44,592 nt of DNA from a virus (Duplodnaviria > Caudoviricetes): the IMG/VR virus record IMGVR_UViG_3300044477_000003, positions 1-44,592 of that record, one strand, 5' to 3'. A program made the position numbers and the translations under genes. Shown piece by piece: positions 1 through 44,592 of this stretch (positions within the stretch are counted from its first letter, which is position 1; every line of letters starts with the position of its first letter). The notes under the pieces were generated by a model that saw only the letters and a list, made by a program, of their open reading frames with translations, did no database searches and was not told where the DNA came from.

Positions 1-127
1 ACACTGCTCAGGAACTTATCAGTGAACAACTGAAAGAAGTTCTTGACCCTGGAAAGAAGACAACAGGAACAGGGACCGAAGAACCTGGAAAGAACCCACA
101 GGACGTAATTGAAATCGTTGACATTGC
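1..127. repeat. Terminal direct repeat, left copy (assembly overlap)
   Basis: 1-127 is identical to 44466-44592; 127 is a common assembler k-mer length; one ORF reads through the junction. Confidence 0.95.
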
Positions 128-272
128 CGGAGCAAAGACTCAGGTACAAGCAGACGAAATCATTGTTAAGTATTTAATGCAGATTGGAGAGACAAGGGGT
201 TCGGCCTCATTCTCTGATAAGCAGAAGAAACTGAGGGAGGACAATGGGGTGGCTAAACTGCCTATTCGATAA
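3..272 (+). CDS. 3' part of the putative capsid scaffolding protein (starts at 43793 and crosses the junction)
   Basis: Frame continues ...TAQELISEQLKEVLDPG...NGVAKLPIR to TAA at 270-272; absent from the ORF track because it is split. Confidence 0.8.
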   Translation, partial: TAQELISEQLKEVLDPGKKTTGTGTEEPGKNPQDVIEIVDIAGAKTQVQADEIIVKYLMQIGETRGSASFSDKQKKLREDNGVAKLPIR

Positions 273-278
273 TTTTTT

Positions 279-318
279 AATAGGGGAGGACTTTCTAAAG
301 AGAGTCCTCCTTATTGTT
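279..318 (+). terminator. Hairpin after scaffold gene, probable intrinsic terminator
   Basis: GGAGGACTTT / AGAGTCCTCC stem followed by TTATTGTT. Confidence 0.55.
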
Positions 319-341
319 TAACAAGTAAAATAAAAACCAAA

Positions 342-743
342 ATGAAAACGTTTCTAAAAATTTGTATGCTGATGGTCATCATGCTTCTGCCGGCAACACT
401 GTTGTTTGCTCAGGATGGTACTACACCGAGTGACCCAAGTTCTTTATTCGAATCTGCCTTTGCTACCTTCGTTGGTCTTGTGGCTGCCATTCCAGTTGTA
501 GTGGAGTTCTTTAAGAATTTATTTGGGAAGACTAAGGCCACACCGGATTGGGTTGTACTTACATTATCATGGGTTGTAGGTATAATTATGACGATGGTAG
601 GATGGTATTTCAACTTAGGATTTCTCTCAGGTCTTACATGGTATTGGGCGCTCATATATGGGTTTGGTGCATCTTTAGCGGCAAACGGTGTGGCTGATAC
701 GAAAATAATTCAATGGATATTCACTTTATTCCAAAAAAAGTAA
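342..743 (+). CDS. Membrane protein (signal-like N-terminus plus ~3 TM helices), holin-like
   Basis: Hydrophobic segments and a basic C-terminus in 133 aa. Confidence 0.6.
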   Translation: MKTFLKICMLMVIMLLPATLLFAQDGTTPSDPSSLFESAFATFVGLVAAIPVVVEFFKNLFGKTKATPDWVVLTLSWVVGIIMTMVGWYFNLGFLSGLTWYWALIYGFGASLAANGVADTKIIQWIFTLFQKK

Positions 744-744
744 T

Positions 745-752
745 TACATTTG
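745..752 (+). promoter_or_regulatory. Bacteroidota-type -7 promoter box before capsid gene
   Basis: TACATTTG fits TAnnTTTG, ~60 nt upstream of ATG 812. Confidence 0.5.
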
Positions 753-811
753 CAGTGGATAAATAACGTGCAAGGGTAACACGCAATTACAAACAATTTA
801 AAAAAAATATT

Positions 812-1921
812 ATGTCATTAATTAACACCCGAATTCAGAACATCAGGGCAAAGGGGAACCTGGACAAGAATGAATTGCGCCCAAGCCGTTATGGTGCATT
901 GAACTTGTTCATGCAACAGTCCGAAGACCCTGCAGGTATCTTGACCGACGAACTTAAGACTAAGGCTGAGAGTTCAATTGGTAATACCTTACAAACACCT
1001 GTGATTGATTACGACGGCGGAGTAACGATCGGAAACACTCGTTCGGTAACTATTGCCGATGCTGAGAACACTTCTCAGATGTACACAATCACGTTCGCCA
1101 CTTATGCCTGGGGTTTCACCATTGTTCCGGCAATGTTCATGAACAATGAAATCTCAATGCAACAGGACTTCGAACGTAAGTTCAACAAGTACCTTTACAA
1201 GTTTGGTGAAACACTTGACTCGGCTGCCGTAGCTGCTTTGGCTGCTGCTAAGTCTCAGGTCTTTGCTGATTTACTTCAGTACACCCAAACCGGTAACGTT
1301 GTACAAGCTCCTTGGAAACTACGTGAAAACGTAATCGGGGACATCAACCCTATGATGGCTGCAAACGACCACTTTGGAGAAATCCACGTATTGGGTAATG
1401 CAGGCGTTGAGTCAATCATCCGTAAGTTGGCAGAGAAAGACCTCTACAACGCTGAGAACAAAACGCTTCAGTACAGTGACAAAATCCTTCACTTCTCCAC
1501 TAGGGTGGCAAATGGTGTAGGTGAGTTCGCTAACCTGTTCGCTGTTCAAGGGGGTTCAGTTGGTATCTTAACCCGCTTCGAACGTGAGTCTTTACTCAAC
1601 ACTCGTATGGCCGATGGTACTGAATGGGGTATCGATACACTGCCTATGTTAAACTTCCCAATTGGAACTTACTTCTACGAAAGTAAAGGTGACTTCAACG
1701 CAATTGGTGGTGCTTCAACTGCTGACCTCACCAGAGCACGCAAAGAGCATTATGGTTTCGCAGTGGATGTGGCTTTCATCACTCCATACAACAGTGCACC
1801 GACTACAATCGCTATGCCGATTATGAAGTTCGCAATTAAGTCTGAGACCGCAACAGATGCTCCTCAGGTAGTAATTGCCAACACTACCCTTAACCCTGTA
1901 AACACTCAGGAAGTAGTGTAA
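812..1921 (+). CDS. Major capsid protein
   Basis: 369 aa, downstream of scaffold, codon usage typical of highly expressed genes, followed by a terminator; resembles Bacteroides siphovirus capsids from memory. Confidence 0.8.
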   Translation: MSLINTRIQNIRAKGNLDKNELRPSRYGALNLFMQQSEDPAGILTDELKTKAESSIGNTLQTPVIDYDGGVTIGNTRSVTIADAENTSQMYTITFATYAWGFTIVPAMFMNNEISMQQDFERKFNKYLYKFGETLDSAAVAALAAAKSQVFADLLQYTQTGNVVQAPWKLRENVIGDINPMMAANDHFGEIHVLGNAGVESIIRKLAEKDLYNAENKTLQYSDKILHFSTRVANGVGEFANLFAVQGGSVGILTRFERESLLNTRMADGTEWGIDTLPMLNFPIGTYFYESKGDFNAIGGASTADLTRARKEHYGFAVDVAFITPYNSAPTTIAMPIMKFAIKSETATDAPQVVIANTTLNPVNTQEVV

Positions 1922-1945
1922 ATAATTAAAACAATAACTCATGAG

Positions 1946-1985
1946 AAAAAGGGAGTGGCTTCGACGCCCTCCCTTTTTTTTATTA
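1946..1985 (+). terminator. Rho-independent terminator
   Basis: AAAAAGGGAG...CTCCC followed by a T8 run. Confidence 0.85.
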
Positions 1986-1998
1986 AAAACATAAAGCT

Positions 1999-2836
1999 AT
2001 GAGTTTCGGTTCAGAACTATTAAGCGGATTGACCAGTATATTATATACAGGAAACGCATCTTCTGCAATAGCAAATAATATATTAAACGATAGTGGGTCA
2101 ATAGATACTGGACCATTCTCAAGCTTTAGCATTCAAGTTAAAAGCACGGGGACTTCAGGGACTTTTATATTTGAAGGGTCCAACAATGATGTAGACTTTC
2201 AACCAATACCCGTTTATAATCAAGCATTGGTTGTACGTATTCCTATAATTACAGCAATCACAGCTACTGTGAGTTCTATAATATATGAAGGGTCTTGCAA
2301 CTTTAAATATATAAGACTTAGGATTGTGTCAACCATAGGGGGTGGAAACTTAATAACTTATTCCAATTTATTACGTCATCCTTTAGGTACTGTATCTCAA
2401 GTGGTTTCGAACGGAACTGCAGCTAATTTATTAGCCACTGTTTCTGGAACTGTTACAGCTACTGTAGCAAGTACATCTTTGACCCCGAGTACAACTTTAG
2501 GGTATGCTACTCATACAAATTTTAAAAGTTCTGCAGGAACTAATTCTACATTGGTAAAAGCTACAGCAGGAACAATAGGACATTTGAATGTTTATAACAG
2601 CTCTAGCTCTGTTAGATATTTGAAATTTTATAATAAAGCAACAGCCCCTACTATAGGGACAGATACAGCAGTTCTTATAATACCCATACCCCCCCGGATT
2701 TACAAACATAAACATCCCTGTTCAAGGATGGAGATTCGTTACAGGTATAGGGTTCGGGGTTACAGGGGGGTATGTAAATGGGGACACAACAGCAATATTA
2801 GCAGATGAAATCATTTTAAATATTACGTATGTATAG
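1999..2836 (+). CDS. Ser/Thr-rich virion accessory (decoration/fibre-like) protein with a +1 frameshift at a C7 run
   Basis: Frame-0 ORF ends at 2808; the +1 frame after C7 (2689-2695) gives GFTNINIPVQGWRFVTGIGFGVTGG...LNITYV* ending at 2836, overlapping ATG 2829. Confidence 0.6.
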
Positions 2837-4133
2837 ACCGGCAGAAATTAAAACAGGGTTGCTACACCTTTGGGGTTGGAGGCAACACCATGATGTGGCT
2901 GAGTTCACCATATCGGATAGTTTGACTCAAAGTGAAACAGGGCAATTCTTTCAGGAGATTCACCCTATGTTGACTTTGAACAACATAAAGTCTATTGCTC
3001 CAAACTTTGACTTGATTACTTATCCGGCTTGGGTTAATACTACCCAATATAGAGAAGGAGACCGAGTGACTGAGGGGGGTAAGAACTATCGTGCCAAATT
3101 GTCCAATTCAGGGAAGACCCCGGAAACCAATACAACTGAATGGGAACGATTCGACCAGTTCTCTGAATGGCTGGAGCAAAAGACTCAGGGTAGTATCTTG
3201 AAAGCAATCAGAACTTTCTGGGATGAGAAAATGTCAGAAAAGACAGCAAAGAACATTCTGGAAAGTAAGACCTTATTTAATGGCACTGGACGAATCACGG
3301 ACATAATACCTTCAGGGACAAACCTTGTAGGATTTGAGTTAGTTCCAATCAGAGCCAACGGCGTTACTTTAAAAATCGATAAGATTGGACTTCAGATGAC
3401 TGGTCAAGGTCCAGTCAAATTATATCTGATGCACTCAAGCAGGATGGACCCGGTTAAAGTAATCACTTTGGAAAGAACAAGGAATGCAGGCATACAATGG
3501 TTCGACCAAACAGACTTATTCCTTCCATACCTCAGCGATGAGACTGATGCAGGGGGTTCATGGTATTTGGCTTATAGACAGGATGAACTTGGTCAAGACG
3601 TTCAGGCCATAAATAAAGATAAGGATTGGAGCGCCAAACCTTGTAACACCTGTGACCCATCAGAATCCTCTAACTGGAGAGTCTGGAGTCGTTACTTAGA
3701 AGTGCATCCTTTCAAGACCAGTCAATATGAATTGGACCAAGATTCGAATCCTGAACTTTGGGATGTAGCAACGAACCTTTATACTTACACTTCTAATTGG
3801 GGTATCAACCTACAGATTTCTATTGAGTGTGATATTACTGACATTATACTCGAACAACGTAGAACCTTTCAGAACATAATCGGGCTTCAGGTTGGAATAG
3901 ATATGTTGAGGGAGATGGCTTATAATCCTAACTTCAATATAGGAAGGACTCAACAAAACTTCTCCAGACAAGACATCATGTATGAAATCGATGGAGATAG
4001 TCAGGGGTATAAAAAAAGTGGTCTGGTTTACAACTTCAATAAAGCCATGGAAGCTGTCAAAATAGATACCACTCAGATGAGCAGGGTATGCTTCCCATGT
4101 AATAACAGGGGTGTAAGATTCAGAACAGTATAG
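2829..4133 (+). CDS. Putative head-tail connector / structural protein with CBM5/12-like N-terminal segment
   Basis: 434 aa in morphogenesis operon; AWVNTTQYREGDRVTEGGKNYRAK resembles ChtBD3/CBM12. Confidence 0.55.
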   Translation: MYRPAEIKTGLLHLWGWRQHHDVAEFTISDSLTQSETGQFFQEIHPMLTLNNIKSIAPNFDLITYPAWVNTTQYREGDRVTEGGKNYRAKLSNSGKTPETNTTEWERFDQFSEWLEQKTQGSILKAIRTFWDEKMSEKTAKNILESKTLFNGTGRITDIIPSGTNLVGFELVPIRANGVTLKIDKIGLQMTGQGPVKLYLMHSSRMDPVKVITLERTRNAGIQWFDQTDLFLPYLSDETDAGGSWYLAYRQDELGQDVQAINKDKDWSAKPCNTCDPSESSNWRVWSRYLEVHPFKTSQYELDQDSNPELWDVATNLYTYTSNWGINLQISIECDITDIILEQRRTFQNIIGLQVGIDMLREMAYNPNFNIGRTQQNFSRQDIMYEIDGDSQGYKKSGLVYNFNKAMEAVKIDTTQMSRVCFPCNNRGVRFRTV

Positions 4134-4135
4134 CC

Positions 4136-4576
4136 ATGAAAAAACTTGACGAACTCATATCTAGATTGAAAAGCTTCGAGGATGAAATAATAAAAGTCAT
4201 CGAACAGGTAGTTCGTGAGAACGAAGCTATCATTCTGGATATGAACGCCGAGGACCAGTTGTATGAAAAGGGTATAGACAGAACAGGAACATTCATTGCT
4301 GACTATGCCCCATACGCTCCTCTTACGATAGAGATTAAGAAAGCAAAGGGACAACCCACGGCCCGGGTAACTTTAAGAGATGAAGGAGACTTTCACAGGT
4401 CCTTTTATATAGAGTACACGACTGAAGGGTTTCAGATTAAAGCTGATGACTGGAAGACCTCAGACCTTATGAAAGGATATGGGGAGGAAATCCTCGGCCT
4501 TACTGATGACAACTTTGCTGAGTTCGCAAACGATTATGTCAAACCTGCATTAGCAGAATTACTTATAAAATTATGA
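4136..4576 (+). CDS. Putative neck/tail-completion protein
   Basis: YAPLTIEIKKAKGQ...VTLRDEGDF resembles virion morphogenesis proteins; position. Confidence 0.55.
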   Translation: MKKLDELISRLKSFEDEIIKVIEQVVRENEAIILDMNAEDQLYEKGIDRTGTFIADYAPYAPLTIEIKKAKGQPTARVTLRDEGDFHRSFYIEYTTEGFQIKADDWKTSDLMKGYGEEILGLTDDNFAEFANDYVKPALAELLIKL

Positions 4577-5142
4577 ACATACCAGTAGTGCCAAAGCCGG
4601 ATGTACCGGCATTCACAGATAAGGTAGTTGTCCAGATTCAGGATGCTCTGAAAGCAAAACTATCTTGGCTCAACTATTCATTTGGTAGAGCACAAAAATT
4701 AGTAACCCTGAAGGATAAACAAAACTACTTTTATCCTGGTGTACACATTGGAAAAGGTACATACATCAATGTACTTCCGGACCAGAACCTTGGGAATTAT
4801 TCCTTTTTTGTAATCGAGGACCCTCAGAACGTGGACTTCAGAACTCACACTTCAAGCAACGTCCGGTTGAAGTATTCCCTCGTATTCTGGTTCAATCTCA
4901 ATAAGATTTTCCCGGGGGTTCATGACCGAAACACTGAGGCATTAAAGGCTCAGATTATAAAGGTACTTACTCGAGAATTATTCTTGACCACAGGAAGAAT
5001 TGACATACGTCAAATCTATGAACAACCTGAAAACATTTATAAAGGTTACAGTTTGAAAGAGATTGACAGTCAATACATGATGCAACCTTATGGGGGTATA
5101 AGATTTGAGGGTGAAATGATATTCATGGAAGGAGGGTGCTAA
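4573..5142 (+). CDS. Putative tail terminator / structural protein
   Basis: 189 aa, translationally coupled, position in operon. Confidence 0.45.
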   Translation: MNIPVVPKPDVPAFTDKVVVQIQDALKAKLSWLNYSFGRAQKLVTLKDKQNYFYPGVHIGKGTYINVLPDQNLGNYSFFVIEDPQNVDFRTHTSSNVRLKYSLVFWFNLNKIFPGVHDRNTEALKAQIIKVLTRELFLTTGRIDIRQIYEQPENIYKGYSLKEIDSQYMMQPYGGIRFEGEMIFMEGGC

Positions 5143-5143
5143 T

Positions 5144-5395
5144 ATGGTCCAGGAATTAACTCTTTTGGCCCTCAGTGCCACTTTTATTCTTCTCCTTATA
5201 ACCAAATTGGGTTGGAGGGAAAAGGTCCAAATATATGGCCCTAAATTGTTCTCTTATATGTTCAACTGTGACTTTTGTATTTCCTTTTGGATTTGCTTTG
5301 TTCTGTCAGTTCTTTTATTTACTTTTGTGAACAGAGATTGGGTTGTTCTATTTTATCCAATTTTTGCTACACCCATAGTTAGAAAGATGTTATGA
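5144..5395 (+). CDS. Small membrane protein with CxxC
   Basis: 83 aa, hydrophobic, CDFCISFW. Confidence 0.55.
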   Translation: MVQELTLLALSATFILLLITKLGWREKVQIYGPKLFSYMFNCDFCISFWICFVLSVLLFTFVNRDWVVLFYPIFATPIVRKML

Positions 5396-6144
5396 AGACT
5401 ATCGACATAGGAATACATAAAGTTGAGATATACGATTCGATTGATGAACTGCCTGTAAAAAGATTTCATAAGTTCAATAAGTACTTACTTGTTGATGCAG
5501 GGATTGGGAGTGATATGATGGACCTCAACGACAGGATTCTGAAGATAATGAGGTACATTGATAAGTCTGATAAGACCAATGCAAAAGTGGAATTGGAGAA
5601 CCTGCGCCAATCCATTTACCTTATCTCTCAGGAGACCAATGTGAAGCATCTATCTTTTATGGCCTTGGTCAAAAGTATTGATGGGGTTGAGGTCACGGAC
5701 CTTTCAGACGATAATTTAAAGAAATTACAAAAGACATTCGATACTACACCACTAGGATTCTTCAGTCAATTACTGATGAACTTTAAAAAAAAAGTAGACA
5801 CTGAACTGGCTTTGTACTTTCCCGGGCAATTCGATGATGCTGCATCAAGAGAATACTGTGACAAATTAAAAGCTCGAATACTTCTACAACTTGATTCGAT
5901 AATACGCAAGACCAACAACACGGAGGAGATTGACCGAATAGACGATTTCCTCCTTACGTTGGCCAAACCAAAAATTTTCTCAGGAAGGGAAAGCGCAGAG
6001 ATTGCATACGATAAACAGTTCGAAGATATGTGTTTGTTTTTGGCCCACGAGTTATCCCTGGACATAGACAAACTTTCTGTTCTTCAGTTCTATAATTCCT
6101 TCGAGTATATTAAAAAAATAAGGAAGAAACAAAATGGCAGATAA
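5392..6144 (+). CDS. Putative tail assembly chaperone
   Basis: Directly upstream of tape measure; central A9 run at 5785-5793. Confidence 0.55.
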   Translation: MKTIDIGIHKVEIYDSIDELPVKRFHKFNKYLLVDAGIGSDMMDLNDRILKIMRYIDKSDKTNAKVELENLRQSIYLISQETNVKHLSFMALVKSIDGVEVTDLSDDNLKKLQKTFDTTPLGFFSQLLMNFKKKVDTELALYFPGQFDDAASREYCDKLKARILLQLDSIIRKTNNTEEIDRIDDFLLTLAKPKIFSGRESAEIAYDKQFEDMCLFLAHELSLDIDKLSVLQFYNSFEYIKKIRKKQNGR

Positions 6145-9100
6145 TCCTATTAAATATAGCGACTTCATCCAACCGGATGGAAGTATCTCGGACCTCATCA
6201 AACAACTTGAGCAGGTCCAAACCACGTATGGGAAGATGAAGGATGACGTTGTCTCTGCTGCTAAAGAACTTGAGGCCGCGCTTAAAAAAGTAAACAACAC
6301 GAATTCTGAAGGGCAGGACACTACAAAGAAAGGAGCCACTGAGGCCGAACGATTAGCGAAGGCCTACGATGATTTGTCCAAGTCTCAAACTAATACGGCC
6401 CAACAGTTGGCAGACCTTAAACGCCAACAAGCAGAACAGAACAACATCAATAAACTTACTGCTAAACTGAACGCTTCAACAGAAGGTTCTTATGACCGAC
6501 TGTCTGCTCAGTATTCTCTGAATAAAATCAGGCTCAATGGTATGAGTAAAGAGATGAGGGAAACAACCGAGGAAGGAAAAGCCTTAGAGAAACAATCAAA
6601 AGAGATATACGAGGAAATGAAAAGGCTTCAGTCTGCCACTGGACAGAACCAACTCAATGTGGGTAACTATCCAGATATGACTGAGGCCTTAGGGGGTTAC
6701 TCTGATAAGTTGAAAGAAGCAATGGGGTTGAATAATTCTTTTGGAGGGTCGCTATTATCAATGGCTCAATCTGGAGGAGGATTTCAAAATCTATTAGGGG
6801 GTATCGGTCAGGGTGTAAAATCCTTGGGGGCTTCAATGCTCACCCTTATGGCCAATCCTGTATTCTTGGCAATCGCAGGTATTGCGGCCGCCGGGGCTGC
6901 CTTTAAATTCTGGTTTGATTACAACCAAGGACTTGTTGAAGCAACCAAGTTAACTAATCAATTCACTGGTAAATCTGGAGATGACTTAAAGGCATACAGA
7001 AATGAAATCCAGGCCACTGCTGATATGTATGATAAGGATTTCAAGGAAACACTTATAGCAGTCAATGCAGTATCAAAGCAATTTGGGATTGAACAAGAGG
7101 AGGCCTTGAGATTGGTTCAAGATGGATTTATTGCAGGGGCTGACGCTAACGGTGAATTTCTGGAGAACTTAAAAGAATATCCTGCCTACTTTAAAGAAGC
7201 CGGGATTTCTGCAAGTCAATTTATTGCAATTACTACAGCAGCAAATAAGTCTGGTATCTATTCGGATAAAGGTATTGACGTAATAAAAGAGGGCAATCTT
7301 CGAATCAGAGAGATGACTGTATCAACGGCTGCTGCTCTGGATGGTATTGGTATAAGTTCCAAACAGGTTCAAAAGGATTTACAGGATGGGTCAAAGACTA
7401 CATTCCAAGTCATGCAAGAGGTATCTGCTAAACTTGGAGAACTTCCTGCAAGTTCTCAGGCAGTGGGTACGGCTATCGCTGATATATTCGGAGGACCTGG
7501 AGAAGATGCAGGACTTCAGTACATTGCTACATTAAAGGACATTGATACGAACCTTGATTCTGTAAAAGAGAAAGCCGGTAAACTTGGACAACTTCAGGAA
7601 GAACAACTTAGAAGCCAGGTGGAACTCAACAACGTGATTGCCAGTCTGTTTGATGCAACAGGGGGGACGTTTGAAGAGATGACTACAGGGGCAAAGATAT
7701 TTTTGAATGAGGCTCTTATAGGTATAATTAAAGGAGTGGTTGAGTTGATTAATTACTTCATAGAATTATACAACGATTCAATAGCATTCAGGGCAATAGT
7801 TCAATCCCTTGTAACAAATTGGGCAATACTCTGGAATACTATAAAATCAGTATTCACTTATGTAATTGACCAAGTAAAAGTAATCGGGAAAGCTTTACAT
7901 GGAGCTTTCACTTTGAACTTTGACGAAATAAAAGACGCCTACGCTGATTGGGGTAAGAACACTTTGAAGTTGACTAAGTCAGTAGTTAATGGCACAGTGG
8001 AAGAAGTCAAAAAGGGATGGGACCGAATGCAGAAGAAAGTCAAACCTATTACTATTGGTTTATCTGTCGAGGGTTCTACTTCTACAAAGTCAACTACAGG
8101 AGGGACCGGAGGCGGAGGGGCACCTAAGAAAACACCACCTAAGAAAACAACTGATAAGGAACTGGAAGACATTCGGAAACACAATCTTGACTTGGTCCGT
8201 AAATATGAGGACTCTCAGACTGCTTTAGAAGCAAATGAATTTGAAAAGAGAAGGAAACAAACACTATTGAGTTATAGCAGACAAATAGAAGATTTAAAAT
8301 ATCAACTTGCTACGGATAAGAAACTCAATGAAGATGGAAGAAAGGCATTGAGTGGTATGCTTATAAACCTTGGAGAACAACAAACCAAGGAACTTCTCCA
8401 GATTGAACAGGATAGACAGACTCAAGAATTGAATCAGCAAAAAGCTGCACTTCAATTGAAATTAGATTCAGCGCAAAAAGGGTCATTGGAAGAACTGGAG
8501 CTTCGCAAAGAGATGATTGACAAAGAGAACCAGTTAGCGCTATTGGAGAATGATAAGAAACCAGCAGCCCAGAAACAGGATGTAGGAGACATCAATAAAA
8601 AGTTCGATATTCAAAGAGCAGCAATAAAGGATGAGTACAACCAATTGGCCATGATGCAATTTGACCATCAACAGGACTTGGCTGCTTCTGAATTCGATTT
8701 GCTTCGGACTACTGAAGGAGAAAAGACTCGATTCAAATTGGAACAGGAAAAGGAACGGCTCCAGAAAATTCTTGAACTTAACAAAGCCGCAGGGGTTAAA
8801 CTTAGTGATGTAGAAGTAGCAACAATAGAGAACACCATTAAGAAAATAGACAACCAGATTTCAGCATCCAAGAAAGATGACCAAGACTTCTATTCGATGG
8901 TTGGTCTTAACCTGAACGATGAACAGAAAGACGCCATTGCAACGAGTACTCAATTCGCAATGGATAACTTAAATACGTTCCTACAGGCCAAAGTGGATGC
9001 TGCCAACATAGCCGTTGAAGCTGCTAACACGGAGGTGGATGCTTCCCAAAGTAAATTGGACGCTGAGATTGAAGCAAGAAATAATGGGTATGCTTCTAAT

Positions 9101-9757
9101 GTTTCTATGGCTCAGAAAGAACTTGACCTAGCGAAGAAGAACCAAGAGAAAGCCCTGAAGGAACAGGAGAAAGCTCAAAAGGCTCAGAAGGCAATTGAAA
9201 CACTTCAACAAGTTTCATCCCTTGTCACCGCCACTGCCGGGATTTGGAAATCATTTGCCGGCACGGGTCCATGGGGTATTGCTTTGGCCGTGGCTGGTAC
9301 TGCTCTCATGTGGGGGTCATTCGCTGCTGCCAAGATTAAAGCTTCTCAGTTAACCAAAAAAGAATATGGTGAAGGAGGTCTTGAGTTTTTGGAAGGGGGT
9401 TCACACTCTTCAGGAAATGACATTGGGATTGGGACAACCCGGGATGGACGAGACAGAAGAGCAGAAGGGGGAGAAGCTTTAGCAATCATTCGGAGAACTT
9501 CTACAAGGAAATACAGAAAAATGCTTCCTGGTATTATAGACTCATTGAATAAAGGTATATTTGAAAAGAAATATATGGGGGCTTACGATACAGGGGGCAT
9601 GAGTATCAATATGTCAAATAATAACGTAGACCTCAAGAACCTAGAGAACGACGTTAGAGACATAAAGAAACAAGGTGAAAGACGATACCACACAGACAGT
9701 AATGGTAGAGTCGTTGAAACGTATAAGAATTTAAAACGCACATATAATGCTAATTAA
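6134..9757 (+). CDS. Tail tape measure protein
   Basis: 1207 aa, coiled-coil and Ala/Gln-rich, hydrophobic stretches, ADIFGGPGEDAG core. Confidence 0.9.
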   Translation: MADNPIKYSDFIQPDGSISDLIKQLEQVQTTYGKMKDDVVSAAKELEAALKKVNNTNSEGQDTTKKGATEAERLAKAYDDLSKSQTNTAQQLADLKRQQAEQNNINKLTAKLNASTEGSYDRLSAQYSLNKIRLNGMSKEMRETTEEGKALEKQSKEIYEEMKRLQSATGQNQLNVGNYPDMTEALGGYSDKLKEAMGLNNSFGGSLLSMAQSGGGFQNLLGGIGQGVKSLGASMLTLMANPVFLAIAGIAAAGAAFKFWFDYNQGLVEATKLTNQFTGKSGDDLKAYRNEIQATADMYDKDFKETLIAVNAVSKQFGIEQEEALRLVQDGFIAGADANGEFLENLKEYPAYFKEAGISASQFIAITTAANKSGIYSDKGIDVIKEGNLRIREMTVSTAAALDGIGISSKQVQKDLQDGSKTTFQVMQEVSAKLGELPASSQAVGTAIADIFGGPGEDAGLQYIATLKDIDTNLDSVKEKAGKLGQLQEEQLRSQVELNNVIASLFDATGGTFEEMTTGAKIFLNEALIGIIKGVVELINYFIELYNDSIAFRAIVQSLVTNWAILWNTIKSVFTYVIDQVKVIGKALHGAFTLNFDEIKDAYADWGKNTLKLTKSVVNGTVEEVKKGWDRMQKKVKPITIGLSVEGSTSTKSTTGGTGGGGAPKKTPPKKTTDKELEDIRKHNLDLVRKYEDSQTALEANEFEKRRKQTLLSYSRQIEDLKYQLATDKKLNEDGRKALSGMLINLGEQQTKELLQIEQDRQTQELNQQKAALQLKLDSAQKGSLEELELRKEMIDKENQLALLENDKKPAAQKQDVGDINKKFDIQRAAIKDEYNQLAMMQFDHQQDLAASEFDLLRTTEGEKTRFKLEQEKERLQKILELNKAAGVKLSDVEVATIENTIKKIDNQISASKKDDQDFYSMVGLNLNDEQKDAIATSTQFAMDNLNTFLQAKVDAANIAVEAANTEVDASQSKLDAEIEARNNGYASNVSMAQKELDLAKKNQEKALKEQEKAQKAQKAIETLQQVSSLVTATAGIWKSFAGTGPWGIALAVAGTALMWGSFAAAKIKASQLTKKEYGEGGLEFLEGGSHSSGNDIGIGTTRDGRDRRAEGGEALAIIRRTSTRKYRKMLPGIIDSLNKGIFEKKYMGAYDTGGMSINMSNNNVDLKNLENDVRDIKKQGERRYHTDSNGRVVETYKNLKRTYNAN

Positions 9758-12431
9758 GTATAGATTTTCCATCAATGGTCATTCAGTAACGCCGTCCTAT
9801 AAGGATGGAATCACTAAAGACTATAAACTGGAACCTCAACAGAGATTCTACAGGGCCGACTTATCCGGGTCTTTGAAGTTTATGCGGGATGATTATGAAT
9901 GGATATTGGCCCAAGATTTTGAGGATGAACTCATATTGCTTATTGAGAAAAGTAACGATGGGGGTTTAACATGGAGCAATTACTACACAGGGGCCTTCTA
10001 TCAGACTGATTGTCAAGTGGACCAAGATACGAAAAAGATTGAAGTAAAAGTTGACACCAGAGACCAATATGTAAATGTATTGGCCGGGCTAGAAAATGAA
10101 TACAACCTCATTAAATTGTCTCCTGCTAAAACTGCTGTCACTATCCAGAAGAGACCTTTGATTCAACTCTATATTCCAGGGGACGAAGTTATAAGTTGTT
10201 TTCTGTCTGGTAACTATTGGGAACAAAGTGTGACGGAGGCAGTTACAGACACGGGGGTGTTGGTTAGTACCCACCATTTTGCTTTGGCCTCAACCCTTCA
10301 AAAAATGCTTATGTCTGGTAGTGCCATTGCAGATTTAACAGGGGACTTTGTAGGGGAGAATTCCGCAGCAATGTATGGGCCGAGTGCTACTTATAAAGTA
10401 CTGTTTGAAACCAATCAACATGTTTATATTGTAGGTAATTCGGAGGATTATGGAAAGACATCCGCTGATTATGGAAGTATTTGGAAAGACAGATCTAATA
10501 ACATGTGGATTCTTACAGGGGTTTCTACAACTCAACTTACATTCACTTCGTTTTTCCACGGTTCCGGAATGCTAAGCCCCGGGGAAGGATATGACTATTT
10601 GACTCACGTAAAAGGAGCAACTAACACCGGAACTGTTTCTTATGGGGTTGTTACAATACCTGAGTCAGGGGCAACTGTTGGGTTGTTCAGCCTAAGAAAA
10701 AGCTCAGATAACGTCATTCACTTCTTTTGTCCAACAAGTTATGAATCAAGACCAACAGGAACAATCTCTTTCAAACCATATCAGGGGACTGGTACTTTGT
10801 CCGGGTATCAGTATATAACTCCTGTATACATGCGTTATCTATTGGATGTAGAAAAGATATCTGGTTTGAACACATATCCTTTAGCTGCTACAGATATTGT
10901 GGATGACAATAGGAACTACAAAAGAGCTATCGGGTATGCAATTGACTGTGTGTCTATTTCCAACTACCTAAGTACCACCCCAACAGAATATGGGATAGCA
11001 GACAATGGAAAGTACTTTCAAATGCCTTACACTCTTTGGGGAGCTAAGTTTTATCCTGTGGCTCGAAGCACTTGGGGGTTGAGTTCTGTATGGTTTGCTT
11101 TTGAAACATTTGACTGGATTCTGGAGGAACAAGGCCGGAAGTCTTACACAATGAAAGACTCAACCTTAATCTCTGATGCTATCAAAGTTTTATTGAATGA
11201 AATCGACCCTACTATAACACACGATGGAACTTCTGAATATAGCCAATTTTTATACGGCACTACGAACCCTATAACTTACAATATGTTCAGATTGATGATT
11301 ACTCAAAAGTCGAATATATTGGCCGGAGAATATGACCAACCTGCACAAAAAGCCCCCATCACATTGAGTGCTATAATGGTGATGTTGAGGGATTGCTTCA
11401 AATGTTTCTGGTATATCGAAGACAACAAATTCAAAATCGAGCATATTTCTTGGTTCAAGAACGGGGGTACATATTCAGGGTCTCCTGCTATTTCCTATGA
11501 CCTTACAACTTTAATTCAGAGAAAGAATGGAAAGCCTTGGGGGTTCCTTTCCAGCAACTACAGCTATGATAAAGTGGACATGGCCGAAAGGTATGAGTTC
11601 GCTTGGATGGACGATGTGACTGAGGGATTTGAGGGTTATCCTATTGAAATCAATTCAAAATATGTTCAGAGAGGTAAATTGGAAAACGTAAATATTTCTA
11701 CTTTTACTACTGACATTGACTATATGTTATTGAACCCAAGCGCAATCACTCATGATGGATTTGCATTGATGGCTGTTGTACCTACGCCTAATCTTTTCAA
11801 TAGAAATGATTACGATATTTCAGAGGGGTATTATTTGAACACTGGAACGGGAGGACTTATAGCTCATTCCAATTATGGCACAACTGGGTACATATCCGTA
11901 AAAGCAAACACAAACTATGCTTTAGGTCCTTGGGAATTCATGGTTTGGTATGACTCTAATAAGACCAGGATTTCAGGAACCAACATAGCAGTCACACCAA
12001 GTTATGTTCATAAGTCTCCAGCCAATGCTGCTTATGTTAGATATTCCCTTTCTGGAATAAGTACATGGAAAGACAAATTTAAAATAGTAGAAGGCACGGA
12101 CCTTAATGCTTGGGTGCTTCCATATATCCAGAGGGATATTGATGGGGCAGAACTTAGGCTTCAGAATGGAATTCTAAGTTGGATATACCTGCACCCAAAT
12201 TATTGGGTTTGGGACTTACCAGCAAGGAACGTAACTATAAATAAAGACTCTTATACTTGGGTCCAAGGTATTGAACGGAAAAAGAAACAAAAAATATCTT
12301 TCCCTTCAATAGACGACCCGAATCCTCTTCAGATAATAAAAACACCCATGGGGGACGGACAGATTGAAAAATTATCTATAAATTTGCAGAGTAGAATGAA
12401 TGACATTGAATTGAAGTATGACACCGAATAA
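9747..12431 (+). CDS. Tail tip / baseplate hub protein
   Basis: 894 aa, beta-rich, immediately after tape measure. Confidence 0.65.
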   Translation: MLIKYRFSINGHSVTPSYKDGITKDYKLEPQQRFYRADLSGSLKFMRDDYEWILAQDFEDELILLIEKSNDGGLTWSNYYTGAFYQTDCQVDQDTKKIEVKVDTRDQYVNVLAGLENEYNLIKLSPAKTAVTIQKRPLIQLYIPGDEVISCFLSGNYWEQSVTEAVTDTGVLVSTHHFALASTLQKMLMSGSAIADLTGDFVGENSAAMYGPSATYKVLFETNQHVYIVGNSEDYGKTSADYGSIWKDRSNNMWILTGVSTTQLTFTSFFHGSGMLSPGEGYDYLTHVKGATNTGTVSYGVVTIPESGATVGLFSLRKSSDNVIHFFCPTSYESRPTGTISFKPYQGTGTLSGYQYITPVYMRYLLDVEKISGLNTYPLAATDIVDDNRNYKRAIGYAIDCVSISNYLSTTPTEYGIADNGKYFQMPYTLWGAKFYPVARSTWGLSSVWFAFETFDWILEEQGRKSYTMKDSTLISDAIKVLLNEIDPTITHDGTSEYSQFLYGTTNPITYNMFRLMITQKSNILAGEYDQPAQKAPITLSAIMVMLRDCFKCFWYIEDNKFKIEHISWFKNGGTYSGSPAISYDLTTLIQRKNGKPWGFLSSNYSYDKVDMAERYEFAWMDDVTEGFEGYPIEINSKYVQRGKLENVNISTFTTDIDYMLLNPSAITHDGFALMAVVPTPNLFNRNDYDISEGYYLNTGTGGLIAHSNYGTTGYISVKANTNYALGPWEFMVWYDSNKTRISGTNIAVTPSYVHKSPANAAYVRYSLSGISTWKDKFKIVEGTDLNAWVLPYIQRDIDGAELRLQNGILSWIYLHPNYWVWDLPARNVTINKDSYTWVQGIERKKKQKISFPSIDDPNPLQIIKTPMGDGQIEKLSINLQSRMNDIELKYDTE

Positions 12432-13287
12432 CAATCTATCTATATTGCCATTTTACTCGAGTCTATCCAAACTGAACCATAGGAAAGACTACGCATTCGG
12501 AGAGGTCTTTCCTCTGATAACTCCGGATAGAATGATATTGCCTTTTCAATTCAGTAGACCTCATGTAGCAGACGTAAACTTTGCAATAGCCATTGATAAA
12601 TTAGACGGGTCTTTCCACCAGGAAGTAACAACATATTTGAAAGACGGGGGTATGCAAATAAAGCAGTTCCCTTCATTGGGTTATGACTTAATCATAAACC
12701 CTGGAGCACTTCCAATCCCTGTTGATATTCCAGAGGGTCAATATGTTTGTCACTACGTTGATTGGAATGGCCCGAATATAAACAATGACTTATACAGTGA
12801 AGTGTTTACGATGGTCCGTAATGTGGATGACTATTTGAGCATAGAGTATAAGGACGTAGATGACTTATATTATACTGATGGGCACTTAGATTTTTCAAGT
12901 GGATTCGCTTTTAAGATATATCTCCCAACTCAAGTAGGCCGACCTGATTATGAATTTGATGAGCAGGTGGATAAAAGAGACGGGTATCAATTCATTGAAA
13001 AACAAATAAGTGAAAAGACTTATAAGTTTAACTTTGTAGCTCCTGAATTTTTACTCGATGCTCTCCGGGTTGTAAGGATGATGGATGTGGTAACTATTAA
13101 AAGTAAAGGGGAGACTTATAAAGTTGACCAATTCCTTATGACCCCAAAATGGCAAGATGGAGGGTACTTAGCTGCTGTAGAGGTTGAATTTCAATGTGAC
13201 ACCATCATCAAAAAGATTGGACGAGGCTACACTAATCCAACTGCTGGAGACTTTAATAATGATTATAATAACGACTTTGACAAATAA
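12418..13287 (+). CDS. Minor tail (distal tail-like) protein
   Basis: Position; C-terminal GDFNNDYNNDF motif typical of Bacteroidota phage tail proteins. Confidence 0.6.
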   Translation: MTPNNNLSILPFYSSLSKLNHRKDYAFGEVFPLITPDRMILPFQFSRPHVADVNFAIAIDKLDGSFHQEVTTYLKDGGMQIKQFPSLGYDLIINPGALPIPVDIPEGQYVCHYVDWNGPNINNDLYSEVFTMVRNVDDYLSIEYKDVDDLYYTDGHLDFSSGFAFKIYLPTQVGRPDYEFDEQVDKRDGYQFIEKQISEKTYKFNFVAPEFLLDALRVVRMMDVVTIKSKGETYKVDQFLMTPKWQDGGYLAAVEVEFQCDTIIKKIGRGYTNPTAGDFNNDYNNDFDK

Positions 13288-13292
13288 GAATT

Positions 13293-15674
13293 ATGGCAAA
13301 CTGGTCAACACTGAAAGCATCTGTTGCTTCAATTATTAAAACGAATGGAAATCAAGAAATCACTGGTCAGTTATTGCAGAATGTTCTTGATTCAATAATT
13401 TCGAACGTAGGACAAAACTCATCCTTTAAAGGGTTTGCAGTTCCTGCCACAGCCCCTGGAACTCCGGACGGTCCTTGTTTTTATTTGGCTAATACCCCGG
13501 GACTTTATGCAAATTTCGGAGGGGTAGAAATAAAGAGAAATAGTTTGAACGTACTGAGTTACACAAATGGTTCATGGTCCAGGTTAAACGTCTTTTTCCC
13601 ATATTACTTTGGTACGTATTTTCTTCAGAACGAAGGAGAAACCAATGTGACTATAGCGGGCCGGACAATTTCAATCTCTGGAGTTCGTCGGTCAAACCAT
13701 GCAGGGTTCTGGGATGAAATGGACCAGAGCTATTCGTTTGATATGCCGGGTCAATATGACTACATCCTCGTAAGAAAGAACGGCCAAATAAATCCATCAG
13801 TTGGAAAACTAGAATTTTCAAAAGGAACCCATGACTATTTCTGGCAAGAATCTGACGACTCAGAATACGATGTGTTTATCTATTCGGATGGAGGTTTCTG
13901 GAAAAGTCAAATCCCTGAAGTTCAAAACTTGATTGATAAGTATTACAACCCTATCCATACAAAGACTATTACAGATTACCCCATGGGGGTTTTATTTAAT
14001 AGCTCCGGGGATTTTGGAACAATAATGAAAGCATTCTTTAATCATCAAACTGTTCAACGTGATGGCTATCTCAGTGAATTAAAAATACAAACTTTCTTCA
14101 CTGGAGAAATTTATTTACTTGTAATGCGAGAAGGAATCACAGAAGGTAAGTGGTTAACTGAAGTAAGTAGAACAAAATTAGGGGTCAATTATGGAACTAC
14201 TACTTTGGGGGGTTTACGAATTTCAGTAAAGTATGGAGATTACATTGCTATTGCTTCTACAGATGGACGTACAATAGCTGGGAAAGTAGAATCAACTGGG
14301 ATTGGTAGACACGAGACGGATGTGAATGCTGATTTCGATGACCCATTCTATGTCACTACTGAATCTGGACCTATGAATGATATTACTTTCCAATATTCAT
14401 TTAAGGTTCTATCACTGAAAACAATAGGTGCTGTAGATTATTTGAATGAAGATATTGTTCAGTATAGCGAATTCACAAACCCGAACTCTGCTTTTCAACA
14501 ACAAGGGTGGCTTACTCACGTAGACCCTATTACTTATAACGGAATTCTTCACAAGATAAGAATCCAAGTAAATGGAGCCGGTACCGTTACATTCGGGATT
14601 GGAATACTGGACCAATGGAACAAAGCCATAATTCGTGACACGCATGATGTTGTCTTGGCTTCAGGGATTAATGAAAAAGAGGTTGAGTTCCCTGTAAGAG
14701 CAAGAGACCGTTTGTTTGTAAGATTAAATGGTGATGGGGTTAACCCTGGAACTATTATGTATTTCCATTCCTTTGGTTCTGGGGTAGGTCCAAATTTCTT
14801 TTACTCTGACACTGTTGAACAACCACTTAATTATTTAGCAGGAGTGGAATCTTATGGGGGTGGAATACCTTTGACTTTTTGGGTTCGAAACAGAGAATCT
14901 ATTTTTGCTTTCAAAGAGGACTTAGAAGAAGTACGAGTTCAAGTTGAAACTTTAGAAAACGTTGTTAACGCTGGAGTTTTGAAAATTAAATCCCCCCTCG
15001 GGGCAGAATTCCAAATCATAGTTAATGAAGCCGGAGTTCTCTCTACTATTTCTTTAACCGTTCATAAATGGTTGGCTTTGGGTAACTCTATCACCCTTCA
15101 TGGAATTGCATCATTCTGGTGGGGCAATTGGGGTATGGCTGCCACAACCAGAGATAAGGATTGGGTTCACGTTCTCCAGACCAAACTGGCAACAAGATAT
15201 GGTGCGGCTCCTGCGTTTGAGGCTTACAATATTGCTGCTTGGGAGACTGCTCATAATACTTACGACAAAACTCAAATGGATGGGTATTTTGATGGAGACG
15301 AAGACTTAGTAGTTCTGAAGATTGGGGAGAACGTTTCATACGATGCGAACTACCAAAACAACTTTGACTTACTTATTAAGTACATAAGGTCTAAGGCCCC
15401 ACAAGCTAGAATCGTGGTATGTGGTTGTTTCTGGACTTCTTCAGAAAAGGACACCGCCCAGAAAAATGCAAGCGACGCAAACAGTTGTATATGGGTTAAG
15501 CTATCTCAATTGGATAACGCAGCAAACAAATCAACACTTGATACCCAAGTCTACGGGGATGACTTACAATGGCATACAATTTCTGATGGGGGGGCTATTG
15601 CTCCAGGGGTTGCAGCTCATCCAGGTGACTTAGGTATGACTAACATTGCAAACGCAATTTACGCAGTATTATAA
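13293..15674 (+). CDS. Tail fibre / receptor-binding protein with C-terminal SGNH hydrolase domain
   Basis: N-terminal IKTNGNQEITG anchor; SGNH blocks LGNSIT, IGEN, HPGDLG. Confidence 0.75.
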   Translation: MANWSTLKASVASIIKTNGNQEITGQLLQNVLDSIISNVGQNSSFKGFAVPATAPGTPDGPCFYLANTPGLYANFGGVEIKRNSLNVLSYTNGSWSRLNVFFPYYFGTYFLQNEGETNVTIAGRTISISGVRRSNHAGFWDEMDQSYSFDMPGQYDYILVRKNGQINPSVGKLEFSKGTHDYFWQESDDSEYDVFIYSDGGFWKSQIPEVQNLIDKYYNPIHTKTITDYPMGVLFNSSGDFGTIMKAFFNHQTVQRDGYLSELKIQTFFTGEIYLLVMREGITEGKWLTEVSRTKLGVNYGTTTLGGLRISVKYGDYIAIASTDGRTIAGKVESTGIGRHETDVNADFDDPFYVTTESGPMNDITFQYSFKVLSLKTIGAVDYLNEDIVQYSEFTNPNSAFQQQGWLTHVDPITYNGILHKIRIQVNGAGTVTFGIGILDQWNKAIIRDTHDVVLASGINEKEVEFPVRARDRLFVRLNGDGVNPGTIMYFHSFGSGVGPNFFYSDTVEQPLNYLAGVESYGGGIPLTFWVRNRESIFAFKEDLEEVRVQVETLENVVNAGVLKIKSPLGAEFQIIVNEAGVLSTISLTVHKWLALGNSITLHGIASFWWGNWGMAATTRDKDWVHVLQTKLATRYGAAPAFEAYNIAAWETAHNTYDKTQMDGYFDGDEDLVVLKIGENVSYDANYQNNFDLLIKYIRSKAPQARIVVCGCFWTSSEKDTAQKNASDANSCIWVKLSQLDNAANKSTLDTQVYGDDLQWHTISDGGAIAPGVAAHPGDLGMTNIANAIYAVL

Positions 15675-15694
15675 TTCTTAACTTAAAAACAAAA

Positions 15695-16216
15695 ATGGAG
15701 AAAATTATCGTAACACTTTGGATGACTTTTGGGATCTACATGATGGTCCTTTTAGCAATTTTAGCTGACCTCTGGAGCGGAGTTCGTAAAGCTAAAAAGA
15801 ACGGAATAGTTCGTTCGTCGTATGGGTTCAAAAGGACCATCGACAAAGTGGCTCGCTATTACAATGTAATGCTTGCCCTCACAGTAATCGACACCATGCA
15901 GATGGGGTCACTGTGGTACTTAGAAAAGTTCTACAATTACCATTGGCCAATATTCCCTATAGTGACTTTGGTAGGGGCAATAGGTATTTGCTTGATTGAA
16001 ATAAAGAGCATATATGAAAAGGCCGAGGATAAGGTTCGTATAGAAAATGTGGCTAATATGGCAGGGAAGATTATCACTAATAAGGATGATATTTCTGAGA
16101 TTGTAAAGGCCGTAGTTAATTATATGAACACCCCTGAATGTGCTAAGTTTGGGACTCCTAAATGTAATCCAGTTGTTGCAGATTGTAATTACCCAGAAAC
16201 TCCTTGTAAAGTATGA
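15695..16216 (+). CDS. Holin
   Basis: TM helices, DLWSGVRKAK...SYGFKRT...EIKSIYEK; precedes endolysin. Confidence 0.8.
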   Translation: MEKIIVTLWMTFGIYMMVLLAILADLWSGVRKAKKNGIVRSSYGFKRTIDKVARYYNVMLALTVIDTMQMGSLWYLEKFYNYHWPIFPIVTLVGAIGICLIEIKSIYEKAEDKVRIENVANMAGKIITNKDDISEIVKAVVNYMNTPECAKFGTPKCNPVVADCNYPETPCKV

Positions 16217-16788
16217 AACCAATATTTGTCTTAGATAATGGGCATGGGGTTGAAACCCCTGGAAAGCGAAGCCCAAAGTGGAAAGATGGAACTCAGCTAT
16301 TTGAATATGAGTTCAACAGAAATATAGTAAACAGGATTGCTAAAGGGTTATCCCTTTTAGCAATCGACTATAAGATATTGGTCCCTGAGACTATCGATAT
16401 TTCACTAAGTGAAAGAGTTCGTAGAGCGAATAAAATCCAGAATGGAATCTTGATAAGTGTTCATGCAAATGCCGGGGGAGGTTCAGGGTTCGAGATTTAT
16501 ACCAGCCCCGGAAAAACCCAATCGGATGACATTGCAACTATATTTTGTCAGGAGGCAGAAAAAGCTTTTCCTGAATTCAAAATGAGATTCGATAAGTCTG
16601 ATGGAGACCTGGACAAAGAAGCAGACTTCTATGTGTTGTCAAAATCAAATTGCCCTGCCATTCTGACAGAGAATTTGTTCATGGATAACGAACAGGATTG
16701 TAAGTTCCTGATGACTGAGAATGGTAGACAGAGGATTGCTGACTACCACATAAATTCTATCATTAAAATATGGAACAATTCCAAATAA
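16213..16788 (+). CDS. Endolysin, N-acetylmuramoyl-L-alanine amidase (Amidase_3)
   Basis: LDNGHG, E, SVHANA and ILTENLFMDN zinc-amidase motifs. Confidence 0.92.
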   Translation: MKPIFVLDNGHGVETPGKRSPKWKDGTQLFEYEFNRNIVNRIAKGLSLLAIDYKILVPETIDISLSERVRRANKIQNGILISVHANAGGGSGFEIYTSPGKTQSDDIATIFCQEAEKAFPEFKMRFDKSDGDLDKEADFYVLSKSNCPAILTENLFMDNEQDCKFLMTENGRQRIADYHINSIIKIWNNSK

Positions 16789-16810
16789 TATGTATGAACC
16801 AAAGAGGTTC

Positions 16811-16845
16811 AAAATAGGGGCCATTTTAGCCCCTATTTTTGTTTG
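16811..16845 (+). terminator. Rho-independent terminator
   Basis: AAAATAGGGGC / GCCCCTATTTT then TGTTTG. Confidence 0.75.
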
Positions 16846-16886
16846 ACCATATAAAGATATTCAATGATCAAAAATAATTAAGACAC

Positions 16887-17459
16887 ATGGATAAAATCAA
16901 TAGAAAATGGGTATTAATAGGGATTATATTAATTGCCCTAGGATTCTTGGCCGGAAGATGGACAATGAAACCAATAGAAAAAGTAGAGTATATTAAAAGC
17001 GGAACTGTTCATGATACAATCCCAAAACCAGTACCATATTTAGTAGAGGTTCCAAGCAAACCCATATTGCCGACTAAGACTAATACTATTAGAATTCCAG
17101 GCCAACCTGAGATAATAGTTCAAAAGGTTGACACTGCCCAAATAATTGCTGAGTTTATAAAAAAGAACAGTTATAAGGAAACCCTGTTCGACAATGATAC
17201 CCTCGGAACTATGACCGTTGACGCAGTGGTTCAATATAACCAGATGCAGTCTTTGGGGTATTCGTTCACCCCCATCCATAAGCAAATAACAATCGAACGG
17301 AAGAAAGTATTGACTCCATTCATATCTACCTCAGTAAACACCCTCGGAGTTTTTGGGATTGGAGGAGGAACCTATTGGAACAACATCGGATTAGAGTTGA
17401 AATACATGACAGACTTCCAGAAGAAAGGGTTCGAACTCGGGACTCACATCAAATTTTAG
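16887..17459 (+). CDS. Putative spanin-like lysis protein
   Basis: N-terminal TM, Pro/Val-rich linker, C-terminal amphipathic beta strands ending in Phe; follows endolysin. Confidence 0.5.
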   Translation: MDKINRKWVLIGIILIALGFLAGRWTMKPIEKVEYIKSGTVHDTIPKPVPYLVEVPSKPILPTKTNTIRIPGQPEIIVQKVDTAQIIAEFIKKNSYKETLFDNDTLGTMTVDAVVQYNQMQSLGYSFTPIHKQITIERKKVLTPFISTSVNTLGVFGIGGGTYWNNIGLELKYMTDFQKKGFELGTHIKF

Positions 17460-17732
17460 CCACAATAAGAAACAATGTAAACAATCCATTGTGTATCTCT
17501 GAATTCATTTGCCTGTAAGGGTTTAAGACCAGTTCACACAATGTAAACAATAACTACCCTAAAAGACCTAAATAAGTAAATAATGAGAAAAATAGGGGTA
17601 TAAGAATCGAGAAAACACGTATAAGGGTTAATAGGAAAAATTGTTTACATTGTTTCTCAGGGTAAAAAACCACTCATAAATAATTGATTTTGAAATGATT
17701 ATACCTGCCACAATGGATTGTGGCATTGTGTA
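17459..17732. repeat. Iterated palindromic non-coding element A (origin-like)
   Basis: ACAATGTAAACAA direct at ~17472 and ~17538, inverted at 17641; TGCCACAAT-GG-ATTGTGGCA at 17706-17725; homologous to 38579-38875. Confidence 0.75.
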
Positions 17733-17744
17733 CCAGAAAAATAG

Positions 17745-17797
17745 TTTCACTTTTCTCTGAAATAATTTTTTTATCTGGAACAAAAGCCATACATTTG
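17745..17797 (+). promoter_or_regulatory. Repeated phage promoter, copy 1
   Basis: TTTCACTTTTnnCTGAAAnnATTTTT..ATCTG...TACATTTG. Confidence 0.75.
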
Positions 17798-17823
17798 CAC
17801 CATACAATTCAATAATCAATAAA

Positions 17824-18231
17824 ATGATGAGGACAATTAAAGTAAAGGAAATAATCGAAACCCGGGGGTTGGACATCAAGGAGGTGGCCCGCCAACTCTT
17901 TCCCAAGAACAAGTACCCGGACTTGGCACTCAATAGAGTGATGAAAGGGAAAAACGTTCTTGATGCTGACCAAATCAGCAAGTTGGCACTAATGGCCGGG
18001 ATTCCGCTCTCTGAATTGTTCTCAGGTGAAGCATGGAAAGCTTTAAGTCGTAAAGGTGTACACGTATTTACGAACGGGGACTTCAGAGCAGAACTTGACT
18101 CAGAGACTTGGATGACTAAAGTCTTCCACAAAGACTCTATGTTTCATGAATCAATCATTCATTCAGGGTCTACACCTCTGAGCGAATACCTCAACCAACT
18201 GGATTTAATTATTAACAATTTTAAAAAGTAA
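17824..18231 (+). CDS. XRE/Cro-like HTH transcriptional regulator
   Basis: IKEVARQLF...LNRVMKG...QISKLA HTH pattern; first gene after the repeated promoter. Confidence 0.6.
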   Translation: MMRTIKVKEIIETRGLDIKEVARQLFPKNKYPDLALNRVMKGKNVLDADQISKLALMAGIPLSELFSGEAWKALSRKGVHVFTNGDFRAELDSETWMTKVFHKDSMFHESIIHSGSTPLSEYLNQLDLIINNFKK

Positions 18232-18236
18232 GACGT

Positions 18237-18635
18237 ATGAATCAAGTAGAAGTAAAGGTCATGATTAATGTTCAGGACCCGAATCAAATTCAGGCATTGA
18301 ATGCCTTATTTGCTACATTAGCAGGTGAACAAGTTCCACAGACCAAACAGGAACAAAAGCCTACTACCAAAGTGACTGAGAAACCAAAAGCGGAAAAGCC
18401 TAAGGAAGAACAAACCAAACAGGAAACCGCCACGACTCAGGAAACTGCTAAAGAAGAAAAGGACGAAGCCACTGAAATCAAAATCGAAGAAGTGAGAGCT
18501 TTACTTGCCAAGAAGGTAGAGAACAACAGGGCTGAAATCAAAACCAAACTTACTGCCTTGAATGCTCCAAACGTAACAGCCTTGGACAAATCAAAGTATG
18601 TTGAGTTCGTTGACTTCTTAAACGGTTTGAAATAA
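18237..18635 (+). CDS. Hypothetical protein (acidic linker, helical C-terminus) typical upstream of DUF2800 genes
   Basis: ORF track; coupled to the next gene. Confidence 0.7.
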   Translation: MNQVEVKVMINVQDPNQIQALNALFATLAGEQVPQTKQEQKPTTKVTEKPKAEKPKEEQTKQETATTQETAKEEKDEATEIKIEEVRALLAKKVENNRAEIKTKLTALNAPNVTALDKSKYVEFVDFLNGLK

Positions 18636-19828
18636 TGGCAGAACAAGTAGACCACTCAACCAGAAAGCACGCTTTGCTTTCTGCCTCTGGAGCTCATCGC
18701 TGGTTGCATTGCACACCGAGTGCCAGACTGGAGGAAAAATTTGAAGAATCCTCTCCCGCAACTTCTTCTGTTTATGCTGATGAAGGAACGTTGGCCCATG
18801 AGTTCGGAGACCTTAATTTGAAAAAAGCTGCCGGTCATATCCCTGACTCAGTCTTTGAAAAGGAAATAAAGGAACTTAAGAAACACCCCCTTTACTCTTC
18901 AGAGATGGAAGGTGAAGTTGACAAGTATGTTACTTATGTTCTGGAGGCTTTCAACGTGGCCAAACAGAAAACACCTGACGCAGTTCTTATGATTGAGGAA
19001 CGTCTAGACTTCTCCCATTTGGTTGAGCAAGGGTTTGGAACTGGTGACGCTGGTATTATTGCCGACGGAGTCCTTGAAATCATTGACTTGAAATATGGTA
19101 AGGGTATCAGAGTTGATGCTGAGGAAAATCCTCAATTGATGCTTTATGGTTCCGGGGCTCTCAGGTCATTCGAGTTAATGTATGACATCCATACAATTAA
19201 AGTTACTATTGTTCAACCAAGACTTGACCATATATCTTCTTGGGAAACACCTGTAAAGGATTTAATGGCATGGGGTGAGAAGACAGTTAAACCTGCAGCC
19301 GCCAAGGCTTATCTAGGTCAAGGACTTCAGAAAGCAGGGGACCATTGCAAATGGTGTAAAGTAAAAGGTATGTGTGCCACCTTGGCCGCAAAGAATATAG
19401 CTTTAGCTCGTCATGAGTTTAAGGACCCACACCTTTTGACTGATAAACAACTCATCGAGGTCTTTGCTCAAATCCCAATGTTACAGGATTGGGCGAACGC
19501 AGTAGGTGAGTATTTACTTGCAGAAGCTTTGAAAGGTAAGCAATGGCCCGGATATAAAATCGTTGAAGGTCGGAGCCTGAGAAAATGGGTTGATGAAGAA
19601 AAAGTCGTAGAGACTTTAGAATTGAATCATGACCCAAAAGAATTCATGGTTTCAAAACTTGCTGGAATACCTGCAATTGAAAAACTCCTTGGCAAGAAAG
19701 AGTTCCCTAAGGTCTTAGGGGAATTGGTCATCATACCTCCAGGCAAACCTGCATTGGTCCCAATGTCTGACAAACGCCCTGCTATGGGTATTGAACAGGC
19801 TAAACTGGATTTCAAAGATGAAATTTAG
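18635..19828 (+). CDS. Cas4-like PD-(D/E)xK exonuclease (DUF2800)
   Basis: HALLSASGAHRWLHC, GTLAHE, GTGD, IIDLKYG, QLMLY, CKWC..C. Confidence 0.88.
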   Translation: MAEQVDHSTRKHALLSASGAHRWLHCTPSARLEEKFEESSPATSSVYADEGTLAHEFGDLNLKKAAGHIPDSVFEKEIKELKKHPLYSSEMEGEVDKYVTYVLEAFNVAKQKTPDAVLMIEERLDFSHLVEQGFGTGDAGIIADGVLEIIDLKYGKGIRVDAEENPQLMLYGSGALRSFELMYDIHTIKVTIVQPRLDHISSWETPVKDLMAWGEKTVKPAAAKAYLGQGLQKAGDHCKWCKVKGMCATLAAKNIALARHEFKDPHLLTDKQLIEVFAQIPMLQDWANAVGEYLLAEALKGKQWPGYKIVEGRSLRKWVDEEKVVETLELNHDPKEFMVSKLAGIPAIEKLLGKKEFPKVLGELVIIPPGKPALVPMSDKRPAMGIEQAKLDFKDEI

Positions 19829-19881
19829 TTTCACTTTTCACTGAAATTATTTTTTTATCTGAAAAAGAATCCGTATATTTA
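19829..19881 (+). promoter_or_regulatory. Repeated phage promoter, copy 2
   Basis: Same 53-nt consensus, -7 box variant TATATTTA. Confidence 0.7.
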
Positions 19882-19914
19882 CGAAGTATTTTAAACAATT
19901 AAAAATTATCGAGT

Positions 19915-20451
19915 ATGTCAGAAACAAAAGTTATCACAGGCAAAGTGCGGTTCTCATACGCACAGGTTTTCGAACCAAAAGCAATGAACGAAAGTTCAAC
20001 ACCAAAGTACAGTGTTTCACTTATCGTATCTAAAAAGGATAAGAAAACCCTGGACAAAATTAAGGACGCAATCGAGAGCGCTATTGAAGAAGGGAAGACC
20101 TCAAAATGGGGTGGAAAAGTTCCAAAGAACTTGAAGACTCCTCTTCGTGATGGGGACGAGGAAAGAGAGGATGATGAAGTATATGCAGGAGCCATGTTCG
20201 TGAATGCAAACTCTTCAAACAAACCCGGGCTCGTGGATGAAGACCTTAACCCTATCTTGGACAAATCCGAATTTTATTCAGGTTGTTACGGTAGGGCTTC
20301 TATCAACTTCTATGCTTATGATTCAAACGGAAGCAAAGGTATTGCTTGTGGTTTGAACAATATTCAGAAATTAGAAGATGGTGTTCGTCTTGCTGGGGGA
20401 GGGGCTTCAGCTGAAGAAGATTTCGGCAAAGAGGACGACGATTTGATGTAA
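19915..20451 (+). CDS. Single-stranded DNA-binding protein (DUF2815, T7 gp2.5-like)
   Basis: RFSYAQVFEP, PLRDGD, YSGCYGR, GLNNIQK, acidic C-tail. Confidence 0.88.
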   Translation: MSETKVITGKVRFSYAQVFEPKAMNESSTPKYSVSLIVSKKDKKTLDKIKDAIESAIEEGKTSKWGGKVPKNLKTPLRDGDEEREDDEVYAGAMFVNANSSNKPGLVDEDLNPILDKSEFYSGCYGRASINFYAYDSNGSKGIACGLNNIQKLEDGVRLAGGGASAEEDFGKEDDDLM

Positions 20452-20456
20452 GAATT

Positions 20457-20531
20457 AAATGTTTCGGATAGAAGGCAAACCAAGACTCATTATGCCTTAG
20501 AAGAGAGCAATATCCGAAACATTTTTTTTTT
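20457..20531 (+). terminator. Long stem with nested hairpin and T-run (terminator or structured RNA)
   Basis: 14-bp perfect stem AAATGTTTCGGATA/TATCCGAAACATTT enclosing AAGGCA/TGCCTT, then poly-T. Confidence 0.55.
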
Positions 20532-20533
20532 AT

Positions 20534-20656
20534 GGGGTGTTGATGTAATTGGCGCATAGACTGGAATGAAACAACCAAGCTGCTGGTCATGAACGGTGTA
20601 GAGCATGTTAGTAATTCAAATTAAGGTCTGAGGGGGTTCGATTCCCTTACGCTCCA
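20534..20656 (+). ncRNA. tRNA-like RNA with G3-U70 acceptor stem and ~60-nt insert replacing the anticodon loop
   Basis: Acceptor GGGGTGT/ACGCTCC + A; D arm ATGT-AATTGGC-GCAT; AGACT/GGTCT stem; T arm GGGGG-TTCGATT-CCCTT. Confidence 0.6.
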
Positions 20657-20757
20657 CAGTTGCTTAGCAACTATCTGACTTACCCTACAGAACGAACACT
20701 GAGAGGCTGCAAGATGGGTGACACCGAGGAAAGACTCGGATTCATATAAAAAATATT

Positions 20758-22710
20758 ATGGCAAGAGAACTTCATATAGATATTGAGACATTTAGTTCCG
20801 TTGATATTAAAACCTCCGGAGCTTATAAGTACACCCAATCACTTGACTTTGAGATTCTTCTTATAGCCTATGCCTTTGACGATGAACCAATCAAGATAAT
20901 AGATTTGGCTCAGGGTGAACAAATCCCTCAGGAATTAATTGACGGGTTGCTTGACACTGAAGTTCATAAGTGGGCTCACAATGCTACATTCGAACGTAAC
21001 TCTTTTCGTCAATATGGGTATGACATCCCAATTGACCAGTGGTATTGTTCAGCGGTCAAAGCGGCTTACTGTGGTTTGCCTCTTTCCCTGGACTTAGTCT
21101 CTAAGGCTTTGAAGCTTGAGGAGAAAGGGAAACTGTCAACAGGTAAGGCATTAATTAGATACTTTTGCATTCCTTGCAAACCCACGAAAGCAAACGGGAT
21201 GAGGATGAGAAACTTTCCACAGGATGACCTGGAAAAATGGGAAGACTTCAAACTCTACTGTATAAACGACGTTGAGGCTGAGAGGGAAATCGGAAAAAGA
21301 CTTGAACAATATGAAATGCCAGACTTTGAAAGAATCAACTATATAGTGGACCAGGAAATCAATGACGCAGGGGTTTTGGTTGACCTTGGTATGGTTCAGA
21401 ATGCAGTTGATATTGACAATAAGTTCAGTGATGAAACCACTGAAAGAATGAAAATATTAACCGGGGTAGAAAATCCAAACAGCCCGTCACAGTTAAAGGA
21501 ATGGTTGAGTAGTGCCTTAGGAAAAACTGTAAGCACCTTGGCAAAAGACTCTGTCCTCGAACTCCTTAGCGAATCTGATGACGAGGCTGTTTCGGATGTT
21601 CTTGATGGGCGTTTAAAAATGTCAAAGTCTTCCACAAAGAAATATGTATCAATGCTCAATTGTACATGTGGAGATGGAAGGGCTCACGGTCTTTTCCAGT
21701 TCTATGGGGCAAACAGAACAGGACGTTGGGCCGGGCGTTTAATCCAATTGCAGAACCTGCCTCAAAACCACATGAAGGATTTGGACCTTGCAAGAGAAGT
21801 AATTGCCTCAGGTGATTATGACCTTGCAATGATGCTTTACGACAACATTCCAAACATCCTATCGGAACTCATTCGAACTGCTCTTATTGCTCCTGAGGGT
21901 TACACCTTTGCAGTATCTGACTTTAGCGCAATCGAGGCGAGGGTTCTTTCCTGGGTTGCTCAGGAAGAATGGAGGCTTGAGGTATTCAGGACCCACGGAA
22001 AAATATATGAGGCTTCAGCGGCTATGATGTTTGGGGTGCCAATCGAATCAGTGACTAAGGGTTCTGAGTTAAGGCAAAGAGGTAAGACTGCCGAACTTGC
22101 TCTTGGCTACCAGGGTTCGGAAGGAGCTATGGAAAAAATGGACAGAGAGGGAAAAATCCCACCCAATGAGAGAAAGGTAGTTGTAAATAAGTGGCGTAAG
22201 GCAAACCCAAAAATAGTAAAACTTTGGGCAGATGTTGAGTCAAGCGCTATTCATACAATCGAGACTCGGAAGTCAACAACCCTTGGTTTTTTAAAATTCC
22301 ATTACGATGGTCATATCTTCAGAATTGAACTACCCTCAGGTCGAAGTCTTTTCTACATTCAACCCAAAATGGGGGTAAACAGATGGGGCATGAAAAGTAT
22401 AGTCTTTAAGGGTATGGACCAGGTTATAAAGCAATGGACATCGATTGAAACCTACGGGGGTAAACTGGTTGAGAATATTGTTCAGGCAATCTCAAGAGAC
22501 TTACTTGCTTATTCAATGCAGGCTCTGAGAGAAGAAGGGTTCAAGATGGTGATGCACGTTCATGACGAAGTCATTTGCGAAGTAAAGGAAGAAATTCAAA
22601 AGGAACAATTAGAACTCATGGAAACCATTATGGGCTATGAGGTTCCCTGGGCTCCGGGACTTCCTCTGGTTGCTGATGGTTATACTACTAAATTCTATAA
22701 AAAAGATTAA
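20758..22710 (+). CDS. DNA polymerase family A with 3'-5' exonuclease
   Basis: DIET, HNATFE, RTGRWAG, DFSAIEARV (motif A), RQRGKTAELALGY (B), HVHDE (C). Confidence 0.95.
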   Translation: MARELHIDIETFSSVDIKTSGAYKYTQSLDFEILLIAYAFDDEPIKIIDLAQGEQIPQELIDGLLDTEVHKWAHNATFERNSFRQYGYDIPIDQWYCSAVKAAYCGLPLSLDLVSKALKLEEKGKLSTGKALIRYFCIPCKPTKANGMRMRNFPQDDLEKWEDFKLYCINDVEAEREIGKRLEQYEMPDFERINYIVDQEINDAGVLVDLGMVQNAVDIDNKFSDETTERMKILTGVENPNSPSQLKEWLSSALGKTVSTLAKDSVLELLSESDDEAVSDVLDGRLKMSKSSTKKYVSMLNCTCGDGRAHGLFQFYGANRTGRWAGRLIQLQNLPQNHMKDLDLAREVIASGDYDLAMMLYDNIPNILSELIRTALIAPEGYTFAVSDFSAIEARVLSWVAQEEWRLEVFRTHGKIYEASAAMMFGVPIESVTKGSELRQRGKTAELALGYQGSEGAMEKMDREGKIPPNERKVVVNKWRKANPKIVKLWADVESSAIHTIETRKSTTLGFLKFHYDGHIFRIELPSGRSLFYIQPKMGVNRWGMKSIVFKGMDQVIKQWTSIETYGGKLVENIVQAISRDLLAYSMQALREEGFKMVMHVHDEVICEVKEEIQKEQLELMETIMGYEVPWAPGLPLVADGYTTKFYKKD

Positions 22711-22715
22711 GACTT

Positions 22716-25118
22716 ATGATAAAATTCGATGGTGATTTAAGCCTGGCCGTTGGCATGTCGGCAAAATCTAAAATCTGGAAAAATAAAAAATTCAAATGGT
22801 CCGACTTAGTTACTCGATTAAAAGAAGAAAATAAGACTAACGAAACCCTGAAGGAATTCATATCAGCCACAAAGGAGGAACAACTTAAAATCAAAGACGT
22901 TGGGGGTTACGTCGGAGGATATCTTCGGAATGGGAGACGTAAGCCTGAGAACGTAGTTCATAGACAGTTAATGACTTTAGACATTGACTTTGCCCACAAA
23001 GATTTCTGGGAAGATTTCACCCTTCAATTTAACAATGCCGCTATCCTGCATGGGACTCACAAACACTGTGAGACTTCTCCCCGGTATCGACTCATAGTTC
23101 CCTTGTCAAGGGAATGTACACCAGACGAATATGTAGCAACTGCTCGACAGGTTGCAGGTCTTATGGGTATCGAATTGTTTGACAAGACTACATTCGAGAC
23201 CAACAGACTTATGTTTTGGCCGTCCTCCCCAAAAGATGTTGACTACTATTTTCAATTTCAAGATGGTCCATGGGTTGATGTTGATGAAGTCCTTGCCAGT
23301 TACGCAGATTGGAGAGACTCAAGTCTTTGGCCTACTGCCGATAGAGAACTACAGGAAGTAAAAGACTCAGCAAAGAAACAGGAAGACCCTGAGAATAAGA
23401 AAGGGATTGTGGGGGCTTTCTGCCGAACATATTCAATCACTGAGGCAATAAGTAAATTCCTTGACGACGTATATATCTCAACAGACATCGAGGACAGATA
23501 CACTTATTCAAAAGGAACAACGTCCGCAGGGTTAATCATATACGATGATAAGTTTGCTTATTCGCATCATGGAACTGACCCTTGCGGAGGTAAACTCTGC
23601 AATGCTTTCGACTTAGTTCGTATACACAAATTTAATCATCTGGATAACGATGACCACTTCCAAGGTCAAAAGCCCAAGAGCTTTGCAGCCATGGAAGAAC
23701 TAGCCAGGGAAGACAAAGCGGTCAAAAAGATAATAGCTACGGAAAACATTCAAGAATCCAAATATGACTTCTCTGAAGACCTGGAAGAAAACGAAGCCGT
23801 TGAGGATGAAGATATTGAATGGATGCAGGAACTGGAAGTTGACTCAAAAGGAAATTATCTGTCAACCTCTGTCAACCTCAACCTTATATTCTCCCATGAC
23901 CATAGACTCAAGAAATTATTCAGGCAAAACGACTTCGATGGAAAGAGGTATGTATTTGGAAATTTACCATGGCGCAAGGTCCTGAAACCTGAACCGGTTA
24001 AGAACGTGGATTACTCAGGGGTAAGAAATTATATTGAAAGTATTTACGGTATTTCTGGAGCCATGAAAGTGGAAGACTCAATGGCTTTGGAATTTGAAAA
24101 GAACCACTTTCACCCTATCATTGACTATTTGAAAGTACTTGAATGGGACAAGATTCAAAGGATTGATTCAGTGTTGCACAAATACTTCGGAGCTGAAGAC
24201 AGCATCTATACGAGCGAGGCCTTCAGAAAGATGATGGTAGGAGCAGTGGCAAGGGTTATGGACCCGGGGGTGAAATTCGATTTGGTCCTCACTCTGGTAA
24301 GTCAAACCCAAGGAACTGGAAAAAGTTCTTTCTTAAAAGCTATTGGCAAATCCTGGTTCTCTGATACCTTTCTAACAGTTCAAGGGAAAGAGGCCTTTGA
24401 ACAACTGCAAGGGGCTTGGCTTATTGAAATGGCTGAACTTTCGGGGTTAAAGAAAGGGGACATTGAGACAATCAAACATTTCATTTCTAAACAAGAAGAT
24501 TGCTTTCGCCCTGCCTATGCTCGAACTTCTGAGACATATCCAAGGCAATGTGTTTTCATTGCCACTACAAATGAAAGCACCTTCCTCAGAGACCCATCAG
24601 GAAATAGACGTTTTATGCCGGTGGATATTCACAACGTGAAACTTACTGAGAACCCAAAGCTTATGGCGCTTTTGAAGGACCCAAATACTATTGACCAACT
24701 TTGGGCCGAGGCTATGTTCTTATATCGCAAAGGAGAAAAACTCTATTTGAGTTCTGATGCTGAAAAGATTGCCACGGTTGAACAGAAGAAGCACAGTGAG
24801 ACAGATGAACGCCGGGGGTTGATTGAAGCTTATTTGAATAGGCTTCTCCCTGAGAATTGGGACACCTTGGACCTATACGAACGCAGGGCTTATCTGGAAG
24901 ACCCTCTCAGCGAAAAAGGTAAAAGTGAAAGAGTATTCACTTGCATAGCAGAAGTCTGGTGTGAATGCCTCGGGAAGAACAAAGAGGACATGGACAGATA
25001 TAAGACCAGAGAAATCAATGACATTCTCAGGGGCTTAGATGAATGGGAACATATCAACTCAACTCGAAACTTTAAGATATATGGCAAACAGAAGTATTAC
25101 GCTAGAAAGCTCGATTAA
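22716..25118 (+). CDS. Primase-helicase (primase-polymerase N-terminus plus VirE/VapE-like ATPase)
   Basis: TLDID, THKH...PRYRL, YSHHGTDP; Walker A QGTGKSS, EMAEL, GNRRF. Confidence 0.88.
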   Translation: MIKFDGDLSLAVGMSAKSKIWKNKKFKWSDLVTRLKEENKTNETLKEFISATKEEQLKIKDVGGYVGGYLRNGRRKPENVVHRQLMTLDIDFAHKDFWEDFTLQFNNAAILHGTHKHCETSPRYRLIVPLSRECTPDEYVATARQVAGLMGIELFDKTTFETNRLMFWPSSPKDVDYYFQFQDGPWVDVDEVLASYADWRDSSLWPTADRELQEVKDSAKKQEDPENKKGIVGAFCRTYSITEAISKFLDDVYISTDIEDRYTYSKGTTSAGLIIYDDKFAYSHHGTDPCGGKLCNAFDLVRIHKFNHLDNDDHFQGQKPKSFAAMEELAREDKAVKKIIATENIQESKYDFSEDLEENEAVEDEDIEWMQELEVDSKGNYLSTSVNLNLIFSHDHRLKKLFRQNDFDGKRYVFGNLPWRKVLKPEPVKNVDYSGVRNYIESIYGISGAMKVEDSMALEFEKNHFHPIIDYLKVLEWDKIQRIDSVLHKYFGAEDSIYTSEAFRKMMVGAVARVMDPGVKFDLVLTLVSQTQGTGKSSFLKAIGKSWFSDTFLTVQGKEAFEQLQGAWLIEMAELSGLKKGDIETIKHFISKQEDCFRPAYARTSETYPRQCVFIATTNESTFLRDPSGNRRFMPVDIHNVKLTENPKLMALLKDPNTIDQLWAEAMFLYRKGEKLYLSSDAEKIATVEQKKHSETDERRGLIEAYLNRLLPENWDTLDLYERRAYLEDPLSEKGKSERVFTCIAEVWCECLGKNKEDMDRYKTREINDILRGLDEWEHINSTRNFKIYGKQKYYARKLD

Positions 25119-25138
25119 CTTTGAAACCAGGGAAGAGT

Positions 25139-25429
25139 ATGAAAAATATAGAAAGCGAGAAAACATTAGAGCGTTTGTTGAAGAGTATCGTAGAGTCAAA
25201 GTTGAAAGGCCTATGTCTGAAGTTACTGTCGGCACATATAACAGGATTGCCCGACAGGCTTCTCCTCCTTCCTGGTGGGAGAGTCTTGTTTGTGGAGATA
25301 AAAACTACGGGGAAGAAATCTCGGAAGATTCAAATTTTCATCCATAACAAACTTAGGGATTTGGGTTTCAGGGTAGAGGTGATTGATTCCTCAGAACAAA
25401 TAAAGAAATTGGTTCAAGATTATGAATGA
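25139..25429 (+). CDS. VRR-NUC domain nuclease
   Basis: GLPDRL, FVEIK, Q motif; ATG 25139 chosen over TTG 25121. Confidence 0.85.
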   Translation: MKNIESEKTLERLLKSIVESKLKGLCLKLLSAHITGLPDRLLLLPGGRVLFVEIKTTGKKSRKIQIFIHNKLRDLGFRVEVIDSSEQIKKLVQDYE

Positions 25430-26813
25430 AAAAGACTTACACGAATATCAGCAAACGGCTGTTGACCATATCATAGAGAATACTCACGGGGCTTTGTTTC
25501 TAGAGATGGGATTGGGTAAAACAGTCTCTACCTTGACAGCAGTCAACAGGCTGATGTTTGAAGAACTGGACATTGCCAATGCTTTAGTGGTTGCTCCCAA
25601 AAGGGTGGCCGAGAGTGTATGGGTAGACGAAGTAGAAAAATGGGAGCACCTTAGTCATTTGAAAGTTTCAAAGATAATAGGGAACGATAAACAAAGACGC
25701 AAGGCCTTATCTGAGAAAGCAGACATCTATACAATAGGCCGGGACAACATTGCATGGCTGTGTGGTCAATATGGGGGTTCGATGCTTCCATTTGATATGC
25801 TGATAATAGATGAGTTAAGTAGTTTCAAGAACCCAAAGTCTGTAAGGTTCAAGGCTCTCAGGGGTGTACAACCTTCATTCAAAAGAGTAGTTGGATTGAC
25901 AGGAACCCCTGCCCCTAATGGATTGATTGACTTATGGAGTCAAATCTATTTACTTGACAGGGGCAAAAGACTTGGAAAATTCATCAGCCACTACAGAGAG
26001 GACTATTTCAAACCCGGAAAAAGGAATGGGGCAATCGTTTACTCTTATGACTTGGTCACTGATGGTGAACAAAAGATTCATGAGAAAATCGGTGACATCT
26101 GCATGAGTATGAAGGCTAAAGACTATTTGGATTTACCGGGTCGAATAGACAACATCATCAACATTAAATTCCCTCCAGACATCCAAGCCCAATATGACGC
26201 ATTTGAAAAGGAACAAGTCCTTTCACTATTCCCTGACGTAGAAGAGGGAAAAGAAATTTCTGCAGTGAACGCGGCGGCACTATCCAATAAGCTCCTCCAG
26301 TTTTCCAATGGGGCTGTGTATGACGAGAATAAAAAGTATCATATAATCCACGACCTCAAGATTGATGCAGCAAAGGAAATCATTGAGGATGCTAATGGCA
26401 AACCGGTATTGATAGCCTGGACCTACAGGCATGACATGGAACGTCTGATGGTTGCTCTGAAAGGTTACAAACCCCGGGAACTTAAAACAGACCAAGACAT
26501 CAAAGATTGGAATGCCGGAAAAATCCAGGTGATGCTTATGCACCCAGCTTCTGGAGGTCATGGGTTGAACCTTCAAGCAGGTGGCCACATCATTATTTGG
26601 TTCGGTCAAACCTGGTCCTTGGAACTTGAACAACAGTTCAATGCTCGTCTGGATAGACAGGGACAAAAAGAAGTAGTAATTATTAACAAACTGGTTGCTT
26701 GCAAAACTATTGACCAAGATGTGATAAAAGCTCAGGAAAGAAAGAGCGCTAAACAGGATGGTCTTATGGAGGCAGTCAAAGCTAAAATAAAGAAGTATGT
26801 CGGAAAAGTTTGA
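25422..26813 (+). CDS. SNF2-family helicase
   Basis: MGLGKT, DELS, LTGTP, GHGLNLQ, QFNARLDRQGQ. Confidence 0.92.
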   Translation: MNEKDLHEYQQTAVDHIIENTHGALFLEMGLGKTVSTLTAVNRLMFEELDIANALVVAPKRVAESVWVDEVEKWEHLSHLKVSKIIGNDKQRRKALSEKADIYTIGRDNIAWLCGQYGGSMLPFDMLIIDELSSFKNPKSVRFKALRGVQPSFKRVVGLTGTPAPNGLIDLWSQIYLLDRGKRLGKFISHYREDYFKPGKRNGAIVYSYDLVTDGEQKIHEKIGDICMSMKAKDYLDLPGRIDNIINIKFPPDIQAQYDAFEKEQVLSLFPDVEEGKEISAVNAAALSNKLLQFSNGAVYDENKKYHIIHDLKIDAAKEIIEDANGKPVLIAWTYRHDMERLMVALKGYKPRELKTDQDIKDWNAGKIQVMLMHPASGGHGLNLQAGGHIIIWFGQTWSLELEQQFNARLDRQGQKEVVIINKLVACKTIDQDVIKAQERKSAKQDGLMEAVKAKIKKYVGKV

Positions 26814-27690
26814 CAAACAGTATTTGCGTATTGCTCAGGTCTGGTCTGAGAATTCTTACGCTAAGAGATTAAAGGTCGGGGCAATCATAGTCAAAGACCA
26901 GATGATAATTTCTGATGGGTATAATGGTTCACCGAAAGGGTTCAAAAATGAATGCGAGTATATTGAATACCAGAGAAAAGTCCATCCTTACTTCGATATA
27001 TTCGGGATTGAATCCGATACAGAAGGGAGTATATTTAAAAATGGGAAACCGATTTCTAAATGGATTCATACTTCTGGAAAGTACCAATGCTGTAAAATTG
27101 GGGGTATTCAAAGAAGAGTATCTAATGTTGTAATCAGTACATTTGTTGAAAATCCGGACCCCGATTTCTATACGCAAGTAAATCACATAAACTATGATGT
27201 GGAGGACAATAGACTTATAAATTTGGAATGGTGTTCTAATAGATATAATTCTATTCATAGAAGTCAAAGAATAGACAAGTCTTGCGAACATCCTGGAGTT
27301 CATTTTGACCCGGATAGAAATAAATGGGTTGCTGCTGTTTGGACCCCGGAAAAATACATACATAAGAGATTCGATAATCCAAACGAAGCGGCCGAGTTTT
27401 ATATGAGTTCAGTTGACCCAAGGACTTTTCAAACGGTTAAATATACAGATATAAAGACTCACCCTTATGTTCTCCATGCTGAGGCCAACGCCATTACTAA
27501 AGTGGCTCAGTCAACTAACAGTAGTAAGGATGCAACCCTTTACACCTTGGTCTCTCCTTGCATGGAGTGTTCAAAGTTAATCATTCAAGCAGGAATAAAA
27601 AGGGTTGTGTATGCTGAAGAGTATCGAATCACTGAAGGCCTGGACCTTCTAAGACAAGCAGGAATAATAGTTGACCAAATAAATTTATAA
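26797..27690 (+). CDS. dCMP deaminase with in-frame HNH-AP2-like insertion
   Basis: VGAIIV..GYNG, HAEANA, SPCMEC; ~160-aa insert containing VNHIN..DNRLINLEWC..N and GVHFD..KWVA. Confidence 0.85.
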   Translation: MSEKFDKQYLRIAQVWSENSYAKRLKVGAIIVKDQMIISDGYNGSPKGFKNECEYIEYQRKVHPYFDIFGIESDTEGSIFKNGKPISKWIHTSGKYQCCKIGGIQRRVSNVVISTFVENPDPDFYTQVNHINYDVEDNRLINLEWCSNRYNSIHRSQRIDKSCEHPGVHFDPDRNKWVAAVWTPEKYIHKRFDNPNEAAEFYMSSVDPRTFQTVKYTDIKTHPYVLHAEANAITKVAQSTNSSKDATLYTLVSPCMECSKLIIQAGIKRVVYAEEYRITEGLDLLRQAGIIVDQINL

Positions 27691-27693
27691 GGA

Positions 27694-27867
27694 ATGGAGG
27701 AAGTTTATTTTGAACAGTTGAAAGTCTTGATTGAAGGGAAGACAGACGTAGAGTTTATAACAGGAGTGAAACAACCAATGAAAGTGAGAATTGAAGATAG
27801 GACCTATAAAGTAATAGGTATAACTAAGACAAAATTGTTGGAATATTTTATGAGTCCAACGGGTTGA
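27694..27867 (+). CDS. Small hypothetical protein (57 aa)
   Basis: Manual translation MEEVYFEQLKVLIEGK...; fills the gap in the operon. Confidence 0.5.
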   Translation: MEEVYFEQLKVLIEGKTDVEFITGVKQPMKVRIEDRTYKVIGITKTKLLEYFMSPTG

Positions 27868-27901
27868 TTTACTGCATAGTAGTACTTTTAACGAAATTAT
27901 T

Positions 27902-27954
27902 TTTCAATTTTTACTGAAAATATTTTTTTATCTGAAGAACTATTCTTATATTTG
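27902..27954 (+). promoter_or_regulatory. Repeated phage promoter, copy 3
   Basis: 53-nt consensus ending TATATTTG. Confidence 0.75.
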
Positions 27955-28000
27955 CATCGTAATCAATTACAATAATGTCTCACTTTAAAAAGAGTAAAAA

Positions 28001-28858
28001 ATGAAAGCTCAATTATTTGAATCAAAATCGGAAAAAGAAATTCGCTTAGCGAATGGTGTTCAATTCTTCTCTGAAGAAGCAGAAGAAAAAGAGGCTTTTA
28101 TAGCCCGTGTAACTGAAGTCATTGAACGTGACTATGTTGACACCCTGGAATTAACAGAGGTTAATGCTGAGACCTTCAAAAAGAAGAATACAAAGCAACT
28201 TCAAAAATCTCGTTCTAATGCCATCGGGGTAGAACTTAGAATCATTCAGGAAATCCTGGTTGAACGCGGTGCACTGGAAGAACATTCTTCTGAGGGTGGT
28301 ACTATCTATAATGGTACAATCACCGACGAGGATATACCGGAAGAGGGCTCAGAAGAACAGAAAAAGGGATTGGCCAAGGGTACTAAACCAGAAGGTAAAA
28401 AGGAAAAAGAACCTAAAGCGCCTAAGGAACCTAAAGCCCCAAAAGCTGAGAAAGAACCTAAAGCCCCAAAGGAACCTAAGGACTTAAAGAAACAACTTTC
28501 AGACGACGAAGTTCTTGCTGCTCTTGATGCTGCTGAAAAGAACAAAGGCCACATGGTTACTTTCCATTGTACCAAAACCAAGGCAGAAGCCAATGGAATT
28601 ATCAAAGGAGTTCGCTTGGATAAACGCAACAACTTCATTCAGTATCGAATCCTTGCTGAAGATGGTAACATGTACGGAAAAGGTATCGACGCCTCTGACT
28701 TAGTAGTTGGAGAACTTGCTCCAGTGGTTGAAAAAGAACCTAAGGTCAAAAAGGAAAAAGCACCAAAAGTTGAAGAAACTCCTGCTGATGAAACTGCTGA
28801 TGCTACAGCTCCTGAAGAAGATTTCTCTGGTGAACAAACTGAAAAAACCGAAGAATAA
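28001..28858 (+). CDS. Highly charged protein with KEPKAP repeats, paralogue of 37884-38255
   Basis: Shared CTKTK..GIIKGVRLDKR.NFIQYRI..GKGI domain. Confidence 0.8.
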   Translation: MKAQLFESKSEKEIRLANGVQFFSEEAEEKEAFIARVTEVIERDYVDTLELTEVNAETFKKKNTKQLQKSRSNAIGVELRIIQEILVERGALEEHSSEGGTIYNGTITDEDIPEEGSEEQKKGLAKGTKPEGKKEKEPKAPKEPKAPKAEKEPKAPKEPKDLKKQLSDDEVLAALDAAEKNKGHMVTFHCTKTKAEANGIIKGVRLDKRNNFIQYRILAEDGNMYGKGIDASDLVVGELAPVVEKEPKVKKEKAPKVEETPADETADATAPEEDFSGEQTEKTEE

Positions 28859-28860
28859 GT

Positions 28861-29151
28861 ATGAACATTCTGGAAAAGGCAAACCAGATTATCAATGAAA
28901 GGTCCGAGGAAAAAGAAAGAGAATACGGACCTTTCATTGATTGTAACGAACGGGCGGCTAAAATAGCGTCCGTTCTTTGCAATAAAGAGGTCACAACCCT
29001 GGACATATATCACTTTCAGATTGCCCTGAAGTTAGCCAGGGAGGCCTACGCTCACAAAGAAGATAACTTGCTTGATGCAGTGGCTTATATGGGTGCACTG
29101 AATAACTACCACAATGGTGTGGAACCAACTTCTAAAAAAGAAGAGCAATGA
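28861..29151 (+). CDS. DUF6378-like small helical protein (nucleotide-modification associated)
   Basis: ILEKA..IIN.R....YG, LKLARE, DNLLDAVAY. Confidence 0.65.
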   Translation: MNILEKANQIINERSEEKEREYGPFIDCNERAAKIASVLCNKEVTTLDIYHFQIALKLAREAYAHKEDNLLDAVAYMGALNNYHNGVEPTSKKEEQ

Positions 29152-29714
29152 ATATAGAAGATTTTAAACCACAAAGATATTGTTTCGAGGAGGTATTTGA
29201 AAAGCAGAAAGAACTCAAGTTATTATATGAACCAGATGCAAAAGAGGTATATGCCAACTTTGATATTGACTCCTACGAAGACCAAGAATATTTCAAAAAA
29301 GTGTGTTGGCGCATCACTGAAGAACTTATGGAGGCTTTGGAAGATAGCGGAAATCCAAATCACTTCAAGGAAGAACTCATTGATGGCTTCAACTTCACGA
29401 TGGAACTTTATTTGATGTATGGATGGGGATTTGAAAAACTGCCCAAGTTTGTTCAGACAACAACTCTTCCAATCAATGACAAGGTTCTCATGGTAATATA
29501 TCAACTTGGAATAACTGCCAATGTTCTGAAGAACAGACAGTGGCGCCGGTCTCAGTACCTTGTTGACCTACTCATATTTGAATCAAGATTCAAAGAAATC
29601 TGGTCAGCTTACTTAGACATCTTTTATCACCTTGGTATGTCCAACGAAGACATCTTAGACCTTTGGTCTTTGAAGTACCAAGTTAACTTATTTAGAATCA
29701 ATTCAAATTATTAA
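29148..29714 (+). CDS. All-alpha NTP pyrophosphatase (dimeric dUTPase/dCTPase, MazG-like)
   Basis: EELMEALE...KEELID; C-terminal K..VNLFR...NY. Confidence 0.65.
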   Translation: MNIEDFKPQRYCFEEVFEKQKELKLLYEPDAKEVYANFDIDSYEDQEYFKKVCWRITEELMEALEDSGNPNHFKEELIDGFNFTMELYLMYGWGFEKLPKFVQTTTLPINDKVLMVIYQLGITANVLKNRQWRRSQYLVDLLIFESRFKEIWSAYLDIFYHLGMSNEDILDLWSLKYQVNLFRINSNY

Positions 29715-29715
29715 T

Positions 29716-30942
29716 ATGAAAGCACTCGGGATGATTTGTGGGGTTGGCTCCATGCTAATCGGAGCTAAACGTCAAGGATATGATATTGTAGGAAACATTG
29801 AATGGAGGCAGTACTATCATTCGGGAACTTTCGAACACAACTTTCCTGGAAGTTTTATGGTCGATACCCTGAAGGATTTGACCCACGAACAAATTGAATC
29901 CTGCAAGGACTTAGACCTTATTATTGGACACACTGAGTGTGGGAACTTCTCGAACATGAGAGCCAATAAGAACAACGCTATTGATGCAGGGGACAAGGGT
30001 GACATACCTCAGTTCGTTGAGGCAGTTCAAACATTGCAACCAAAATTCTTTGTAATGGATAACCTGCCAAAATCCCTCATCGTGGCTGATTGGTCTTATT
30101 ATATGGATGCTCTCCCCGACTATGACATTCACTTTGAGTGGGTGAACAACTATGGCTACGGGAACGTTCAAAAGAACCGGAAAAGACTTTTCATAATAGG
30201 GTCCAAGAGAGAGCTAGAATTTTACTTCATCCCTGGAGAATTCGAACACAACACATCAGTACTTGAACGCATTAGTGAAATAAGTCCAGACGCTGAGAAC
30301 AATGATAGTTTGGACCTTGATGAAGTGTATGGGGGTTGGGGTCGATACCAGTTTGACAAAGACTATATTGAAAGACCGATTGAAGAGAATCGTTTGACTC
30401 TGAGGGCTTTCCAAGAACTCATAAAGGATTACCCCAACAACATCAACTTCCCTTATTTCAATAAAAAAGGTGAGCAAAAGTTCAAAATTGGGTTCTCCAA
30501 GATTAATGTCAACGGTCCTGCAATGGTCCTCTCTGGAGGCGGAGCCTGTTTTGATAACCACTTCAGGAGTGACACCTTATACCCTTTCACTATTCGGGAA
30601 CGGGCCAAGATTCAGGGTTGCCCGGACGACTTCGTGTTCTTCCCAAAAGGAGTGACCAAGACCGGAAAGCAATATGGCTCACTAATTAAACAGACCGGTA
30701 AGTTCATGCCTGTTGAATTTTGTACCTTTGTCACTGGTCAGATTAAGTCATTCTTAGATGGAACCCGTAAGGATGATGACTACACTCAAAAGAGATACCT
30801 GAACCCAAATGAATTCGTAGACAAAAACAAATACGAGTTTTGCCAAATGGCTGGGTACACCAATGACTTAGGGGTGTGTAATTTCTGTGGTTCTAAAAAA
30901 TACTGTAAACTTAAAAGTAAAGAAAATGGCGAGAATATTTAA
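29716..30942 (+). CDS. Divergent C5-cytosine DNA methyltransferase-fold protein
   Basis: Motifs in canonical order: I ICGVGS, IV GHTECGNFS, VI MDNL, VIII Q.NRKR, IX RERAKIQGCPDDF, X KQTGKFMP; Cys4 tail. Confidence 0.8.
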   Translation: MKALGMICGVGSMLIGAKRQGYDIVGNIEWRQYYHSGTFEHNFPGSFMVDTLKDLTHEQIESCKDLDLIIGHTECGNFSNMRANKNNAIDAGDKGDIPQFVEAVQTLQPKFFVMDNLPKSLIVADWSYYMDALPDYDIHFEWVNNYGYGNVQKNRKRLFIIGSKRELEFYFIPGEFEHNTSVLERISEISPDAENNDSLDLDEVYGGWGRYQFDKDYIERPIEENRLTLRAFQELIKDYPNNINFPYFNKKGEQKFKIGFSKINVNGPAMVLSGGGACFDNHFRSDTLYPFTIRERAKIQGCPDDFVFFPKGVTKTGKQYGSLIKQTGKFMPVEFCTFVTGQIKSFLDGTRKDDDYTQKRYLNPNEFVDKNKYEFCQMAGYTNDLGVCNFCGSKKYCKLKSKENGENI

Positions 30943-31669
30943 AGACTGTTTAGAGATGATTCAGGAGATGGATAGAGAACTAAAAGTCTCCGGAATCACA
31001 GTGCCTGTGAAGCACTATCAAAATCAAATACTCGAAGGAGATAACCAGAACACTAAGGAACTCCTTGGGGTCAACTTCATTATATCCAAACCCTTTTTGA
31101 AAAAGAAGGAGATGCTTGGCTTCCTGTTCAAAGGGGAGTCCGATATGATTGAGAAGTATTGCCTAACTGAATTGCAAGACCGTTTGAATCGGGATGGATT
31201 GAACCCCGGGAACTCTTACAAAGTTCGTCTGGACCTTTGGCAAAAGCTTATGTCAAAGTCGGATGGTGATATATTTGACTATACTTATTCGGAGAGAATA
31301 AACTACAAAGGACAATTGGACAATGCTCTCTCGGCACTGAAGGATGATGAGCATACTCGCAGGGCAATGGTGATGATATTCCAACCAGAGGACACGCTTG
31401 AGTCTGGAGGGTTTCAAACTCGAATCCCCTGTTCGATTTCTTACCAGTTTCTTATTCGGAACAATAAGTTGATGGTCCTTTATTACATCCGCAGCAACGA
31501 CTACTTTAATCACTTCGGAATTGATATTTGGCTCACTCATGCCATTCAGAATTATGTTGTGGAACAACTTCAAGATACTTACCCGGGATTAAAATGTGGA
31601 CCATTAAACTATTATGCTGGAAGTTTTCACGCTTATCATAAGGAATTAAGTCAATGGGTGATTTATTAA
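30926..31669 (+). CDS. Thymidylate-synthase-fold enzyme, probable dCMP (hydroxy)methyltransferase
   Basis: TRRA, IPC, YQFLIR, RSND.......D, SFHAY; Asp at the E. coli ThyA Asn177 position. Confidence 0.75.
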   Translation: MARIFKDCLEMIQEMDRELKVSGITVPVKHYQNQILEGDNQNTKELLGVNFIISKPFLKKKEMLGFLFKGESDMIEKYCLTELQDRLNRDGLNPGNSYKVRLDLWQKLMSKSDGDIFDYTYSERINYKGQLDNALSALKDDEHTRRAMVMIFQPEDTLESGGFQTRIPCSISYQFLIRNNKLMVLYYIRSNDYFNHFGIDIWLTHAIQNYVVEQLQDTYPGLKCGPLNYYAGSFHAYHKELSQWVIY

Positions 31670-31683
31670 ATATTGAAATTTTA

Positions 31684-31736
31684 TTTCACTTTTTACTGAA
31701 ATAATTTTTCTATCTGGATAAAAAGTCATACATTTG
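31684..31736 (+). promoter_or_regulatory. Repeated phage promoter, copy 4
   Basis: 53-nt consensus ending TACATTTG. Confidence 0.75.
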
Positions 31737-31760
31737 AGTCATACTTAAAAACAACAGATT

Positions 31761-31937
31761 ATGGAAGCAAAAGACGTATATATGTTCTGTATAAGAAACT
31801 GCGTACATCAACTTAAAACATGTGACAAATTAGGCCCTGAAGCAATTAACGCATTCAGAATGTCAGAAGTTTTGGCGATAGCTTTTTGCAAATTGAAAGA
31901 GGATGTTCTAAACGATATTATAACATGTGTGGAATAA
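31761..31937 (+). CDS. Small Cys-containing hypothetical protein (58 aa)
   Basis: Manual translation MEAKDVYMFCIRNC...; A-rich leader after promoter. Confidence 0.55.
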   Translation: MEAKDVYMFCIRNCVHQLKTCDKLGPEAINAFRMSEVLAIAFCKLKEDVLNDIITCVE

Positions 31938-33277
31938 TCATAACAAGAGACTTTGAAAGAATACCCCTGTTGAAACACAGGGGGATTGAATCCAACTTCG
32001 AAAGAGGTCACGGGTTCTTCTTCGGTCATCATCGCTTGCCTATCCAGACTCTTGAAGGGGATGGGTATAAACAACCAATCAAACTCAAAGATGGGGGTTT
32101 GCTTCTTTATAATGGGGAGATATTCAACACACCATCAAAGTATAGTTCAGATGTTGAATACCTCAGGGACCTGTTCAACTCTGACAACATCAATGACATT
32201 CTGGAGGAAGCAAACTACTGGGATGGGTTTTGGGCAATCGTCCATGTAACCCCAAACGGATTCATGTATTGTTTCACAGACCCTTTAGGAAAGAAACAAC
32301 TATACTATAATGAAAGGGGTGAAATCTGCTCAGAGATAAGACCGTTGGTTCGTAACAATCCATTCGATGAACTTTATAAGAGTTCAGTCTACAAATGGGG
32401 GTACAACACTAATGACCTAACCCCTTGGAAAGGAGTCAAACGAATCATGCCAAATAGACTTTATGTCTTTTGTTCTGGTAGAATTCTGAATGTTCACCCA
32501 TACCTTTATTTTGATTGGTTCAAGAACCAACCTAAGGAAGACATCAAGACGTTACTCTATCAATCAGTTGAATCAAGATTAATTTCTAAAGTCTATAGAA
32601 TAGGGGCTTTGGTTTCAGGGGGTTTGGATTCATCCATAATTGCCCGGATTTTGAATGATTTGGGGGCTCCTGTGGTATATTATACCATAGAGAATAATGA
32701 ATCAGAATATGCCCAGGAATTGGCCCAATATCTGGGTATTTCTCTCAAGGGTTTAACCTATGATATTGATGAGGAAATGGCTGAGAGTTTTCGTTGGAAT
32801 GAAACCCCGATTGACTTAGGCTCAGTAATCCCTCAGCATAAACTCTTAGGGGTTGTGCCTGAAAAGATTGTTCTGACTGGAGATGGAGCGGATGAACTGT
32901 TTGGGGGGTATCGACGCATAAAGACTTATGATTCTCAAAAGTCTGATGTATTCGAAGAACTTCCTTTTTATCATTTACCTCGATTGGACAGGGCTTCGAT
33001 GAGGTACACCATTGAACTTAGGAACCCATTCTTGTCCCATGACATTATCAAGTATGCTTTGGCATTACCTTATTCAGAAAGGATTGAGAAGAAACATCTA
33101 AAGGACGCATTCAGAGGTTTGCTTCCTGACAGTATCATTGACCGGGCAAAGATTCCAATGAAGAATGACCAAGTAAGAGAAACCCCTGAAGCCTACAAGG
33201 CCAAGGTATTTAATATGTTTTATAACACCCAACAATGGAACGTTTTACATTCGGAAAATATAAAGGCAGACTTATAA
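31925..33277 (+). CDS. Asparagine synthetase B-like glutamine amidotransferase
   Basis: MCGI N-terminal nucleophile, HHRL, NGEIFN, SGGLDSS, TGDGADELFGGY, ELRNPFL. Confidence 0.9.
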   Translation: MCGIIITRDFERIPLLKHRGIESNFERGHGFFFGHHRLPIQTLEGDGYKQPIKLKDGGLLLYNGEIFNTPSKYSSDVEYLRDLFNSDNINDILEEANYWDGFWAIVHVTPNGFMYCFTDPLGKKQLYYNERGEICSEIRPLVRNNPFDELYKSSVYKWGYNTNDLTPWKGVKRIMPNRLYVFCSGRILNVHPYLYFDWFKNQPKEDIKTLLYQSVESRLISKVYRIGALVSGGLDSSIIARILNDLGAPVVYYTIENNESEYAQELAQYLGISLKGLTYDIDEEMAESFRWNETPIDLGSVIPQHKLLGVVPEKIVLTGDGADELFGGYRRIKTYDSQKSDVFEELPFYHLPRLDRASMRYTIELRNPFLSHDIIKYALALPYSERIEKKHLKDAFRGLLPDSIIDRAKIPMKNDQVRETPEAYKAKVFNMFYNTQQWNVLHSENIKADL

Positions 33278-33363
33278 GTGACGTCTGTATAATAGACTCA
33301 GACTACGTGAAATGGGCTGTAAAGAAAAAATTAATTGTTTTACCAAAGTATATAATCGTATGA
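33235..33363 (+). CDS. Small FGKYKG-motif protein (DUF3820-like, 42 aa)
   Basis: Manual translation MERFTFGKYKGRLISDV...YVKW; stop overlaps the dUTPase ATG. Confidence 0.55.
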   Translation: MERFTFGKYKGRLISDVCIIDSDYVKWAVKKKLIVLPKYIIV

Positions 33364-33806
33364 AAATTGTAAAAGTAAGAGATGTAAAGACCCCTACTCG
33401 GGGCACAACGAAATCTGCAGGGATTGACTTTTTTATTCCGAACGATTTTCCGGGGTCACACTGGTTGGCTCCTGGTCAAGATGTCAATATTCCTTCAGGG
33501 GTCCATGTCAAAGTGCCTGAGGGGTATGCTCTAATCGCAATGAACAAATCCGGAGTTGCAACAAAGAAACACCTCCAGGTCGGAGCCTGTGTCATTGATG
33601 AGGATTACCAAGGAGAGGTTCATCTTCATGTTCGCAATATAGGTATGGATGTACAGGAACTTCTACCCGGAGATAAGCTCGTTCAAATGCTATTAGTTCC
33701 TGTACTCTATGCGGAAGTCTGCCCAGTTGACTCACTCGAGAAGTTATACAATGGGGAGACAACCGAAAGGGGTGAAGGTGGATTCGGTTCAACAGGTGAT
33801 AAATAA
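33360..33806 (+). CDS. dut: Trimeric dUTPase
   Basis: AGIDF, KSG, VIDEDYQGE, Q, RGEGGFGSTG. Confidence 0.92.
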   Translation: MKIVKVRDVKTPTRGTTKSAGIDFFIPNDFPGSHWLAPGQDVNIPSGVHVKVPEGYALIAMNKSGVATKKHLQVGACVIDEDYQGEVHLHVRNIGMDVQELLPGDKLVQMLLVPVLYAEVCPVDSLEKLYNGETTERGEGGFGSTGDK

Positions 33807-33816
33807 GGAGGGAACA

Positions 33817-34476
33817 ATGAGACTAATTAAACCATCCTTTGAAGTATTAACTCCTATAGATAGGGGTTCAATCCTGAAAGCCATTGAGTTGGCTGGTCGT
33901 ACCTGTTATAAGTCTGAAGATAAAATCTCGGATGACTCTGCAAGTAAGTTTGTTGAAATGATAGTTGGCCGAGGGCATTTGTCTGTGGTAGAACATCAGT
34001 CTGTTTCTGTTAAGTTCATTTGCGACCGAGGTGTCTCTCATGAACTGGTCCGTCACAGAATTGCCTCCTTCTCTCAGGAGTCAACCCGTTATTGCAATTA
34101 TGCCAAGGATAAGTTTGACCATCAACTTACTTTCATTATTCCTTGTTGGTCCAAGATTAAACCTGGAGAGGGAGACCAATCAAACTTCGGGCTTCAAACT
34201 CATGGTGAAATCCTTTGGCTTAATGCAATGCAGAACTCACAGGATATTTACAACAGCCTTATTCAGACAGGATGGACTCCTCAAGAAGCAAGGTCTGTTC
34301 TACCCAATTCACTGAAGACAGAAATCGTTGTCACTGCCAACCTCAGAGAATGGAAAGAAATCTTTCGTCAACGTTGCTCACAGGCTGCACATCCCCAAAT
34401 GCGTGAGTTGATGATACCTCTGAGGGGTTTGTTTCAAGAGTCCTTACCTGAAATATTCGGAGATGGAAATCAATGA
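33817..34476 (+). CDS. thyX: Flavin-dependent thymidylate synthase
   Basis: GHLSVVEH, ELVRHRIASFSQESTRY (RHRx7S), ARSVLP, NLREW. Confidence 0.95.
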   Translation: MRLIKPSFEVLTPIDRGSILKAIELAGRTCYKSEDKISDDSASKFVEMIVGRGHLSVVEHQSVSVKFICDRGVSHELVRHRIASFSQESTRYCNYAKDKFDHQLTFIIPCWSKIKPGEGDQSNFGLQTHGEILWLNAMQNSQDIYNSLIQTGWTPQEARSVLPNSLKTEIVVTANLREWKEIFRQRCSQAAHPQMRELMIPLRGLFQESLPEIFGDGNQ

Positions 34477-34741
34477 CAAATTAGCTGAAAGACTTAAACA
34501 ACTTGGAATTCTGGATGAAACCGGGACACGAGAATATAACGTAGGGGCTTCAGATTATTCTAAGCATTTGATACAACCCTGGGCAATCTGGCTCGAGTAT
34601 GGGCTTAATCCTTGGGACGCTGACATAGTTAAAAGGGTTCTCAGGAACAAGAAAGGGGACACCCGAAAATTGGACTACGAGAAAATCATACATATTTGCA
34701 AGGAACGCATCCGGCAGATTGATGAGGAGATAAATGACTAA
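34463..34741 (+). CDS. DUF3310 / T7 gp1.7-like protein (possible nucleotide kinase)
   Basis: VGASDY..HLIQPW, IVKRVLR.K, DYEKI pattern. Confidence 0.55.
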   Translation: MEINDKLAERLKQLGILDETGTREYNVGASDYSKHLIQPWAIWLEYGLNPWDADIVKRVLRNKKGDTRKLDYEKIIHICKERIRQIDEEIND

Positions 34742-34764
34742 GAGGGCTTCGTCCCTCTTTATTC
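34740..34764 (+). terminator. Rho-independent terminator
   Basis: AAGAGGG-CTTCGT-CCCTCTT then TATT. Confidence 0.7.
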
Positions 34765-34782
34765 GTTAAAGATGAAAATAAT

Positions 34783-34835
34783 TTTCACTTTTCACTGAAA
34801 TAATTTTTTAGATTGAAAAAGAAGTCGTACATTTG
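34783..34835 (+). promoter_or_regulatory. Repeated phage promoter, copy 5
   Basis: 53-nt consensus; downstream AGTCATACTTAAAAACAA shared with copy 4. Confidence 0.75.
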
Positions 34836-34859
34836 AGTCATACTTAAAAACAAAAGGAT

Positions 34860-35018
34860 ATGACAACTTTAACTCTCAAACAACAGAATTTTCTTTCAGT
34901 ATTAGAACAAAACAATTATGATGTACTTCGTACCATGTCAATCTTTGGTTCTACTATTTCTGAGGATGATGTTAAGAAAGTTATAGACTTCGACGTTAAG
35001 AATTTATTGGCAGAGTAA
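34860..35018 (+). CDS. Small hypothetical protein (52 aa)
   Basis: Manual translation MTTLTLKQQNFLSVLE...; first ORF after promoter. Confidence 0.55.
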   Translation: MTTLTLKQQNFLSVLEQNNYDVLRTMSIFGSTISEDDVKKVIDFDVKNLLAE

Positions 35019-35197
35019 TGGGAATGAAGAAAGCAGAATCACAACGTAGACAAAGAACAAAAGCTAAGGAGATGTCAGCCCATCAGAAGGCTTTAAAGAA
35101 AAAGGCTGAGTACGAGAAACAAATGAAAGGTAAACAGTTTGAAAGGGTTCCGCACCCTACACTCAAAAACACCTGGATATTAAAAGAGATAAACTAA
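35018..35197 (+). CDS. Small basic hypothetical protein (59 aa)
   Basis: TAATG coupling; MGMKKAESQRRQRTK... Confidence 0.55.
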   Translation: MGMKKAESQRRQRTKAKEMSAHQKALKKKAEYEKQMKGKQFERVPHPTLKNTWILKEIN

Positions 35198-35210
35198 TCT
35201 TTATTAAAAT

Positions 35211-36080
35211 ATGAAGCAACAATTTGACCGCAAACTTAGGCTCTCCACGGATAACAAAGCCCGGTTAACTCAGATTAACGAAATCCTGGAAGAGTATGTA
35301 GAAGATGGATATAGGCTTACTCTTCGACAATTGTACTACCAATTAGTCTCGAGGGACTTCATTCCTAACAAACAAGACGAGTACAAGAAGTTAATGAACA
35401 TCCTCAAGAAAGGTCGTATGGCTGGAATTGTAGATTGGGATGCGATCGAGGACCGAGTACGTAAGCCAATACTTCCTTATTGGGTCACGGGTATTCAGGA
35501 CGCTATCAATGACACCATTCGTCAATATCGTCTTAATAGAATGGAAGGCCAAGAACAAAACATCGAAGTATGGGTTGAGAAGGACGCACTGTCTGGGGTT
35601 CTCAGCAGGGTGACGAATAAATATCACATTAGACTTATGGTCAATAGGGGGTATACGTCAATCTCTGCTTTATATGATGCTCAAAAGCGTCTGAATAATG
35701 GGGACGTAATTCTTTACTTTGGAGACCATGACCCTTCAGGGTTGGACATGCTTCGGGACATCAAAGACCGCATGCTTGAGTTTCACCTTGATGTTGAGGT
35801 AGTTCCAATTGCATTGACCATGCAACAAGTAAGGGCTTTTAATCCTCCGCCGAACCCTGCTAAATTTGAAGACCCCCGGGCCGAATGGTATATTCGTGAA
35901 TACGGAAAGACTTCTTGGGAGTTGGACGCACTACCTCCTAAGGAATTAATCAGACTTTGTGAGGAGTCTATTCTCCAGAGGATTGACCTTGATTTATATC
36001 ACGATGTGATTAAGCAAGAGCAAAAGGATATTATTACAATGAAATCAAAATTCAACTTAAACAATGAAGACGATGAATAA
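35211..36080 (+). CDS. Topo VI-A/Spo11-like protein (winged helix plus Toprim)
   Basis: LTLRQLYYQL, VWVEKDAL, GDHDPSG, ELDAL. Confidence 0.75.
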   Translation: MKQQFDRKLRLSTDNKARLTQINEILEEYVEDGYRLTLRQLYYQLVSRDFIPNKQDEYKKLMNILKKGRMAGIVDWDAIEDRVRKPILPYWVTGIQDAINDTIRQYRLNRMEGQEQNIEVWVEKDALSGVLSRVTNKYHIRLMVNRGYTSISALYDAQKRLNNGDVILYFGDHDPSGLDMLRDIKDRMLEFHLDVEVVPIALTMQQVRAFNPPPNPAKFEDPRAEWYIREYGKTSWELDALPPKELIRLCEESILQRIDLDLYHDVIKQEQKDIITMKSKFNLNNEDDE

Positions 36081-36348
36081 ATTCGAAAAGATTCAGAAAC
36101 TGAGTCGCAAACTTAAACTGTCAGAACGTATGTTCGCAGTCATGATGGTCTTTATGGCCTTGGGTATTTTATCCACTATTGCCTCAACCTTTATTTGGGT
36201 TTGGGTTGGTTGGGCTTTGGCCTGGAGAATCGGAGCCACAGGGCTCTTGGTTTTCTTCCTGTCAGGAATTGGCTGGGCTGTCATCTACAACCTAATGCGT
36301 TCTACTATTAATCACATAAACCAAATGAAGAATGAAAGCAACCATTAA
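36064..36348 (+). CDS. Small two-TM membrane protein
   Basis: Two long hydrophobic helices. Confidence 0.65.
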   Translation: MKTMNKFEKIQKLSRKLKLSERMFAVMMVFMALGILSTIASTFIWVWVGWALAWRIGATGLLVFFLSGIGWAVIYNLMRSTINHINQMKNESNH

Positions 36349-36523
36349 TGTGCCTGGTCACTTGGAGTTGGTAAACGCTGAAGACCGGGACTCAAAAGAC
36401 ATTAAAGGAAAGGGTTGGACCATGCAAAGGAAATACCCGAAAGTAGGTAGAAATGAAATTTGCCCTTGTGGCAGTGGTCTTAAATTTAAAAACTGTAAAC
36501 ACGAAAAGAATGAAAGCAATTGA
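36332..36523 (+). CDS. SEC-C motif protein
   Basis: KVGRNEICPCGSGLKFKNC. Confidence 0.75.
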   Translation: MKATINVPGHLELVNAEDRDSKDIKGKGWTMQRKYPKVGRNEICPCGSGLKFKNCKHEKNESN

Positions 36524-36932
36524 ATTTGAACAACACAACGTGGTCTTTGCCAAGGACCAAAAAGAGTATTTACCTTTGCCGGCCTACGCTCAGCAAAATG
36601 GGTTAGTTACATTCTGTATGGAACTGGATGGCGAAGAATTGGAGGTAGCCAAAAAGACTAAGGTCTTGAAGTTGGACGTACTTACATTTGGTCGTTCTGC
36701 TCAGCCAATCCGAGTGACTACTGTAGAGCCTCAGTTTCCTGTGACTCACAAAGGTAATTTCCATTGCAACCCTAAGTCCTGGAATGACGAGACCGGTTCG
36801 GCTACGTTTGAGATTGAGTTGTTCCCGATTCAATTACAGACTTTGAAGAAGTCTAAAAGGGTATGGATAACCACGGCAACGTTCGGCACACCCCTGCAAC
36901 CAATTAGTATGGTCTTAAATCCTGAGGTATGA
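36510..36932 (+). CDS. Hypothetical protein with internal tandem duplication
   Basis: G..TF..EL....L...KK.K.......TFG...QPI occurs twice. Confidence 0.7.
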   Translation: MKAIEFEQHNVVFAKDQKEYLPLPAYAQQNGLVTFCMELDGEELEVAKKTKVLKLDVLTFGRSAQPIRVTTVEPQFPVTHKGNFHCNPKSWNDETGSATFEIELFPIQLQTLKKSKRVWITTATFGTPLQPISMVLNPEV

Positions 36933-37072
36933 GTTGGGGTTGGAATATCTTCATAATTTGCTTAGTATTACTTTACGGGTTCTTCTTTAGAGCCTGTAAA
37001 GTAATCGGCTCTATCAATAAGAAGTTTGACGAGGAAATGGACAAAAGATTTGGAGGGAATTCGAATGTTTAA
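36929..37072 (+). CDS. Small membrane protein (47 aa)
   Basis: ATGA overlap; MSWGWNIFIICLVLLYGFFF... Confidence 0.5.
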   Translation: MSWGWNIFIICLVLLYGFFFRACKVIGSINKKFDEEMDKRFGGNSNV

Positions 37073-37208
37073 CTTTGGGTTGAAAAAGAAAATCAGGCTC
37101 ATGGTTTCAAAGTTGGAAGATGAAATCAAGCAGTGTCAAGAACGGGGTTACGTAAGAACTGCCGAGGTAAAAAGGGAAGTTATCAAAGAACTAAATAAGC
37201 TTTTATAA
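37065..37208 (+). CDS. Small hypothetical protein (47 aa)
   Basis: Coupled to neighbours; TAATG overlap with the next gene. Confidence 0.5.
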   Translation: MFNFGLKKKIRLMVSKLEDEIKQCQERGYVRTAEVKREVIKELNKLL

Positions 37209-37792
37209 TGGATATAATCAAAGTATTTTATGACCTGGAGACAACTGGGGTAGACGTTAAGAAGCATTCAGTTCACCAGATTGCAGGCATGATTGAGATT
37301 AATGATGAGGTCGTGGACAAATTCAATATCTTGTCCCGACCCCATCCTAAATGCCAATATGAAGAAGGGGCTTTATTGGCCTGCAGGAAGACCCAGGATG
37401 AATTGAATTCTTATCCTGAGATGAATATTGCCCACAGAGAATTTAAGGCCATATTGGGCAAATATATTGACCCTTTTAATACCAAACAAAAGGCATGGAA
37501 TATAGGGTTCAATAATAGGTATTTTGACGATGTGTTCCTGCGTGCTTGGTTCAAACAGAATGGGGACGAGTTTATTGGTTCTTGGTTCTGGGTTGACACT
37601 ATAGACTCAATGGTCCTGGCTTCTCAGTACCTTATCCATCGCAGGGTCAACATGCCTTCGTTCAAACAACATAGGGTTGCGAGGGAACTCGGTATCGTGG
37701 TAGATGAGAGCCGGTTACACGATGCTTCATACGATGTGGAATTGACCCGGGGCATTTATAGAATAACAACCGGATTGGACATTGAAATTTAA
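37208..37792 (+). CDS. DEDDh 3'-5' exonuclease (DnaQ-like)
   Basis: DLETTG, FN..FD, HDASYD. Confidence 0.88.
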   Translation: MDIIKVFYDLETTGVDVKKHSVHQIAGMIEINDEVVDKFNILSRPHPKCQYEEGALLACRKTQDELNSYPEMNIAHREFKAILGKYIDPFNTKQKAWNIGFNNRYFDDVFLRAWFKQNGDEFIGSWFWVDTIDSMVLASQYLIHRRVNMPSFKQHRVARELGIVVDESRLHDASYDVELTRGIYRITTGLDIEI

Positions 37793-37858
37793 TTTCATTT
37801 TTTACTGAAAATTTTTATCATTTTATCGTTGTAGTCTGAAGTAGATGATGTATATTTG
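37793..37858 (+). promoter_or_regulatory. Repeated phage promoter, variant copy 6
   Basis: TTTCATTTTTTACTGAAA upstream box and TATATTTG, with 13 nt extra spacing. Confidence 0.55.
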
Positions 37859-37883
37859 TACCATAATTAAAAACAAAAACATC

Positions 37884-38255
37884 ATGGAAGCAATAGACAT
37901 CAAGAAATTAAAAAAGTACAGTTCAAAACAACTGAGTAATATACTTGAAAAAGCTGAAGGTGAAAAGGCAAATATCATCAGAGAATTACTAACCACGCGT
38001 GGTATCTTCCAAGAACCTGAAATCATTCAGGAAAGAACCAAGGAAGAAATATTGGAGGAAGTTCGTAAGAACAGTAAAAACTTAAGAGTTAAGTTCCTTT
38101 GTACTAAAACAAAGACTATCGTATTTGGAATTATTAAAGGGGTTCGTCTGGATAAACGCACGAACTTCATTCAGTATAGAATCAAGACCCTAAGAGGTAT
38201 GTTCGGAAAAGGTATTCAATCACCAGACTTAGTGTTCTTAGGGTATAATGCTTAA
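37884..38255 (+). CDS. Basic protein, short paralogue of 28001-28858
   Basis: Shared C-terminal domain; ATG 37884 has an A-rich leader. Confidence 0.75.
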   Translation: MEAIDIKKLKKYSSKQLSNILEKAEGEKANIIRELLTTRGIFQEPEIIQERTKEEILEEVRKNSKNLRVKFLCTKTKTIVFGIIKGVRLDKRTNFIQYRIKTLRGMFGKGIQSPDLVFLGYNA

Positions 38256-38574
38256 AATTATGAGAAGTATATTTCTAAATTATGAATTGGGTTTGGCCGG
38301 GCAAGTCCTGTGTGCCAATGAAAAAGAAGCGTTGAATCTGGCTAGTTCGTTCTTTGGTTGCGAATTCAATATGGTCTATGAGGGCAGAAAAGAAAAAAGG
38401 CCTGGAGTTGGAACCGTAAGAGAATTTTATGAAAGAATAGACGGACCTCAAGAACATCCGTTTTTCTGTATCATCAGAGAGAAGAAAAAACTCATCCCAA
38501 ATATGGAGACAATCGTCGACCGGGAATCATACCTAAAAATAGGGAAAGGCCTAAAGGCACTTTTTCAGGAGTGA
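38248..38574 (+). CDS. Hypothetical protein
   Basis: 108-aa ORF overlapping the upstream stop. Confidence 0.6.
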   Translation: MLKIMRSIFLNYELGLAGQVLCANEKEALNLASSFFGCEFNMVYEGRKEKRPGVGTVREFYERIDGPQEHPFFCIIREKKKLIPNMETIVDRESYLKIGKGLKALFQE

Positions 38575-38578
38575 CATT

Positions 38579-38875
38579 CTGCCACAATGATACACAATGT
38601 AAACAATCCATTGTGTATCATGTAAAGGCCTGATAATCATATCTATTAGAATCATTATACACAATGTAAACAATATCTACCCTAAAAGACCTAAATATAT
38701 AAATATAAAGAAATATAGGGATTAATTACATGCCTAGCACGAGCGCGCGCGTACACGCGTGTTAATATGTTTGGGCATTTTTATTGTGTGATTGTGTATA
38801 CCTGCTCTAAAGGATATGATTATCAGGCATTTACACTGCCACAATGATTGTTTATTTATTGTGCCATTGTGGCAG
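38579..38875. repeat. Iterated palindromic non-coding element B (origin-like)
   Basis: Imperfect inverted arms ~100 nt (CTGCCACAATG/CATTGTGGCAG; GCCTGATAATCATATC/GATATGATTATCAGGC); CACAATGTAAACAA twice; central GCGCGCGCGTACACGCGTGT. Confidence 0.8.
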
Positions 38876-38953
38876 AGGTCTTGTGGGTCCATACGGGAGC
38901 CATACGGAGTAAGATTATTAGGAGTGAAATTCTGTTTTATGAGTTTAATTGGT

Positions 38954-38961
38954 TACTTTTG
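38954..38961 (+). promoter_or_regulatory. -7 promoter box before terminase genes
   Basis: TACTTTTG, 25 nt before ATG 38987. Confidence 0.45.
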
Positions 38962-38986
38962 CGAATGGATTAAAACATTAAACATC

Positions 38987-39481
38987 ATGGCAGAGAAAGA
39001 AACATTAAATCCGTGGGACGAAGGCTATTGGGAATGGAGAGCGAAACATCCTCCTCTTGGAAGACCAAAAACGTTCACACCGAAAAAGCTTTGGGAATTG
39101 GCTTGTAAGTATTTTGAAAGGACCCGAAACAACCACTTTTATAAACAGGACTTTATTAAAGGGGGTGAGATGGCTGGTACTATCGTAGAGTTGAAACAGA
39201 TGAGGCCTTTCACCTGGCAGGGGTTTGAAGACTATCTTTGTGAGCAAGGGCTGATAGCCAGAATCGATGATTATAAACTAAATAGAGATGGAAGATATGC
39301 AGATTTTATCGACGTCATCCGCTCGATAGACTCTGTCATCTACTCTCAAAAGTTTGAAGGTGCTGCTTCAGGGGTATTCAACGCCAACATCATTGCAAGG
39401 GATTTGGGTCTTGCTGATAAATCCCAAATAAGAGTAACAGAAGAACAACCACTATTTGGGGATGAGTCAGAAGGTAAGTAA
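38987..39481 (+). CDS. terS: Terminase small subunit (P22 gp3-like)
   Basis: GRPKTF, LWE.AC.YF, QKFEGAA.G.FNANIIARDLGL; precedes terL. Confidence 0.88.
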   Translation: MAEKETLNPWDEGYWEWRAKHPPLGRPKTFTPKKLWELACKYFERTRNNHFYKQDFIKGGEMAGTIVELKQMRPFTWQGFEDYLCEQGLIARIDDYKLNRDGRYADFIDVIRSIDSVIYSQKFEGAASGVFNANIIARDLGLADKSQIRVTEEQPLFGDESEGK

Positions 39482-40715
39482 AGTCGATGGGTTTCAATAC
39501 ACCTCAGCTATTAGGAAGCTTCGAAAGCTTATTAAGAGAATAAGGGGTGTGCCTGGAGGAACATCGGCCGGAAAGACTTTCGGGATTCTCCCTATACTGA
39601 TTGACCAGGCCGCTCGAACTCCAGGCCTGGAAATTTCTGTTGTGTCTGAATCAATCCCTCACTTAAGGAAAGGGGCACTCAAAGACTTCCTTAAGATAAT
39701 GAAAGCAACAGGGAGGTACAATGATGCTAACTACAACAGGACTCTTCTCACGTACACGTTCGCGAACGGTTCCTATATTGAATTTTTCTCAGCAGACCAA
39801 GAAGGAAAGGTTCGGGGTCCAAGACGTAATATACTTTACATCAACGAGTGTAACAATATAACGTTCGAGACTTATCACCAATTGTCTATTCGTACCAGTG
39901 ATGTAATATGGTTAGACTTCAACCCTTCAAACGAATTCTGGTATCATACCGAAATCGGGGACGACCCGGACTTCGAAGAACTGATTCTTACTTATAAAGA
40001 CAATGAGGCCTTATCTGAGTCTATCGTTAAGGAAATTGAGAAGGCCAAGGCTAAGGCTTACTTTAATCCAAACCTTGAATTACCTGACCTCCTTGACAAG
40101 GATAACATCAAAAGCTACTATTGGCACAACTGGTGGAAGGTTTACGGTCTTGGTCTTATTGGAACGTTGGAAGGGGTCATCTTTACTAACTGGAAGCAGA
40201 TTGATGAGATACCTCGGGAAGCAAGACTCTTAGGGTATGCGATTGACTTTGGGTTTACCAATGACCCTTCGACCCTGGTGGCCGCTTATCACTGGAATGG
40301 AAAGACCATTTGGGATGAGTTAATATATCAGACAGGTATGACCAATGGGGACATTGCCAACATGATGAAGTCCCTCGGGGTTAAGTCAACCGATACCATT
40401 ATAGCTGATTCGGCAGAGCCTAAGTCTATTGCTGAGATAAATAGATATGGGTTCAAGATTCAACCTGCAGACAAAGGACCAGACTCCGTGAACTTTGGTA
40501 TTGATGTACTTCAGGAAGAAGAATTTTGGGTGACCAAGCGTAGTACCAATATGATTAAGGAACTTAGGAAATATATGTGGGATAAGGACAAAACAGGCAA
40601 AACACTGAATAAACCTGTGGATGCTTTCAACCATACCATTGACCCGATGAGGTATTTGGCTACGGCAAAGATGAGTAAACAGAAACAAAAGAGAGGATTG
40701 AAACGCCGTAATTGA
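39462..40715 (+). CDS. terL: Terminase large subunit (PBSX-type)
   Basis: GGTSAGKT, YINE, DFNP, DFGFTNDP, ADSAEP, NHTIDPMRY. Confidence 0.95.
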   Translation: MSQKVSKVDGFQYTSAIRKLRKLIKRIRGVPGGTSAGKTFGILPILIDQAARTPGLEISVVSESIPHLRKGALKDFLKIMKATGRYNDANYNRTLLTYTFANGSYIEFFSADQEGKVRGPRRNILYINECNNITFETYHQLSIRTSDVIWLDFNPSNEFWYHTEIGDDPDFEELILTYKDNEALSESIVKEIEKAKAKAYFNPNLELPDLLDKDNIKSYYWHNWWKVYGLGLIGTLEGVIFTNWKQIDEIPREARLLGYAIDFGFTNDPSTLVAAYHWNGKTIWDELIYQTGMTNGDIANMMKSLGVKSTDTIIADSAEPKSIAEINRYGFKIQPADKGPDSVNFGIDVLQEEEFWVTKRSTNMIKELRKYMWDKDKTGKTLNKPVDAFNHTIDPMRYLATAKMSKQKQKRGLKRRN

Positions 40716-40726
40716 AAATTTATTTA

Positions 40727-40766
40727 TACTTTTGCATGGTGATACAAAGTAGATGTATTACATTTG
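40727..40766 (+). promoter_or_regulatory. Tandem -7 boxes upstream of structural operon
   Basis: TACTTTTG (40727) and TACATTTG (40759). Confidence 0.5.
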
Positions 40767-40800
40767 CAGAATTAATGTATAATTTTAAAACAAAAGAACA

Positions 40801-41442
40801 ATGAGCTTACTATGTAATTGTCCCGCAGGGGCTGCTCTGGCTGATATTCCAATCAGCGAATGCCCTGAGTCATTCGGCCAAGTTCAAAAGGTTATCTTCC
40901 AGAGAATCTTTAGTACTGGCTCAACAAAGAACTCTTTCATTGCTTCAACCGCAGACCCCAAGCTTAAAGCTTCATGGACTCCTGTATTGGCTGCAGCAGA
41001 TGGAACTAAAGTAGTTCAGTCTCCTTATATCCAAGCGCCAACCACTGAGGCCGGTGCTGCTAAGGTATATGGTGGAGGGAACGAAACTCTTGGAGGTATC
41101 GAAATCATTATCGGACGTGAACCAACTTCTTTCACTGGTAACATCTTGAGGTCAACTCAGGACACAATCGCTGCATTGAAGACTTTCATGTGTGAGACTG
41201 TTGGTGTTTACCTAGTGGATGAATTTGGTCGTATTGGTGCATTGGTTGACAATCGCACAACCCCGACTAAGTACTTCCCTATTCCTATTCAAGGCCTGTT
41301 CGTTGGTGACAAATCCCTTGGAGGTTTGGAAGCTCCTGACATGAACGTTGTTTCATGGAAGTTCTTTCCTAACTGGTCAGACAACTTGGTTATCTTGACC
41401 CCAACCGATTTCAACGCATTGACTGATTTGGTGAACCCTTAA
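40801..41442 (+). CDS. Major structural protein, probable tail tube protein
   Basis: 213 aa, beta-rich, highly expressed codon usage; no other tail tube candidate seen. Confidence 0.55.
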   Translation: MSLLCNCPAGAALADIPISECPESFGQVQKVIFQRIFSTGSTKNSFIASTADPKLKASWTPVLAAADGTKVVQSPYIQAPTTEAGAAKVYGGGNETLGGIEIIIGREPTSFTGNILRSTQDTIAALKTFMCETVGVYLVDEFGRIGALVDNRTTPTKYFPIPIQGLFVGDKSLGGLEAPDMNVVSWKFFPNWSDNLVILTPTDFNALTDLVNP

Positions 41443-41452
41443 TCTCTGAACC

Positions 41453-41662
41453 ATGGAAAGAACGAATAGAGTAGTTCTCCAGGTGGGAGATAAGAGACAG
41501 GAGTTCGAAATCAATCACGCTGAGAGAATCCTGCGAATGCCAGACAATGGAGGGTGGCACCTCCCTGATGATTCTAACTTCATAATGGACGAAACGAATG
41601 GCCTTACAAGTAAGCGAAATAAAGGACAGAATAAAAAGTCCGAAGAAGACTCAAACAATTAA
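41453..41662 (+). CDS. Small hypothetical protein
   Basis: FEINHAERILRMPDNGGW; between structural genes. Confidence 0.65.
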   Translation: MERTNRVVLQVGDKRQEFEINHAERILRMPDNGGWHLPDDSNFIMDETNGLTSKRNKGQNKKSEEDSNN

Positions 41663-43322
41663 GAAAGCAATTAGGCATGAGAACCGGCTACGGTTCCATG
41701 CCGAAAGCTTTATGGAGCCTTCGGAAATCTCACAGCCATTGACTGTGTTTCTGGATTGGGTCAAGACCCTCATCCCTAAAGACAAATATAAGGTGTTTGT
41801 GAGCCTGTTCCAATTTCCTACGCCTATCGTTCAACTTAGCAATACCATATTCAATGAATTGGAACGGGTATTCGATGGAAAGAACCCCTCAGTGAACTAC
41901 CAGTTTACAGACACAACCTTCAAAGATGATTGGGAATGGTACAGACAGGAGGTCTTAAAAGAACCAGTTGTATGGAGAAAGAAAGGATGGGATGCTGTCA
42001 AGACTGCTATCAATTCAATCTTGATAGTTGATTTGCCTGAAGAACAAAAAGGAGATTACCCCGAACCATATTTCTATTTCTTAGGAATAGAGCATGTAAT
42101 TGATTACGAATTCAAAAGAGGGGTTCTTGATTGGATTATCTTTAAGCAACCGGGTAATAAGATTGCTTGTTTTGATGATACTTACTTCCGCACTATTCAA
42201 TTGGATAAGGATGGAAAACCCTCAGGAGAACCAATTGAACGTGAGCATGGTTTGGGATTCTGTCCGGCCCGTTTCTTCTGGTCCACTGAACTTACTCAAC
42301 AACAACCAGAACTTAAGAGGTCTCCTTTGTCTCCCCAATTAGCCAACTTGGATTGGTTACTATTCTTCTCCATCAGTAAAAGGCACCTTGACCTCTATGC
42401 TCCATATCCAATCTACTCAGCCTATGAAGCTGACTGTGATTTCAGGAACAACGAAACAGGAGACTATTGTGATGGGGGTTACCTTCGGGACCAAGACCAA
42501 CACTTTAAAGTATTAAGGGATGGAACTGTTGAACAATGCCCTGTATGTGCAACCAAACGTCTTGCAGGGGTTGGGTCCTTCATTGAGGTTCCTGTGCCAT
42601 TAAGCAAAGACGATGCTGACCTACGAAACCCTGTCCAAATAACTACCATTGACAAAACCTCCCTAGACTATAACGTTGAAGAAGTCAACAGGTTGAAAGC
42701 TGAGGTATTTACTTCCGTTATAGGAATGGGGGGTGATGTTCAACAGAAACAAAGCATTAATGAATTACAGGTTGAAGCCAACTTCGAAAGTAGATTGGCC
42801 GTCCTTAATTCTCTGAAGGGTAATCTGGAATCGGCCCGTAAGTTTGTAGATGATACATGTTGCTCACTCAGGTATGGGGAGAACTTCCTCGGGAGTTCAA
42901 TCTCAATGGGTACTGAATTTTATATCTATTCAGTTGACGACCTCTATGCCCAATATAAACAGGCCAAAGAGAATGGTTCTAGTGATGCTATTCTGGATTC
43001 AATCCAGGACCAAATCATTGAAACAGAGTATAGGAATGACGAACAGGAGATGCAAAGGATGTTCACACTGAAGCATCTTGAACCTTACAGACACTTCACG
43101 TTTGATGAACTGATGAAACTACAAGAGAAGCAGTTATTAAACACAGAGTCACTAAAAATTAAAATTAATTTTTCTACATTTGTAGACAGGTTCGAAAGAG
43201 AGAATACAAACATCATCGAGTTTGGTTCACAATTGGACTTCGATAAGAAAATAAATATCATTAACGAAAAATTTAAAGAGTATGTCAGAGAACAAGACAA
43301 CCCAGTCGGAAGCACAACTTAA
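41598..43322 (+). CDS. Portal protein
   Basis: 574 aa after terminase, H.LGFCPA motif, helical C-terminal half. Confidence 0.75.
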   Translation: MALQVSEIKDRIKSPKKTQTIKKAIRHENRLRFHAESFMEPSEISQPLTVFLDWVKTLIPKDKYKVFVSLFQFPTPIVQLSNTIFNELERVFDGKNPSVNYQFTDTTFKDDWEWYRQEVLKEPVVWRKKGWDAVKTAINSILIVDLPEEQKGDYPEPYFYFLGIEHVIDYEFKRGVLDWIIFKQPGNKIACFDDTYFRTIQLDKDGKPSGEPIEREHGLGFCPARFFWSTELTQQQPELKRSPLSPQLANLDWLLFFSISKRHLDLYAPYPIYSAYEADCDFRNNETGDYCDGGYLRDQDQHFKVLRDGTVEQCPVCATKRLAGVGSFIEVPVPLSKDDADLRNPVQITTIDKTSLDYNVEEVNRLKAEVFTSVIGMGGDVQQKQSINELQVEANFESRLAVLNSLKGNLESARKFVDDTCCSLRYGENFLGSSISMGTEFYIYSVDDLYAQYKQAKENGSSDAILDSIQDQIIETEYRNDEQEMQRMFTLKHLEPYRHFTFDELMKLQEKQLLNTESLKIKINFSTFVDRFERENTNIIEFGSQLDFDKKINIINEKFKEYVREQDNPVGSTT

Positions 43323-43755
43323 AGCTGCTGAAGAACTCGCCAAGAACAAAAAGGCGATTGAGTCTGCTAAAGCTGCTACTGAGACTGCCAAGGAAAAGTA
43401 CTTGGATGCTCAGGGAGCTTTAAAGGATACGAAAAAAGATGATGCTAAAGCGGTTGAGACTGCTAAGGCCAATCTCGAAACTGCTAAGGCCGATTACTTG
43501 AAAAAGAAAGAAGCTGAAACACAAGCCCGAATCAAAGGGGCTCAAAACGGTTCGTATTTGCCGGAAGAAAACGAACGTGGAATTTTCCATGTGAAATTGG
43601 ACAAACCAGCATTCGACCCTAAGTCAGGCAAGAAACTCTCAAAGGAATACATTCAGAAGTTTACTTCTGCAGAATGGAATCACTTTGAAAAGAATAGTTC
43701 CGGTCTTGGGTACGAACAGACTATCATGTGGAATCCTGAAGTCTACAACCTGTAA
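43282..43755 (+). CDS. Hypothetical head-associated protein (Ala/Lys coiled coil)
   Basis: 157 aa between portal and scaffold. Confidence 0.65.
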   Translation: MSENKTTQSEAQLKAAEELAKNKKAIESAKAATETAKEKYLDAQGALKDTKKDDAKAVETAKANLETAKADYLKKKEAETQARIKGAQNGSYLPEENERGIFHVKLDKPAFDPKSGKKLSKEYIQKFTSAEWNHFEKNSSGLGYEQTIMWNPEVYNL

Positions 43756-43792
43756 TCAATTAATATTAATCATAATTTAAAGGGTAAAAATT

Positions 43793-44592
43793 ATGGCACT
43801 TACACCAGAAGTAATCAAGGCGAATGAATCGCTTGCCACATTGAACGATGCTCAATTAGCAGCAATCGCCACGTTGTCCGTTAATGACGAACAATCAGTA
43901 TTAAACACCAAAATCGGAGAACTCCACGGGTTGTATGACCGAGATGTCAAAGAGGTTTCAGGGGTGGAAAAGAACCAGGGTGAAAAATCCTATGACTATG
44001 TTAAAAGGGTTCTTGGGGACTTCAAATCTAAAGTAGGGGGTTCAACTGAACTTCAAACCAAAGTGTCTCAGTACGAAACTGAAATTCAGACCTTAAAGAC
44101 TCAGATTGCTGAGGGTAAGGGTAACGAGGCAATGAAGCAACAGTTGACCGATGCACAAAGCCAATTGGCTGCTTTAAGGACTCAGTATGAAACTGACAAA
44201 CAGACTTGGGGTACAAAGGAAAAGGAATTCTCTCAACAGATTACAGGCATACAGGTTAAAACCCAATTTGAAAAGGCCACTGCTGGTCTTAAGTTCAAAA
44301 CCGGTTATCCTGAAGGAGTTCAAAGGACTTTGCTTAAATCTGCTGAAGATGGCATCTTGAACCAATACAAACCTGATTGGGTTGAGGTAGACGGTCAGAA
44401 GATTATGGTCTTCAGGGATTCAAAAGGGGAGATTCTTCGCAACAAGAACAATGCCCTTAATCCTTACACTGCTCAGGAACTTATCAGTGAACAACTGAAA
44501 GAAGTTCTTGACCCTGGAAAGAAGACAACAGGAACAGGGACCGAAGAACCTGGAAAGAACCCACAGGACGTAATTGAAATCGTTGACATTGC
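43793..44592 (+). CDS. Putative capsid scaffolding protein, 5' part (continues to 272 across the junction)
   Basis: Open frame MALTPEVIKANESLATL... to window end, coiled-coil centre, upstream of capsid. Confidence 0.8.
   Translation, partial: MALTPEVIKANESLATLNDAQLAAIATLSVNDEQSVLNTKIGELHGLYDRDVKEVSGVEKNQGEKSYDYVKRVLGDFKSKVGGSTELQTKVSQYETEIQTLKTQIAEGKGNEAMKQQLTDAQSQLAALRTQYETDKQTWGTKEKEFSQQITGIQVKTQFEKATAGLKFKTGYPEGVQRTLLKSAEDGILNQYKPDWVEVDGQKIMVFRDSKGEILRNKNNALNPYTAQELISEQLKEVLDPGKKTTGTGTEEPGKNPQDVIEIVDI
44466..44592. repeat. Terminal direct repeat, right copy
   Basis: Identical to 1-127. Confidence 0.95.

Follow-up and report, generated by a model that had tools for sequence, protein, structure and literature searches.

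A mix-and-match phage gene module that may make an amide-bearing cytosine

Many unrelated phages share, in mix-and-match fashion, a gene module whose constant core is a clade of thymidylate synthase homologues with Arg143 and Asp177 (ThyA numbering), usually accompanied by an all-alpha dNTPase. The module was analyzed in the complete 44.6-kb genome of an uncultured phage with direct terminal repeats; 'the window' denotes this whole stretch of 44,592 nucleotides. We give an even chance to the proposal that, before replication, the module produces a cytosine with an amide-bearing substituent at C5: the thymidylate synthase homologue (TS) would add a carboxylate group to dCMP, an AsnB-like glutamine amidotransferase (AsnB) would amidate it and a methyltransferase-fold protein (MT) would tailor the product afterwards, as an optional step. 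We infer all of this chemistry from what is observed, namely which genes are present and in what combinations, their folds and their active-site residues. The resulting DNA base would be one that has not been chemically identified before, and a literature search found no paper on a TS/AsnB/MT cassette.

The original prediction had placed these genes in one cluster beside the phage's own DNA polymerase, PolA, and Pfam, PHROG and NCBIfam matches confirmed this; all of the cluster genes lie on the + strand within 26797-34741, near PolA.

20758..22710, + strand: phage family-A DNA polymerase PolA (PF00476)
26797..27690, + strand: dCMP deaminase with an in-frame HNH-endonuclease-like insert (PF00383, phrog_174, HNH phrogs)
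28861..29151, + strand: DUF6378 protein (PF19905)
29148..29714, + strand: all-alpha dNTP pyrophosphatase, dUTPase_2 family (PF08761, phrog_173)
29716..30942, + strand: MT, rewired DNA cytosine-C5 methyltransferase-fold protein, 408 aa (PF00145)
30926..31669, + strand: TS, dCMP-type thymidylate synthase homologue, 247 aa, core (PF00303)
31925..33277, + strand: AsnB-like glutamine amidotransferase, 450 aa (PF00733, Asn_synthase; PF13537, GATase_7)
33360..33806, + strand: trimeric dUTPase, accessory, dTMP supply (PF00692)
33817..34476, + strand: ThyX flavin-dependent thymidylate synthase, dTMP supply (PF02511; TIGR02170 above cut-off)
34463..34741, + strand: DUF3310-like protein (ESM Atlas feature score 0.96)

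As had also been predicted, no glycosyltransferase was matched by Pfam among 45 scanned ORFs of the window; neither this enzyme nor a carbamoyltransferase was matched in those ORFs or in the common neighbour clusters of MT loci that were scanned. TS, MT and AsnB each score below the cut-offs of the housekeeping NCBIfam families.

The description of TS as dCMP-type was borne out by Asp200 at the site of ThyA Asn177; the other active-site residues are the catalytic Cys169, Asp192 (ThyA Asp169 kept), His235 and Arg166, the last at the site of ThyA Leu143. Among 192 distinct relatives, Arg166, Cys169 and Asp200 are each found in 191 and Asp192 in 190. The best PDB sequence matches are MilA and T4 gp42, and the model (pLDDT 92.9) gives a VIA Z of 23.4 to MilA (rmsd 1.9 over 219 residues), tied with 23.0 to 9iqc, and 20.2 to T4 gp42. 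In alignments, MilA (DVAC) and T4 (DFMC) have Asp at the ThyA 143 site, where the window protein has Arg. According to the available part of PMC13326640, Asp177 denotes dCMP, Leu143 methyl products, Asp/Glu143 hydroxymethyl products and Asn169 hydroxylases; since these rules cover Leu143, Asp/Glu143 and Asn169, the combination of Arg143 and Asp169 fits no pattern given there. Furthermore, TS is not needed for dTMP, because the window carries ThyX and jumbo genomes carry a canonical ThyA (three of three checked), so that TS is freed for another job.

AsnB comprises an N-terminal Ntn glutaminase domain that begins with MCG, followed by a PP-loop ATP synthetase domain, and its PDB sequence matches are human ASNS and E. 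coli AsnB. M1-C2-G3, SGGLDS and GDGADELF are kept in a 43-sequence alignment; the window protein also has GDGADELFGGY and Arg353, with NGEIFN against the family consensus VGEIFN. It scores 173 bits against the asparagine synthase family TIGR01536 (cut-off 267) and 100 against NF006949 (cut-off 499). By its motifs it is an AsnB-type glutamine amidotransferase; by these scores it is not an orthologue of housekeeping asparagine synthase.

MT is a cytosine-C5 methyltransferase by its fold, catalytic Cys and motif VIII arginines, with altered canonical motifs I, IV, VI and X. The top Foldseek matches of its model (pLDDT 94.2) are M.HaeIII (E 1e-15), MET1 and M.HhaI, CmoX (8yf3) ranking eighth with 16% identity, and its score against TIGR00675 is 63.6 bits (cut-off 100.65). 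The key residues are Cys75, His72, Glu74, Asp115, Arg155/Arg157 and Lys329, with a Cys cluster at the C-terminus. The term 'rewired' in the original prediction proved apt on comparison with the phi3T methyltransferase: motif I is ICGVGSM (FCGGGLG in phi3T), motif IV HTEC (GPPC) and motif VI DNL (ENV); motif X is QTGKFM, with GK for the canonical GN. Cys75 and the motif VIII residues Arg155 and Arg157 are present in all 85 MT loci, His72 in 79; residue 73 is Pro or Thr, residue 74 takes Glu, Asp, Lys or Ser, the motif VI Glu is replaced by Asp in 83 loci, and the Lys329 site in motif X is Lys in 81, Arg in 3 and Asn in 1. Lys329 may occupy the site of HhaI Asn304 and CmoX Arg350, going by the HhaI motif X pattern; the phi3T protein is unaligned there.

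The partners of TS vary. Among 55 distinct MT loci, TS is present in 49 and AsnB in 40, a co-occurrence of the three core genes that persists at 30-45% protein identity with shuffled gene order. A single phage family shows three combinations of partners, namely TS with MT and AsnB (the window), TS with AsnB but without MT, and TS with MT but without AsnB. The second combination is seen in L318-L329, arranged DUF6378-dNTPase-TS-AsnB with TS starting 2 bases past the dNTPase stop; their identity to the window is 67% for VapE, 72% for SNF2, 63-65% for TS and 53-54% for AsnB. The third is that of L014/G003, which is 92% complete. TS and AsnB without MT are found not only in such close relatives but also in T4-like and jumbo phages: MT was found in none of 24 AsnB genomes (four at least 90% complete, two more with terminal repeats) in a search that detected its positive control, and is absent from two further complete jumbo genomes. 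AsnB-seeded loci (51 distinct) hold TS in 27 cases and MT in 2. AsnB of the window's clade is present in all four complete jumbo genomes that have the Arg143 TS, and both complete AsnB genomes hold TS; the 16 of 29 AsnB genomes in which TS has no match are all fragments, 17-54% complete. Since AsnB accompanies TS without MT, and MT occurs without AsnB, the predicted order of steps, in which MT supplies the group that AsnB amidates, is not supported. Supported, on the other hand, are the predictions that the three core genes co-occur and that they serve an undescribed pathway of cytosine modification, part of which acts ahead of replication.

MT fills a slot that is held elsewhere by a second, divergent TS-fold protein, known from phages in culture, Muddy and PMBT14 among them. 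The two occur together in none of 105 loci, and the slot protein is absent from all 37 MT genomes searched. A Cys nucleophile and an acid of the cytosine type are conserved in each. At least 11 changes between the two states were counted on a 143-leaf TS tree, but only four independent contrasts lie on branches with good support (p 0.125 by sign test). Two slot-protein genomes hold a distant sister of MT, which scores 86 and 91 bits where a member scores 450 and has ENL as motif VI. AsnB was found in none of 30 genomes with TS and the slot protein; there the carboxylate would be left without amidation or taken off again, which counts against our preferred explanation. The residue before the catalytic Cys of MT is Glu or Asp in 67 of 70 AsnB-linked loci and Lys (7), Ser (4), Asp (2), Tyr (1) or Glu (1) in the 15 scored AsnB-free, in raw counts that ignore kinship; such a contrast would be expected if MT sees an amide where AsnB is present and a carboxylate where it is absent. 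In addition, an amino-methyltransferase-like gene (PF01555, NPPY-like) accompanies MT in 18 of the 39 loci that have AsnB and in none of the 12 that lack it.

In the proposed pathway, the all-alpha pyrophosphatase, probably a dCTPase because a separate trimeric dUTPase is encoded, would break down dCTP to dCMP, part of which would be converted to dTMP by the deaminase, dUTPase and ThyX. TS would form a Cys-C6 adduct and then an exocyclic methylene from methylenetetrahydrofolate, as the kept Asp169 would allow, and a carboxylate-bearing nucleophile held by Arg166 would capture the methylene. The carboxylate is predicted from one conserved Arg and the link to AsnB. Our leading candidate for the nucleophile is an amino acid, for instance glycine; the product would then be the dC counterpart of N-alpha-glycinylthymidine/cmnm5U, although we are doubtful of this particular identity, and 5-carboxymethyl or 5-carboxy products would be alternatives. 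AsnB would amidate the carboxylate using ATP and glutamine-derived ammonia, DUF6378, the DUF3310-like protein or a host kinase would lead to the triphosphate, and PolA, present in 76 of 166 clustered loci, would incorporate the modified dCTP. MT, assumed from its fold to act on DNA rather than on a nucleotide, would flip the already modified base, and Cys75 would perform further side-chain chemistry, a role that the second TS-fold protein would take in other phages. The purpose of the modification is likely to be protection from host nucleases.

Of 90 slot-bearing TS loci, 76 have a dUTPase_2 or MazG/PRA-PH gene. A kinase-like P-loop gene, with weak Pfam dNK matches, occurs without DUF6378/Nmad1 in 49 of 90 related loci, DUF6378/Nmad1 without the kinase in 20, neither in 21 and both in none. 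DUF6378 occupies the place where other loci have the P-loop dNMP kinase and, judging by this position, may replace it; a kinase of the relatives' kind was not found in six frames of the window, which counts against the preferred explanation. The ORF at 34463-34741 has no Pfam match, and its predicted likeness to DUF3310 was supported by its best ESM-Atlas neighbour clusters (0.96, 0.96 and 0.95), with DUF3310 present in 43%, 28% and 11% of their proteins; this domain is tied to the T7 gp1.7 nucleotide kinase in the available text of PMC9339283. It is a second candidate nucleotide kinase, found by tblastn in the closest relatives only, and does not belong to the module's constant set. The HNH-like insert of the deaminase, about 160 aa, is missing in L003 and L082.

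A wider reading, to which we give somewhat less than an even chance, is that the widespread Arg143 clade performs a reaction undescribed for the fold, making a carboxylate-bearing (amino-acid or carboxymethyl) dCMP and founding a modular amide-base family in siphoviruses, T4-like and jumbo phages, that MT and the second TS-fold protein are convergent, Cys-dependent tailoring enzymes of the already modified base, and that DUF6378/Nmad1 is a non-P-loop nucleotide kinase.

Alternatively, TS might make 5-hydroxymethyl-dCMP or a similar neutral product, the hydroxyl of which AsnB would activate with ATP for replacement by ammonia, giving 5-aminomethylcytosine for elaboration by MT, the slot protein and the amino-methyltransferase. 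The nearest solved structures (MilA, Z 23.4; T4 gp42, Z 20.2) are hydroxymethylases, this scheme accounts equally well for TS and AsnB without MT, and C5-methyltransferases can swap the hydroxyl of 5hmC for nucleophiles. It is nevertheless rather unlikely: the hydroxymethylases have Asp/Glu143 (PMC13326640, available part) against Arg in 191 of 192 TS relatives, AsnB retains the asparagine-synthetase motifs for carboxylate adenylation, and the usual hmC partners, glycosyltransferase and carbamoyltransferase, are unmatched in the 45 ORFs and the common MT-locus neighbour clusters scanned. Very improbable is a chance cluster of ordinary helpers of nucleotide and amino-acid metabolism with an ordinary methyltransferase, the DNA containing canonical C or plain 5mC. 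Although genes for dUTPase, ThyX and deaminase are widespread in phages, TS, MT and AsnB fall below the housekeeping cut-offs, the genes co-occur despite low identity and shuffled order, and the clade-specific active-site changes are near invariant. The window does avoid GATC strongly (observed/expected 0.04) and also CTAG (0.31), though not CCGG (1.48) or GCGC (1.42); it thus appears to be still under selection at some C-containing sites, which favors the chance cluster and counts against the preferred explanation.

The original prediction had offered two routes in which MT supplies the group. In one, which we consider improbable, MT would be a CmoX-like carboxymethyltransferase using host-made carboxy-SAM, and AsnB would give 5-carbamoylmethylcytosine in parallel to the TS product. 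This chemistry is not new: Yang et al. (PMC12783734, available part) describe the CmoX/CmoY type, in which CmoA, CmoX and CmoY of Synechococcus phage S-B43 give 5-carboxymethylcytosine and its glycine amide (PDB 8yf3), with 4257 CmoA counted for 5615 CmoX. Both systems have a C5-methyltransferase fold, which in MT matches 8yf3, and an asparagine-synthetase homologue alongside. The basic motif X residue of MT (Lys in 81 or Arg in 3 of 85 loci) may, by motif analogy, correspond to CmoX Arg350 and to the engineered M.MpeI N374K; a cluster with a glutaminase-bearing ligase that would use ammonia is predicted in the same source. However, of the two features that define this type, SPPC and a phage CmoA, MT lacks the first, and the second, the carboxy-SAM synthase (TIGR00740, E. 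coli control over the cut-off), was found neither in the window nor in any of 37 relatives, among which 20 genomes are at least 90% complete. MT also has Asp for the motif VI Glu and is only 16% identical to CmoX. Furthermore, AsnB here follows TS and not the methyltransferase, replacement of dC by TS and the dNTPase would leave few free C5 positions, and the words 'thymidylate' and 'kinase' do not occur in the text of PMC12783734. In the other route, TS would make 5mC or 5hmC in the manner of Xp12 or T4, MT would attach a carboxylate-containing moiety, for example 3-amino-3-carboxypropyl, and AsnB would amidate it. The altered cofactor pocket of MT is consistent with this; deaminase, dNTPase, PolA and Asp177 TS are markers of contigs with modified cytosine, and five of seven deaminase-linked Asp177 homologues made plain 5mdCMP (bioRxiv 10.1101/2024.12.05.627091, available part), a result that also weighs against the preferred pathway. 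We find it quite improbable, as AsnB is distributed independently of MT and Arg143 matches neither the Asp/Glu of hydroxymethylases nor the Leu of ThyA. TS also lies outside the clade of the Xp12 5-methyl-dCMP synthase, the sole such enzyme compared, which shares the linkage to a deaminase gene (5mC-selective in Xp12) but has Asn143, 46.9 bits against 200-279 for clade members, a long C-terminal tail and a neighbouring DHFR-annotated gene.

The preferred pathway, with TS supplying the carboxylate, resembles the T4 5hmdC pathway (gp42, gp56 dCTPase, gp1 kinase, Cd deaminase) and MilA in the Asp177 TS fold, all-alpha dNTPase, deaminase and own polymerase, and many relatives of the module have the kinase as well; it differs in having Arg for the water-activating Asp143, no glycosyltransferase, and amidotransferase and methyltransferase-fold tailoring genes. 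The flavin-dependent 5-hydroxy-dCMP synthases RB69 gp48, DLP3 gp80 and HY126 AfhB (9iqc/9iqu; PMC13326640, available part) share the short TS fold and Asp177, but have Glu143 and Asp169Asn, where TS relatives keep Asp (190 of 192), and no sugar genes are present here. A proposed analogy is to the thymidine hypermodification of M6, PaMx11 and ViI, which yields N-alpha-glycinylthymidine among other products, with an amino acid capturing a C5 exocyclic methylene and exchangeable enzymes tailoring it; there, according to the available text of PMC8989533, the base is 5hmU in DNA, acted on by a kinase and an amino-acid:DNA transferase, whereas here it is cytosine, and enzymes of these types have no Pfam match among the 45 ORFs. 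The amide-type base family, if true, would include the cultured phages Muddy, PMBT14 and Huwbert.

A complete genome of 44,592 bases that has direct terminal repeats carries the module on its + strand, behind the genes for PolA, a VapE-type primase-helicase, a VRR-NUC nuclease and an SNF2 helicase. The gene inventory of the original prediction was correct, with every listed gene present on the + strand within 26797-34741:

26797-27690, +, dCMP deaminase
28001-28858, +, Lys/Glu-rich ORF
28861-29151, +, DUF6378 protein
29148-29714, +, all-alpha dUTPase_2 protein (dNTPase)
29716-30942, +, C5-methyltransferase-like protein (MT)
30926-31669, +, thymidylate-synthase homologue (TS)
31925-33277, +, AsnB-like protein (AsnB)
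33360-33806, +, trimeric dUTPase
33817-34476, +, ThyX
34463-34741, +, DUF3310-like ORF

The DUF6378, dNTPase, MT and TS genes overlap or abut. The deaminase contains an in-frame insert of ~160 amino acids with HNH-endonuclease matches and without obvious intein end motifs; the insert is also present in the related loci L009 and L083 and missing from L003 and L082. ORFs 28001-28858 and 37845-38255, to which no function was assigned, co-cluster through a common domain, and the former, retained in close relatives, contains a long repeat rich in Lys, Glu and Pro. The 289-aa ORF at 35211-36080 lacks a Pfam match and resembles phrog_6247 ('DNA topoisomerase', E 1e-80); in most close relatives this position is taken by a UvrD-like gene.

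The module is real and conserved, and is a new version of pre-replicative cytosine replacement, the product of which, as judged from the sequences, is probably an amide-bearing base. The structure model of TS has the fold of the short thymidylate-synthase homologues, with MilA as the best match (VIA Z 23.4, rmsd 1.9, 219 residues), and also matches the HY126 dCMP hydroxylase (VIA Z 23.0) and T4 gp42 (Z 20.2). In the alignment to canonical ThyA, Cys169 of TS occupies the catalytic site, and Asp200, Asp192 and Arg166 correspond to Asn177, Asp169 and Leu143, respectively. According to the accessible part of PMC13326640, Asp177 selects dCMP, Leu143 accompanies methyl products, Asp/Glu143 accompanies hydroxymethyl products and Asn169 marks hydroxylases; residue 143 adjoins C5 and its methylene. 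Among 192 distinct TS relatives (at least 150 bits on a profile made from MT-linked TS genes), Arg166, Cys169, Asp200 and His235 are each conserved in 191 and Asp192 in 190. A seeming Gly143 variant was a regular-expression mis-hit for which the HMM alignment gives Arg. The Xp12 5-methyl-dCMP synthase differs from this clade, having Asn rather than Arg at 143 and scoring 47 bits versus 200-279 for clade members. The clade extends to cultured phages, the Gordonia phage GTE2 among them, and 113 GenBank phage records match a member at E <= 1e-15. One relative from the window's own TS subclade is contained in a Saprospirales (Bacteroidota) assembly.

Scans seeded with MT yielded at least 165 loci, the metagenome part being the best 80 of 143 matches. 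Of the 55 distinct loci flanked by 5 kb or more on either side, at least 49 contain TS, a lower bound because the nested-ORF filter loses true genes in GC-rich loci, 40 contain AsnB and 37 both; the all-alpha dNTPase and the deaminase each occur in 42 of them, and 25 have a P-loop kinase-like gene. The co-occurrence of MT, TS and AsnB elsewhere was borne out; these proteins are down to 30-45% identical among relatives and their order is variable. TS-seeded scans (best 80 of 433 matches) revealed a scaffold of kinase, dNTPase, slot, TS, deaminase and PolA, in which the slot is filled either by MT or by a family of ~260 amino acids, hereafter the slot protein, which by profile match (78%, E 1.7e-5) is a diverged member of the TS fold with an invariant Cys and Asp177 equivalent. 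No convincing Pfam match was obtained for the three members scanned. The two fillers exclude each other: 105 distinct TS loci with flanks of at least 4.5 kb comprised 51 with MT, 39 with the slot protein, 15 with neither and none with both. Furthermore, the slot protein was found in 0/37 MT genomes and MT was absent from 36/38 slot-protein genomes, the other two having a distant sister protein (86-91 bits). The TS tree implies at least 11 changes between the MT and slot-protein states, but just four independent contrasts have good support (sign test p 0.125). The slot protein stands beside an Arg143 TS in 72 loci, and its layout recurs in the cultured phages Mycobacterium Muddy (gp49-gp44), Pseudomonas PMBT14, Microbacterium Huwbert, which also encodes canonical ThyA, Brevundimonas Strzyga and Clostridium CPD4. 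Examples of this unannotated family are L244:7382-8167, Muddy gp47 (L308:3955-4848) and CPD4_74 (L166:7208-7957). A second TS in genome G013 was rejected as a slot protein, being a dUMP-type enzyme. L315 and L316, from two slot-protein genomes (G062 and G074), encode distant sister rewired C5-MTases with motif IV SHPTC or SSPDC, ENL and a motif X Lys.

AsnB follows TS rather than MT. An apparent dependence of AsnB on MT (39/51 versus 2/54 in the first tally) was a seeding artefact, overturned by an AsnB-seeded scan (best 80 of 575 matches, from 13 of 64 parts): the 51 distinct loci among these matches contained TS in 27, MT in two and the slot protein in none. In a search whose positive control worked, MT was found in 0/24 AsnB genomes; a TS match was missing from 16/29 AsnB genomes, all 16 of them incomplete. 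Loci L318-L329, from the window's own phage family (VapE 67%, SNF2 72%), carry a four-gene minimal version consisting of DUF6378, dNTPase, TS and AsnB; in L325 the TS start lies two bases beyond the dNTPase stop. Complete jumbo-phage genomes with the TS clade have AsnB in 4/4 cases and MT in 0/4, AsnB lying beside a kinase-like gene and remote from TS (~100 kb in G040 and G041). The slot protein was not found in 3/3 jumbo genomes tested, and canonical ThyA was also present in 3/3 searched. Sugar and methyltransferase genes neighbouring the jumbo TS in L267, L272 and L279 were set aside, not being conserved across the clade. AsnB was found in 0/30 slot-protein genomes and in 0/6 genomes with MT and no AsnB nearby. 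TS can thus work with AsnB alone, MT alone, both or the slot protein, and for this reason a TS-slot protein heterodimer was set aside. Because TS pairs with AsnB without MT, and MT occurs without AsnB, the AsnB substrate is most simply the TS product. AsnB itself retains an N-terminal MCG and the synthetase motifs and scores under the housekeeping cut-offs; asparagine-synthetase folds adenylate a carboxylate, after which ammonia replaces AMP.

MT has the C5-MTase fold (model pLDDT 94). Cys75, Arg155 and Arg157 occur in all of 85 distinct loci, His72 is kept in 79 and the motif VI Asp in 83; at position 329, 81 loci have Lys, three Arg and one Asn. The residue preceding the Cys is acidic in 67 of the 70 loci linked to AsnB, whereas the 15 scored as AsnB-free mostly have Lys or Ser there, kinship being uncorrected. 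Two of these 15, L162 and L180, do have AsnB by tblastn (entries L061/L162 and L058), having been misscored because the nested-ORF filter discarded true genes in GC-rich loci; they account for the only Glu74 and for one of the Asp74 residues among the 15. A search of GenBank phages with MT matched only ordinary MTases (best identities 21-31%) and so gave no cultured representative of the MT version. In many loci MT is fused to, or adjoined by, an amino-methyltransferase-like gene (PF01555, NPPY-like motif), which among MT loci is confined to those with AsnB; it was not found in the window. Some of these proteins, fused to or beside MT, have an N-terminal DYHCxCxxC motif (L101:2216-4594, L016:9992-12247, L003:6692-7603). 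In one T4-like locus an S-adenosylhomocysteine hydrolase gene (L366:2079-3350) lies between TS and the amino-methyltransferase-like gene, and the MT family member L164:5905-8256 has an intein (Hint and endonuclease domains) right behind the catalytic Cys motif.

Arg at position 143 would face a carboxylate on the C5 substituent of a cytosine nucleotide, a carboxylate being proposed because Arg143 is invariant in an enzyme partnered with AsnB. The first choice for its origin would be capture of a methylene from folate by an amino acid, as Asp169 is kept; N-alpha-glycinylthymidine and cmnm5U would be analogues (accessible part of PMC8989533). Alternatively, the TS product might be 5-carboxymethyl or 5-carboxy. 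AsnB would then turn the carboxylate into an amide. MT and the slot protein would be best placed downstream, because each has a Cys available as nucleophile towards C6 and some genomes do without them; the dependence of the residue before the MT Cys on AsnB linkage is in keeping with this.

The original prediction had offered carboxymethylation at C5 followed by amidation, which corresponds to the chemistry of phage S-B43. There, as far as the accessible text of Yang et al. (PMC12783734) describes, CmoX transfers a carboxymethyl from carboxy-SAM to cytosine C5 via Arg350 and CmoY, an asparagine-synthetase homologue, ligates glycine, and a cluster of ammonia-using ligases was predicted; the CmoX filter demanded SPPC and Arg350, and 4257 CmoA (carboxy-SAM synthase) were counted for 5615 CmoX. 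The module resembles parts of this system, yet lies outside it: the window MT, which lacks SPPC, does not pass the filter, AsnB follows TS, and a CmoA profile that passed its E. coli control found none in the window and none in 37 related genomes (20 of these at least 90% complete). This reading is therefore unlikely, and CmoX/CmoY should not be the default annotation for an asparagine-synthetase gene that adjoins an MTase of the Lys type. An aminomethyl route, in which 5hmC is activated by ATP, fits the observed gene combinations nearly as well as the carboxylate route. Two observations count against the carboxylate proposal. GATC (observed/expected 0.04) and CTAG (0.31) are avoided in the window genome, although CCGG and GCGC are not avoided but enriched. 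In addition, plain 5mdCMP was the product of 5/7 Asp177 TS homologues linked to a deaminase (accessible part of bioRxiv 2024.12.05.627091).

The module works like the T4 scaffold, but does not qualify as a T4-type pathway. If the proposal is true, it would provide a new reaction for the thymidylate-synthase fold, give the C5-methyltransferase fold a non-methylating role and assign functions to two nucleotide-modification DUFs. To our knowledge, the discovery of each new phage base has so far added enzyme chemistry and an anti-restriction strategy not seen before. No description of the TS clade or the cassette was found in the literature searched, PMC7824862 included, which excluded most subscription papers and supplements; an earlier computational mention is possible.

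No P-loop kinase was found in the window. In 90 loci, 49 have only the kinase, 20 only DUF6378/Nmad1 (DUF1599), 21 neither and none both, hinting that DUF6378/Nmad1 may replace the P-loop dNMP-kinase-like gene as a non-homologous kinase. In view of this exclusivity, the missing kinase and the link of DUF3310 to the T7 gp1.7 nucleotide kinase (accessible part of PMC9339283), the small DUF6378 and DUF3310-like ORFs are kinase candidates. Profile comparisons did not connect DUF6378 or Nmad1 with DUF3310-like, MazG or dUTPase_2 (probabilities of <1%), and DUF6378 versus Nmad1 gave no more than 11.6%. Uracil-DNA-glycosylase-like and HhH-GPD genes also recur near the module (L112:2054-2575, L348:3885-4817, L364:9780-10136, L095:6684-7058), one of them with a fused kinase-like domain.
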